Shown here one piece after another: positions 1-64,000 of a stretch of 64,000 nt of DNA. Within the stretch, counting starts at the first letter, position 1. Each line of letters begins with the position of its first letter. The notes under the pieces are model-generated. The model did not search any database and had not been told where the DNA came from. It saw only the letters and a program-made list of their open reading frames with translations. The stretch is taken from contig NC_043011.1 of the NCBI RefSeq assembly GCF_006345805.1, positions 62,074,464 through 62,138,463 on the forward strand, written 5' to 3'. A program made the position numbers and the translations under genes. Origin of the DNA: Octopus sinensis. Its lineage: Eukaryota.

Positions 1-480
1 GATTTTCACTTGCCTCAACAGGTCTTCACAAGGGTCACACACTTGCCTCAACAGGTCTCCACAAGTGTCACAACACTTGCCTCTGCCTCAACAGGTCTTC
101 ACAAGTGTCACACACTTGCCTCAACAGGTCTTCACAAGTGTCATAAGAGGGAAGGTATGCACAGGTGGACTGACTACGTCGCCGGGTCTTCGGATGTGTC
201 TTTATGTGCCACCGGCACAGGTGCCAGATGAGGCTGGCGAACGGCCACGATCGGATGGTGTTTGTTGTGCCCACAGCACGGAGGCCAGTCGATGCGGTAC
301 TGGTTACGGCCACGTTTGGGTGGTTTCTTTGTGCCACCGGCACTGGTACCACAAAGAATACAATTCCACTGATGTTCATCTATTTTGATTTGTTTTGATT
401 TGATTTGATTTTCACTTGCCTCAACAGGTCTTCATAAGTGTCACAAGAAGGAAGGTATGCACAGGACTGACTACGTCCGT
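1..480. repeat. Tandemly reiterated RTE 3' UTR block with ~29-33 bp units
   Basis: cacttgcctcaacaggtcttcacaagtgtca occurs about 4 times in 8-143 and again at 413-443. Block 1-195 duplicates 406-520 with a deletion. Confidence 0.85.
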
Positions 481-2548
481 CCCAGTCGGGGCCACGGGTT
501 ATGGCCTGACTAGTCTTGCCGGGTCTTCTCATGCACAGCATACTTCCATAGGTCTCGGTCTCTAGACATTTCCTTAGTGAGACCTAAAGTTCGAAGGTCG
601 TGCTTCACCACCTCGTCCCAGGTTTTCCTGGGTCTACCTCTCCCACAGGTTCCCTCCACTGCTAGGGTGTAGCACTTTTGCACACAACTATCTTCAGCCT
701 TTCTTGTCACATGACCATACCAGCGCAGCCGTCTCTCTTGCACGCCACAACTGACGCTTCTTAGGTTCAGCTTTTCTCTCAAGGAACTTACACTCTGACG
801 ATTATGAACACTGACATTACACATCCATCGGAGCATACTGGCTTCATTTTTTGCGAGCTTACGCATATCCTCAGCAGTCACGGCCATGTTTCACTGCCAT
901 GTAGCATGGCTGTACGTACACATGCATCATACAGTCTGCCTTTTACTCTGAGCGAGAGGCCTTTTGTCACCAGCAGGGGTAAGAGCTCTCTAAACTTTGC
1001 CCAGGCTATTCTTACTCTAGCAGTTACACTTTCAGCACACCACCCCCGCTACTGACTTGGTCTCCTAGGTAGCGGAAGCTATCAACTACTTCTAGTTTGT
1101 CTCCCTGGAACGTGGCAGAAGTTGGTCTCTGCATATTTCCAGTGTTTATTGCTCCTGAGCATTTGCCACAGACAAAAACTATTTTCCTAGTTAGCCTTCC
1201 TTTGACATTGCTGCACCTCTTATGTGTCCATAGCTTACACTTGGTGCATCTTATAGAGTTTCTACCTACACCTTTTTTACAGATCGAGCAGGGCCATCTA
1301 CCTGAAGGCGTTTGTGATTGATCTACCTCCTACTTATTAGAACTTGGTTTTGGCTAGGTTGATTCTAAGGCCCTTCGATTCTAATCCTTGTTTCCACACC
1401 TGGAACTTCTCCTCCAGTTCTGATAGTGACTCAGCAATTAGAGCAAGGTCATCAGCATAGAGGAGCTCCCAGGGGCAACCTGTCTTGAATTCCTCCGTTA
1501 TTGCCTGGAGGACTATGATAAATAGGAGGGGACTGAGGACTGAACCTTGGTGGACCCCAACCTCTACCCGGAATTCTTCACTGTACTCGTTGCCACCCTC
1601 ACCTTACTAGCAGCGTCTCTGTACATGGCTTGCACAGCTCTCACCAACCATTCTTCTATCCCTAGTTTCCTCATTGACCACCAGATAAGGGACCGGGGGA
1701 CCCTGTCAAAGGCTTTCTCCAAGTCAACAAAAGCCAGGTACAAGGGCTTATCTTTGGCTAGGTATTTCTCCTGCAGCTGTCTTACCAGGAATATAGCATC
1801 AGTAGTACTTTTCCCTGGCACGAACCCAAACTGCATATCATCTAAGGTAACTCTCTCTCTAATTAGTTGGGCTACAACCCTCTCCGTAACCTTCATTACC
1901 TGATCCAGCAGCTTGATGCCCCTGTAGTTATTTGTCTCTCTAGGCGCGTCGCCTTTACCTTTGTAGCAGTTGACTATTATGCTGCTACACCAGTCATTGG
2001 GTATGACCCCCTCGTGTATCACCTGGTTAACTATACGGGTGACTAAGCTATAGCCGACACCACCAGATATTTTGAGCATCTCTGCAGTAATTCCTGATGG
2101 GCCTGGGGCTTTCCCTGTTTTCATGCTTCTAATTGCCTTATCTACTAAGGAACTGTTAACTCGGATTGCTGGTCCCTCTGTTGGGTCGACATTCGGCAGA
2201 CTCTCTTTATCCCATTCATTTTCTTCATTCAGCAACCTATCATAGTGGCGTCTCCAAGTCTCTCTCTTTGCACCCTCATTAAGTGCAAGTGAACCGTCCT
2301 CCTTGCGAACACATTTCTCTCCTACCACGTCACGATTCTCTCTCACACACTGTCTTGCAACACGAAATACCTCAAGTCTTTCATCCTCACGACGCAGGAC
2401 ATTGGCAAATTTTTCCTTCTCTGCTTCCCCTCTGGCTAGATAGACCTGTCTCCTGGCTTCCCTTCTGGCAGACTGATACACTTCCCTGCTACCACCGTTC
2501 TTCCAGGCCTTCCAAGCCTGTTTCTTTTGTCTAATAGCCCTGTCAACA
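1..2548 (-). mobile_element. 5'-truncated RTE-clade LINE: reverse transcriptase region plus 3' UTR, defective
   Basis: Minus-strand translations give RT motifs NYRGIKLL, QFGFVPGKSTTDAIF, FVDLEKAFDRVP, GVHQGSVLSPLLF and LLYADDL, and the RTE C-terminus RRLRWYGHV...GRGRPRKTWDEVVKHDL. 1-nt frameshifts near 1594, 1040 and 890. Stop at about 510; 3' UTR continues past position 1. No endonuclease domain in the window. Confidence 0.95.
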
Positions 2549-2644
2549 ATATATATATTATATATATATGATGATATATATATATATATATATAATATAA
2601 TATATATATATATATAACCTTTAAATAATGAGGGAGATATAAAT

Positions 2645-2815
2645 ATATATATGTATACGACAGGCTTCTTTCAGTTTCCACTTACCAAATACTCTCACAA
2701 GGCTTTGGTCAGCCCAAAGCTGTAGTAGAAGACACTTGCCCGAGGTGCCACTCAGTGGGACTGAACCCAGAACCATGTGGTTGGGAAGTGAGCTTCTTAC
2801 CACAACAGCCACTCC
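2645..2815 (-). mobile_element. tRNA-headed SINE family A, 5' half only
   Basis: Reverse complement of gagtggctgtgtggtaagaagc...ggttcagtcccact...ggaaactgaaagaagcc. A-box/B-box-like head; ends at (TA)n. Confidence 0.85.
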
Positions 2816-3470
2816 TAAACACCAATTAGAATAAATTTTATTGTCCTCAAACATATCAAAAGTTTAAAACTCATCCACCCAAACCAAGTATTTCTCAATT
2901 CAAATTGAGAAATATTTGCCCCCCCCTCTCTCTCACTCTCTCTTTCTCTCTCTCTCTCTCTCTGAGGTTCTCTCTTCCTTCCTCTTTCTCTCTTTCACAT
3001 TTTAGCCCACCCTGAATTAAAAACTATGAAAACAGGCAGTCACGCACCCGTCCCACCCCCTTTTCATCTACCCTCCATTTATCAGTCATAACATGATGGT
3101 ATTTCACATATAAAAGTGGGTTCCACTTCTCCCCACCACCATCCACCCATCCACCCATCACCTACCTTCTGCCCTCCCCCCATCCTCCCTTCCTCCCTTC
3201 CTCCATCTCTCGAAATCCATGACAATCTGTGAGATGTCAATATTCCATTTAGTAATTAAGTGAGAAGGTCATTAGGTAACAGAACCACCCCTTCCCCCAC
3301 CCCACAACCGACACACATACGCATGCCTCACCACCCCACCTCCACCCATCACCACATCAATATCCCATCGGGTTTTTTTCTTCTCAATATATGGCACCTC
3401 CCATGTAATTACATAATAACATCCTCCATCATCTGACCTCTACAAAATCTAGACAATGAGAGCAACCTAT

Positions 3471-3625
3471 ATGTGGCTGTGTGGTAAGAAGCTTGCTTCC
3501 CAACTACATGGTTCCAGGTTCAGTCCCACTGCATGGCACCTTGGGTAAGTGTCTTCTACTATAGCCTCGGGCCGACCATAGCCTTGTGAGTGGATTTGGT
3601 TGATGGAAACTGAAAGAAGCTCATC
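3471..3625 (+). mobile_element. SINE family A, 5' half only
   Basis: gtggctgtgtggtaagaagcttgcttccc...ggaaactgaaagaagc followed by (TA)n. Confidence 0.85.
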
Positions 3626-3741
3626 ATACATATATATATATATATATATGTATGTATGAATGTAGGGAATGAATTAAAGGGAATGAATTAAAACTTTCAG
3701 TAAACCATGTATATATATATATATATAATATATATATATAT

Positions 3742-3774
<33 letters not shown>

Positions 3775-4087
3775 ACAAAGGATGTTATAATACTATTCCA
3801 CAGCCATACCTACAATAATCCAATAATACTATTCGACATATGCAAAAACAGCCATACCAACAGTCCAACATATCTCCATCATCAGCTGCCCCATGGATAT
3901 CATTATGGTTTTGACACCTACTCAGTACAATTCAATCCAGCAGTGTTAACAGCACTAAAATAAGTGTTGCTTGGGAACAAACAAACCAAAGAAACCACAA
4001 CTCGCAAACACATTTACCCTGTGTACACCAGCGATGATGGGGTGGGGGACAAACACAGACACAAATATCTACATTCATTCATACGTA

Positions 4088-4352
4088 TATATTCTGTTGT
4101 GCTCAAGGAGTGTCATTCTCTTTTAGTGCCTTATTATTTAACACACTCATCGGTAAAGTCTGCACTCATTCACTCCTTTATTCTTTTCTAAAATTTTCAT
4201 TGTGTCCTGCAACCCTTTCCATAGACGTTGACAAAAACACAACAAAAATTTTAGAAAAATAAAGTAGTAAATGAGTGGAAATTGAACAGGTGAGTTTGTT
4301 ATAAAATAAGACACAAAAAGTGAATGACTCTCCCCAGACACAACAAAATATG
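4088..4352. repeat. Foldback inverted repeat, ~115 bp arms, ~30 bp spacer
   Basis: 4088-4207 aligns with the reverse complement of 4236-4352 (gtcattc..tttt.gtg.cttatt...cactcatt.act.ctttatt.tttctaaaattt), roughly 75% identical by eye. Confidence 0.75.
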
Positions 4353-4488
4353 CTTCAACACACAAACTCACATAAAGAATCTTGCAAACCAAATCCCAAA
4401 CGAAATACATACATACATACATACATACATACATACATACATGCATGCATGCATGCATGCATACATACATACATATATATATATATAC

Positions 4489-4552
<64 letters not shown>

Positions 4553-4715
4553 GTATGTATGCATGTATATATTTATATACATATACATACATATATATAC
4601 ATATATATATATTTATATATGTATTTATATATGCATATTTATATATATATACATATTTATATAGAATAAAACTTATATATAAAGAACGTGAAATTCACGA
4701 ATATATATACATATT

Positions 4716-4770
<55 letters not shown>

Positions 4771-5859
4771 ATATATTTCATTGTGTTCTTGAGCAAAACA
4801 CTTCATTTCGTATTGCAGTGTAATTACTTCAGCACCTTACGCATGGTATGCCATACTCTGGTTTTATTTCACTTCCATATTTAATAATCAGTTGGTTAAC
4901 TTCTTGACCATTTAACTAATCAGTTGTTTGTCTAATTGCTTGGTTAATTGATCAATCAGGTTCGTGAACGTCCTTTCATCCCTGGGGTGTGTCATTGATG
5001 AAGTTGTGTATTGTGACAAAACGACTATGACAAATCTAGATGATTGATTGATTAACCAAACAATTAATCAACTGCTCAATTAATTAATCTAGTTCTTGCC
5101 TTTTATCATCTACTTATTTCAGTTATAATACCATGGCCATGCTGGGGCTCTGCCACGAAGAATTTTAGTTGAACAAATTGAGCTCCAGTTCTTACCTTTT
5201 TTTTGTTTTCCAAACCTGGTACTTATTCTGTCATTCCCTTTTTGCCAAACTACTAACATACAGGGACATAAACAAACCAACACTGGTTATCAAGCAGTGG
5301 TGATGATGATGATGATGATGATATATATATATACACACACACATCTACATAACAGCCTACTAACAAATCTACCTGTGTGTATATAAACTGTGGGTATTGG
5401 GGTATCACTACCTTCTGCGTATATCTCTCATTTAGTACTGGGTGTGTTTCATTTATGTCGACATACTCCTGCCTTTGTCTGAGACAAATACTTAAGCAAA
5501 TACAGGAGTTTCTAACTTGTCAAGTGATTACGTGGTGGCACCCCTTCGGGCAGTTCAATGGTGTGGATTTGTCATAGATTTGGGCGTTGGCTTCTTTGAA
5601 TATTGCAGTTTCTACTCTATAAATTTAGATTAGGTTGTGTATATATATATATAACGTGTGTGTGTGTATATGTTCATATATGCTTGCTTGTGTTTGTGTG
5701 TCTTATCGGGTGTGTCTGTAAGTTTGTGTGACACATCATATTTCTGTGTGTATATATAAACCAATTTATATTCATCTATCTGTGCATGGGTGGAAGATGG
5801 ACATTAAACGATGATGATTATGTGTATATATTGGTATATAAAGTGTATTTATATATAGA

Positions 5860-6015
5860 CACAGGCATGGCTGTGTGGTAAGAAGCTTGCTTCCCAATCA
5901 CATAGTTCTGGGTTCAGTCCCACTGCATGCTATCTTGGGCAAGTGTCTTCTACTATAGCTTTGGGCCAGTCAAAACCTTGTTATTGAGTTTGATAGACAG
6001 AAGTTAAAAGAAGAC
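5860..6015 (+). mobile_element. SINE family A, 5' half only
   Basis: ggcatggctgtgtggtaagaagc...ggttcagtcccactgc; ends at TG/TA microsatellite. Confidence 0.8.
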
Positions 6016-6020
6016 CATCA

Positions 6021-6054
<34 letters not shown>

Positions 6055-6089
6055 AAGTTAATCCAAACAAGAAAACAAAAACAAAAAAA

Positions 6090-6445
6090 CAACAACATAA
6101 GGACGTGGAAGAAATAAAGTATTATTGGACGCTCAGGGAAGAAGGAGGGTTTGACGTTTCGAGCGGAGCTCTTCGTTGGAAACATAGGAGAAGGAAATAT
6201 CTCAAGAAGGGAAGACAGGGGAAAAAAATCGCTAGTGATACAGACGAGGTCACATACTAAAAGACGGAAGTAGTAAAGGTAGAAGAATAATGTTTTTTAA
6301 AAGACAGGAGGAGAGCTATATCAAAGACAGTATGGTAGGTGGTTGCGACACAGGTGGAAAAATGGAGGTAGAAGAAGAAAGGTGAAGAAGAAAAATGTAT
6401 GAGAAAAAAAGTTTGAGGAAAAGTTGTTGTAGAGTCACGGACAGA
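6090..6445 (-). mobile_element. Penelope-like element pseudo-LTR remnant with degenerate hammerhead motif
   Basis: Minus strand at 6183-6149 reads gttt-ccaacga-a-gagc-tcc-gctc-gaaac-gtc-aaac, the layout of minimal PLE hammerheads. Confidence 0.6.
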
Positions 6446-6509
6446 TTATTTTTGATTTCCAATCACAATTTCAGTGGCGTATATATATGTATATATATAT
6501 ATATATATA

Positions 6510-6725
6510 TTAATAAAAATGGTAAGACAACAAAAGAATGAAAGAGACCTCGATATTATGTAAATAGAGGAATTTATCTGTAAAAGTAACATGTGACAAT
6601 TATTCAGTAGCCATGATGAAACTCTGAGTTTCAGAACGCTATGAAAAATAACCATTATACAAAGGGAAATTACAGTGTGATTGACCACTATTATGACAAA
6701 AGAGCTATTTGAATGACCGCTAAAT
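6510..6725 (-). mobile_element. Short PLE-type element family X, copy with ribozyme core deleted
   Basis: Reverse complement matches 6864-7090 and 27338-27590 but jumps from agcgtt directly to ctgaaactc. Confidence 0.75.
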
Positions 6726-6863
6726 AAAGGATGCGAGTGAAGATGTGTATATTTTCAAGTGAGGGTGGATGAATGTATGCATATGCATGTGGGTGTGCGG
6801 GTGCACATGTGTAGGTATGAACAGGCGCACTAATGCGAATACTATGAACTTTTTACTCCCTTA

Positions 6864-7090
6864 CTTAGCAGTCATTTGAATAGCTCTTTTATCTTAATAA
6901 CGGTCAATCACGCAGTAATTTCCCAGTCAATCACGCAGTAATTTCCCTTTGTATAATGGTCATTTATCATAGCGTTTTTCCGATGGCCGGATAACTGAAG
7001 AGATGGCAGCATGGATTTCCACCCCGGCATCCGAAACTCGGAGTTTTATCATGGCTACCGAATAATTGTCGCATGTCATATTTACAGATA
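6864..7090 (+). mobile_element. Short PLE-type element family X carrying a hammerhead motif
   Basis: Homologous to 6510-6725 (-) and 27338-27590 (+). Internal ~22 bp tandem duplication of gtcaatcacgcagtaatttccc at about 6903-6947. Confidence 0.75.
6984..7056 (+). ncRNA. Type I hammerhead ribozyme candidate, core intact
   Basis: Stem I gataa(6990-94)/ttatc(7046-50), extendable through tggccg/tggcta. CUGAAGA at 6995-7001. Imperfect stem II gatg/catc. GAAAC at 7033-37. Stem III ACU-cgg-AGU. GUU cleavage triplet at 7043-45. Confidence 0.7.
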
Positions 7091-7811
7091 TATATATATG
7101 TATGTATGTATACTTATATATATATGCCTTTAACCATATCAGCTCCAGTCAAACTTTCCAAATCATGCCATTATGTTAATTGATGATGATGATGTGTGTG
7201 TATCTTCTCCAAGTTGAGCCCCACCAACTGACAAGCTGCATCTCTGCTGATAAAATAAATGCTTCGTTTATTTTTCTAACAAATTACTCGTTCATTTCTT
7301 CCATTAACACCTTAGCTTGAGAATTACAAAATCTAATCTGTAATTTCCATCTAATTTTCCTGAGAAATTACAGCCTATGATCTTTGTTTGTGTGTGTGTG
7401 TTGCCATGTGTTTATCACACACCCATTTATTAATGTTGTGATGACATGATGTTGGGTCTTTAATAAATTCACAAGCCACACCTCAGCTCTTAAACAGCTA
7501 AAGCAAAAGGAACCCCCCACTTCTTAACCAGGACTGCTAGAAAGAACTAGTTAAACCTGTATCGAATTGCATTGAGTCATATAAAATAATGGAGTCATTG
7601 AGTCATTCTGTTACAAATATATCATGCCAAGCAACAGGAATGAAAGGATGGTCATTTTGGGGCATCTTAGGCAAATGTCTTGTACTATAGCCCTGGGTTG
7701 GCCAAAACCTTGTGTATGGATTTAGTAAACAGAAACTAAAAGCAGTTCATTGTATGTAGACATACACACACACACACTCACTTACCCAAGTGCACATACA
7801 CTCACATAGAG

Positions 7812-7982
7812 AATGTTGTGGCGAAAGTGTACAGTAGGGTTCGCCACCATCCTCTGCTGGAGCGTCGTGGAGTTTTAGGTGTTTTTGCTCAATAAACCCT
7901 CACAATGCCTAGTCTGGGAATTGAAACCACAATCCTACTACTGCGAGTCCGCTGCCTTAACCACTGGGCTATTGCGCCTCCA
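7812..7982 (-). mobile_element. tRNA-headed SINE family C
   Basis: Reverse complement reads ggaggcgcaatagcccagtggttaaggcagcggactcgc...; homologous to 8488-8670. Confidence 0.85.
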
Positions 7983-8070
7983 CTGAAAATAATAAGCTTT
8001 CAAGGAAATTGACTGCGGGAAGAACACCAGAAAATATTCGCAAGGAATTTGTGAAATTTGTAAACAAACC
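7983..8070 (+). mobile_element. Mariner/Tc1 transposase N-terminal fragment
   Basis: Translates ENNKLSRKLTAGRTPENIRK, resembling the GRPxTARTPENI linker; inverted homolog of 8405-8487. Confidence 0.5.
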
Positions 8071-8261
8071 AAACACACAAACACATAGGTACAGACACTC
8101 ATGGAATCTATGTATGTATGGCTGTATGTATTTGTGTGAGTGAGTGTGATTGGTTATTATTAGAAAGACATTGTAGGGTAGGTGTAAGAGGCCTGGTCTG
8201 GTCAGTTTGAGCATAAAACAAATAAAACATTTGAGTCAGATATATATATTATAGTTCAGCA

Positions 8262-8487
8262 TCATCCCTTTCGAAATAATCCTCAGTGACCCAAGTCCAT
8301 GGAAGTCCTCTTTCCTGAAGGTCATTTCTGTGAATTTTATTCCAGACTCTAACAATGATTCCAATCACATGGAAGCACAAATAGATGGTTTGGCATCAAT
8401 CCTCTTGGACAAGTTCACAAATTTCTTGCGTCTATTTTTCTCGTGTTTTTCAGGCAATTGGTTTCCTTGAAAGCTTATTATCTTCAG
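8262..8487 (-). mobile_element. Degraded mariner/Tc1 transposase HTH region
   Basis: One frame reads RKPIA*KTREK*TQEICELVQED*CQTI...VIGIIVRVWNKIHRNDL, matching the mariner second HTH pattern (vrelveeDrrqtirela...gis...vh.il..dL). Confidence 0.55.
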
Positions 8488-8670
8488 TGGAGGTGCAATG
8501 GCCCAGTGGTTAGGGCAGCAGACTCACAGTCATAGGATTGTAGTTTCAATTCCCAGACTGGGCGTTGTGAGTGTTTATTGAGCAAAAACACTTAAAGCTC
8601 CACACGGCTTCGGCAGGGAGTGGTGGCGAACCCTGCTGTATTCTTTCACCACAACTTTCTCTCACTCTTT
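8488..8670 (+). mobile_element. SINE family C
   Basis: ggaggtgcaatggcccagtggttagggcagcagactc...gtttcaattccc (A and B boxes). Confidence 0.85.
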
Positions 8671-9444
8671 CTTATTTCTTTATTGCCCACAAGGGGCTAA
8701 ACATAGAGGGGACAAACAAGGACAGACAAAGGGATTAAGTCAATTACATCGACCCCGGTGCGTAACTGGTACTTAATTTATCGACCCCGAAAGGATGAAA
8801 GGTAAAGTTGCCCTTGGCAGAATTTGAACTCAAAAAATTAAATTTTTTTTATTCTTTTACTTGTTTCAATCATTTCACTGTGACCATGCTGGAGCACCAA
8901 ACAAATCGATCATCCCCCAGGATTAAATTTTTTTTTAAAGCCTGGTACTTATTCTATCAGCCTCTTTCGCTGAACTGCCAGTGGTATGGGGATGTAAACA
9001 CACCAGCACCAGTTGTCGAGTGATTATGTGTGTGTGTGTGGGAGGAGGTCAAACACAGACACACAAATACATACACTCATACATACATACACACACACGC
9101 ACATACGAAGGTGCCACATTGTGGGACTGAACCCGGAACTATGTGGTTGGCAAGCAGGCTTCTCACCACACAGAGATAAATATTATGGAAATAAAAGAAA
9201 GGAAGAAGACAGGACTTCAGAGAATACTTTTAATAGGATGATAGTCATGATAAATTAGAAAGAAAAGAAGAAAACATTGTCAGGAAAAGCAGCAACGTTG
9301 TTTTCAAGAAAGCAAACACTGTGGCCCCTCGTGAAAATGAATTTTACGAAGCATTGTGTGAAAATATAGAAAGAAATCAATGCAGATCCAGTGGCAGAGA
9401 AATATAGGAATTTAAGGAAGATTATAGAAAAGAATTTTATAGCC

Positions 9445-9735
9445 AAACTAGCAGTATCGCCCGGCGTTGCTCGGGTTTGTAAGGGAAATAATTATATAAG
9501 CATTTTTAGAGAGTTATAGCCAAAAAATAGCAAAAAAAATGCACTAAAAATGGAAAAAAAATTATGCTAAATTTTTTTTTAAATCGTTGACTCATCGTAG
9601 ACATTTTTAGAGAGTTACTTCCCTTATGTAATAGCGAAAAAAATGCATTAAAATGGAAAAAAATGATGGTAAATTATTTTAAAAATCGTAGACTCATCGT
9701 AGACGCGCGCTAATACCCAGAAGGGCTCGATATGA
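9445..9735 (+). mobile_element. Probable non-autonomous Helitron-like fragment
   Basis: Begins actagcagtatcgcccggcgttgctcggg, a subterminal GC hairpin next to CTAG typical of Helitron-type non-autonomous elements; AT-rich body with internal repeats. Confidence 0.5.
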
Positions 9736-10839
9736 ATACTAGGCTTACAAAAAATAAGTCCTGGGGCCGATTTGCTCAACTAAAAGGCGATGCTCCAGCA
9801 TGGCCACAGTTAAATGACTAAAACAAGTAAAAGAGTAAAAGAGATTCCAAATATGTAGCAAAAATTAGACTTGGTATTTTCTGCGAGTGATGGTGCCTCA
9901 ATGAACTTGATATATCTCAACAGAAAACAACTTAAAACATGACATGCCTTAATAACAGACAGAGTGATACACGAAACTTCTTTCTGCCACCAAAAGAAAT
10001 GAAATTTTGCATTGATATATTTCTGTTTTGTGCAGTAAAAGGGTTGAATCAAAATTGTAATTAGATAATGGAGAGGAATTTTTTGGGAAACTGTTGCTAA
10101 ACAGGTAATGAAATATGGAAGAAAAATTTAGTCGTTTTAATTTCAACCTGCCTGAGATTACCCTGGTTCTGACTCAAACTTCCTGTTTTAAAAATGACCT
10201 AAATTAAAATCTTTCATCAATATTCTATGTTAATTTACATTCCAAAGTTTGTTTCTTTTTTTCAAAATTCTTCATTATTTTAGAAATTAATTTAAATGTA
10301 AGTGTTGTATTTCTACAGAAATACAACAACCAATGGGTTTAAGAGGTGTCTGTAAATGTAGCCATTTCTGTTGCTGCTGTTACTACTACTACCACTACTA
10401 CTACTACTACTACCACTACTACTACTACTACTACTACCACCTTGAATCAGTATGTGGTCTCTAAATGTGCTAGAAATAACAGCCAAATAGGTAATTCAGT
10501 AAGGAAGAGGAATTTAACGAATGTCTGTAACAGGTAGAAGTGGTGATGCTTCTACTGCTGCTATGGTTACAGCCACTATAGTTCAGTGCATGGTAACTTG
10601 GCATGCTGTAAATAACAGCCAAACATCCTTCAAATCATATCCTGTTGTCTTGAGAAGTGAAGGAGCCATTGAGCGAGTAAAGACACTTCTACATAGTTGC
10701 TCATTCTGCTTTAAATAAAAGCTAAATCTTCCTTGATTTAGGCTCTACTTGCTTAAAAGAAATTACCCAAAGAAGGATCCTCTATGTAGTTGACTGACCT
10801 GCTAGAAATGGTAACTAAATTGACTTCAAATTTCATCCT

Positions 10840-10867
10840 ACCTTCTTAAAAGATATATATATATAAA

Positions 10868-10956
<89 letters not shown>
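10840..10956. repeat. Long (TA)n microsatellite
   Basis: About 90 bp of uninterrupted TA. Confidence 0.95.
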
Positions 10957-10961
<5 letters not shown>

Positions 10962-11059
10962 TTATTAATATTTGGAAGTTATTTCCGAGTCTACAGGTCT
11001 CTTAAACCTATCTATATAATATTGTTTGTTCCTTCTTGAGCCACGCCTGGCTCATTAGG

Positions 11060-11310
11060 GGCCGGTTTCCTTGGCATATAGGCTCCCCACCTGGACGGGA
11101 CGCCAGTCCGTCACAGGTGAGCTGCAAGAGGCAGAAGGAAGAATGAGAGAAAGTTGTGGCAAAAGAGTCAGCAGAAGTTCGCCATTACCTTCTGCCGGAG
11201 CCACGTGGAGCTTAGGTGTTTTGCTCATAAACACACGCATCGTCCGGTCTGAGATTCGAACCCACGATCCCTCGACCACGAGTCCACTGCTCTAACCACT
11301 AGGCCATGTG
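11060..11310 (-). mobile_element. SINE family C-related copy
   Basis: Reverse complement has a tRNA-like head gcctagtggttagagcagtggactc...ggttcgaatctc and the body shared with 8488-8670. Confidence 0.8.
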
Positions 11311-12596
11311 TCACCACTCTATATAATATACACACACACACACATACATGTATGTAAAAGGAAGGTCATACTAGCCAAAGTGAGTATAAATATGTTATGA
11401 CTGAGAAGTCATGACTGGATTATCTTTGATCATGGCTTAACTGGAGCCACACAATAATAACACCAATCACCATCTGATCTTTGGTTTCCTTCCTGAAGTT
11501 CATTTCTGTTGCAAGCATTTGGACCAGAGTTAAAATGTGTTTTGTCATATTATAAGTCTTTGAGCCACTGCATAAAAGGCATTGCTGCCATTGCCGTCCC
11601 TCCTCTGACTTTCCTCATATTTGTCATCGTCATCGTCATCATTGTTTTATATCCACTTTCCACGCTGGCAGTGATTAGATGGGTTGCCACACTCCAAGTC
11701 AGTTCTTAGAATGGTTCAGAGGCGTACGTCTCACCCTTATGTTTCGTTGATGGCTTCATTTCAATGACTGGATAACCTTCCTCTTTCCGACCACTTTATT
11801 GATTATACTAGCTGCATTTTATCATGGCACCAGCTCTTGAGAGGGTCTCATGTCTTCTGCAATACTAAAGGGTCCTCTCAACCTTACACTGTTTCTGCTC
11901 AATCGTTAACCACATTACAGAATGTAATGGGTGCATCCTATCATTGTACCAAACCCTAGTGAAATTGCCTTCTGTCCCTTAAAGACTAAAGAGTCTGCAT
12001 GTCTTTATCCTGTGTCCATTTCCTCGATGCAGCATCACCAAATGAGTGAGCTGCTCAGTGATGATGGGAGGACAGGTGTGTGATGCTGAAGACAAGAGTT
12101 AAGGGGATGAAAAGGTGAAAGATGAAGAGATATGGGATGTTGACTTTTAGTATAAAAAACGGTGATGGTTTAGTGTGTTAACTGAGTCTGAAGGAAGGTT
12201 CAGGGCTCTCCTTTGTTTCATGGGCAGTATGGCCCTGTGAGAAGAAAGCAAGTAAGTGTTAGGGAGATGCGAGGTTCAGATGGGTTCAATGATATGTACA
12301 TTGGTAGCAGAGATTCCCTATTACCATTATGGTAAATACAAGATGGCATGGGTGGACAGGGGCTGAGTTATTGAGGGATGTCTTTACAAAACTATCTTTT
12401 ATTTCAATTATGACTTTTTCCTAAATATTCTGAGATTTACTGAACTTTTTTTGTTTTTTCCTCTATTCAAGCCTCTTCCTTTTGGCTCCTGGTTGCAGTT
12501 GTAATCCAGTGTGTGAATATTTAGTAAGGTGAGTAAAATATACACCTGGTTTAAATTGATATTAATTAATGAATATTAATTTCTACCCTCATTATT

Positions 12597-12628
<32 letters not shown>

Positions 12629-12995
12629 GGTGCAGGAGTGGCTGTGTGGCACATAGCTTGCTTACCAACCTCATGGTTCCTGGTTCAATCCCACTGCATG
12701 GCACTTTGGGCAAGTGTCTTCTACTATAGCCTCGGGCCAACCAAAGCCTTGTGAGTAGATTTGGTAGACGGAAACTGAAAGAAGCCTGTTGTACATATGT
12801 GTGTGTCTGTGTCTGCCCCCCCCCCATCGCTTGACAACCAGTGCTGGTGTGTTTACGTCCATGTAACTTAGCAGTTCAGTAAAAGAGACTGATAGAATAC
12901 TAGGCTTACAAAGAATAAGTCCTGGGGTTGATTTGCTCGACTAAAGTTGGTGCTCCAGCATGGCCACAGTCTGATGACTGAAATAAACAAAAGAA
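12629..12995 (+). mobile_element. Full-length SINE family A (tRNA head, internal TA/TG microsatellite, LINE-like tail)
   Basis: ggtgcaggagtggctgtgtgg ... ggttcaatccc ... ggtgctccagcatggccacagtctgatgactgaaa; embedded in (TA)n. Confidence 0.9.
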
Positions 12996-13159
12996 TATAT
13001 ACATATATACATATATATGGTCGTTATATCTTCTTAATAACATAATAGGTTAGATAGGATGATGTCTAGATTACAATATTACAATAACAATAATATGTTG
13101 TTGTACATGTCTAGTCATATTACGATCATGAAATTAGCATCAGCTTATCTCACTCTTTC

Positions 13160-13228
13160 TCACGGAATCCCTAGGAACCTTTTCAAGAACTCTAGGGTTC
13201 CATGGAACCCCTGTTGAGAAATGCTGCT
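13160..13228. mobile_element. hAT-Charlie-type terminal fragment
   Basis: Ends ggttccatggaacccctgttgagaaatgctg, the reverse complement of a CAG...TTCTCAAC TIR type. Confidence 0.45.
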
Positions 13229-13316
13229 TTATAGTTTAACAACTTTATAGCTTAGCTACATTACAGAATAACTGTTGTATAGCTTGACTACTTTATAATT
13301 TAGCTAGCATAAATGC

Positions 13317-13724
13317 CTATTTCTTTACTACCCACAAGGGGCTAAACACAGGGAGGACAAACAAGGACAGATGAATGGATTAAGTCGATTATATCGACCC
13401 CAGTGCGTAACTGGTACTTATTTAATCGACCCCGAAAGGATGAAAGGCAAAGCCGACCTCGGCGGAATTTGAACTCAGAACATAGCAGCAGACGAAATAC
13501 CTATTTCTTTACTACCCACAAGGGGCTAAACACAGAGGGAACAAACAAGGACAGACCAACGGATTAAGTCGATTATATCGACCCCAGTGCGTAACTGGTA
13601 CTTATTTAATCGAACCCAAAAGAATGAAAGGCAAAGTCGACCTCGGTGAAATTTGAACTCAGAACGTAATGGCAGACGAAAAACCGTTAAGCATTTCGCC
13701 CGGCGTGCTAACGATTCTGCCAGC
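13317..13724 (-). mobile_element. tRNA-headed SINE family B, one full copy plus a tandem 3' duplicate
   Basis: ctatttctttactacccacaaggggctaaacacag starts at both about 13317 and 13501 (period ~184). Head is the reverse complement of gctggcagaatcgttagcacgccgggcgaaatgc...gagttcaaatt. Confidence 0.9.
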
Positions 13725-14620
13725 ATAAATACCTTACAGCAGCCCTATTTCATAACAAAGCAACTTTATGGCCTAATTAGGCACAAAGCCAGTAATTTTT
13801 TCAGGGTATGGGGTCATTTGATAGCATTGACTCCAGTGTTTGTCTGGGACTTTGTTTTATGGATGCTGAAGGATGAAAGGCAAAGTTGACCTTGTTGGTA
13901 TACGCTGCACACAGAATGCAAAAGCCAAAGAAATAATACCAAAAGGCATTTTTGTCCGACATCCGAATGGTTCTGCTACCATTACAAAAATGTAAAATGG
14001 ACAAACCACATTCAAGGAAATAATGCTTCATGGAAGAAAAAAAAAAAAAGTAATTTGCAGGACACCCCTTCATCACCCCCTGCTTTGTTTACTTCTATCC
14101 CCCACCCCAGTTATCCCTTTACTCTCATTGTACACACACACACACACACACATGTTATGCCTCTAAATAGGCAGTAATTAGCTCCAGAGTACTATTTAAC
14201 CAGCAATTATGGTATGTTATCCATCATTTAATCACTTGTTTCACACTTGCTGGTTGCTACTAAAACACTGTTATTTCCTACCACCACCACCACCACCACT
14301 ACCACCACTACTGTCACTACCACTAACCCCTCCTCTCTCCCTTTCTCCCTCTCTCTCCCTCTCTCTCTCTAACTCTTATATCTCCTTATGTCATTTGTGT
14401 TGTTGACTTTTCTCGGTTCTCAGATGTATGTATAAACGTGTGTGTATTTGAGGACTGTGCACATATGCATACACGTGCACACACAAACACATAAGAATGT
14501 GTATGTCCTTGTATGTGTATGTATATTTATGTGTATATATGTATACATATAAACAGAAAACTTAAAATACAGTGACACTCCCTTCATCAGCTGTTGATTG
14601 GAGGTCACAGTCTCCACTAC

Positions 14621-14684
<64 letters not shown>

Positions 14685-15929
14685 ACTTTCTGTATAAATA
14701 TGTGTGCATACATGTGTCTGTATTTACACTTCTTTATATGTGTGTGTGTGTGTATATAATATATATGTATATATATATATAAAATATTATATATATATAT
14801 ATATATATAATATATCAATATATATATATGGTATTGAATAAACAATTGGATGTTGTTATACATTGCTGATCACAATGCACTTCCTGATTGTTCTAGCTTC
14901 CAAACGACTCCACCCCACTGGCTTGGTGGCATCTTTTGAAAGCTAAAGCACACAAACACATGCACACCACCACCACCACCACCACCACCACCATATAAAG
15001 ATAAATAAATATATAACACGTTTGTTTAGTTTATGCATATACATATACTCGTATGTATGTAAGTATGCATGCATATACACACACGTATACGCACACATGC
15101 ACACACATACGCACACATGCACACACAAGCATTCTCTCAGACATCGAGGTGTGTCTAAGTATTCTATGGACATGTGTGACATTAGCGCCAACGTCTTGTA
15201 ATTCATAAATATTATAATGAGATGTTGACGGTATCAAATGTCAAGTCCAAACTCTGGTTTATGTGGTTAGAATTTAAAAGGGTGTGGTTGAATGGAGACA
15301 CAATTTTTTTGTCCAATTTGCTAAATTTTGGTAATAAATACTGCCTCAATGTCAGAGCTGCTGCTATTTTTATTCAACCCTTGGTCATCTCTCATCAAGC
15401 AGACCTATGATCAGTGGTGTAGGAGTTCTGATTGTTATGTATATTTTTTGTTTTGTTTTGGGGATTTGTGTGCGTGCGTGCGTGTATGTGCATGCATGCA
15501 TGTGTGTGTGTGTGTGTGTGTGTTTTAGATAGAATTATTCATTTCAGTGCAGCCATGGTTGTGTGGTTAAGGTACTTGCTTTGCAACCATGTGGTTTTCG
15601 GTTCAGTCCCACTGCATGATACCTTGGGTAAGTGTCTTCTATTATAGCCCCAGGCTGACTAATATCTCTTGAGTAAACTTTATTGATGGAAACTGTATGA
15701 AAGCCTGTCATATGTATAAGTGTGTGTGTGTGTCTCTATGTGTCTGTGTGTGTCTTGATTGACGAGCTGTGTTGGTTTGTTTGTGTCCTTGAGACTTAGC
15801 TGTGTAGCAAAAGATTCCATCACTGTAGAGTAAATACCATGCTTTAAAAATAAGTCCTGGTATGGATTTGTTTGAGGAAACGGCATTGCCCCAGCATGGA
15901 CGTGCTCCTACAAATGAAACAAGTGAAAG

Positions 15930-16540
15930 ATAGACACACACACACACACACTTGCACACATATAGACAGATATATAGATAGACTGAGAAAAAGAGAGATA
16001 GACAGATGGATGGATTGATGGCTGCATGGACAGATGGGTGGACAGATGAATGGATGGATAGACAGACAGACAGATAGACATGGATAAGCATACAGACAGA
16101 CAGATAGATAGATAGACTGAGAAAAAGAGAGATAGACGGATGGATGGATGCATGGACAGATGGGTGGACAGACGGATGGATGGATAGACAGACAGACAGA
16201 TAGACATGGATAAGCATACAGACAGACAGACAGACAGACAGATAGATAGATAGACTGAGAAAAAGAGAGATAGACGGATGGATGGATGCATGGACAGATG
16301 GGTGGACAGACGGATGGATGGATAGACAGACAGACAGATAGACATGGATAAGCATACAGACAGACAGACAGATAGATAGACAGATAGATAGACAGGCAGA
16401 CAGACAGACAGATAGATAGATAGATAGGGAGGTAGGTCGATAAATAGATACATAGATCGATAGACAGACACACACAGATAGACAGACAGACACACAGATA
16501 GATAGATAGTTAGATAGGTTGATAGATAGATACATCGAGA
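15930..16540. repeat. Compound GATA/GACA/GGAT microsatellite containing three ~135 bp higher-order units
   Basis: Anchor gactgagaaaaagagagatagac at 15981, 16115 and 16253; catggataagcatacagac also occurs three times. Confidence 0.9.
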
Positions 16541-16999
16541 GAAGATAAGTTTTCAGGCTGAATGTCTTAAATAAATCTCCATCCTGCTGAGTTTCTTGCA
16601 GTTTATTTATCTTCAACCTTTTTCTGGTTCCTCTCTGGCCTTTCAAACATTCCTTGTTGTCTCTGCACTAAACATCTGTTCACGTGTTATGTTATGAAAT
16701 ATCGTATTTTACTAATATTTTCAATACTGTCTTGGATAAGACAACAATATTCTTGCTATAAACAAGTTCTCCAAGAAACTAAATTTGGAATGAGACGGAG
16801 GCGAGACATAGTGATGTAGCTAGGATGTTTGCTTCAGATGGAATCGGTTGATGTTGATTTTTACAGAGGGATACTCTACCTGTTGCCAACCCTTACCTGT
16901 TTCTGAGTAATATAATGTTTTTCCATCACCAGACATGTTCTCTCTCTTTCTCTTTCTCTCTCTCTCACTCACACACACACACTAGCACAGCGTATTGCC

Positions 17000-17150
17000 A
17001 AAGGTCTCCATCATTTGTCATCACCTCTGTGAGGCCCTATGTTCAAAGATCATGGTTCACCACCTTGTACCATGTCTTCCTGGATCTACACTTTCCACAG
17101 GTTCTCTCCTTAGAGATCGGCGCTTCTTTACACAACTGTCCTCGTCCATA
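17000..17150 (-). mobile_element. RTE LINE ORF 3' end fragment
   Basis: Homologous to 520-700 (encodes the ...TCGKCRSRKTWYKVVNHDL region). Confidence 0.8.
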
Positions 17151-17170
17151 CACACACACTCACACACATA

Positions 17171-17218
<48 letters not shown>

Positions 17219-17224
17219 TATGAT

Positions 17225-17432
17225 AGATCATCATGATAGATCGTTAGCCACTACACACATTTTTTTTCTCTCCTTGTTTCTCTCCTTGCTTTTTTTTCTG
17301 CGTCCCTTTCTGTAGAAGAGCGTAGGCTCGAAACGTAAAAGACTTTTTCTATTCCTCAGCGTTATACTAATACATCTGTTTATTTTGTACACCACCTGTC
17401 TTCGTCTTTTATTTTTTTCGTAAACTCTCCCT
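17225..17432 (+). mobile_element. PLE pseudo-LTR-like remnant with minimal hammerhead variant at 17306-17341
   Basis: cttt-ctgtaga-a-gagc-gtag-gctc-gaaac-gta-aaag. Stems I and II intact; core has U at A6. Confidence 0.6.
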
Positions 17433-18362
17433 ATATATATATATATATATATATATACACAATGGGCTTCCCAACTCCATGGTTCTGGGTTCAGTCCCAC
17501 TATGTAGCGCCTTGGGCACATGTCTTCTGCCACAGCCTTAGGTCAACCAAAGTCTTGTGCATGGATTTGGTAGATGGAAACTGAAATAAACTCATCGTGT
17601 GCGTGCGTCTTTGTGTTTGTTCCTTGACTGCCACTTCACAACCGGTGTTGGTCTGTTTCCATCCCTGTAACTTGGTGGTTTGACAAAAGGGTCAAATAGA
17701 ATAAATAAAAAATAAAAAATAGGATACTGGAGTCAATGTGTTTGACTGAAATTCTTCGCGGCATTGCCCCAGTATGACCACAGTAGTAAAAGATAAAAGA
17801 CAGCCACTACATCTCTACTGGTAGATCCCTACTACCACCTCACCATTACAACTGCCAGCAACACTACAACATTACTAGCACCAACACAGCCAATAGTGCT
17901 GCCACCACCACCAAAACATAAATTCTATTTAATGTACAAACAACAAAAGTAGGAACAATCTAATTTTCACTAATTGTGTCTGTGAGACAGGATACTTGTC
18001 ACCATTACTTTCCCCCACCCCACACACTCTCCTCACCCCCACCCCACCCCGTTCCTTACTGCTACTACTACCACTACTACTTCTACTACTACCATCACCA
18101 TCACTGCTACTCTGAGCATCACCACCACCACCTTCACCACCATCACCTCCATGTTTGTTTCTGCCATTGTCTTTCTAGTTGGACAGTGAACAGCAGAACA
18201 ATGGAATATCCTGTCCACCCTGTTATGCTCTTAAACAAGGTACTGGGGAAGGAGGGAGGAGCCTCTACATGGTCACTTACCATACTGGAAATAGCAGCCA
18301 AATCTCTGTCTCTCTCTCTCTCTCTCTCTCTCCCCCTCCCTTCGTCTCTCTCTCAATCAAAT

Positions 18363-18565
18363 AGCTAATGCTATTAGCATATTAGCAAGGGTTGAGAGAG
18401 TTAAGAATGTTCTGCACAATGGACTTGGCATGACAGGGGTTGCTGCTCGGTGGGTGCCATGTCTTCTGACGTCTGATCAGAAATGCACCAGGTTGACCAC
18501 ATCACAGGGAAAATCCGACATTGAGGTTGATCAGAGCTAGTTTCCTTGAATGTTTCTTAACCCAG
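18363..18565 (+). mobile_element. Mariner transposase fragment
   Basis: Translates VKNVLHNGLGMTGVAARWVPCLLTSDQKCTRL; ARWVPxLLT is the mariner WVPHEL-type linker. Confidence 0.85.
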
Positions 18566-18824
18566 CTTGAGTGTTGAGTTCATCACTTCGTGCTAAAAAC
18601 AAAGAGACAAACCCCTTCTTACCTACTTCAAAGAAGGCCAAGAAATTGTAAATATAAATACTTCTAATAATTGATTATTAAATATAAATACATAAAAACT
18701 TACTGAATAATTAACATAAATTTGTCAAATCTAAATTACTATATTATAGTACATTATTTACATTATTTACTTAATTTACATTATTTACATTTGATGGATA
18801 TTTGTCTTCATCTTGTTTGTTGTT

Positions 18825-18870
18825 AACACAACGTTTCAGCTGATGTACCCTCCAGCCTTCTTCAGGTGTC
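18825..18870 (-). ncRNA. Minimal type I hammerhead ribozyme candidate, core intact
   Basis: Minus strand reads gacac-CUGAAGA-A-ggctg-(10 nt)-cagct-GAAAC-GUU-gtgtt. Stem I 5 bp, stem II 5 bp, palindromic loopless stem III (AACGUU). Confidence 0.75.
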
Positions 18871-18920
18871 TTGGGGAAATTTCAAACCTGGGTTCTCATT
18901 CCTAAGGTATTTTTCAATGC

Positions 18921-18967
<47 letters not shown>

Positions 18968-19261
18968 TCACTGTCTGGAATCATACTTGGTTCGATTCAA
19001 GGCAGTTACCTGAATAATAATATAATATACACACACATATCTACGCACACACGCAATATATACGACAGGCTACTTTCAGTTTCTGTCTACAAAATCCACT
19101 CACAAGGCTTCAATTGGCCCGAGGCTATAATAGAAGACACTTGCCAAAGATGCCATGCAGTGGGAATGAACCCGGAACCATGTGATTGGGAAGCAAGCTT
19201 CTAATCACACAGCCACTCCTGCACCTATATGATTGATTGATTGATTGATTGATTAATTGAT

Positions 19262-19597
19262 TCTAGTTTCAGCTCATGAGCTGTGGCCATGCTGGGGCAC
19301 CGCCATTTGGTGTTGCTACATGGTTTTACTTCACGAATGCTTTTTAGCAACTGCCATTTGGTGCATGAGAGAGTTCGATGCAGCTGCCCTCATCTGCACC
19401 TCCTGCCGTGAAGTTGGTTCATCTGGGACACCCGACAGGAAGAGATCCAGTTTCATTTTAAAGACATCTGCATCCACCCCATGCAGGTCTCTTAGGTTCT
19501 TCGGGAGGATATTGAAGAGCTGTGGGCCTCGGAAGCCCAGGCTATCACAGTATCTTGTCCTACATCTTGATGGCAAATTTGGAGTCCTAGGCACCAC
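19262..19597 (-). mobile_element. CR1/L2-superclade LINE 3' end with 3' UTR and (ATCA)n tail
   Basis: Translates SLGFRGPQLFNILPKNLRDLHGVDADVFKMKLDLFLSGVPDEP...RAAASNSLMHQ, a typical CR1-group ORF2 C-terminus. Stop at 19331. Confidence 0.8.
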
Positions 19598-21021
19598 ATA
19601 CATATATATAAATATATTTATATATATATATATATATATAGACACACATATATATTTATTTTTATTTGTTAGTGGATAAAATTCCGGCATAACAGGGGTT
19701 CAAATTATTCTCAATGAAGAAATATATATTTTCATTTAGAGATAGTTGGCCCCTTTAAAAAATTAAAATATAGTTTATAGTATTGAACTATGAGAAAGTG
19801 ATATAGGGGCCTAATGATTGGGGTTATATTTTAAGAGTGGTTCCAGCAAAACACAGCGTGGTTAAGGAACTGGGAAATGAACCTCAAGTAACACGTGTAG
19901 CCAAGTTATAAAGTAGTAAGTATTTAAATTAAAATTCTTTTTTATATGGTGAGATCAAGGGGCCTACTATCTCTAAATGAGAGTGAGACAGACAGACAGA
20001 TAGATTGCTGAACAGACATAAGACAAAATTTTAGAAAACAAAGCGAAAAAAATAAAATATTTTTTTAATACCCTATATATATATGAACGGAGAACCATAT
20101 GGTTGGGAAGCAAGCTTCTTACCCCCCAGCCATTCCACATGTCTGGCATCATTTCGTACATTGAACCCTGGCAGAGAGTGGTTAAAGCATCACTTCACTC
20201 AAGTGTTTATCCTCTCACTTGACTTAAGCACTTTCTCCGATTTACACAATTCCTTCTTTGTTTCAAGAATCTTTTGTCTCTTTTAACTCTTTCTGCTGCT
20301 GCTGCTGCTGCTGCTGCTGTTGTTGTTGTTGTTGTTTTTATCATTGTTTTAAATAATTTGGTCAAGAGAGGGGACAGCATCTGTGAACTTGTCCAGGGAT
20401 TGTGAGACATGTAGGTGGCAGGGAAGGAGAAAGGGGTCTTCAAATTGGACGCCTCACAGGGTATCACCCACCCCTCCCCATCACCCAGCTTCTGGTACCT
20501 AAGGTACCAAATAATGGTTTTTAAGCAGGCTGGCAGACGATTTACCACCCACAGAAACACACACACACACACACACACAGCGCATCCCGCCAGCAGGGTA
20601 CATGGATGTTAAAAGATGATGATGCTGATGCTGATGCTGATGATGGCTTATATGTGTTAGAAATATGGTGTGGCTGTGTGGTAAAGAAGCTTTTCTTCTC
20701 AACCACATGGTTCAGGGTTCAGTCCCACTGCATGGCACCTTGGGCAGAGTGTCTTCTACTCTAGTCTTGGGCCAACCAAAGTCTTGTCAGTGGATTTTGT
20801 AGACGGAAACTGAAAGAAGCCTGTTGTTTGTATATAATCATCATCATCCTCATCATCATTGTCTAATGTCTGTTTTTCATGCTGGCATGGGTTGTATGGT
20901 TTGACTGAGGTCTGGAGAGCCAGCGGCTGTTCCTGGCTCCAATTTGATCTGGCAAGTTTTTTACAGCTGGATGTCCTTCCTAATGCCAAACACTCCAAGA
21001 GTGTTATATATCAAATAATAA

Positions 21022-21080
<59 letters not shown>

Positions 21081-22733
21081 TAAATAATATATAAGATATA
21101 TATATATATATTAAATAATAAATGATATATATATATATTAAATAATAAATGATATATATATATATATATATATGAAACCCAAACCCACTGTCATTTTTCT
21201 TTTTAATGATTTTGTCACACATTCAAAGCTGTAATAATCTCTGATTAACAAGGTATTTCCAATGATTTTGGTAAACATGGCTTTCTAAATTAACTGTACA
21301 TCTTAATTATGTAATTATTGAAATAATGATGTTTGCTGCTAATAAAGCAGCTGATGAGTGCAATTAAATTATGAAATAAGTGAAATTTATGCTTTCCCAC
21401 TTATTATTCAAAGTACACACACACACTCACACACACACACACACACTCACACACACAAATACACACACACACACACAAATACACACACACACACTCACAC
21501 ACACACACACACATACACACATACAAATTGACGGTATTCAAAACAGTTTGCACAAACTGGTAACTAGTCTGTGATGGGATTTGATCTCGGAATACAAAGA
21601 TCACGAACAAATACCACAAGGCATTTCACTCATTCTTACAATTCTGCCGATTCACTGCTCTAAGACAGGACTGTACTTAAGCAATGGTATGTGTGTGTAA
21701 GGGGGAGGGGGACAGACACACACATGAATATGTATACTTATATATACACGACAGGCTTCTTTCAGTTTCCGTCTTCCAAATCTGACAAAGCTTTGGTCAG
21801 ACCAAGGCTAGAGTAGAAAACACTTGCTCAAGGTGCTGCACAGTGAGACTGAACCCAGAACCATGTGGTTGGGAAGCAAGCTTCTTTACCACACGGTCAA
21901 AGTTAGCTTCATTTGGATTTGATCTCAGAGTCCTGAAGATCAGAGCAAATACATCTGATGGTCTACCAACTGCACCAATTTATAAGGTTGGTGTTGTTGC
22001 TGGCAGCAGCAGTGGTGGGGTGACATTGTTTAGCCTCAGTTCAGCCCCCATTGGACAGACATTCAGTCTAAGGCAGTCCAGTCATGACCATCCCATTTGT
22101 TTGGAAGTATCTTTTATATTTTATCTTTTGTTTCAGTCATTGATCTGTGGCCAAGCTGGGGCACCACATTACAGAATTTTTTGTTGAATCTATCGAACTC
22201 AGCACTTAATGTTAAAAGCATGGTACTTATTCTATTGGTCTCTCTTGCTGAACTGCTAAGTTACAGCGACATAAACACACAAGCACCAATTGTCAAGTGG
22301 TGATGGGGATCAAACACACACACACATATATACCACAAGCTTTCCTTTTTCCTCTATCAAATCCACTCACAAAGCTTTGGTCAGCCCAGGGCTATAGTAG
22401 AAGTGATTTGCCCAAGGTGCCATGCAATGGGATTAAACTTAGAACTATGTGGTTGGGAAGCAAATTTCTAACCACACAGCCACACCTGCACCTATTTCCC
22501 TGTTTAATCCTTCAGTATTCAGATTACTTCGTCAAATGTAATTCTTACCTATTTACTTAGTTCTGGATTAACGAATTAACCATACATTATCTTGTAACTT
22601 CAAGATTTCAAAGATGTCATCGTTAAGTTTTAGAATAGCAATGACAGTAGTTATGATAGACCGGATCTGGTCAGTTTTAGCATGAAACAGCTGGGATATT
22701 CTGGCTGGATGTGGCCTGTTTAACCCTTTAGCA

Positions 22734-23302
22734 CAGGAATTCTCAGCCAGTTTTTGTTATTCATGGACCCCTTTCATTATTGTTTTATTCTGGTGGACCC
22801 CTATAACCTTTGATGTTTAAAAACTACCAAGAAATATCCGTAGCCACTTTAAAATCGATGTTCCAGTTACACAGACTGTGATTTTTGTGGGTTAAAGAAT
22901 CGCAGTAAATTCTGTTTGAACAGAATTGCCATTTTGAAGTGGCCAAGAACATTACTTGCTTCTGCGCATACAACGTTCCTCTCTTAGAGAGATTTTAAAA
23001 CCAGCATTTTTGCTTGTTTAAAAACAACTTTTATTGAAACGTTTTTCAAAATTTCTATTTTGTTTTCCACTCGTTAACTTTTGTGGGTTGAACTTATACT
23101 CTTTACTCTTTTACTTGTTTCAGTCATTTGACTGCGGCCATGCAGGAGCACTGCCTTTAGTGAAGCAAATCGACCCCAGGACTTTTTCTTTGTAAGCCTA
23201 GTACATATTCTGTTGGTCTCTTTTGCTGAACTGCTAAGTTATGGGGACGTAAACACACCAGCATCGGTTGTCAAGCGATGTTGGGAGGACAAACACAGAC
23301 AC

Positions 23303-23333
<31 letters not shown>

Positions 23334-23705
23334 CATATATACGACAGGCTTCTTTCAGTTTCCATCAACCAAATCCACTCACAAGGCTTTGGTCAGCCTG
23401 AGGCTATAGTAGAAGACACTTGCCCAAGGTGCCACGCAGTGGGACTGAACCCAGAACCATGTTGTTGGTAAGCAAGCTACTTACCACACAGCCACTCCTA
23501 CGCTTATGTAAAATATTAGACAAAGAAACCTAGATGTTTCTTGCAATACATACCAATACATACATCTAAAGCAAATTTTTCAGGGGCCCTTAAAATACTA
23601 GTGTGGAATTTTAATTTACTATTCTGTTACATTGCCCCCTTCCCCCTACCGCCATAACTTATATGAAACCTTGGGAGCTAAATGGACCCTGGTTAAGAAT
23701 CACTG
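22734..23705. mobile_element. Non-autonomous hAT (Charlie-type) element with nested SINE A
   Basis: Perfect 8-bp TSD ctttagca at 22726-22733 and 23706-23713. TIRs caggaattctcagcc and ggttaagaatcactg match at 11/15. Confidence 0.8.
23103..23503 (-). mobile_element. Full-length SINE family A nested in the hAT element
   Basis: Reverse complement of the 12629-12995 / 48613-48990 consensus. Confidence 0.9.
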
Positions 23706-23859
23706 CTTTAGCATTTAAATTACTCTGTCAAATATAAGGCTTATTTATTCGCTATCTCAAAGCTATGGGATTTCAGTGATGTGAAGAACTGTTGAAATCA
23801 AACTGGGGCCAATGAGCCGGCAAGTAAAGTGAGAGTAAAGTGCAAGAGTAAAGAGCAAG

Positions 23860-24400
23860 TAAAGTGAGATCACAGCCGTGGCCGATACCCTTGAATTGTC
23901 GGGTGATACGCTGTGCTTGAGAAGACCTATTGAGTTAAGTTAAATTGAAATGGAAATCGTAGTTGTGGTCGATGCCAGTGCCATCTGACTGGCACCCGTG
24001 CTGGTGGCACATAATAAGCACCATTCAAGTGTGGCTTGATGCCAGTGCCCCTCGACTGGCTCCTGTGCCTGTAGCATGTAAAAAGCACCGGCCAAACGTG
24101 GTCGATGCCAATGTCCCACACCCCAACTGGCTCCTGTGCTGGTGGCACGGGAAAAGCACTGACTGAACGCAGTCAATGTCAGTGCCCCCCATCAATTGGC
24201 TTCTCTGCCTGTGGCACGTAAAAAGCACCCACTACACTCTCGGAATGGTTGGCATTAGGAAAGACATCCAGCTGTAGAAACGATTCCAGATCAGATTGGA
24301 ACCCAGTGCTGCCTCCTGGCTTGCCACTCCTCAGTCAAATTGTCCAACCCATGCCAGCATGGAAAGCGGATGTTAAAGGATGATGATGATGATGATGATG
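23860..24400 (+). mobile_element. RTE 3' UTR/tail fragment ending in (GAT)n
   Basis: gtgctggtggcac modules, then aggaaagacatccagctgtagaa...ccatgccagcatggaaagcggatgttaa(gat)n. Confidence 0.8.
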
Positions 24401-25934
24401 ATGGTGGTGATTGTTTACTTTTAGAATGACATTGTAGGGTAGGTGTGAGAGGTAGATCTGGTCAGTGCAAATCTAAAGCAAGTGGAACATTAGGGTCAGT
24501 AAGGTCCATTTAAATACTGAAGGTTAGAACATAATTTGAGGGTGATTTGACCTCTCTTTCCAGCAGGTCAAATGACCACATGGAAGCACTCTCATTGGCT
24601 TTTGTTCTACTCGTAATGTTGTTGTTGTTGTTGTTGGTCTTGCTTTTCTTGTTGTTGTTCTTGATTCCACTTTAATTCTAAACTTTGCTGTTGTCGTTGT
24701 TGTTCCTCTTGTTTCCTTTCGCTATTGTTTCGTGGTTAAATACTGAGATGTTGCGGCGTGGGTCTCAGCCGTTTTCTCTCTTCCACTTTATCTACTTCCC
24801 TTAACACTCGATCGCGTCCGCCTATCTGACCTCTACCATCTTTGAACGACTTTACAAGAGGTTTTCAGCTCATTGAAACACTATGAAGCACTTAGCTGTG
24901 CATATATCCTTCCTCTTCTTCCTTTATCTTTTGACAGTCACGTAGCATTTGAGGTAGATTTCACCACTATTTCTAGCACCATGCATGACCACATTGAGAT
25001 CCACTCATTGTCTCTCTCTCTCATAACTGTATCTGAGTAAACGAACTGTATTACGATCTATATTAGAACATCGTTAATTATAGATCGTTCTGTTAATCCG
25101 CTAAATCAGAACCGAACCAAATCTTAGATGACAATGTATTTAAAGAACTCTTGAACATTATGCATATGAATTCTGTATACCAGTCTCTCTCATTAACATA
25201 TTGGTAAGTCAATATTCTTCATTTGTTGATTGATTCTACTGTTTATTTAATTGGCATCATTTGTACTTAAATGAATATAAACCAAAACTAGAAATGTCAG
25301 ATGTCTTTTATTTAGTTTATTAACCGTATTTAAACCAGTCAGATGTTTTTTTTAACCATATTTAAACCATCCAAATCTGGCTCAAATATTCTACGTTTTG
25401 CATTCAAACTGGCCCTATTGACCCTCACACACCTAACCTACACTAACATTCCAAAAATATGCAATCATATCATCAAAACTTCTAAACTATAACAGAGCGA
25501 ATGATTAATTCAACTCAATTGAAATCAAAAAGTATTACATTTAATGGAATAATCTAAACATTTAAAAGATTATTCCAGTGTTTACCAAAGTTTTCTCAAT
25601 CGAATATCACCATTTGATGATTGGCTGAATCTGCCAGCATCCGTTTCTTAAATCTGTTGTGGTGATACTGAGAGGCAGGTATAGGTTAGTTTCAATTATT
25701 TACTTTTTCTAGCCCAACCTTCGCATCCCTGAAGTGAATTTTAGCACATCAGGCTGGGAGACACTGTTCAGAGTTAAAGTTTGAAAATCTGAAGAATAGA
25801 TGGAGATTACAAACGTTTGGAAAAGATAAGTCAGTGAGAGGTTAGATGGAAACTAAAAGAAGCCCATCGTAATGTGTGTGTGTGTATAAGAAGCTTGTCC
25901 TGTATATGCATATATTTATATCTAAAGCTCATTC

Positions 25935-25968
<34 letters not shown>

Positions 25969-25969
25969 T

Positions 25970-26748
25970 GAAGATAGTTGTGTGAAAAAGTGCCACACCC
26001 TAGCGGTTGAGGGAACCTGTGGAAGAGGCAGACCCAGGAAAACCTGGGACGAGGTGGTGAAGCACGACCTTCGAACTTTAGGTCTCACTGAGGAAATGAC
26101 TAGAGACCGAGACCTCTGGAAGTGTGCTGTGCGCGAGAAGACCCGGCAGGACAAGTGAGTCCACAACCCGTGGCCTTCTACATGGGATGGAGCCAGCCTA
26201 CGTATGCATACCTTCCCTTCTTGGGACACAAAACTCTACGTGTTGAGGCAAGTGAGGATCAGAATCGAAATCGATCAATGGAAATTGCGGATGTGCTACC
26301 AGTGCCGGTGGCATGTAGAAACTCTGCTTGTGAAGACCCATTGAGGCAAGTGAGGATCAGAATCGAAATCGATCAATGGAAATTGCAGATGTGTTACCAG
26401 TGCCGGTGGCATGTAAGAGAACTTTCCGTTTCGCGACCGTTGCCAGCACCGCCCCGTTTCGTGTCCGTTGCCAGCCTCGCCTGGCCCTCATGCCGGTGGC
26501 ACATAAAAAGCACCATCCGTTCGTGGCCGTTTGCCAGCTCTGTCTGGCACCAGTGCGGGTGGCACGTAAAAAGCACCCACTACACTCACGGAGTGGTTGG
26601 CGTTAGGAAGGGCATCCAGCCGTAGAAACACTGCCAGATTTGACTGGGCCTGATGAAGCCTTCTGGCTTCACAGACCCCAGTAGAACCGTCCAACCCATG
26701 CTAGCATGGAAAACGGACGCTAAATGATGATGATGATGATGATGATGA
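25970..26748 (+). mobile_element. 5'-truncated RTE copy: ORF end, full 3' UTR and (GAT)n tail
   Basis: Translates KKCHTLAVEGTCGRGRPRKTWDEVVKHDLRTLGLTEEMTRDRDLWKCAVREKTRQDK*, nearly identical to the LINE at 510-700. ~98 bp tandem duplication at 26243-26415. Confidence 0.9.
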
Positions 26749-26770
26749 TATATATATATATATATATATA

Positions 26771-27030
26771 TCATCATCACCCTCATCATCATCATCGTTA
26801 AACATCCGTTTTTCTGTGCTAGCACAGGTTGGACGGTTCGACCAGTGTCTGGGAAGCCAGGAGGCTGCACCAGGCTCCAGTCTGATCTAGTAGTGTTTCT
26901 ACAGCTGGATGCCCTACCTAATGCCAACCACTCCGTGAGTGTAGTGGGTGCTTTTTACGTGCCACCGGCACAGGTGCCAGGGGAGGCTGGCAGAGGCCAC
27001 GATCGGTTGGTGCTTTTTACGTGCCACCAG
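26771..27030 (-). mobile_element. RTE 3' tail copy, tail-to-tail with the preceding one
   Basis: Reverse complement of 26490-26748 across a central (TA)n. Confidence 0.9.
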
Positions 27031-27240
27031 CACATATATATACATATATACAAAGTGGTGCTTTCAATTTTTGTCGACCAGATCCGCTCATAGGTCTTTG
27101 GTCAGACCAGGGCTATAGTAGAAGGCACTTACCTAAAGTGCCACACAGTGGAATTGAACCTGAAAGTATGTGGATGGGAAACAAGCTTCTTACCACACAG
27201 CCACATCTGCACCTATAAGCATATACATGCATTTATATAT

Positions 27241-27278
<38 letters not shown>

Positions 27279-27337
27279 GTGCGCTTATGTGAACACTGTG
27301 GACTTTCTTTTCCCTTTACTTTTACTCCCTCTCCTCA

Positions 27338-27590
27338 CTTAGCGGTCATTCAAATAGCTCTTTTGTCTTAATAACGGTCAATCACACAGTAATTTCCCTT
27401 TGTATAACGGTCATTTTCATAGCATTTTTTCCAATGGCTGGATAAATGAAGAGATGGCAGCATGGATTTCCATCCCGGCATCCGAAACTCGAATAATTGT
27501 CACATATTACAGTTTCAGATAAATTCCTATTTACATAATATCGAGGTCTCTTTCTTTCTTTTGTTGTCTTACCATTTTTATCAATATATA
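27338..27590 (+). mobile_element. PLE-type family X copy with inactivated hammerhead
   Basis: gataa-atgaaga (C3 changed to A) and deletion of the gagttttatcatggctacc segment present at 7041-7059. Confidence 0.75.
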
Positions 27591-27689
27591 TATACTGGGT
27601 ATGATGGGTAAATTGTTGCCATTTTATATTTCTTATTTCCTGCATACACATTGTTTGTTTTGTTTTTGATTTTGTTGACTACATAGTAC

Positions 27690-28461
27690 AGTAGGGTCAG
27701 TTGGGCACTGCCTATACGAAAAACAGTACCATGACACAATTCACTCTGCCAGAAATTTGGAAATGACCATGCTGTATTGCTTGGCTTTCATGCCTAAAGC
27801 TCCAACACGAGCATTTCAGAGTGTTTGGGTGTCAATCTGAGCACACATGCCAAGAGTGATAGAAATCTAAAATCCAGTTTGGAGTGATCCCTAGTGATGG
27901 TGACTTTATGCCTCCATTCATCTTCCCACAAGGCCTCTGACTCAACACGGCGGCCTGGATCAAGTGCCTCGATGAGGTAGTGCTGCCCTGGGTCAAGAGG
28001 GTGGCTGCTGGAACACCCTGTGTCTGGCAACAGGACTCTGCACCATGCCACACAAGAAGGAGAACCCAGTCATGGCTGTCAGACAATTTCTGTAACCACA
28101 TCACCCCTAACATCTGGCCACCTAACTCCCCAGACTGCAACCCCCTTGATTATTATGTGTGGGAAGCAGTTGAGTGAGAGACCAGAAAAACTCTTTGTAA
28201 TACCAAAGATAAACTGAAGGCAAGGATTATGGCAGCATTCACCAACTTAAACAAGGAGACCGTCCAGAAGAGTTGCAGGAGATTCCAAAGTCGTCTGGAG
28301 ACCATGGTTGAAGCCAATGGCGATTTTATTGAATAAAATTACTCTTTAGTATTTCAAGCTATTTTTATGTAAATTTGGTAAATTTATCTGTTAAAATGAG
28401 ATGTTAGTGTTAATTTCATTTTAGCGTAATTTAGACGACTGTTTATTCACCACATCCTGTA
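27690..28461 (+). mobile_element. maT-family (DD37D) Tc1/mariner transposon, 3' part with right TIR
   Basis: Translates WQQDSAPCH...WPPNSPDCNPLDYYVW...FQSRLETMVEANGDFIE*; 37 residues between the D of QQD and the D of PLD. Ends ...tttattcaccacatcctgTA. In-frame stops present. Confidence 0.9.
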
Positions 28462-28463
28462 CA

Positions 28464-28499
<36 letters not shown>

Positions 28500-28835
28500 T
28501 GTATGTATGTATGTATTTGTGTGTGTGTGTGTGATCTTATGAATGTATGAGAGAGATGGGTGAAGATTCTGTGTTTGCATGTGTGTATGAATATATTCGT
28601 TGGATGAATGTTTGTATGTATGTAATATATATGTGTGCACATATTTTTCTCTTTCGATATATAGACTAAGATGCGTATTAAACTGTAAATGTCTGCTGTT
28701 TCTTCCCATATCAACAAACATCTACAGTTATGGACCAGGTGTCACTAATGATAATAAAAGTATTGTTTGTTGCAAGGGTGACAGATGCGAGGAGAATGGA
28801 AGATTAAATTTTGGGCGTTTTCCACAGAGTTATGG

Positions 28836-29160
28836 GTGAGTGGTTAGAGTGTCAGACTCACAATCATGAGGTAGTGAGTTCAATTCCCAGACCGGACTGC
28901 GTGTTGTGCTCTTGAGCAAGACACTCTATTTCACATTGCTCCAGTTCTCTTAGTTGCAGAAATGAGTCACGACATCACTGGTGCCAAGCTGTGTCAGCCC
29001 CTTTTGCTTTTCCCTTGGATAATATTGGTGGCATGGAGAAGGGAGGCCAGTATGTATGGGTGCCTGCTGTCTCTTCCATAAACAACCTTGACCAGACTTT
29101 TGCCTTGGGGGGGAACTTTATAGGTATAATCCCATGGTCATTCTTGATCGAAAGGGGTCT
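28836..29160 (+). mobile_element. tRNA-headed SINE with CORE-like central segment (family D)
   Basis: gagtggttagagtgtcagactc...gagttcaattccc, then cttgagcaagacactctatttcacattgctccagttc...aaatgag. Confidence 0.7.
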
Positions 29161-29494
29161 AAGATACAAAAAAAAAAGTGTATAACTATTGTAAGTATCC
29201 TGCTATTAATACCAAAATGGATATGGGTGGGAGAACAGCGACACAGGATCAATCAAAGGGCTCTACTGATTCAGGAAAATGCCTAGTGCCCTCTCACTGC
29301 TGGTTTTCTCAGGCCTGTAGGGATTTCCCGAGATTAGGCCTCTTTTAATGCACCATTCTTGTAATACTCATCCACATCATCTCATCATCATTTAGTTTCT
29401 GTTTTCCTTCCTTGCATGGAAAGAATTTGTTATGGCGAATTTTTCTAAGACCAGATGTCCCTTCCTGTTGCCAGCCTTTACCTATCTTTCAAGC

Positions 29495-29780
29495 ATGCCT
29501 CCATTCATCTTCCCAAGAGGCCTACATCAAGTGCTAGGAGGACGTAGTGGTGCCCTGAGCCAAGAGGGAGGCTACTGGAAGATCCTGTCAGAAGAACCCA
29601 GTCGTGGCTGTCAGACAATTTCTTTGACCACATCACCCCTAACATTTGGGGACCTAACTCCCCAGACTGCATCCCCTTTGATTATAATGTCTGGAGCACA
29701 GTTGAGCGAGAGTCTAACAAAACTCTTTGTAACACCAAAGATGAAATGAAGGCAAGAATTATGCCGGCATTTGCCATCTT
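29495..29780 (+). mobile_element. Second, internally deleted maT copy
   Basis: Collinear with 27908-28245 with two deletions. Confidence 0.85.
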
Positions 29781-32655
29781 ATATATATCATCAACATGAT
29801 CATCATGATCGTTTAACATCTGCTTTCCATGTTGGCATAGATTGGCTGGTTTGACTGAGGACTGGCAAGCCAGAAGGCTGCACCAGGCTCCAGTCTGATC
29901 TGGCAAGACTTCTACAACTGGATGCCCTTCTTAACACCAGACACTCCGAGAGTGTAGTGGGTGCTTTTTATGTGCACAGGTGCCAGTCAGGTGGCACTGG
30001 CATCAGCCACGACTACAATTTCACTTGACTCAACAGGTCTTCTCAAGCACAGGATATTGCCCGACGATTGAAGCGTACTTCTGAACAGGCCATTTATGTG
30101 ACATTGGCATCAGCCATGGCTACGATCTCACTTGGCTCGCTGGGTCTTCTCAAGGACAGCATATCTCCAAATGTATATATGTATATATATGTGTGTATGT
30201 GTGTGTATGTGTGTGTTGGTTTGTATTTATGCACAAGTTTGTTTTGTGGAGAGTGGGAGTGACTTGTGGTTGATGTGGAATGACATGTGGGTCTCTCGCA
30301 GCCCTTAGGACCCATATGAGACATCTTCAATGATGAGGCAACCCGATTTGAGATCTTTCTTACTTAGAATGAAATGGAGTCTCGGTAGTGGTCCTTACTC
30401 AGAGATGAACCAACTACCACCACGCTTGTATTTCATGTATCATTCTCATCACCACCACCACCATCATCATCATCATTGTTATTACTACTAAAATCATCAC
30501 CACTGCCACCACCACTACCATAACCATCATTATCACCGCCACCATCGCCAGCAGTAATTGTATATTTATTACTCCATACTCTCCTTACATAATTACTTAA
30601 TTATGTAATTAAACATGGTTAAACATATCTCTTGATCCTTCATGTTCCATATATTTGTTTTGGCTTCTGTTTTTTCTTTTATTTTTTGTTTTATTTCCAA
30701 AAGTTTGCTGTTGCTTACACTCACCCCCACCCCACCCGACCCCCACTTGTTGCAGTTTAAATTCTTTCCTTCCTTTCCCTCCTCTTTGTCGTCTTTCTCA
30801 TCCTCTTCTCCCTTTCCATCATTATCAGTGATCACCATCATCATCATCAGCTTCATCATTGACATTCTCATCATTCCCCTCTTCTTCATCGCCATCAGCC
30901 TCACCAATCAAAGACTGGGGGTTGATTTAATCAACTAACCCCTGTCCCTTAAATCTGAAGCCTTGTATTTATAACAGAAACAATTGTTATATTATTATTG
31001 TCGTTGTTGTTGTTAATGTTTTGCCATTATTGTTGTTGTTGGGCTCCACACCAGTTCCTACTGAGCAAACCTATAATTCCTCAAAGTAGCAAATCTACCC
31101 TTGTCTACGATGGAGGCATAAAGTGAGGGAGGGAAGTCATAGCAGTAGTATCATGAGCATCATCATCATCATCATCATCGTTTAACGTCCGCTTTCCATG
31201 CTACCATGAGTTGGATGAATGACTTAGGATTGGTGAACCGGATGGCTGCACCAGGCTCCAATCTTATCTGGCAGAGTTTCTACAGCTGGATGCCTTTCCT
31301 AACGCCAACCACTCTGAGATTGTAGTGGGTTCTTTTTACGTGCCACCAGCATGTATTGAGGAATGTGTAAATGGACTTAATAGATTGCTGGCTGATGTCT
31401 TAGATAAATCGCATTATCGTTGGTGATACAGCATTCTATTGCAGCTATATGACATGTGTTTGCGACTAAGTGACACGTGATGACAATTCACTCCCGCACC
31501 TGAAATAGGCTCCCAGCCTCTCTATCATGAATGGTTATGTGGACCACTGCTGATGAAAGCCAGGGCTTCCTTCGACCACAACATAAAAAAAGTATTATGA
31601 CAAAAAATGCTGTTTAGATATATTTTTATTTTAGTTGTTTACACTATTTTACGCTTGTTTATACTCTTATACATTCAAAGTTCTGAAAATTCCTTATTTA
31701 AATTATGAATCATATTCCTTTCGATAATATCAATATGATTACAAAACTTCTTTGTAGACAATATTTTCTGTTTGGTCGACACTAATTTTCAAATTACTGG
31801 AGTCCGTTGCTCTACTCATGGCCGCGTATATCTGGCCTTGTGCAAACATCGGAGTGGGTAAAAATACACCTACACGATCTAAAGCCTGGCCTTGTGCTGC
31901 TTTGTTTGCTGTGAATGTGATGGGAGATTATGGTCATGACATTGTTGATGATGATGATATATCAACAAAACAAAAAAAAAACAAAAAACATATCCAGATT
32001 TTTAAAAAAATGCAAACCAAATATAAAAAAACCCACCGTTTTCTTGTTGGTTTTCTCTGTGTTTTGTTTCTTTTGTCCACTTTTGCCGTTGTTGTTGTTG
32101 TTACTGTTCTCCATTACATAATTCAATATTATTTCACTTGTTGGCTTTTTTCATTAATCAAAACCATTGTTATTCTTGTTCCTGTTGTTACCCCGGAGCC
32201 ATTCTTGCTAAAGTTGATGCTTGTTATTATTGTTGATGCTGTTGTTAACATCATCATCCTCATCATCACAACCTTTACCATCATCATCATCATCACAAAC
32301 ATCATCATTATTACTATAATTATTGTTGTTGTTATTATTAGTTTTTGGTAATCGGGACTCCATTTTGCCCAATCTATTAATCCTGTTCATCCATCCATGT
32401 CAACCGATTCCGAAATAAATCAGTCATGGAGATATTTTGATAGCTTTTCTACATTTTAATTTTTTTCCCCCTTTTTTTTCCCATTCATCTTTGGTTCTTA
32501 AACCCCAGTCCTCACTCAATGCCCTGGCCCCTATACCTCTATAGCCCCTCCCCTCGGTTCATCTTGCCTCCCCTCCCACCCATTAAGTATTTATTTTAAC
32601 AAGGCTTGTTGCTTGTTTAATACCATATCACAGTTGTATGCTGGAAGTTTGGGGG

Positions 32656-32687
<32 letters not shown>

Positions 32688-32801
32688 ATAGAGGAAGGAA
32701 CACAGATCGCAATTTTGTAAGAACTGTATATATATATATATATGTATGTATATATATATAATATATATAATATATATATATATATTATATATATATGTAT
32801 G

Positions 32802-32912
<111 letters not shown>

Positions 32913-33459
32913 ATATATATGTATATATATGTATATATCTATATACATATGTATATATCTATATACATATGTATGTATATATCTATATACATATGTATAT
33001 ATATATATATATACACACACATACATATATATATACTCACTCTTATACACACACACACACACGTGTTTGTCATAATTTCCTGTTTATTTTATTCAGCCAC
33101 AAACTAAAAATATTTGCTTACAAAATGGTGGTTTGATGAACCAGCGTTTATATGCATGTTCCTTATTTTCCTACATGGAAGCAACCAACCACAACCAGCT
33201 AGTACTGTGTGTGTTGGTGTTGGTCATGGCTGGAAAAGCATAACCAGAATAAGAACATTTTATATTTTCACATGATATGTTCTTCCTTTATTAAATGTTA
33301 TTGATGGTAGGGGACTGGACTTGAGGGGGTAGGTATTGTTGTTGCTGGTCTATGTTCATTGATATTCTAATAAGCTCCATCCAGTCTCATGCATATATGT
33401 GTATACCGGTCTATCTACCTTCATACCTGTCTCTCTCTATATATATATTTACATATATA

Positions 33460-33499
33460 TCTACCTATCAGTCTATCTACCTACCTGCCTACCTACCTC

Positions 33500-33573
<74 letters not shown>

Positions 33574-33642
33574 CATCTATCTATCTATCTATCTATCTTT
33601 CTATCTATCCATCTATCTATCTATCTATCTATCTATCCATCC

Positions 33643-33681
<39 letters not shown>

Positions 33682-33686
33682 CATCC

Positions 33687-33721
<35 letters not shown>

Positions 33722-33830
33722 CATCCATCCATCCATCCATCCATCCATCCATCCATCCATCCATCTATCTATCTATCTATCTATCTATCTGTCCATCCAT
33801 CTATCTATCTATCTATCTATCCATCTATCC

Positions 33831-33862
<32 letters not shown>

Positions 33863-33870
33863 GTCCATCC

Positions 33871-33905
<35 letters not shown>

Positions 33906-33914
33906 CATCTATCC

Positions 33915-33945
<31 letters not shown>

Positions 33946-34040
33946 CATCTATCTGTCTGTCTGTGTGTCTATCTATCTATTTATCGATCTATCTATCTAT
34001 CTGTCCATCTATCTATTTTTCTGTTTATCTGTGTCTCTCT
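33460..34040. repeat. Long (TCTA)n/(TCCA)n compound microsatellite
   Basis: About 580 bp of tetranucleotide repeat; source of the 245-265 aa junk ORFs. Confidence 0.95.
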
Positions 34041-34043
34041 ATC

Positions 34044-34127
<84 letters not shown>

Positions 34128-34526
34128 CCCTATTGAAGGTAGATGTTAAACGATGATGATGATGTTATGTACTGCTGGTCGCGATGCACTTCCTGGCATT
34201 GTTGTAACTTTGGAATGACAGCACCTAACTGACTAGGTTGGGTAAAGGTATCTTCCATGGTGACCACCACTTAGGTCGAGAGCAGAACGAGTGAAATATT
34301 TGGTTCTTGGTTACCTTTGTCCCTTTTCTTTTTCTTTTATCTTTTACTTGTTTCAGTCATTGGACTGCGACCATGCAAGGGCACCACCTTGAAGGGTTTT
34401 AGGACCCAGTATTTATGTTTTTTAAGACAGGTGCTCTTTCTATCTGTCTTTTTTGCCCAACTGCTAAGTTACTGGGATGTAATCAAACCAACACCATTGT
34501 CAAGTAAGGGACAAATACAAATACAT

Positions 34527-34571
<45 letters not shown>

Positions 34572-36588
34572 CACACACACACAAGCATATGCTCATGACA
34601 GGCTTCTTGACATTTCTGGCTAGCAAATCCATTCCACACAAGGCTTTGGTTGGCCTGGGGTGTCATGCAATAGGACAGAACCCAAAACCATGTGGTTGAA
34701 AAATAAATTTCTTGCTGCACAGCCACGCCATTGCCTTTAGTGAAATTTACTTTGTTCATAACACTTGATGTAAGTCTCTGATTTTAGAATAACTACTTCA
34801 CTTCTTCCTACCAGTCTTTGGTCCATAGTCACAAGGTTGTTGCCCTACCTTCTAACTGAACAAAAACAGAAAAAAGAAAAGGTGTGGCTCTATAGTAATA
34901 AGTTTCTTTCCCAAACCACATGGTTCTGGGTTCAATCCCACTGTATGGCACCTTGAATAAGTTTCTTCTATTATAGCCCCAGGCTGACCAAACCCTTGTG
35001 AGGGGATTTGGCTGATGGATCACTAAAAGAAACCTGTCATGTATTTATGTCTGGTCATCCCCCTGCTACCGCTTTACATCTGGTGTTGGTTTATTTACAT
35101 CCTTGTAACCAAGTGGGTCAGCAAATGCAACCGATAGAATAAATACCAGGCTGTTGAAAAATAAGAACTGGAATTAATTTCTGCAGCTGAACCCTTCAAG
35201 GTGGTGCCCCAGCATGGCCACAGTCTGAAGACCGAAGCAAAGATAGTACCGAATCTCTTGGATTCTTTTTCTTCTCTTTTCTTTTTTTTTCTTTTACCTA
35301 TTTGCACTAACTTAACTAATGGCAACTGAGAACATTTTGGTACTAATTATAAGTTTGGTGTGTTGTAGTTATCTCTTGTTTTTTTGTTTTTTTACAAGAC
35401 CTAAGTTGAAAGGGAAGACCGACAAAACGAGCAGACGAGACATAAACGAGGAAGTTGTTATTAGTAAAACAGGTAATTGTTCCCCCGAATGAAACGAACT
35501 GATAGTGGCGTTCTTACGATGGGTATGATAGAACGATGACGAAGGTGGCGGCATCGGTGGGGGGGGGGGGTGACAACAATGTTGATGATCAGGTTGATGG
35601 TGATGGTGGTGGTGGTGGTGATGTTGGGTGTTACTGTGATTGTGGTGGTGCTGCTGCTGTTGCTGCTGATGATGATAATAGTGATTGTGATGATTTTGAT
35701 GATAATGATGATGATGATGATGATAATGATGATGATGATGATGATAAAAATGATGATGGTCATGATGATGAGGATTACAATGATAACAGACTTCTCATTT
35801 TAGCAACAAAATGTATCTGTTGTGAAAACAAGCAGAAGGAAAGAAAGAAAAGAAAGAAAGAAGGAAGGAAGGAAAGAAAGAAACAGAAAGAAAGACAGGA
35901 ACAAAGAAATGAAAGAACACTGTCAAAGATTGTTATATATGTGTGTGTGTGGTGTGTATGTATCTGGATGTTTCTGTCTTTGTATGTGTGTATATGTGCT
36001 TCTCTGTGTGTGTATGTGTGTGTGCTTCTGTGTGTGTGCGTGTGATATGGTAAGGATGACTAAATAAAACGATATTTGCAGCTTCTCTACTCCAAGCAGC
36101 GAGTGATGGATGTGTGTGTCGGGTGGTGGGTGGCAGATGTGGAAGCGCCTCCCCTACTAAGCAAGGAACTTGTGATTTTATGGCTAAAACTGATGATATT
36201 CTGTGATATTCAAGCCTTTCCTAAAGGAATTTAGTGCTAAACTCAACCCAAACCACTTCAAAGACAGGGCCAAAGCCAACTTCCTGCTTCCGTTTCTTTA
36301 GACTCTGCACACATTTTACTTTGCTTCAGTTCGTTATTATTATTATTATTATTTATTATAAAGAAAGAAGCCTGTCGTATATATGTATATATGTATGTGT
36401 GTGTATATGTTTGTGTGTCTGTCCCCCACCAACATCACTTGACAACAGATGGTAGTGTGTTTACGTCCCCCGTAACTTAGCAGTTCGGCAAAAGAGACCG
36501 ATAAAATAAGTACTAGGCTTACAAAGAATAAGCCCTGGGGTCGATTTGCTTGACTAAAGGTAGTGCTCCAGATTGAAACAAGTAAAAG

Positions 36589-36620
<32 letters not shown>

Positions 36621-36873
36621 CATTATTATTATTATTATTGTTAGTATGCAAGGTGGTGGGCATGAATGCTTAACGGCATTTTGTTCATCTGCACGTTCTG
36701 AGTTCAAACTCCGCCGAAGTCGACTTTGCCTTTCATACTTAAAGGGCCGATAAAATAAGTACCAGTTGCATTCTAGAGTCGATGTAACCGAATATCCCCC
36801 TCCCTCAAAATTCCAGGCCTTGTAGAAAGGACTATTATTATTTATACAGTAGAAAGGTTTATTATTATTAATA

Positions 36874-36905
<32 letters not shown>

Positions 36906-37139
36906 AATCATAATGGTTTCAAATTTTGGCTTAAGGCCAGCAATTCTTGGGGGAAGGGTATGTCGATTAGTGCTCAACTGACTCGTATTTTTTTGATCCC
37001 CAGAAGGATGAAAGGCAGTCAACCTCAGTGGAATTTGAACTCAGAATGCAAAGACAGGCAGTATGCCACTAAGCATCTTGTCTGGCATGCTAATGATTCT
37101 GCCAGCTTCCTGCTTCAATAATAATAATAATAATAATAA

Positions 37140-37372
37140 CAATTTACAGATACTATACAGACAGATAAATGCCAATAGACCTGTTATTATTATCAAAGAT
37201 CATTGACAAAAACACCTGCAATCAAGTTGATATGATATTACAAACTGATTGAAATCTCTCAGTTGAAGAATTCCGAAAGCTAACTTGGTTCAATGATCTG
37301 GAGATAGAAATCAGCAGACTGGAAATTGGAAACAATAATAATTGGAGCACCAGGCATGCTTAAAAACTGGTC
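37140..37372 (+). mobile_element. R4/Dong-like LINE restriction-like endonuclease fragment
   Basis: Degenerate translation resembles IQTDRQINANRPxIIIKD...IDMTIP...KLxxxxDLEIEI...IIIGAxGM (RPD...D...K REL pattern); begins right after (AAT)n. Confidence 0.6.
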
Positions 37373-38042
37373 TTCAGCCTTCATCACCATCATCGTCGTC
37401 GTCGTTGTCGTTTAATGTCCATTTTCCATGCTGGCATGGGTTGGATGGTTTGACTGAGGTCTGGAAAGCCAGGAGGCCGCACCAAGTTCCAATCTGATCT
37501 GACAGTATTTCTACAACTGGATGCCTTTCCTAACACCAACCACTCCGGGGGTGTAATGGGTGCCTTTTAGGTACGACCAGCATGGGAGCCAGTCAGGTGG
37601 CACTGGCATCGGCCACAACTACAATTTCCATTTGATTTTGGTTCATTGATAAAATAGGAAGATGTTGGATGAAGCAGTGTAAAAGCATCTACAGATGTTG
37701 GGACTCACAGAGGGGAGAACAGAGGACCAGGATTCCTGGTGGTTTGCTCTGCTTGAGAAAATGCGGCACTACTGAGTAAAAGCATAGTTGTCCTTGCATA
37801 CACCACTTTGTTAATAATGATAATAATAATCATTTCTACACTAGACACAAGGCCCGAAATTTGGGGGGAGGGGGCCAGTCAATAATTAGATTGATCTCAG
37901 TATGTAACTGGTACTTAATTTATCAACCCCAAAAGAATGAAAGGTAAAGTTGACCTCGGTGGAATTTGAACTCAGAAGGTAAAGACAGACGAAATACTGT
38001 TAAGCATTTTGCCCAGCGTGCTAACGATTCTGCCAGTTCACC

Positions 38043-38074
<32 letters not shown>

Positions 38075-38299
38075 TAATAATAATAATAATAATAATCCTT
38101 TCTACTATAGGCACCAGGCCCAAAATTTTATGGGGAGGGTAAATCAATTACTTTGCAGTGTTTCACAGGTACTTAATTTAACGACCCTGAAAGGATTAGA
38201 AGCAAATTCGATTTTAGCAGAATACACGAAGATAGAAGAAATACCGCAAAGCATTTTTCCAGCTGACCACCTTAATAATGATAATGATAATAATAAGAG

Positions 38300-38570
38300 C
38301 ATATGAACAGTAAGGGTCATGCCTATAATAATTGGTGTGTTGGGAACGGTAAGCCAAGATGTAGACAAATGGCTGAGGGAGATTGGAATAGAATGCCCTG
38401 TAGAGCTCTTACAGAAAGTTTGTCTCTTAGGCACAGAAAGGATTATCAGGAGGGTTCTAAGCACTTGAATGACTGACGGAAACTTGTGGATACCTAAGGT
38501 TACAAGTGGTAACCTGCTCCCCTCATAAATCCTACCAAGAATAAGACCGAAGATGAGCCAAACCAATAAT
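38300..38570 (+). mobile_element. R4/Dong-like LINE 3' end with 3' UTR
   Basis: Translates VMPIIIGVLGTVSQDVDKWLREIGIECPVELLQKVCLLGTERIIRRVLST*, matching the V.P..IG.LG...LQK..LLGT.RI.R.VL terminus; flanked by AAT/GAT repeats. Confidence 0.75.
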
Positions 38571-39059
38571 GATGGTGATGGTGATGGTGATGGTGATGGT
38601 GGTGATGATGATGATAATAATAATCACCATCATCAACATCTTCTTTTCTTGAAGTTAGGCACTGTTCCAGAAATTTTGTGGAAGGATGCTGTTGATTATG
38701 TCAGACTCATTTCTTAACAAGTGTTTGTGTAAATGGGTGTAAATTAACTTCAGTGTTTAAAAGGGAGGTAACTCTAAGGTGGCAAATTGTTAAAATTGTT
38801 AAAACTTTAGTTTGTATGTCATATGTTGTTATTTTCTAAGTCTCTCTACTGTGAGTTCTAATTACACCAAAGTCAGTTATGCATCTCATCTTTTCAGTGT
38901 GTGTGTAAGGGAGGAGGTTTTATAAACAATAAATACATGGTGGTGTGACAGAATTGTGTGTGTGTATATGTCAAGAAGCATCTATAGGGTCCACATGACC
39001 TGCTAGAATTACCAACCAAAACCCTCTCGAACCAAATACTGTTAACCAAGGTAAAACAC

Positions 39060-39364
39060 TGGACTATCATCTCTTCAGCCCCATGAAAGAGGATTTGAGA
39101 GGCAAACATTATTCCAGTGACAAGGAAGTGAAAACTGTAGTGAAGAAGTGGCTCAAAGAACAGTCAACAGAATTTTATGGGGCAGGAATACATGCTCTCA
39201 TTCGAAGGTGGAACATTGCTATTGAGAGAAACAGTGACTATGTTGAGATGTAGAGATGTGATCCACAGAGGACCAGCTTCATTTTGATGTATGATACATG
39301 GTCCTGTGTTGGTAATTATACCTGTCCTAAACAAAATGGCATTACTTTTTGACTTACCCTTGTA
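39060..39364 (+). mobile_element. Mariner 3' fragment with right TIR
   Basis: Translates DYHLFSPMKEDLRGKHYSSDKEVKTVVKKWLKEQSTEFYGAGIHALIRRWNIAIERNSDYVEM*; ends gcattactttttgacttacccttgTA. Confidence 0.9.
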
Positions 39365-39663
39365 TATATATCTCCAGAGGTCACAAAAGACCGATACCTC
39401 TGGAGATGTGCTGTGATTGAGAAGACCCAGCAAGTAAAGTGAGATCACAGCTGTAGCGTACACCATTGCCGTTCACCTATTTTACACTCAGTACATCGCA
39501 GATTTTTCTGGCCAAAATATGTAAATTTATATTGTGGACTCCTCTGTATACCTAGAATTCTGCGGCCGATAGGCATTTATATTTTTAAAATTTGAATTTT
39601 TGTTTGTGGGAGGTTTTGGAACCTAACACTGACAATAGCCGAGGGATTACTGTGTGTATATAT

Positions 39664-39717
<54 letters not shown>

Positions 39718-41306
39718 GTATATACATATATGGTAGGCACGTGCCATCAGTAATTACTCAGGGTAGGCAGTTGTTGACCTTTATGTAGTAAAACACACAA
39801 AAATAAGCAAAAGACAGGCGTGCGACTGAGTTTACATCTGCCTTTATAGCGTGTAAAGACAATGTTGTAGGAGTGTACCCAGCACGTGTGCTACAGCATT
39901 ACTATGCGTAGCTTAAATACTGTGATTGAAAGGCAAGGGTGAATTATGCCTACCTAATCTATGAAAAAATAAAATATTTTGCATTTTATGCAGAGTAATC
40001 AGAGTAACCTTCATAATTTTATTGAATTAGGTGCATATTTTGCCATCAAGGGAAAATGTTGGTATTGATTTATTTTATTCAAGGTAGGCACTGGGTACCT
40101 TGCCAGCCCTGGTGGCACATCCCTGATACGTATGTATATGTAGACGTGTGGCCGAGTGGTTTGGATGTTGTTTTCAAGAATGCTACATCATTGGTTCAAT
40201 TCCTGGACCAAGCTGTGCATTGTGTTCTTGAGTAAAGCACAACATTTCTCGTTGCTCCACAACCATTTTGACATCTGACAGGTGACACACTTGTTCACCT
40301 GTTCAGGCAATGTTTGTTTGGTGGAGGGAGTGAGCTAACGTACATCACATTTCTTTGGTCATTATAAACAAATCATTTGTGCAGGTCGGTCAGTAAACAC
40401 CAAACGTGCATACATCGTATATACATCCATACAAGTGTATGTATGTGGAGTGGAGTGCTTCCATCTGTTGATATCACATGATGCTTGTAAATGATTATTG
40501 TTCACCTCCAGAAACGTTAGCACCCCCGGGCGAAATGCTTGGCAGTATTTTGTCTGCCGTTCTGAGTTCAAATTCCGCCAAGGTCGATTTTGCCTTTCAT
40601 CCTTTCAAGGTCGATAAATTAAGTACCAGTTATGCACTGGAGTAGATGTAATCGACTTAAACCATTTGTCTGTCCTTCCTTGTGTGTAGTAAAGAAATAA
40701 ATCTTCTCTGAAAAACTTGTCAAGTCCTGGAGAAATATGAAGTTGAGAGTATAATTTGAGGGATTAAAGTGTTATTTCTAGCAAGTTGAATGATCATTTC
40801 GAAGTACCTTTGTTTATTCATTTCTCTTTTTTTTTTAATAAACTCCTTAGAGTGTAATTTTAGATAGATTGTGCTGCTATTTTTAGCAGGTGGAATGATC
40901 ACATAGTGGTAACCCTGGCCCTTTTTCTGCTTTATTCCCCCCCCCCGGTGTTTGGTTTATGAGAGATTTGGCTATTTCCAGCTGACCATTTAGGCCCCAT
41001 AGATGCCCCTCTGTATACACACACTCACACACGCACACAATGAACTCCTTGCCTTCTTTGTTTCCTTGCCCTCAACACAAACAGTGTTCTGGGTTCAGAG
41101 AGATCCTATCAACGGTCTCTGTGTGCTGTTGTTCTGTGGCACCAGCTACTTTCAGGGAGCAAAACTGGTTTTGGTAGAGTGATCAAAGACACAGCATCAC
41201 TGTGTTGGATGTTGTCTTTCTTCAGTTTAATGAGGTCAATGGAAGAACCTTGAGATAGTTTTCACATTCAATGATACAAAGAGACACACAGCTACTACTG
41301 CTACTG

Positions 41307-41362
<56 letters not shown>

Positions 41363-41437
41363 GCTGTTGTTGCATGTTCACACACACACACACACTGATA
41401 CAGAATTGTGTACATATATACATATATATGTATGCAT

Positions 41438-41469
<32 letters not shown>

Positions 41470-41653
41470 CACATGTACATATGTATATATTTATATACAG
41501 GCGTGACCGTGTGGTTAGATGCTTGCTTCCCAACCATATGATTCTGGGTTCAGTCCCTCTGGACAGCACCTTGGGCAAGTGTCTTCTAGTATAGCATCAG
41601 GCTGACTAAAGCTTTGTGAATAGATTTGGTAGATGGAAACTGAAAGAAGCTTG

Positions 41654-41690
<37 letters not shown>

Positions 41691-42224
41691 CGCATGTGTG
41701 TGTGTGTGTGTCTTTGTATCGGTGTTTGTCCCCATCACTGCTTGGCAACTGGTGTTGATGTGTTTACATCCCTGTGACTTAGCAGCACATCAAAACAGAC
41801 CCATAGAATACTTACCAGGCTTTAAAGGAAAATGTATTAGGAGTTGATTCGTTAAGATCATTTCCATTTGAGAAGGGGAGATAATTCCAAGATTGAAGAA
41901 TTCTCCAAAGTTGATGTGCCAATAAGGAAACGACACATATATTTGTTTGGAGATAGGAGGGTAGTCATGGACACCGGATTGTTTGCAAGCCTCAGCATGG
42001 TTGCAATCCAATGACTTAAGATGCATAAGGGTGCAGGTGTCTCTCTAGATATAAATGGCAAAATGTGTGTGTGTGTATCCTTTATACAAATCCACAATTT
42101 TTCAGTTAGAGGGCTCGCATTTTCTATGGTCATTCAAAACCGTCCAAGGGTGGTTGTGAAGATCTTTTCATTTCCCAGTTACCTCTGAAAGACAATTAAA
42201 AAAAATCAATAAACCGACCCCTTA

Positions 42225-42468
42225 TGTTTCAGGTAACAAAAGTCTTTAATACAAGGGACGTAACTCACTTAATTCAGCTGTTTAATCTAAAGATATTAAA
42301 CCATAGCAAGGGAAATAACTCTTTAAAACTTTGCATTTCCCTCCCTTTGTTATGTATCACACCTCAATACTGTACCAGACCAATTTATCCAATTTAGGGC
42401 ATGAACTGTCCCAGATTTCTGGATTTTCCAGAGCACTAGACCCGAGAACGTCGGGTCATAGTGCTAGT
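42225..42468 (+). mobile_element. Helitron-type 3' end
   Basis: Hairpin gcacta-gacccga-gaacg-tcgggtc-a-tagtgc at about 42433-42464, overlapping terminal CTAG (42464-67) followed by T. Confidence 0.65.
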
Positions 42469-42899
42469 ATATGTATATAATTTGTGTATAATATAATATA
42501 ATGTAACATAATGTTTGTTATATTGTACTTTAGTGCAGATCTTTATATTTCTAACCTAAACTGTACGAAATAAGTGGATGTAAACACTTTGTCTTTATGT
42601 CAAATATATTCACTGAGAGAAAAGGGATCAGCTGGACTGGTTTCAATCCTGTGTTGGGATTTTATCAACAGCTTAGATATCTCTTCACGTCTTCAATGAC
42701 ATTGCTTATAAACCCTCCATTTGCTTAGTAAATTGCACAGACCAAATCGCATAGATCATGCATCCTGTTTCCTATTTCATCACTATTGTTCTGCTGTTCA
42801 GCACTGTCACTCATCTCCTGCACACCTCTCATTGCTTGTGAGCTCCACTCAGCCACTCTCATTCACTCTTCTAAAATGCAAGTAGATATTGCCTCACAG

Positions 42900-43480
42900 A
42901 GGCAATGACAAGAGACGGAGACCTTTGGAGATATGCTGTGATTGAGAAGACCCAGCAAGTAAAGCAAGATCACAGCCGTAGCCAATACCAGTGTTGCTTA
43001 ACCAGCTCATTTAAAAGTACCCTTGAATCACTGTGCTTGAGAAGACCTGTTGAGTCAAGTGAAATCATAGTCATGGCCAATGTGTGTACCACCTGACTGG
43101 CACCCATGCTGGTGGGACATAAGAAGTACCATTCTAGCATGGGCCGATGCCAGTGCCACCAGGCTTGCTCCTCATACAGGTGGCATATAGAAAGAACCTT
43201 ACGAACATGGTCGATACCAGTGCCCCCCGACTGGCTCCTGTGCCGGTGGCATGTAAAAAGCACCCACTACACTCTCAGAGTGCCATTGTGTGACACTGGG
43301 ATCTGCCACAACTGCAATTTTACTTGGCTTAATGGTTCCCCTTCTCAAGCACAACATAATCCCAAAGGTGTCAGTCATTGCCTCCCTGAGGCCCAACATT
43401 CGAAAGGAGCTTTTAACGTGCCACCGGCATCAACCACTTTGCTTCCGTGAGGCCCAACATTCGAATGGTGCCTTTTTACA
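42900..43480 (+). mobile_element. Degenerate RTE 3' end/UTR with inverted modules
   Basis: MTRDGDLWRYAVIEKTQQ, then gtgccggtggcat modules; two tandem gaggcccaacattcgaa units at 43385-43470. Confidence 0.75.
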
Positions 43481-45383
43481 TGGTAGTTACATGACACCAG
43501 ACACATGAGTAAGTATATTTAGCTGCTATTTCTAGAAGGTTGAACGACCAGATGAAGATTCTTTTATTAGTTGGAAAGTGGTTGTTTTGGGCTAAACCAC
43601 TGTCGTTAGGAATCCATCTTGTCTGCGGGAGACAAAGAACAGATACGCTAACGAGCCAGAAAAAATAAGCAACACACCTTTGCAAAGTGTTTTGTATTTT
43701 GTTTTCTTTTTGTTATGTATTTTTATTATTTTTCAGCATGTGCACCTACCCCTTCCCTACACTGAAACACACATACACATGCATGTCATCAGCATCCCCA
43801 TCAACATCATCGTCGTCATCATCATCATCATCATCATCAGCTTCATTGTACCTATTTCTGCATTGTCTGGAATGAAGCCAGTTCTATCAGGTTGACTCTT
43901 ATAATCTGGTTATGGCATTAGAAAACCAGACGAGCTTTAAAGGTAGTTGTAATAATAATAATAATAATAATCATAATAATAATAATCATAATAATAATCA
44001 TAATGATGATGATGATGGATGATGAGGATGATGATGATGATGATGATAATAATAATAATATTGATGATGATGCTGATGATGATGGTGATGAGAAAGATGA
44101 TGATAAAAGAGTAAAAAGTTGATCGTGGGCCAGAGATTAACGAAAGAATGTTTGTCTGATAAGTAAGATAAAATATTATAAAATTTCTTCATCATCATCA
44201 TCACCATCATCAACATCTTCATTATCATCATCATCATCATTACTACCACTGCCACCACTACCACCACCACTACCATCATTGTTGTCATCACTATCGTTAT
44301 CTCTATTATTTACGTAAGTGATGGAAATGATTTTGTTAAGGGTGGAGAGCATCCACCCTTATCTGGAGATTGCAATAAATGTTAATAGATAGGCTCAGGT
44401 GAAGACCAGGTGAAAAATACTAAATACGTTGGCAGTGTCATGCATGCCGGCAAGGCAAACAAGCCGTGGCTTTTGGCAAGAACATAATTCATACTTTAAA
44501 CCAATTTAATGGTGGTGGTCGTGGTGGATGTTGTTGGGAAAAGTGTGTATCCTGGTTTTAGAATATAATCACTGCCTCCCTGGGTGTTGTGTGAGGCAAC
44601 TAATAGTGTCGGGAGCAGGAAAAGCGTCCCACTGTAAAAGACCGAGTTAAAAAAAATAACCGTCCAACTCATACATCATCATTGTTTATCCCTTGGTGTA
44701 TGCATTTCCACAGAAGATTTAAAACAAAGGACACGACTGGTATGATGTTTCATGATGATCTCATATCAGGTCACTTGCTGTGCAAGTACATCTCCGTAAT
44801 GCACACACATATATGTATGTATGTATGTATGTATATATATATATGTATATGACAGGTTTCTATCTACCAAATCCTCTCACAAGACTATAGTCAGCCTGGA
44901 GCTGTAGTAGAAGGTACAGACCAAAGTTCCACACAGTAGAATTGAAACTGGAACCACATGTTTGGAAAACTTCTTACCACATAATCGTGCCGGCACCTCT
45001 ACATTTACAAATGCATGTTTTGTATACATGCATGCATACATACATACATACATACATACATACATCATACATACATACATACATACATACATACATGCAT
45101 ACATATGTATATAAAATGGGTCTCCACATAGTATTTTCTTTTTGTCCAAGAAATGTTATTCGCAAAATATTGAGTAACCCATTATCATAAACACTTGAAA
45201 TATTATGATACAAAGTGGTATCATACCCAGAACCATGTTTTCTTTGGAATTCTTTCTCCACCCAAAATTTCTTAACCCCACAACCATTCTTTTAGACATG
45301 TTGCACTTACTCAAAGTTACTCATTCTTCAATTATTTGGCTTAGAATATATTTTTTACATATTTTTTTCCTATCTTTTAACAG

Positions 45384-45502
45384 AATTTTCCAAAACTTTC
45401 ATGGAATTGGTGATGACATAAGGACGTAGAAAGTGGTAGTGGTGGTGGTGGTGGTACTGACACCCAATTTCAAACAGTAAATAAATCCCTCTGGACAGCA
45501 CA
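45384..45502 (+). other. Probable 5' UTR part of the first GPCR coding exon, with a 6-codon uORF
   Basis: Strong acceptor ttttttcctatcttttaacag ends at 45383. uORF MELVMT* at 45401-45421. In-frame TAA at 45482-84 precedes ATG 45503 (context cacaATGa). Confidence 0.6.
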
Positions 45503-46342
45503 ATGAACGTGTCAGAATGTATCGACCTGAATTCCAACGCCACTTCCTCCAAGAGCCCATGGAATTTGCCAGTAACTGTGATTCTCTCTATAGTGTCTAT
45601 CATACTCATGGTTTGTATAATCGTGGGAAACTTTCTCGTGATCACAGTCATCCTACGACACAAAGGGATGCGCACCAGGACGAATCTGTTCCTGCTCAAC
45701 TTAGCCATAGCAGACTTGCTTGTAGGAATGCTAATGGCACCGTTTACCCTTATTACAATCATCTCTGGTCGGTGGATCTTTGGAGAGCGGTTTTGCAATG
45801 TGAACGGCTTCATGAATGCGCTGTGCTACATAACTTCTTGTCACACACTCATGTACATTAGTGTACACAAGTACTTTTCTATCACACGCCCATTCAGCCG
45901 GTTCATCACCATCTCACGCATTTTCATAATGGTGATTGCTGCCTGGACCTGGGCAATATTTTGTGCCACAATGACAATCACCGGACTGACGAGCGTCTGC
46001 TTCAAATATGGTACTTCGCAATGCGGTCCTCTCTACCCCAACGACAAGGAAAGCTATATCCACCATACGATTATTCAAGTGACAGTTATTTTAATTCCGC
46101 TTTCTGTTATGGGATTTACCTACATCAGCATGTACCGCGAGATACGTGCGCATACAAAGCGTCTACAACAGAACACCCGACTAAGGAAAGATACCATTTT
46201 AGCTCAACAGAAGAAAGTGATCTTCACACTGTTTATTGTGCTCGCCTGTTTCATCCTTTGTTGGATGCCTTACCATATATATTCCATGTATGTCTCGCTC
46301 AATAAGGCTACGGGGAACTTTAACACCATCATGAACCCAATA
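45503..46342 (+). CDS. Orphan class A (rhodopsin-like) GPCR, coding exon 1 (TM1-TM6, ECL3)
   Basis: 280 codons with six hydrophobic helices: GN (TM1), LAIAD (TM2), Cys3.25, HKY at the DRY position, W in TM4, ECL2 Cys, IP..M...Y (TM5), CWMPY (TM6). N-glycosylation sequons NVS and NAT. Phase-0 donor ata|GTGAGT at 46343. Confidence 0.95.
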
Positions 46343-46449
46343 GTGAGTAGACTTTAATTTTATTTTCCTTCTTTTTATTCTTTTCATTCTTGTATTCATT
46401 TTCGACATTGAACTTGTAAGCAACCATGCTACACTCAAAACCTTCATGA

Positions 46450-46775
46450 GTATCGTTCATGCCAGTGGCATGTAAAAAACACTATCCGAATGTGGCTGAT
46501 GCCAGCACTGCCTTGACTGGCTCCCATGCAGGTGGCATGTAAAAGTGCCATCCAAACGCAGTCAATGCCATCTCTCTTTGGCTCCTATACTGGTGGCACA
46601 TAAAAGCATCCACTACACTCTCAGAGTGATTGGCGTTAGGAAGGGCATCCGGCTGTAGAAACTCTGCCAGATCAAATTGGAGCCTGGTGCAGCCTCCTGG
46701 CTTCCCAGACCTCCAGTCAAACTGTCCAACCCATGCCAGCATGGAAAATGGATATTAGACGATGATGATGATGAT
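46450..46775 (+). mobile_element. RTE 3' tail in the GPCR intron
   Basis: gcagtggcatgtaaaa modules and ccatgccagcatggaaaatggatattagac(gat)n. Confidence 0.8.
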
Positions 46776-47613
46776 TTATATTTATGTGTGTGTGTATATA
46801 TATATATATAAATAAATATATAATGTGGCACTCTGTTGGTTACAACGGCAAGGGTTCCAGTTGATCTGTTCAACGAAACAGCCTATTTGTAAAATTAACG
46901 TACACAGACACATGTACCCTTAACGTAGTTCTTGGGGGGAGATTCAGCGTGACAAGGCTGGCCCTTTGAAATGCATGTACAAGAGAAACGGAAGGAAAGA
47001 GTGACAGAAAGTTGTGGTGAAAGAGTACAGCAGGGTTCACCACCCCCTCGTGAAGCTTTAGGTGTTTTCGTCCAATAAACACTCACGACACCCAGTCTGG
47101 GAATCAAAACCACGATCCCACGACCACAAGTCCACTGCCCTAACCAGTGGGCCATTGCAGATCTCTCTCTCTATACACGCACACACAGATATACAAACTC
47201 ACATATAAATACAGATGTCTAAATACATTTTGGAGAATTGTTAAATTCCACCTGTTCCTGATTAATTTGCTATCTTTCCAGCTTTATAACTTAAGATCTA
47301 AGGTGGGTATTTCCTTTACCTCTTTCACTTTTTTCTTTTTACTTTTGCGATTTCCGTTTTTTTAACATTCCACATTTTCTGTGTTTCCCTTCTCAACGTT
47401 TCACATTTCTTCTCCCCTTCAATTTTTTTGTTTGTTATAACATGTGGTTTGTGCCTGATGAATGCGTTTGAGGTATTTCTCAACATATGAAACTACTGGT
47501 AGCAAAAACATGTATTGTGTCTAGTAAATAATATTTATCTCTCACCAGATTGAGTACTTTTTTAGTTTATCTTACCATCATGGAACACCACATGATATAT
47601 ATATACACATACG

Positions 47614-47685
<72 letters not shown>

Positions 47686-47710
47686 ATATGTATATATATA
47701 TGTATATATA

Positions 47711-47775
<65 letters not shown>

Positions 47776-48147
47776 GCACATACACATATTTATAATATGT
47801 ATATAATATGTCGATTATAAATACATATATAATATGTGTGTATATAAATATTTAGCTGCTAAATTTAGCTAGGTCACCTCATTGCATTTTATCAGAAAGA
47901 AGATAGCAAAAGAGTTAAATATAGTTCTTCTCAGATTGACTTTGGTGTATCTATAGAGGAATAAGTCCATTAAAATGAATGCCTATAATATATTGAAGGT
48001 CTGAGCTCTGATCGCTTTAACATGATCAGAAGTAATACTTATTGAGCTGTTGTGCAGAAATAAGTATTCAATTTAAAAATTTTGTTTTTTGTCAATCGTA
48101 AACATATGGTCAAACATATAATGACAGCCAGCATTCTCTTCTTGCAG

Positions 48148-48271
48148 GTCTACTTGTTTGCTTACCTGAACAGTGCTTGCAACCCAATCATCTATGCCCT
48201 TCGAAGTGAAGCATTCCGCAAAGGTTACCAAGAGATACTGTGCATGAAGAAAGAAGTAATATTTAGTGAGG
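48148..48271 (+). CDS. GPCR coding exon 2 (TM7 and helix 8)
   Basis: Acceptor ttctcttcttgcag at 48147. Phase 0 continues NTIMNPI|VYLFAYLNSACNPIIYALRSEAFRKGYQEILC, with NPxxY and helix 8. Phase-1 donor g|GTAAGC at 48272. Confidence 0.92.
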
Positions 48272-48440
48272 GTAAGCTTAACATTGCAGTCAGTTTCTAT
48301 GTTTGTATATATATATACATACATATATGTATATATAAATGTGGGTGTGTTTAAATATATATGTGTGTATGTGTGTGTATATACATATATATATAAATAT
48401 ATCCAACTTTTGTATTGTCATCATCATCATATAATTGCAT

Positions 48441-48472
<32 letters not shown>

Positions 48473-48612
48473 ACACACACACAAATATCTACACACAAAA
48501 ATATGCAAAAAGTCGTTTAACCTGCAATTACTTTACAACTACTAGTTTCACAATCTCTCTTTTTTCTCTCTCTCTCTCTTCCCCTCTCTCACTCTCTTTA
48601 TATATGTATATA

Positions 48613-48990
48613 GAGTGGCTGTGTGGTGAAGCTTGCTTATCAACCACATGGTTCCAGGTTCAGTTCCACTGCGTGGCACCTTGGGCAAGTGTCTTCTACT
48701 ATAGCCTTGGGCCGACCAAAGCCTTGTGAGTGGATTTGGTAGACGGAAACTGAAAGAAGCCCGTCGTATATATGTATATATATATATGTGTGTGTGTGTT
48801 TGTGTGTCCATGTTTTGTCTCCCCAACATCGATGCTGGTGTTTACGTCCCCATAACTTAGCAGTTTGGCAAAAGAGACCGATAGAATAAGTACTAGGCTT
48901 ACAAAGAATAAGTCCTGGGGTCGATTTTCTCGACTAAAGGCGGTACTCCAGCATGGCCACAGTCAAATGACTGAAACAAGTAAAAGAGTA
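48613..48990 (+). mobile_element. Full-length SINE family A, well preserved
   Basis: Head gagtggctgtgtgg, B box ggttcagttcc, internal TA/TG tract, tail ggcggtactccagcatggccacagtcaaatgactgaaacaagtaaaag. Confidence 0.9.
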
Positions 48991-50024
48991 TATATATATG
49001 TATATATATATGTGTGTGCGTGTGTGTGTGTGTATCATATATATACAATTATAAATTTTCGAAAGCTAGATTATTCGTTAGTAACATTACATCTGCTAGT
49101 TTCGCCATCAATTCCTCTGTATAATCATTGATTTATTCCTCTTTCAAATATATTTCTTAGACTTTCTGCAATTTTTGTATTGAGTCCTCTCTTCTTTAAA
49201 AATTATTTTAACCAACCCACCCATATACATGTGTGTATATGTGTGGAGGAACATGGCATAATGCTTTGTGTATTGCACTCATATTCACAAGATTCTGGTT
49301 TCGGTTCCTAAACTGAGCGATGTGTAGTGTTTTTCAGCCAAACACTGTGGTTCACATTGCTGCCATCCACTTGGCTTGGCAAAAATGAATAATCATGTGA
49401 ACCCTGAACCATGTAGCTGGTAAACAGGCTACTTACCGCACGGCCACTTCTGCACCTATATGCACATAAAAATTTCATTAACTGCATTCGTTTGTTTGCT
49501 GTATGGGTTTCATGGGTGATTCGTCTTTATTTTTTTCCATTTTCTTCTTATTTTTGCTCCTATGATGATGTCTGTGTTGGTTGGGTCACATGACCGTCTT
49601 GAAATTTTATAGTCAAACTTATATATTTATTCCAAGAGACGTAAAAGAAAAAAAATTAGCAAATAAAAAAGACCCACAAAACAAACAAAAACAAGGATTT
49701 TGTTTGACCGTATCACTTTACAACACCATATCAAGACTGCAGTTAACGTACAGGAAATCCTTGAATAATGGAATTTGCCAAAATATGTTTAAAAAAATAT
49801 TTAAAAAAACAATAATAAATTAGCACATAAATAGAGCACTTAGTAAAATTATCAACTGAAGGAAGTCTTGGAGGAAATGAAATATTTTTGCTAGGAATGT
49901 GGCACGAATAACCCCAAAGACTCAGTCTTCAGTGTTTGTAGCTGTGTTGTAGTTTGTTTTGCTGATGAGAATGTTGAGTTTTGAGAAATATTATTTTCAT
50001 CTGATGATATCTATATAAGGATAG

Positions 50025-50555
50025 ACGTGGCTGTGTGGCAAGAAACTTGCCTTGCAACCATTAGGCTTTAGGTTCCATCCCACTGAGTGCCACCTTGGAC
50101 AAGTGCATTGTACTTAAAGCCCCTGTGCTGACCAAAGCATTGTGAGTGGATGAGGTAGACTGAAAGTGAAAGCCAGTCAGATGTGGTCGTGTGGTAAGGT
50201 AATTTCTTCCCAACCACATGGTTCCAGGTTCTGTCCCATTGCGTGGCACCTTGGGCAAATATCTTCTACTATGGCCTCAGAATGACCAAAGCCTTGTGGG
50301 TCGATTTGATTGACAGACACTAACAGGCGGCGAGCTGGCAGAAACGTCAGCACGCCGGGCGAAATGCTTAGTGGTATTTCGCCTGCCGTTATGTTCTGAG
50401 TTCAAATTCCACTGAGGTCGACTTTGCTTTTCATCCTTTTGGGATCAATAAATTAAATACCAGTTGCATACAAGGGTCGATGTAATCGACTTAATCCCTT
50501 TGTTTGTCCTTGATTGTCCCCTCTGTGTTTAGCCCCTTGTGGGTAGTAAAGAAAT
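50025..50555 (+). mobile_element. Two tandem SINE A heads followed by a full SINE B (50326-50554)
   Basis: gtggctgtgtgg at about 50027, gtggtcgtgtgg at about 50182, ggcggcgagctggcagaaacg at 50326. Confidence 0.85.
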
Positions 50556-50789
50556 GAAAAGCTAAAAGAAGCCAGTCATCACATGTGACTGTGTGGTTTG
50601 CTTCCCAACCAGACGGTTCTTGGTTCAGTTCCACTGTGTGACACCTTGAGGAAGTATATTCTACTACAGCCTCAGACTGACCAAAGACATGGGACTGGAT
50701 TTGTTAGATGGAAACTGAAAGAAGCCTGTCATATATATATACATATATATGTGTGTGTGTTTGTGTGTATATATGTGTGTGTATATATA

Positions 50790-51540
50790 TTCCCTGTGGA
50801 GGGAACCTGTGGTAGAGGTAGAACCAGGAAGACATGGGTCGACATGGTGAAGCATGATCTTCGAAGTTTCAGCCTGATAGAGGCAATGACTGGTGACTGA
50901 GGGACCTCTGGCAATGGGTTGTGTTTGAGACGAGCCATCAAGCTAAGTGAAATCGTAGTCATCATAACTGGCACTTGTGCTGGTGGCACGTAAAGAACAC
51001 CCTTCCATTGTTGGGCCTCACATAGGCAAAGTGGGTGAGTTCCTTTGATGGATTGGGCCACATGGAGGCAAAGTGGGTGAGTTCTTTGATGGATTGGGCC
51101 ACATGGAGGCAAAGTGGGTGAGTTCCTTTGATGGATTGGGCCACATGGAGGCAAAGTGGGTGAGTTCTTTGATGGATTGGGCCACATGGAGGCAAAGTGG
51201 GTGAGTTCTTTGATGGATTGGGCCACATGGAGGCAAAGTGGGTGAGTTCCTTTCAAGTGTTGGGCCTCACTGAGTAAATGACCGAGACGATTAGCATTAT
51301 GTTGTGCTTGAGAAGAAGACCTCGGTGTCCCGTAAATGGCACCCGTGCCGATGGCATATAAAAGCACCCATTACACTCTCGGAGTGGCTGGCTTTAGGAA
51401 GGGCTTCCAGGCATAGAAAACCATGCCAAATCAAACTGGAGCCTGGTGCAGCCTTCCAGCGTGTCAGACCACTCAAACTGTCCAATCCATCCAAGCATGG
51501 ACTGCAGATGTTAAATGATGATGATGATGATGATGATATA
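50790..51540 (+). mobile_element. RTE 3' end with expanded internal minisatellite
   Basis: VEGTCGRGRTRKTWVDMVKHDL, then 3' UTR modules and (GAT)n tail. Confidence 0.85.
51024..51253. repeat. 41/42-bp minisatellite, ~5.6 near-identical copies
   Basis: Unit aggcaaagtgggtgagttc(c)tttgatggattgggccacatgg starts at 51024, 51066, 51107, 51149, 51190 and 51231; complete units differ only by one C. Confidence 0.95.
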
Positions 51541-52366
51541 TTCGGTGGCCTTCTTTCAGTTTCTGTTTACCAAATCCATTCAGAAGTCTTTGGCCATTGC
51601 CCGAGGCTATAGTAGAAGACACTTGTCGATGTGTCGCGCAGTGGAACTAAACACAGATCCATGTTGTTGGGAAGCAGGCTTCTTACCACTCGGCCGCACC
51701 TGTGCCTAGAGAACCACTTTTGAATAACTTTCAGTGTCCTCAGTGAAGAGGTGAATATCCACTGGCTGCTGCTGCTGTTGATGACCTTTTAAACAACATA
51801 GCCATACCTGTGACACCTGTTGAAAAAAATATGTGAGGACACCTTGGATACTGTAGCACTGTGTAGTACCTTATTTTCTGAATAAGCTGACACAATTGAT
51901 AAAACCTGTAGATTGTGTTTAATAATCTGATATTTAATCAATGACCACAACAAAAGGAAACCCAATACGCTGCTGCAGACTTTTGCCTGTTGTAATTTTT
52001 TACAATGGTTGTCCTACAATTAAGAATCATAATACATCGCGATGCTCTCTATTACATGAGTAAATAGTCTTTTATGTTTGCTTAAATCTGTATTTCTGCT
52101 GTATTTACGTTAGAAGAGACATCATCATCATCGTCATCATTATTATTACTATTAAAGAGGTGAACTGGCTGGATTGGTCACACGTTGGCCAAAATGCTTC
52201 GTGATATCTCTTCTGGCTCTATTACATTCTGAGTTCAAATTCTACCAAGGTCGACTTTACTTTCCATCTCTTTCAGGGTCAATAATTACCATTTAAGAAT
52301 TGGGGGGTCAATGAAATCAATCATATCCCTCCCAAAATTTTCAGGCCTTCTGCCTTTTGTGAAAGA

Positions 52367-52417
<51 letters not shown>

Positions 52418-53261
52418 TATTATTATTATTATTATTATATTATTTATTATTTCTATTATTATTATTATTATTATTATTATCATTATTATCATTATTAAGG
52501 CAGCAGGTTGGCAGAATTGTTAGCACACCAGGCGAAATGCTTAGTGGTATTTCATCTGCTGCTACATTCTGAGTTCAAATTCTGGCAAAATTTGAAGCCA
52601 TTATTATTATTATCATCGTCATCAAGGTGGCAAGGTAGTAGAGTCGTTAGTATGCTAGATGAAATACTGAGCAGCATTTCGTCTGTCTTAACATTCTGAG
52701 TTCAATTTCCACCAAGGTCAACTTTGCTTTTCATCTTTTCGGAGGTTGATAAATTAAGTACCAGTGAAACGCTAGGGGTCGATGTAATTGGCTCCTTCCC
52801 TTCCCCAAAACTGCTGCCCTTGTGGAAAACTTTCAAACCATTATCATTTTATGCTGATGCCACATGAAAAGCATCCAGTCCATACTGTAAAATGGTTGGC
52901 ATTTAGAAGGGCATTCAGCTGTAAAAATCTTGCCAAAACTGACCTCGCCTGTGCTTGTGCCACGTAAAAAGCACTCAGGGCATTCTGCTGGGTGGTTGGC
53001 ATTAAGAAGGGCATCCAACCGTAAAAAAAAAACCTGCCAAAACAGACACAAAAGTTTGGTGCATGCTCCTGCCTGGCCGGCTCCTGTCAAACCATCCAAT
53101 CCATGCCTGTGTGGAAGGCAGATGTTAAATGATGATGGTGGTGGTGAAAATAAGTTGACCACTGAAGTTGATAGAATCAACTTGCCCCTCACTCCCAAAA
53201 ATGTTGGAGTTGTGCAAAAGTTTGAAATCGATAATGCTAATCATTCTTCCTGTATGTACAA

Positions 53262-53490
53262 GGTCTGAAGTTTTTGTGGAGCCATTTTCAAAGAAGCCGG
53301 GGTGTGGGAAACATTTTCATGGAAGGGAGAGTAGAGGGTAGTCGATCAATAGGGAGGCAAAAGAACGCAGTGGATGGGGCCATATCATGGAGCTGGTTGG
53401 ACAAGAGCGGCAGGGCAGATGGAGGACTTGCGCTTAATTGGGAACACTTTCGCCGTAGTATTGTCAACATACTGCAAACATATGATACGC

Positions 53491-53520
<30 letters not shown>
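53262..53520 (+). mobile_element. BovB-like RTE 3' fragment (second RTE family)
   Basis: Translates LKFLWSHFQRSRGVGNIFMEGRVEGSRSIGRQKNAVDG, resembling KLKYFGH...MEGKVEG.R.RGRQ; (GAT)n tail. Confidence 0.7.
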
Positions 53521-53521
<1 letters not shown>

Positions 53522-53977
53522 TCAAAGATAATCATCAACATCATCAGCATCACCATTATTATTACCATTAAATCAAAATACTTAACATTTCTGCTGAAAT
53601 GTTAGGTCAGCTATGGAACACCAGCGAAGAAATAAATGTTATTGTTTATGGTGGGTGGAGTAAGTTAGGACACAGCACATGAACAAATAAATTAGAGACA
53701 AGTGATTGGTTGGTTTATGGAACATTATCTGTGAGCTTTCAGAGCAATATACTAAGAATGTGTAGAAAAGTTATGGAAGATCATCGGGGCAATGAATCTG
53801 TTATGGATCACTCACACAACAAAACAGAGAACAATGAAACCAGTCATTTAAATACTTTATAGAAGGAGAAATTCATTGAAGCGTTAAATTGCAGAACATG
53901 CATGAATGAGTTCAAACAATATGATATATGTTTGACTGATATAAATTGCAGTAATGGGTATAATATAAAATCATCAT

Positions 53978-54440
53978 CATCGTTTAACGTCCGTCCTCCA
54001 TGCTAGCATGGGTTGGACGGTTTGACCGGGGATCTGGGAAGCCAGAAGGCTGCACCAGGCTCCAGTCTTATCTGACAGTGTTTCTACAGCTGGATGCCCT
54101 TCCTAACGCCAACCACTCCGTGAGTGTAGTGGGTGCTTTTTACGTGCCACCTGCACAGGTGCCAGGCGAGGCTGGCAACGGCCACGGTCGATTGGTGTAT
54201 TTTATGTGCCACCGGCACGGAAGCCAGACGAGGCGGTGCTGGCATCGGCCACGAGTCGGATGGTGCTTTTTACGTACCACCAGACCAGGGATCCTGGCTG
54301 GTTCAATTCGATTTCGATTTCGCTTGCCCCAACATGTCTTCACAAGCAAGGGGGTTGGCATGGGTGCCTGTTGTACGGTCAGATTGGTGTATTTTACGTG
54401 CCACCGGCACGGAAGCCAGTGGAGGCGGCGCTGGCACATA
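53978..54440 (-). mobile_element. RTE 3' UTR/tail copy
   Basis: Reverse complement of the 26380-26748 tail with several gtgccaccggcac modules. Confidence 0.9.
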
Positions 54441-55029
54441 AATATACATGGGTGAGTGTATATATGTGTATAATATATATGTGTACAATATATATATATA
54501 TATATGTGAGCATGTGTATTTATGTATAATATATACATCAATGTTCACTAGAGGAATTATTCTGGCAAGTTAGGGACCTTACATTTGATTTACCAGGGAT
54601 GCAGAAGCGTCTTGTATAAAACATTGTTACTACCACCAGCACCACCACCACAACCACCACCACCAGCACAATCACCACCACAACTACCAGCACAACCACC
54701 GCCAGCACAACCACCGCCACAGCCACCACAACCATCACCATCATCATCATCCTCCTCATCTTGTTCTGTTTCCCCTCTTATTTCTCCTCTTCAGTGTTGT
54801 CATCATTTCTACTTCTTCCGCCACCATTACTACCACCTCCACAATAACCACCGTACTAACATCATCATCATCGCTAATATCATCATTACTATTGCATCGC
54901 CTAATTTGACTCACCTTGCCAGATTGGAAAATGGACATTAAGTGATGACAATGATGCACAAAAGTACATATACATACTAACATGCATATATATATGCGTA
55001 TGTGTGCTTATATATCCACACACACACAC

Positions 55030-55563
55030 ACATCACTGTATCGACCACACTATGAGACGTTGTTACACATCGCCGGTCACAATGCGCTTCCAACTCTCTC
55101 TTGATTGTTCCATTCTTTTCCGTCTTGGCCCAAGTCACTGAATTAAATTCTCTTCCTATCACCATGGAGGCCTTCTGAGTGACCTTTCCTGATGTCTTGG
55201 ACACCAAGCAGCAACTGCACAGGTCTACCCTGTTGGCTCCAAAACTTGCAGCCTGTCCGGCCCCTCCGGAACTTGTGCTTTTCTACGACCACATCATTCA
55301 CTCCTCTCCATTCTTGAATTATTTCATTTCAGATGTGCTCTTACAATAATGTTCCTTGCATGGATCTTTCTTCGGCCCTTTGCATCATAGCCAATCATTG
55401 TTCTTCTTTCTTCATAACGGCCCACATCTTGTGTATAAGAATGCAAGTCTTGTGGTGCCATTGAAGAATCTGGTATGTATGCTCTTGTCCAGCTTTGCTT
55501 TCTGCACTCCCTTTATTTCGGTAACTGCCTTCCATCCTGCCTTTATTCGCTTTGAAATTTCAG

Positions 55564-55565
<2 letters not shown>
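55030..55565 (-). mobile_element. Third RTE family, degraded RT C-terminal fragment
   Basis: AEISKRIKAGWKAVTEIKGVQKAKLDKSIHTRFFN..., then in a shifted frame TKKEEQ...QRAEERSM...EHI*NE...GVNDVVVEKHK, matching the RTE-1-like pattern EISRRIRAGW...QRAMERSM...HIRNE. Confidence 0.75.
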
Positions 55566-55604
<39 letters not shown>

Positions 55605-55875
55605 GCGCGCGCGCACACACACACACACACACACGCACACACACCACACACACACACACACATGTATACATATATATGTTTCTTTTCTTTTATTCTTTTA
55701 CTTGTTTCAGTCACTTGACTGCAGCCATACTGGAGCACCGCCTTTAGTCGAACAAGTCAACCCCATGACTTATTCTTTGTAAGCCTAGTACTTATTCTAT
55801 CGGTCTCTTTTGCCGAACTGTTAAGTTACGGGGATGTAAACACCAACATCAGGTGTCAAGCAAATAATAAATACA

Positions 55876-55938
<63 letters not shown>

Positions 55939-56476
55939 AAAAACAAGAAGAAAGTGGAGAATAAATGGATATAATTACTGCTTTATTTGCATGTTGTAGA
56001 AAGATGATGTTTAATTGAAAAAGCATTACAAATAAATTGAAAGTTAAAAGCTCAAAAAAGTTAAGGACCTACATATATGTTTCTGTCCGACCAATAAGTA
56101 GATGGGAATTTCCAAAATATGCTGTTGAATGCCAAAAAAATTGCCACATTCATACTATTTTGTGGTTGGATTTCTTCAGGGTTCAAAGAGTGTTAACTCC
56201 ACTTGGGTGACCATTATATCTTTTGAGGGAAATGGAAATACTTTGGATTATAAAACTCCTAATGAGGACTTAACTTCTTTGAATTAACTATATATATATA
56301 TATATATATAATATATTAATTAGTGAAAAAAACCACTATTATGCAATTTTTTTCTAATTTATATATTATATATTTATATTGTGAAATTTGATTTAATGCT
56401 AAATTGAATTTTTCCCTGTAAGTTTGGAGTTATATTCCCTAATATTATTATTATCATTATTATTATTATTATTATT

Positions 56477-57009
56477 GAGTGAGCGAGCAGTGCATGCCAT
56501 CAAAGTGACACTGGGGTAAAATATACGAAGCCCAGTATACCCATCATGACTACCCGTCTGATAAGGGTACACCAGGCACATGCATCACAACCATATGTGC
56601 GCGACATGGTGATCTCATATCAAGATAAACAACACATGACCTTGCAGGTGGAGCCCAGTTAGAATTTTCTTCAGATCGAGTAACCCATCCCGCGCAAAAG
56701 GTCCCTGAATAAGGGTTGTTTAAGGACGTTGAACGAAACACCCATGTTTCCAGAGGTGAATTATTCAAACCCCAAAGAATCCTTCTCAACACATGGCTAT
56801 GATGCTCCCCCACTACTTCTGCTCGTGATCAGAGATGCACATATCGTCAGCCACTAAGGGACATGCTCAACTGGTTAAGGTCAAACAACTGACTAGCAAA
56901 TCTGTGGTATTGAGCAGAATATTTGCTGTAGCCCATCTTTTATACCAAGACAAAACAATGTATATGATAACACTTCCAATCAGTTAAGATCAGAAGCCAT
57001 GAGAGCCAC
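56477..57009 (-). mobile_element. Unclassified ~530 bp non-coding retro-like element (family E) ending in (AAT)n
   Basis: Inverted homolog at 61347-61871; 3' 120 bp again at 63111-63229. No ORF and no tRNA head recognised. Confidence 0.8.
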
Positions 57010-57731
57010 TTTATTTATTATTATCATTATTATCATATATATATATATATATATATATTTAGGGAAGCAAGCTTTTTACAAACATGCATATATACACACA
57101 CACACTAGGGGCTTCAATACCGTTTCCATCATTCCAGATAATTTGCTTACAGGTAACTGGTCAGCTTCAGAGTATAGCAAAATCCCTTGGTGAAAGGTGC
57201 TGCACATCAGGACTGAACCCCCAAAACTATGTAATCGCAAGGCAAACTTCTTTATCACACAGCCATATCTGCACCTCTATTTATTTATTTATTTATTTAT
57301 CTTTTTTATAAACCCTACGTCTTCAAGATAGCATGTTAGCACTCATTAAGCTAAATGACATTGTAAATTAGATTCTTGATGGTAGTGTAACTTCATGGGC
57401 GTGGGGGGAGGCAGGGTGTTGAGGTAGAATAAAGGAGACTAGAATCTTCTGTTTGTGATGAAAACATGTAAAATTCCTGAAAACAAGACATGTTTGTCTG
57501 CAACAAAATAATACAAATAGATTAAATAGGTTTCTTTTGCTGTATTTTCAATTTACTGATGAGATTGTTGATTCAGATCAGTGAAAGGAAGTTAAATGAG
57601 TTTCCTCACAGGACCATCACCTCTGACATTTCACGCTTAATTCCAAGTTTTTTTGTTTTTTTGTTTATAATGAGAATCAACATTGACATTTCTCTTATCT
57701 CTATTTTAAAATGCATTTTGTTTTTCGTTTT

Positions 57732-57813
<82 letters not shown>

Positions 57814-58029
57814 TGTTTGTATATCATCCCCATCATCATCTTCGTTAGCATCGTAATAAAGCATCTGTCATCTTCATCATCGTCATCATGTTCATCATCA
57901 TCTTTATTGGCATCATCACCATCACCATCATCATCATCATCATCATCAACTTCCATTTCTGGTATGAGTTGAATGAATTAGGATAGCCATACTCTGAATC
58001 AATTTTGTTACTGCTCACTAGAACATTCC

Positions 58030-58125
<96 letters not shown>

Positions 58126-58139
58126 TAAAAAAATAAGGA

Positions 58140-58700
58140 TAAAACTAAGTTTATCCAGAGAGATATTTCAAATTACTATGCTTCTATAAACCCAATACTA
58201 CTCAATAAGGCTCTGATGTTTGCAAAGGAAAACTCAGAAATTGTACTGCAAAACCATACAGGTCTGGAACCAATAGATGTGGCCTATGTTTAGAAGAATT
58301 TCACAGGATTTTCACATCCGAGGGTAATGTAATAAATGCTAGACAGGAGCAAGCATTGGGATCCTTCCACATGAGGAAATTCACATTTGCCAAGTATAAA
58401 TTAAAAACTATCGTGTAAACTATACAAGGTTTTGAGATGATGGATTAAAAATGATTATCCAATAAGAACTTGAAATAGAGATTGTTCACATCTGATTTAA
58501 CAGACAGCTCTACATTATACAACGCAGAGTTTATGAAAGATAATCTTTAAACAGCCATACCGACAGATATCAAGTTAAGACCCTGAAGAGACTGCACCGT
58601 TTTTATAGTAAGGTTGTAATAGCAACGGTGACTAATCGGTGTGGTAGAAACATGGGTTGGTCTTAAAAGGCAGAATATAATTATAGAATTAAAGGTAATG
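58140..58700 (+). mobile_element. Internally deleted Penelope-like element: RT fragment fused to endonuclease C-terminus, then pLTR
   Basis: KTKFIQRDISNYYASINPILLNKALMFAKE resembles the PLE RT motif FIQFDI..FYPSI...LL.KAL.FA. In another frame it joins AKPYRSGTNRCGLCLEE...INARQE...HMRKF, the Cys-containing C-terminus of PLE GIY-YIG domains. Confidence 0.8.
58575..58666 (+). ncRNA. Type I hammerhead ribozyme candidate with long stem II loop
   Basis: Perfect 8-bp stem I ttaagacc/ggtcttaa. CUGAAGA at 58583-89. 9-bp stem II actgcaccg/cggtgtggt. GAAAC at 58647-51, loop augg, GUU at 58656-58. Stem II closing pair is a G-A mismatch. Confidence 0.75.
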
Positions 58701-58766
58701 CTATTGCTACTTTGGAGTAATCATTATTTTTAATATTCCCAATATAAAGATATATATATATATATC

Positions 58767-59018
58767 AATAAGCAACAGAAGGTAATGCAGTACGATCGTT
58801 TCAAGCAACTCCATTTAATTGAACAATGCAACCATCTTGGAGGTTTTTGGTAAAATTATACTAATGCGTCCATCTGTTTTAATTCAATTTGATTCAATGT
58901 ATTTGTGCTGCTGAGGACAGCCCTGCATTTAAATTGATGTAATGGTTGCATTGTTCAATTAAATGGAATTGCTTGAAACGATCGTATTGCATTACCTCTG
59001 GATATCCTGTTGCTTATT
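58767..59018. mobile_element. MITE-like element with long terminal inverted repeats
   Basis: 58781-58835 pairs with 58942-58996 (55 bp, 2 mismatches); extends via aataagcaacag/ctgttgcttatt. No TSD identified. Confidence 0.8.
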
Positions 59019-59104
59019 TTGATTTTAATCACCTTATTTTGAAACTGTATGGATAATACCATACTAAATTCTGGTGCCTCAACTTAAGTACCTAATTCAT
59101 CTGA

Positions 59105-59190
<86 letters not shown>

Positions 59191-59191
59191 G

Positions 59192-59243
<52 letters not shown>

Positions 59244-59657
59244 ATATATATATATATATATGTATATATCTTGTATCATATGTGTGTGTGTGTGTCTGTA
59301 TCTCTCTGTGTATCTGACTATATGTCTATTTATCTATCTATCAAAAAGTGAACCTATTATTTGTTGTGAAGTGGTTGGCATTAGGAAACACATCCAACAA
59401 CCATCAATCATCTCAAAGAAAACACTGGAACATGTGGCAATCCTTGGATCCATTTCATTCTATCATGTCAGCATGGAACATGGACATTGAACAATGATGA
59501 AATGATGATGATGTTATATGCATGTATGAATATATATATATATAATATATATATATAATATATATATATATATACACACACAGACACAGATATCCATTCA
59601 TATAGAATACCACTGCATATTATTTTATTTTATTTTGCATATGTGTGTATATATATA

Positions 59658-59700
<43 letters not shown>

Positions 59701-60094
59701 GATATATGTAATGCATATGCTTTAATCATTTCCCTTTATGTATATTTATTATTGGTCATTTTTTTTCCCTTAATTCTTTTACAGCAAATATATTATATTA
59801 TATTATATATATATATATTATATATATATATATATTCATGTATTTGATATTGTATGTTTTTAATGTGTTTAATATCACTTCCTCACTTTCTCCATCAATT
59901 TTTTACAGCAAACTAAAATGTATCTTGGTTATACATAAATTCATGAATATATATATATATATACATACACAGACACACATATATATATATATGTATATAC
60001 ACACACACACACACGCACACACATATACAAATGCATACATGATTATTGCTGTTCATTCTCAGTTTTACAATGGAATTTCTCCTATCTATAACAG

Positions 60095-60127
60095 GGATGC
60101 TGCGGAAAAATTCCCTCTCTGCCAACA
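60095..60127 (+). CDS. Speculative GPCR exon 3 candidate (G-MLRKNSLSAN)
   Basis: Acceptor tttctcctatctataacag, phase 1 matching exon 2, donor a|GTAAGG. No homology support. Confidence 0.2.
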
Positions 60128-60330
60128 GTAAGGTCAACATACCCGATGCCGTTAGGTGACCCAAGACTCCTGTTTTTGTTTTGTTGTTTGTTTTTGTTTG
60201 TTTTCTCTTAGTATTTCATTTCGTATGATAGCCACCATGTTTCTGAACACTTTGTTTTTTAAAAAAATCATTTTTGCATGTTCTACTGCAAGGTTTTTCA
60301 AACATTCCTTTGTCCCCATCCTCTTTACAG

Positions 60331-60359
60331 AACAGGCAGAACCTGAACATGAAATCTGA
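60331..60359 (+). CDS. Speculative GPCR terminal exon candidate (x-QAEPEHEI*)
   Basis: Strong acceptor cattcctttgtccccatcctctttacag, phase-1 compatible, TGA at 60357-59, AATAAA at 60367. No homology support. Confidence 0.25.
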
Positions 60360-61019
60360 ATTGTAAAATAAATTTTAAAGCACCCCAGATCTTATTGTCC
60401 AGTCTATTTAATTTCATGAAATTTGAAAGTGAAAGTAGATTCAAACTGCTTCCCAGCTTGTTTTGCATCACAGTCCAGTTTTGTGCATGGCCTTTTCCCC
60501 ACAGACTGAGGGATCTTGTGCAGAACAGAACACAATAGCATACACCATATAGAATTTAATTATTACGTATCAAATACATATATATATATAATATGTATAT
60601 AAATACATATAATCCAAAAATACCTTGCAGTTAGTGTTACTCAGTAAAACAGAAATGAAATTTGAAAATTTACTCTTTATGTGTGGCCAAGTACTAGCCT
60701 GCAACTTGGTGGTTGGGGGACTCGTGCCTTTCAGTATTATAGATAAACCCCTAGTGGGCCCTAGTGTTATGAAGTTTCACTTCATTTTCAGTCAAAGCCC
60801 CTGATGAATGTCACTTCTGAAAGCAGCATGCAGTCATCTAAATCATTTTTGCTTGTTTTTCTTATTTTGATATTCTCCTTCAGTAATATCTTGTCTTTGT
60901 TTGGATACTCCTGACAATGAAAAGGCACAACAAATGCACATACACATGAATGCATACATGTGCACATATCCAAGATGCACATATATACAATCATGCACGC
61001 ACACACATATACGTATATA

Positions 61020-61325
61020 CACCGGTGGCAGGTAAAAAGCACCATCCGACCATAGCCGTTGCCAGCTTTGTCTGGTCCCCGTGTCGGTGGCACGTAAGAA
61101 GCACCATCCGATCGTGGCCGTTTGCCAGCCTCGTCTGGCACCTGTGCCGGTGGCATGTAAAAAGCACCCACTACACTCACGGAGTGGTTGGCGTTAGGAA
61201 GGGCATCCAGCTGTAGAAACATTGCCAGATCAGACTGGAGCCTGGTGCAGCCTTCTGGCTTCCCAGATCCCCGGTCGAACTGTCCAACCCATGCCAGCAT
61301 GGAAAGTGGACTTTAAACGATAATG
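61020..61325 (+). mobile_element. RTE 3' tail copy
   Basis: Three ggtggca modules and ccatgccagcatggaaagtggactttaaac(gat)n. Confidence 0.9.
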
Positions 61326-61346
61326 ATGATAATGATGGTGACACCA

Positions 61347-61871
61347 CATGGCTTTCATGGTTTCTGATCTTAACTGATTGAAAGTGTTATCCTGTATATT
61401 GTTTTGTCTTGGTATAAAAGATGGGCCACAGCAAATATTCTGCTCAATACCACAGATTTGCTTGTCAGTTGTTTGACCATAACTAGTTGAGCATGTCTTT
61501 TGGTGGCTGACGATATGTGCATCTCTGATCATGAGCAGTAGTGGGGGAGCATCATAGCCATGTTTTGAGAGGAATTCTTTGGGGTTTGGATAATTCACCT
61601 CTGGAAAAATGATGTTTTGGTCAACATCCTTAAACAACCCTTATTCAGGAACTATTTGAGTGGGATGGGCTACTCAACCTGAAGAAAATCCTAACTAGGC
61701 CCAGTTACAAAGTCATGTGTTGTTAGACTTTATATGAAATCACCATGTCATGCACATATGGTTGTGATGCATGAGTTTGGCATACCCTTATCAGACTGGT
61801 CGATATGAAGGGTATACTGAGCTTTGTATATTTTACCCCAGTGTCTCTTTGATGGCATGCACTGCTCTCTC
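61347..61871 (+). mobile_element. Family E element, second copy
   Basis: Reverse complement of 56477-57009 with scattered substitutions. Confidence 0.8.
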
Positions 61872-62011
61872 ATACATGCAACACACACACAGATGCCTCT
61901 CAGGTGGGCATTTCGTAGTCTTGTACTCTCAGCTATATGAATGTCATGAAAACTTGGAGCATGAGTGCCACCTTATTTGGGCCAACTCCCTTGGGATAGA
62001 CTTCTTATATA

Positions 62012-62043
<32 letters not shown>

Positions 62044-62889
62044 CATATATATGTATCTACATTCTCGGAGTGGTTGGCATTAGGAAGGGCATCCAGCTGT
62101 AGAAACTCTGCCAGATCAAGATTGGAGCCTGGTGCAGGCATCTGGTTCGCCAGCCCTCAGTCAAAATCGTCCAACCCATGCTAGCATGGAAAGCAGATGT
62201 TAAACGATGATGATGATGACACACACATATACGTTTACTACATACGTGTATGTATATATGCATGTGTGTCTGTGTGTATCTTGTGTACCAAGACTGAATT
62301 TCACCTCCCCCACACACACGCAAAAGAATAAACAAGCAAGAAATTAAAATCTAAGCAAAACTAAGAAACATAGTTAATCCCCTCGTCAAAACCATGTGAC
62401 TTATGTTTCTATCTCTGTTCCTTGTATCCCTAGAGTTACCTACCCCTGAGTATCCTACCCACGAGTTACCTACCCCTGGTGAATTCCCGTTTGAAAAGCC
62501 TTGCTCTAGTGATTGCCGTAGAAACGAATGAAGGAATCGTCACGGATTTTAGATTATTTGTTTGTTTTTGTTGTTGTTTTGTTGTTGTTCACTCCTGCCT
62601 GATGTTCATTTTGGTTCTTTTTTTTTTTGATTATTAATCTTTAGAATTTCTGCATGCCTTAGTTTCAATTTCGGAACGGAATTACTTTTGTTTTCTTACA
62701 GATTCTTCAAATATATTTTATTAATTGTATACATTTATGTGTTCCTGTCTATGTGTATCTGTGTCTATATCGTATATGTGTGTGTGTGTGTTTACATATT
62801 ACAATATATTATGTAATATGTATTGCATATAATATATTAATATATAATGTGTGTCTGTATGCATGTATATTTGTTATTTGTTTATCATA

Positions 62890-62895
62890 TTATTA

Positions 62896-62968
<73 letters not shown>

Positions 62969-63304
62969 CATCATCATCATCATCATCATTATTATTACTG
63001 TTTATAATTTTTGTGTTTATAATTGTTATTGTTTTGTGTTTTTTGTAGTTCATGCTAGTCAGTTGGTTGGATGGTTGGTATAGTGATTGTCATTATTATT
63101 ATTATTATTGAGTGAGAGAGCAGTGCATACCATCAAAGTGACACTGGGGTAAAATATACGAAGCCCAATATACCCATCAAGACTACCCGTCTGATAAGGG
63201 TACACCAGGCACATGCATCAGAACCATATGTTTATTATTATTATTATTATTATTAATTATTATTATTATTATTATTATTACTATTATTATTATTATTATT
63301 ATTA

Positions 63305-63342
<38 letters not shown>

Positions 63343-63355
63343 GTTATTACTATTA
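62890..63355. repeat. (ATT)n/(ATC)n microsatellite field with a family E 3' fragment inserted
   Basis: Trinucleotide runs on both sides of 63111-63229. Confidence 0.9.
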
Positions 63356-64000
63356 GATTAGCAAGCTGGCCAAACTGTTAGCATGCCTGACAAAGTGTGC
63401 TGAGCAACATATACCTTCAGAGTTCAAATTCCATCAAATTTGATGTTGCCTTTCATCTTTTTGTGTCAAATGAAATGAGTACCAGTTGAATACTGGGGTC
63501 GGTAACCCCATTACCCAAAATTCCTGGCCTTGTGCCTCAAGTAGAAAGAATTGTTATTATTATTATGATCATTATTATTATTAGTATTATCATTACGACA
63601 AGGCAATACCCCAGCATGGCTGCAATCTAATGACTGAAACAAGTAAAAGAATTATTATTGTGATTATTATTATTACTAGTACTACTACTACTACAAAGCA
63701 GTGCCCCAGCATGGCCACAGTCTAATGACTGAAACGAGTAAAGGAATTATTATCATCATCATTATTATTATTATTATTAAGTGGCATTTCGTCTGTCTTT
63801 ATATTCTGCATTCAAATTCCACCAAATTCCTTTTGGGGTCAATAAATTAAGTACCAGTGATATATTGGTGTGAATGTAATTGACTAGTCCCCTCCCCAAA
63901 ATTTCAGGCCTTGCACCCTTAGTTGATAGGATTATTATTATTATCTTTATTATCATAGTAACTGTAGTACTTGCTGAAGGTCTTGTTGACAATTGGTGGT

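What the first reader, a model, noticed from the sequence alone, without database searches (positions are those of the whole stretch)
58575..58666. Well-formed hammerhead in sense orientation, possibly inside the GPCR pre-mRNA
Seen: 8-bp stem I, intact core, 9-bp stem II with a 37-nt loop that offers an alternative helix (caccgtt/aacggtg). It lies ~160 nt after the PLE ORF end. The G10.1-A11.1 mismatch and GUU triplet probably lower activity. Inference: if the GPCR's last exon is downstream (for example 60331), intronic self-cleavage or a conformational switch could modulate receptor mRNA output.
Basis: partly seen in the sequence, partly recalled or inferred. Interest (0 to 1): 0.7.

Follow-up and report, generated by a model that had tools for sequence, protein, structure and literature searches.

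The report
Retrotransposon-borne hammerhead motif in octopus intron
The hammerhead ribozyme motif is real, but it is the usual cargo of a broken Penelope-like retrotransposon that landed in a TA repeat inside an intron of an octopus receptor gene, and nothing suggests the gene uses it.

Summary
Window 58575-58666 (+) has an 8-bp helix I, CUGAAGA and GAAA cores, a 9-bp helix II with a 37-nt loop, a 2-bp helix III and a GUU cleavage triplet. No shuffled window came close. The motif lies 156 nt after the stop codon of a decayed endonuclease C-terminus. That C-terminus matches the 'Hydra' clade of Penelope-like elements (PLEs).

The roughly 625-bp element is 5'-truncated and flanked on both sides by (TA)n. 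It is absent from the orthologous site in Octopus bimaculoides. Five cnidarian-type Hydra-clade families carry a hammerhead at the same relative place, so this is a transposon hammerhead, which is a known kind.

None of those relatives has the canonical G10.1-C11.1 pair; all have U.U. The G.A mismatch here may therefore not be a simple lesion.

By orthology the motif is in intron 2 of an aminergic-type GPCR gene, in sense orientation. A regulatory role has no support: the insert is lineage-specific, the window holds three or four more such motifs, and PLE hammerheads cleave poorly without their own protein. Interest is low.

The parts
58033..58122 (.). (TA)n(CA)n(TA)n microsatellite, 5' flank and target of the insertion
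   Evidence: Sequence. O. bimaculoides has (CA)n(TA)n at the orthologous empty site, L006 20072-20113.
58123..58747 (+). 5'-truncated Hydra-clade Penelope-like element: endonuclease C-terminus plus 3' non-coding region
   Evidence: It sits within the 767 bp (58033-58798) that stand where O. bimaculoides has 41 bp, with colinear flanks. It is flanked by (TA)n on both sides. No second copy exists in the window.
58149..58418 (+). Decayed C-terminal part of the GIY-YIG endonuclease ORF. It has one internal stop at 58206-58208, and TAA at 58416-58418 is the terminal stop.
   Evidence: The translation ...AKPYRSGTNRCGLCLEE..INARQEQ..SFHMRKF carries the CxxC-E-N-(C)xH pattern. tblastn with coral endonuclease proteins gave E=3.9e-10 and 49% identity over 51 aa. 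BLASTP against P0221 gave E=2e-10. phmmer against 1.8 billion proteins gave E=3.8e-5. The pattern is as described for the Hydra clade in PMC8557442.
58575..58666 (+). Type I hammerhead ribozyme motif, with predicted cleavage between U58658 and G58659
58600..58636 (+). Loop II, 37 nt. It has its own small hairpins and a second CGGUG copy that gives the alternative helix.
58748..58765 (.). (TA)n, 3' flank of the insertion
45503..46342 (+). GPCR exon 1 (TM1-TM6 and the start of TM7), donor GTGAGT at 46343
   Evidence: Pfam 7tm_1, E=5.6e-48. 94% identical to O. bimaculoides XP_014778053/XP_052830450.
48148..48271 (+). GPCR exon 2 (TM7 NPxxY and helix 8), acceptor TTGCAG|, donor G|GTAAGC. Intron 2 starts at 48272 and runs past the window end.
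   Evidence: tblastn, 97.7% identity over 43 aa; splice sites; exon 3 not in the window.

Best explanation
What it is. The motif is the hammerhead ribozyme (HHR) that Penelope-like retrotransposons carry in their non-coding flank. Here it survives in a roughly 625-bp, 5'-truncated and decayed copy of a 'Hydra'-clade PLE. That copy inserted into a (TA)n microsatellite in intron 2 of an aminergic-type GPCR gene. The insertion happened in an octopus lineage after its split from O. bimaculoides.

Shown:
- the motif and its non-randomness;
- the endonuclease remnant on the same strand;
- the (TA)n flanks;
- the empty orthologous site;
- the intronic, sense position;
- the presence of an HHR at the equivalent place in five related families, with compensatory changes in helix I.

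Inferred mechanism, from the published model for PLEs. In an intact, tandemly arranged element, the HHR folds (often as a dimer, or with help from the element's own protein). It cuts the long transcript after H17 and so helps trim unit-length element RNA.

Inferred present state. This solitary relic has only a 2-bp helix III, a G.A at 10.1/11.1, a competing lower-energy fold and no cognate protein. It most likely cleaves very slowly or not at all, and has no effect on receptor mRNA.
For: - Motif anatomy and chance control.
- Endonuclease remnant on the same strand, ending 156 nt upstream.
- Relatives P0141 and P0221 show the CxCX5C linker, a GIY...YIG core, and CxxC and CxH around E and N. These are the traits listed for the Hydra clade in PMC8557442, which also reports short elements, HHRs and insertion into (TA)n.
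- Empty site in O. bimaculoides, with colinear flanks.
- HHRs lie 50-155 nt after the stop codon and about 45-90 nt before the 3' end in related families A-E.
- On these relatives all 5 helix-I pairs show changes on both sides. 87% of cells are paired, against 20-52% when the partners are slid.
- PLE HHRs are known to be abundant, mostly solitary in truncated copies, and weakly active: PMC4209133.
- The one PLE HHR tested with its protein needed that protein, was dispensable for insertion in vitro, and left no RNA-seq ends at the cut site: PMC11167929.
- Gene structure by orthology.
Against: - No sibling copy of this particular family could be fetched, so there is no family consensus and no covariation for this motif itself.
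- Rfam models and two covariance models built from relatives do not score it.
- Its helix II (9 bp plus a 37-nt loop) and its helix III (CAUGGG, poorly palindromic) differ from the relatives' compact helix II and their 3-bp palindromic helix III.
- Pfam does not recognise the remnant. It gives only a sub-threshold GIY-YIG hit for one relative, so clade assignment rests on motifs and on a paper's description.
- Activity was not measured. A very stable helix I and helix II could still allow slow cleavage.
Confidence: 0.85

Rival explanations
1. Exapted intronic ribozyme or switch. The sense-strand HHR cleaves the GPCR pre-mRNA in intron 2, and the alternative helix in loop II toggles activity, so receptor mRNA output is tuned.
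For: - The motif is in sense orientation inside intron 2 by orthology.
- The alternative 7-bp helix exists.
- A second sense-strand HHR lies in intron 1.
Against: - The insert is absent from O. bimaculoides, so there is no conservation.
- It carries the marks of a dead transposon copy: stops in the ORF and 5' truncation.
- 10.1/11.1 is non-canonical and helix III has 2 bp.
- The HHR fold is about 2% of the ensemble.
- PLE HHRs are weak or protein-dependent.
- Slow ribozymes in introns are generally tolerated by co-transcriptional splicing (own knowledge: Dye et al. 2006; Fong et al. 2009).
- The minimum-energy fold uses the HHR helix II rather than the alternative helix.
Confidence: 0.05
2. 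Non-autonomous PLE derivative or retrozyme. The HHR-bearing segment is a unit of a small element that makes circular RNA and is mobilised by PLEs, not part of a truncated autonomous copy.
For: Animal retrozymes are reported to be related to PLE pLTRs (bioRxiv 10.64898/2026.07.22.740005). The motifs at 47449 and 6989 have no recognisable ORF remnant.
Against: This copy has 270 nt of endonuclease ORF remnant directly upstream on the same strand. There is no tandem repeat and no second HHR nearby.
Confidence: 0.06
3. Chance resemblance. AT-rich repetitive DNA happens to give the two core boxes and flanking complementarity.
For: No Rfam match or covariance-model match.
Against: The relaxed descriptor gave 0.037 hits per shuffled window, and none had more than 11 stem pairs against 17 here. 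The location next to a PLE endonuclease remnant is exactly where relatives carry an HHR.
Confidence: 0.01

Closest known systems
Hammerhead motifs of Penelope-like elements (min-HHRs; Cervera and de la Pena 2014, PMC4209133)
   Same: - Type I topology.
- Sits in the non-coding flank of a PLE on the ORF strand.
- Long helix II and minimal helix III.
- Mostly found as solitary motifs in truncated copies.
- Abundant in invertebrate genomes: this window holds 4-5 such motifs.
   Different: - G.A instead of the reported highly conserved G10.1-C11.1.
- Helix I is 8 bp, against 4-5 bp.
- Loop II is 37 nt.
- Helix III and its loop are only partly palindromic (CAUG within ACAUGGGU).
Hydra clade of C-terminal-endonuclease PLEs (Craig et al. 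2021, PMC8557442)
   Same: - Endonuclease C-terminus with CxxC ... E ... N ... (C)xH.
- Insertion into (TA)n.
- An HHR present downstream of the ORF.
- The clade is reported in Mollusca.
   Different: - Only the last 90 or so codons survive, so the RT, the CxCX5C linker and the GIY-YIG core cannot be checked in this copy.
- The CxH cysteine is replaced (SFH).
- The HHRs of the cnidarian-type families fetched here are compact (helix II of 3-5 bp, U.U at 10.1/11.1, 3-bp palindromic helix III), unlike this one.
Conserved intronic hammerheads of amniotes (HH9, HH10; own knowledge)
   Same: A sense-strand hammerhead inside an intron of a protein-coding gene.
   Different: Those are conserved at orthologous sites across species, have canonical cores and loop-loop contacts, and are matched by Rfam models. 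This one is lineage-specific, sits in a transposon and is not matched.
Poseidon PLE hammerhead of Anolis carolinensis (PMC11167929)
   Same: A PLE-borne hammerhead whose own activity is weak.
   Different: That one overlaps the start of the ORF, and it was shown to cleave only with the element's protein. Nothing has been measured for this motif.

Membership tests
Hammerhead ribozyme (type I) | Core C3 U4 G5 A6 N7 G8 A9 and G12 A13 A14 | tested here: met
   CUGAAGA at 58583-58589 and GAA at 58647-58649.
Hammerhead ribozyme (type I) | Three helices around the core, with helix I open and helices II and III closed | tested here: met
   Helix I 8 bp, helix II 9 bp, helix III only 2 bp. The fold is 2.1 kcal/mol above the minimum-energy fold.
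Hammerhead ribozyme (type I) | A15.1-U16.1 pair and a cleavage-site nucleotide H17 that is not G | tested here: met
   A58650-U58657; H17 is U58658 (GUU).
Hammerhead ribozyme (type I) | G10.1-C11.1 pair closing helix II | tested here: not met
   G58590 is opposite A58646.
Hammerhead ribozyme (type I) | Match to the curated Rfam hammerhead covariance models | tested here: inconclusive
   No hit at gathering score or at E<=10. The same models also miss the PLE-type hammerheads of relatives and the other motifs in the window.
Hammerhead ribozyme (type I) | Site-specific self-cleavage | not testable with these tools
   Needs in vitro transcription, or mapping of RNA ends.
PLE-associated hammerhead (min-HHR) | Lies in the non-coding flank of a PLE, on the strand of the ORF | tested here: met
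   156 nt after the stop codon of the endonuclease remnant, same strand. Relatives have the same layout.
PLE-associated hammerhead (min-HHR) | Belongs to a multi-copy consensus family with compensatory changes within the genome | not testable with these tools
   There is no other copy in the window or in 48 kb of O. bimaculoides. The genome is not searchable here. Covariation was shown only among related families.
PLE-associated hammerhead (min-HHR) | Palindromic helix III / loop 3, for action as a dimer | tested here: inconclusive
   ACAUGGGU contains the palindrome CAUG but pairs with itself at only 6 of 8 positions. Relatives have clean 3-bp palindromes around one central base.
Hydra-clade PLE | C-terminal GIY-YIG endonuclease with CxxC and CxH around the conserved E and N, and no CCHH | tested here: met
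   CGLC-LEE...INAR...SFH. The CxH cysteine is lost. Homology to full endonuclease domains that carry these motifs.
Hydra-clade PLE | Reverse transcriptase and CxCX5C linker | not testable with these tools
   The copy is truncated at about 58123, and the sequence upstream of it is host DNA colinear with O. bimaculoides.
Hydra-clade PLE | Insertion into (TA)n | tested here: met
   (TA)n on both flanks, and a microsatellite at the empty site.
Conserved intronic hammerhead (HH9/HH10 type) | Present at the orthologous intronic site in related species | tested here: not met
   Absent from O. bimaculoides intron 2.
Retrozyme (non-LTR, tandem units with a hammerhead) | Tandem head-to-tail units, each with a hammerhead | tested here: not met
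   Single copy, with no repeat of the unit.

The most novel reading that the evidence does not exclude
Hydra-clade PLEs may carry a distinct hammerhead variant that does without the G10.1-C11.1 pair. Five cnidarian-type families have U.U there, this octopus copy has G.A, and another octopus motif has A-U. If such motifs still cleave, for example with the element's protein, the rule that G10.1-C11.1 and its metal site are needed would have a natural exception. Two sense-strand copies in introns 1 and 2 of one receptor gene would then give a natural test of whether weak intronic ribozymes affect mRNA output.
Probability: 0.12. Interest if true: 0.5.

Novelty: new member of a known kind. Interest (0 to 1): 0.22.

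Why it matters
For annotation, it shows that this hammerhead is transposon cargo and not a gene-regulatory device. It also fixes the structure of the neighbouring GPCR gene: exon 2 is at 48148, and the last exon lies beyond the window.

Three smaller points may interest people who work on ribozymes and transposons:
- Hydra-clade PLEs occur in an octopus genome and insert into (TA)n within introns.
- Curated Rfam models miss this whole class of hammerheads.
- The relatives I could fetch consistently lack the canonical 10.1/11.1 pair, which is worth a cleavage assay.

Tried and rejected
- Rfam on the whole window at gathering score, and on 251 bases at E<=10: no hammerhead hit. The same was true for the other motifs and for the relatives. 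So Rfam is blind to this class and its negative result was set aside.
- Covariance models R1 (coral families) and R2 (coral families plus the 47455 motif), run on the window with filters off: the candidate was not among hits at E<=10. R2 did find 6989-7053 and 18822-18871.
- Self-BLAST of 58140-58740 against the window: no second copy.
- phmmer of the 69-aa remnant against 1.8 billion representatives: only two short fragments.
- Two word-indexed homology searches gave hundreds of cnidarian-type endonuclease fragments but no octopus copy.
- A 16-mer scan of metagenome contigs gave chance hits only.
- MAFFT could not align the candidate with the relatives' hammerheads because of the 55-nt helix II, so the comparison was made by hand.
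- XP_052830450 (isoform X2) was not on record for locus retrieval. Isoform X1 was used instead.
- Pfam on the remnant: nothing.
- Alignment of the 6960-7095 element with the candidate's 3' region: no real similarity.
- A literature search for the effect of 10.1/11.1 mismatches gave nothing usable.

Full report
**1. The observation**

At window 58575-58666 (+) the sequence reads as a type I hammerhead:
- Helix I: UUAAGACC (58575-58582) pairs with GGUCUUAA (58659-58666), 8 Watson-Crick pairs.
- Core: CUGAAGA at 58583-58589.
- Position 10.1/11.1: G58590 faces A58646.
- Helix II: ACUGCACCG (58591-58599) pairs with CGGUGUGGU (58637-58645), 9 pairs of which 2 are G.U.
- Loop II is 37 nt.
- GAAA at 58647-58650.
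- Helix III: A58650-U58657 and C58651-G58656 close a 4-nt loop.
- U58658 is the cleavage-site nucleotide.

A relaxed descriptor found only this site in the window. In 300 dinucleotide shuffles it gave 0.037 hits per window, and never more than 11 stem pairs against 17 here. So the motif is real and not a chance product.

Three qualifications apply:
- ViennaRNA keeps helix II but prefers another pairing for the helix I / helix III strands. The hammerhead fold is 2.1 kcal/mol above the minimum, about 2% of the ensemble.
- Rfam gives no hammerhead hit at any threshold. It also misses clean PLE-type hammerheads.
- Two covariance models built from relatives did not score it at E<=10.

**2. What surrounds it**

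In the frame that ends with TAA at 58416-58418, the translation is ...AKPYRSGTNRCGLCLEEFHRIFTSEGNVINARQEQALGSFHMRKF.... It matches a large set of endonuclease fragments:
- tblastn, E=3.9e-10.
- BLASTP against P0221, E=2e-10.
- phmmer against 1.8 billion proteins, E=3.8e-5.

Longer members (P0141, P0221) show a CxCX5C linker, a GIY...YIG core, and CxxC and CxH on either side of conserved E and N. Craig et al. 2021 describe exactly this for the 'Hydra' clade of Penelope-like elements. They also report that these elements are short, occur in Mollusca, carry hammerheads and insert into (TA)n (PMC8557442). Pfam itself is silent on the remnant and gives only a sub-threshold GIY-YIG hit for one relative.

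The remnant covers only the last 90 or so codons and has an internal stop. Upstream of about 58123 there is a (TA)n(CA)n(TA)n tract, and (TA)n follows at 58748-58765.

**3. Comparison with Octopus bimaculoides**

The GPCR ORF at 45503 is 94% identical to O. bimaculoides XP_014778053 / XP_052830450. I fetched the genomic locus of that gene as L006.

- Window 57076-58032 aligns with L006 19145-20072.
- Window 58799-59208 aligns with L006 20113-20514.
- The 767 bp between these blocks stand where O. bimaculoides has 41 bp of (CA)n(TA)n.

The element is therefore a lineage-specific insertion into a microsatellite. The 32 bp at 58767-58798 belong to an older inverted repeat of the host, whose left end is deleted in O. 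bimaculoides.

**4. Relatives carry a hammerhead at the same place**

I fetched DNA around endonuclease fragments of five families. Most come from Tara metagenome scaffolds that hold eukaryotic DNA. Their source organism was not checked; I call them cnidarian-type because the clade is mostly cnidarian.

Each family has, 50-155 nt after the stop codon and about 45-90 nt before the 3' end, a motif of this form:
- helix I of 4-5 bp;
- CUGANGA, or UUGAAAA in one family;
- U, then a CG-rich helix II of 3-5 bp, then U;
- GAAA, then C, a 3-bp palindrome around one central base, then G;
- U, H17, and the 3' strand of helix I.

Across these families every helix-I pair shows changes on both sides. 87% of cells are paired, against 20-52% in slid controls. 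This confirms that an HHR is a native part of the 3' region of this clade.

All five families have U.U at 10.1/11.1, not G-C. The second octopus motif, at 47455, has A-U. The G.A of the candidate may therefore not be a simple loss of an ancestral C. Without sibling copies of its own family this stays open. One other motif in the window (6989-7053) can be read with G-C.

**5. The gene**

- Exon 1 ends at 46342 (NPI), followed by GTGAGT.
- The true TM7/helix-8 exon is 48148-48271 (VYLFAYLNSACNPIIYALRSEAFRKGYQEILC...), with a good acceptor and a GTAAGC donor.
- In O. bimaculoides exon 3 lies 25.6 kb further on. The extra exon of isoform X2 is also downstream of the empty site.
- No match to exon 3 exists in the window, and the window stays colinear with intron 2 up to its end.

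So the motif is in intron 2 and in sense orientation. The exon proposed at 60331 is not supported.

**6. Mechanism**

Cervera and de la Pena proposed that PLE hammerheads trim tandem transcripts to unit length. They act as dimers because helix III is minimal, and they found only weak activity in vitro (PMC4209133).

For a Poseidon element of Anolis, cleavage needed the element's protein. It was not required for insertion in vitro, and it left no RNA-seq ends at the cut site (PMC11167929).

The copy here is a solitary relic. It has a broken ORF, a non-canonical 10.1/11.1, a 2-bp helix III and a competing fold. I therefore expect little or no cleavage and no effect on the receptor mRNA. This step is an inference, not a measurement.

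**7. Other motifs**

With the loosest descriptor the window has 4 hits against 0.5 +/- 0.7 in shuffles, and model R2 adds a fifth:
- 47449-47509 (+), in intron 1 and in sense orientation.
- 6989-7053 (+), with an inverted, internally deleted partner.
- 18822-18871 (-), a classical PLE min-HHR with a sibling in O. bimaculoides.
- 42627-42674 (-), weak.

Such motifs are common in this genome, as the literature reports for invertebrates. This further lowers the case for a special role of the one at 58575.

**8. Verdict**

It is wrong about the exon, and unsupported about function. This is a new member of a known kind, and interest is low. One modest lead is the consistent lack of G10.1-C11.1 in Hydra-clade hammerheads.

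Noticed in passing
window 47449-47509 (+): A second hammerhead motif in sense orientation, in GPCR intron 1. CUGAUGA is at 47455-47461, 10.1/11.1 is A-U, helix II has 9 pairs with one mismatch and one bulge, helix III is CUA-C-UGG and H17 is A47501. It aligns well with the coral Hydra-type motifs and lies about 90 nt before a long (TA)n. Intron 1 is 1805 bp here and 959 bp in O. bimaculoides, which lacks this stretch.
   Followed up: partly
window 6578-7095 (+ and -): A third motif at 6989-7053 (+): GGAUAA CUGAAGA G...C GAAA CUCGGAG UU UUAUC. Model R2 scored it 19.2 bits, E=0.017. It has an inverted, internally deleted partner at about 6578-6720, and both are bounded by (TA)n. This head-to-head layout is typical of PLE insertions.
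   Followed up: partly
window 18822-18871 (-); L006 about 42738 (+): A classical PLE min-HHR: bulged A after A9, a 5-6-bp helix II, helix III reduced to CG, and a 5-bp helix I. A sibling copy lies in the O. bimaculoides locus, so this family is shared by both octopus genomes.
   Followed up: partly
window 42627-42674 (-): A hammerhead-like motif with the U3/A8 core variant (UUGAUAA) and 5-bp helices I and II. It is weak (R2 E=6.4) and may be chance.
   Followed up: no
L001, L002, L007-L016, L019-L025 (3' of the endonuclease ORFs): All five cnidarian-type Hydra-clade families have U.U at hammerhead position 10.1/11.1, and a 3-bp palindromic helix III around a single central base. One family has the U3/A8 core. 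Rfam models detect none of them.
   Followed up: partly
L025, about 2350-2400 (-) and 3085-3131 (+): The same hammerhead sequence occurs on both strands about 700 bp apart, around a truncated endonuclease ORF. This looks like an inverted duplicate typical of PLEs.
   Followed up: no
window 58766-58835 and 58942-59010: A host inverted repeat (56 nt at 96% identity, with longer diverged arms) that looks like a MITE. Its left end is deleted in O. bimaculoides, next to the same microsatellite.
   Followed up: partly
window 40626-40697 (+): A weak match (E=0.03) to the same endonuclease region (PVMHWS...), possibly another Hydra-clade remnant. No hammerhead was found beside it.
   Followed up: no
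window 1564-2481 (-); 46823-47160; 54000-54455, 60788-61300 and others: Other repeats. A reverse-transcriptase ORF (Pfam RVT_1, E=3.7e-13) is probably from a LINE. A SINE-like insert lies in intron 1. A repeat family shared with many places in the O. bimaculoides locus also recurs.
   Followed up: no
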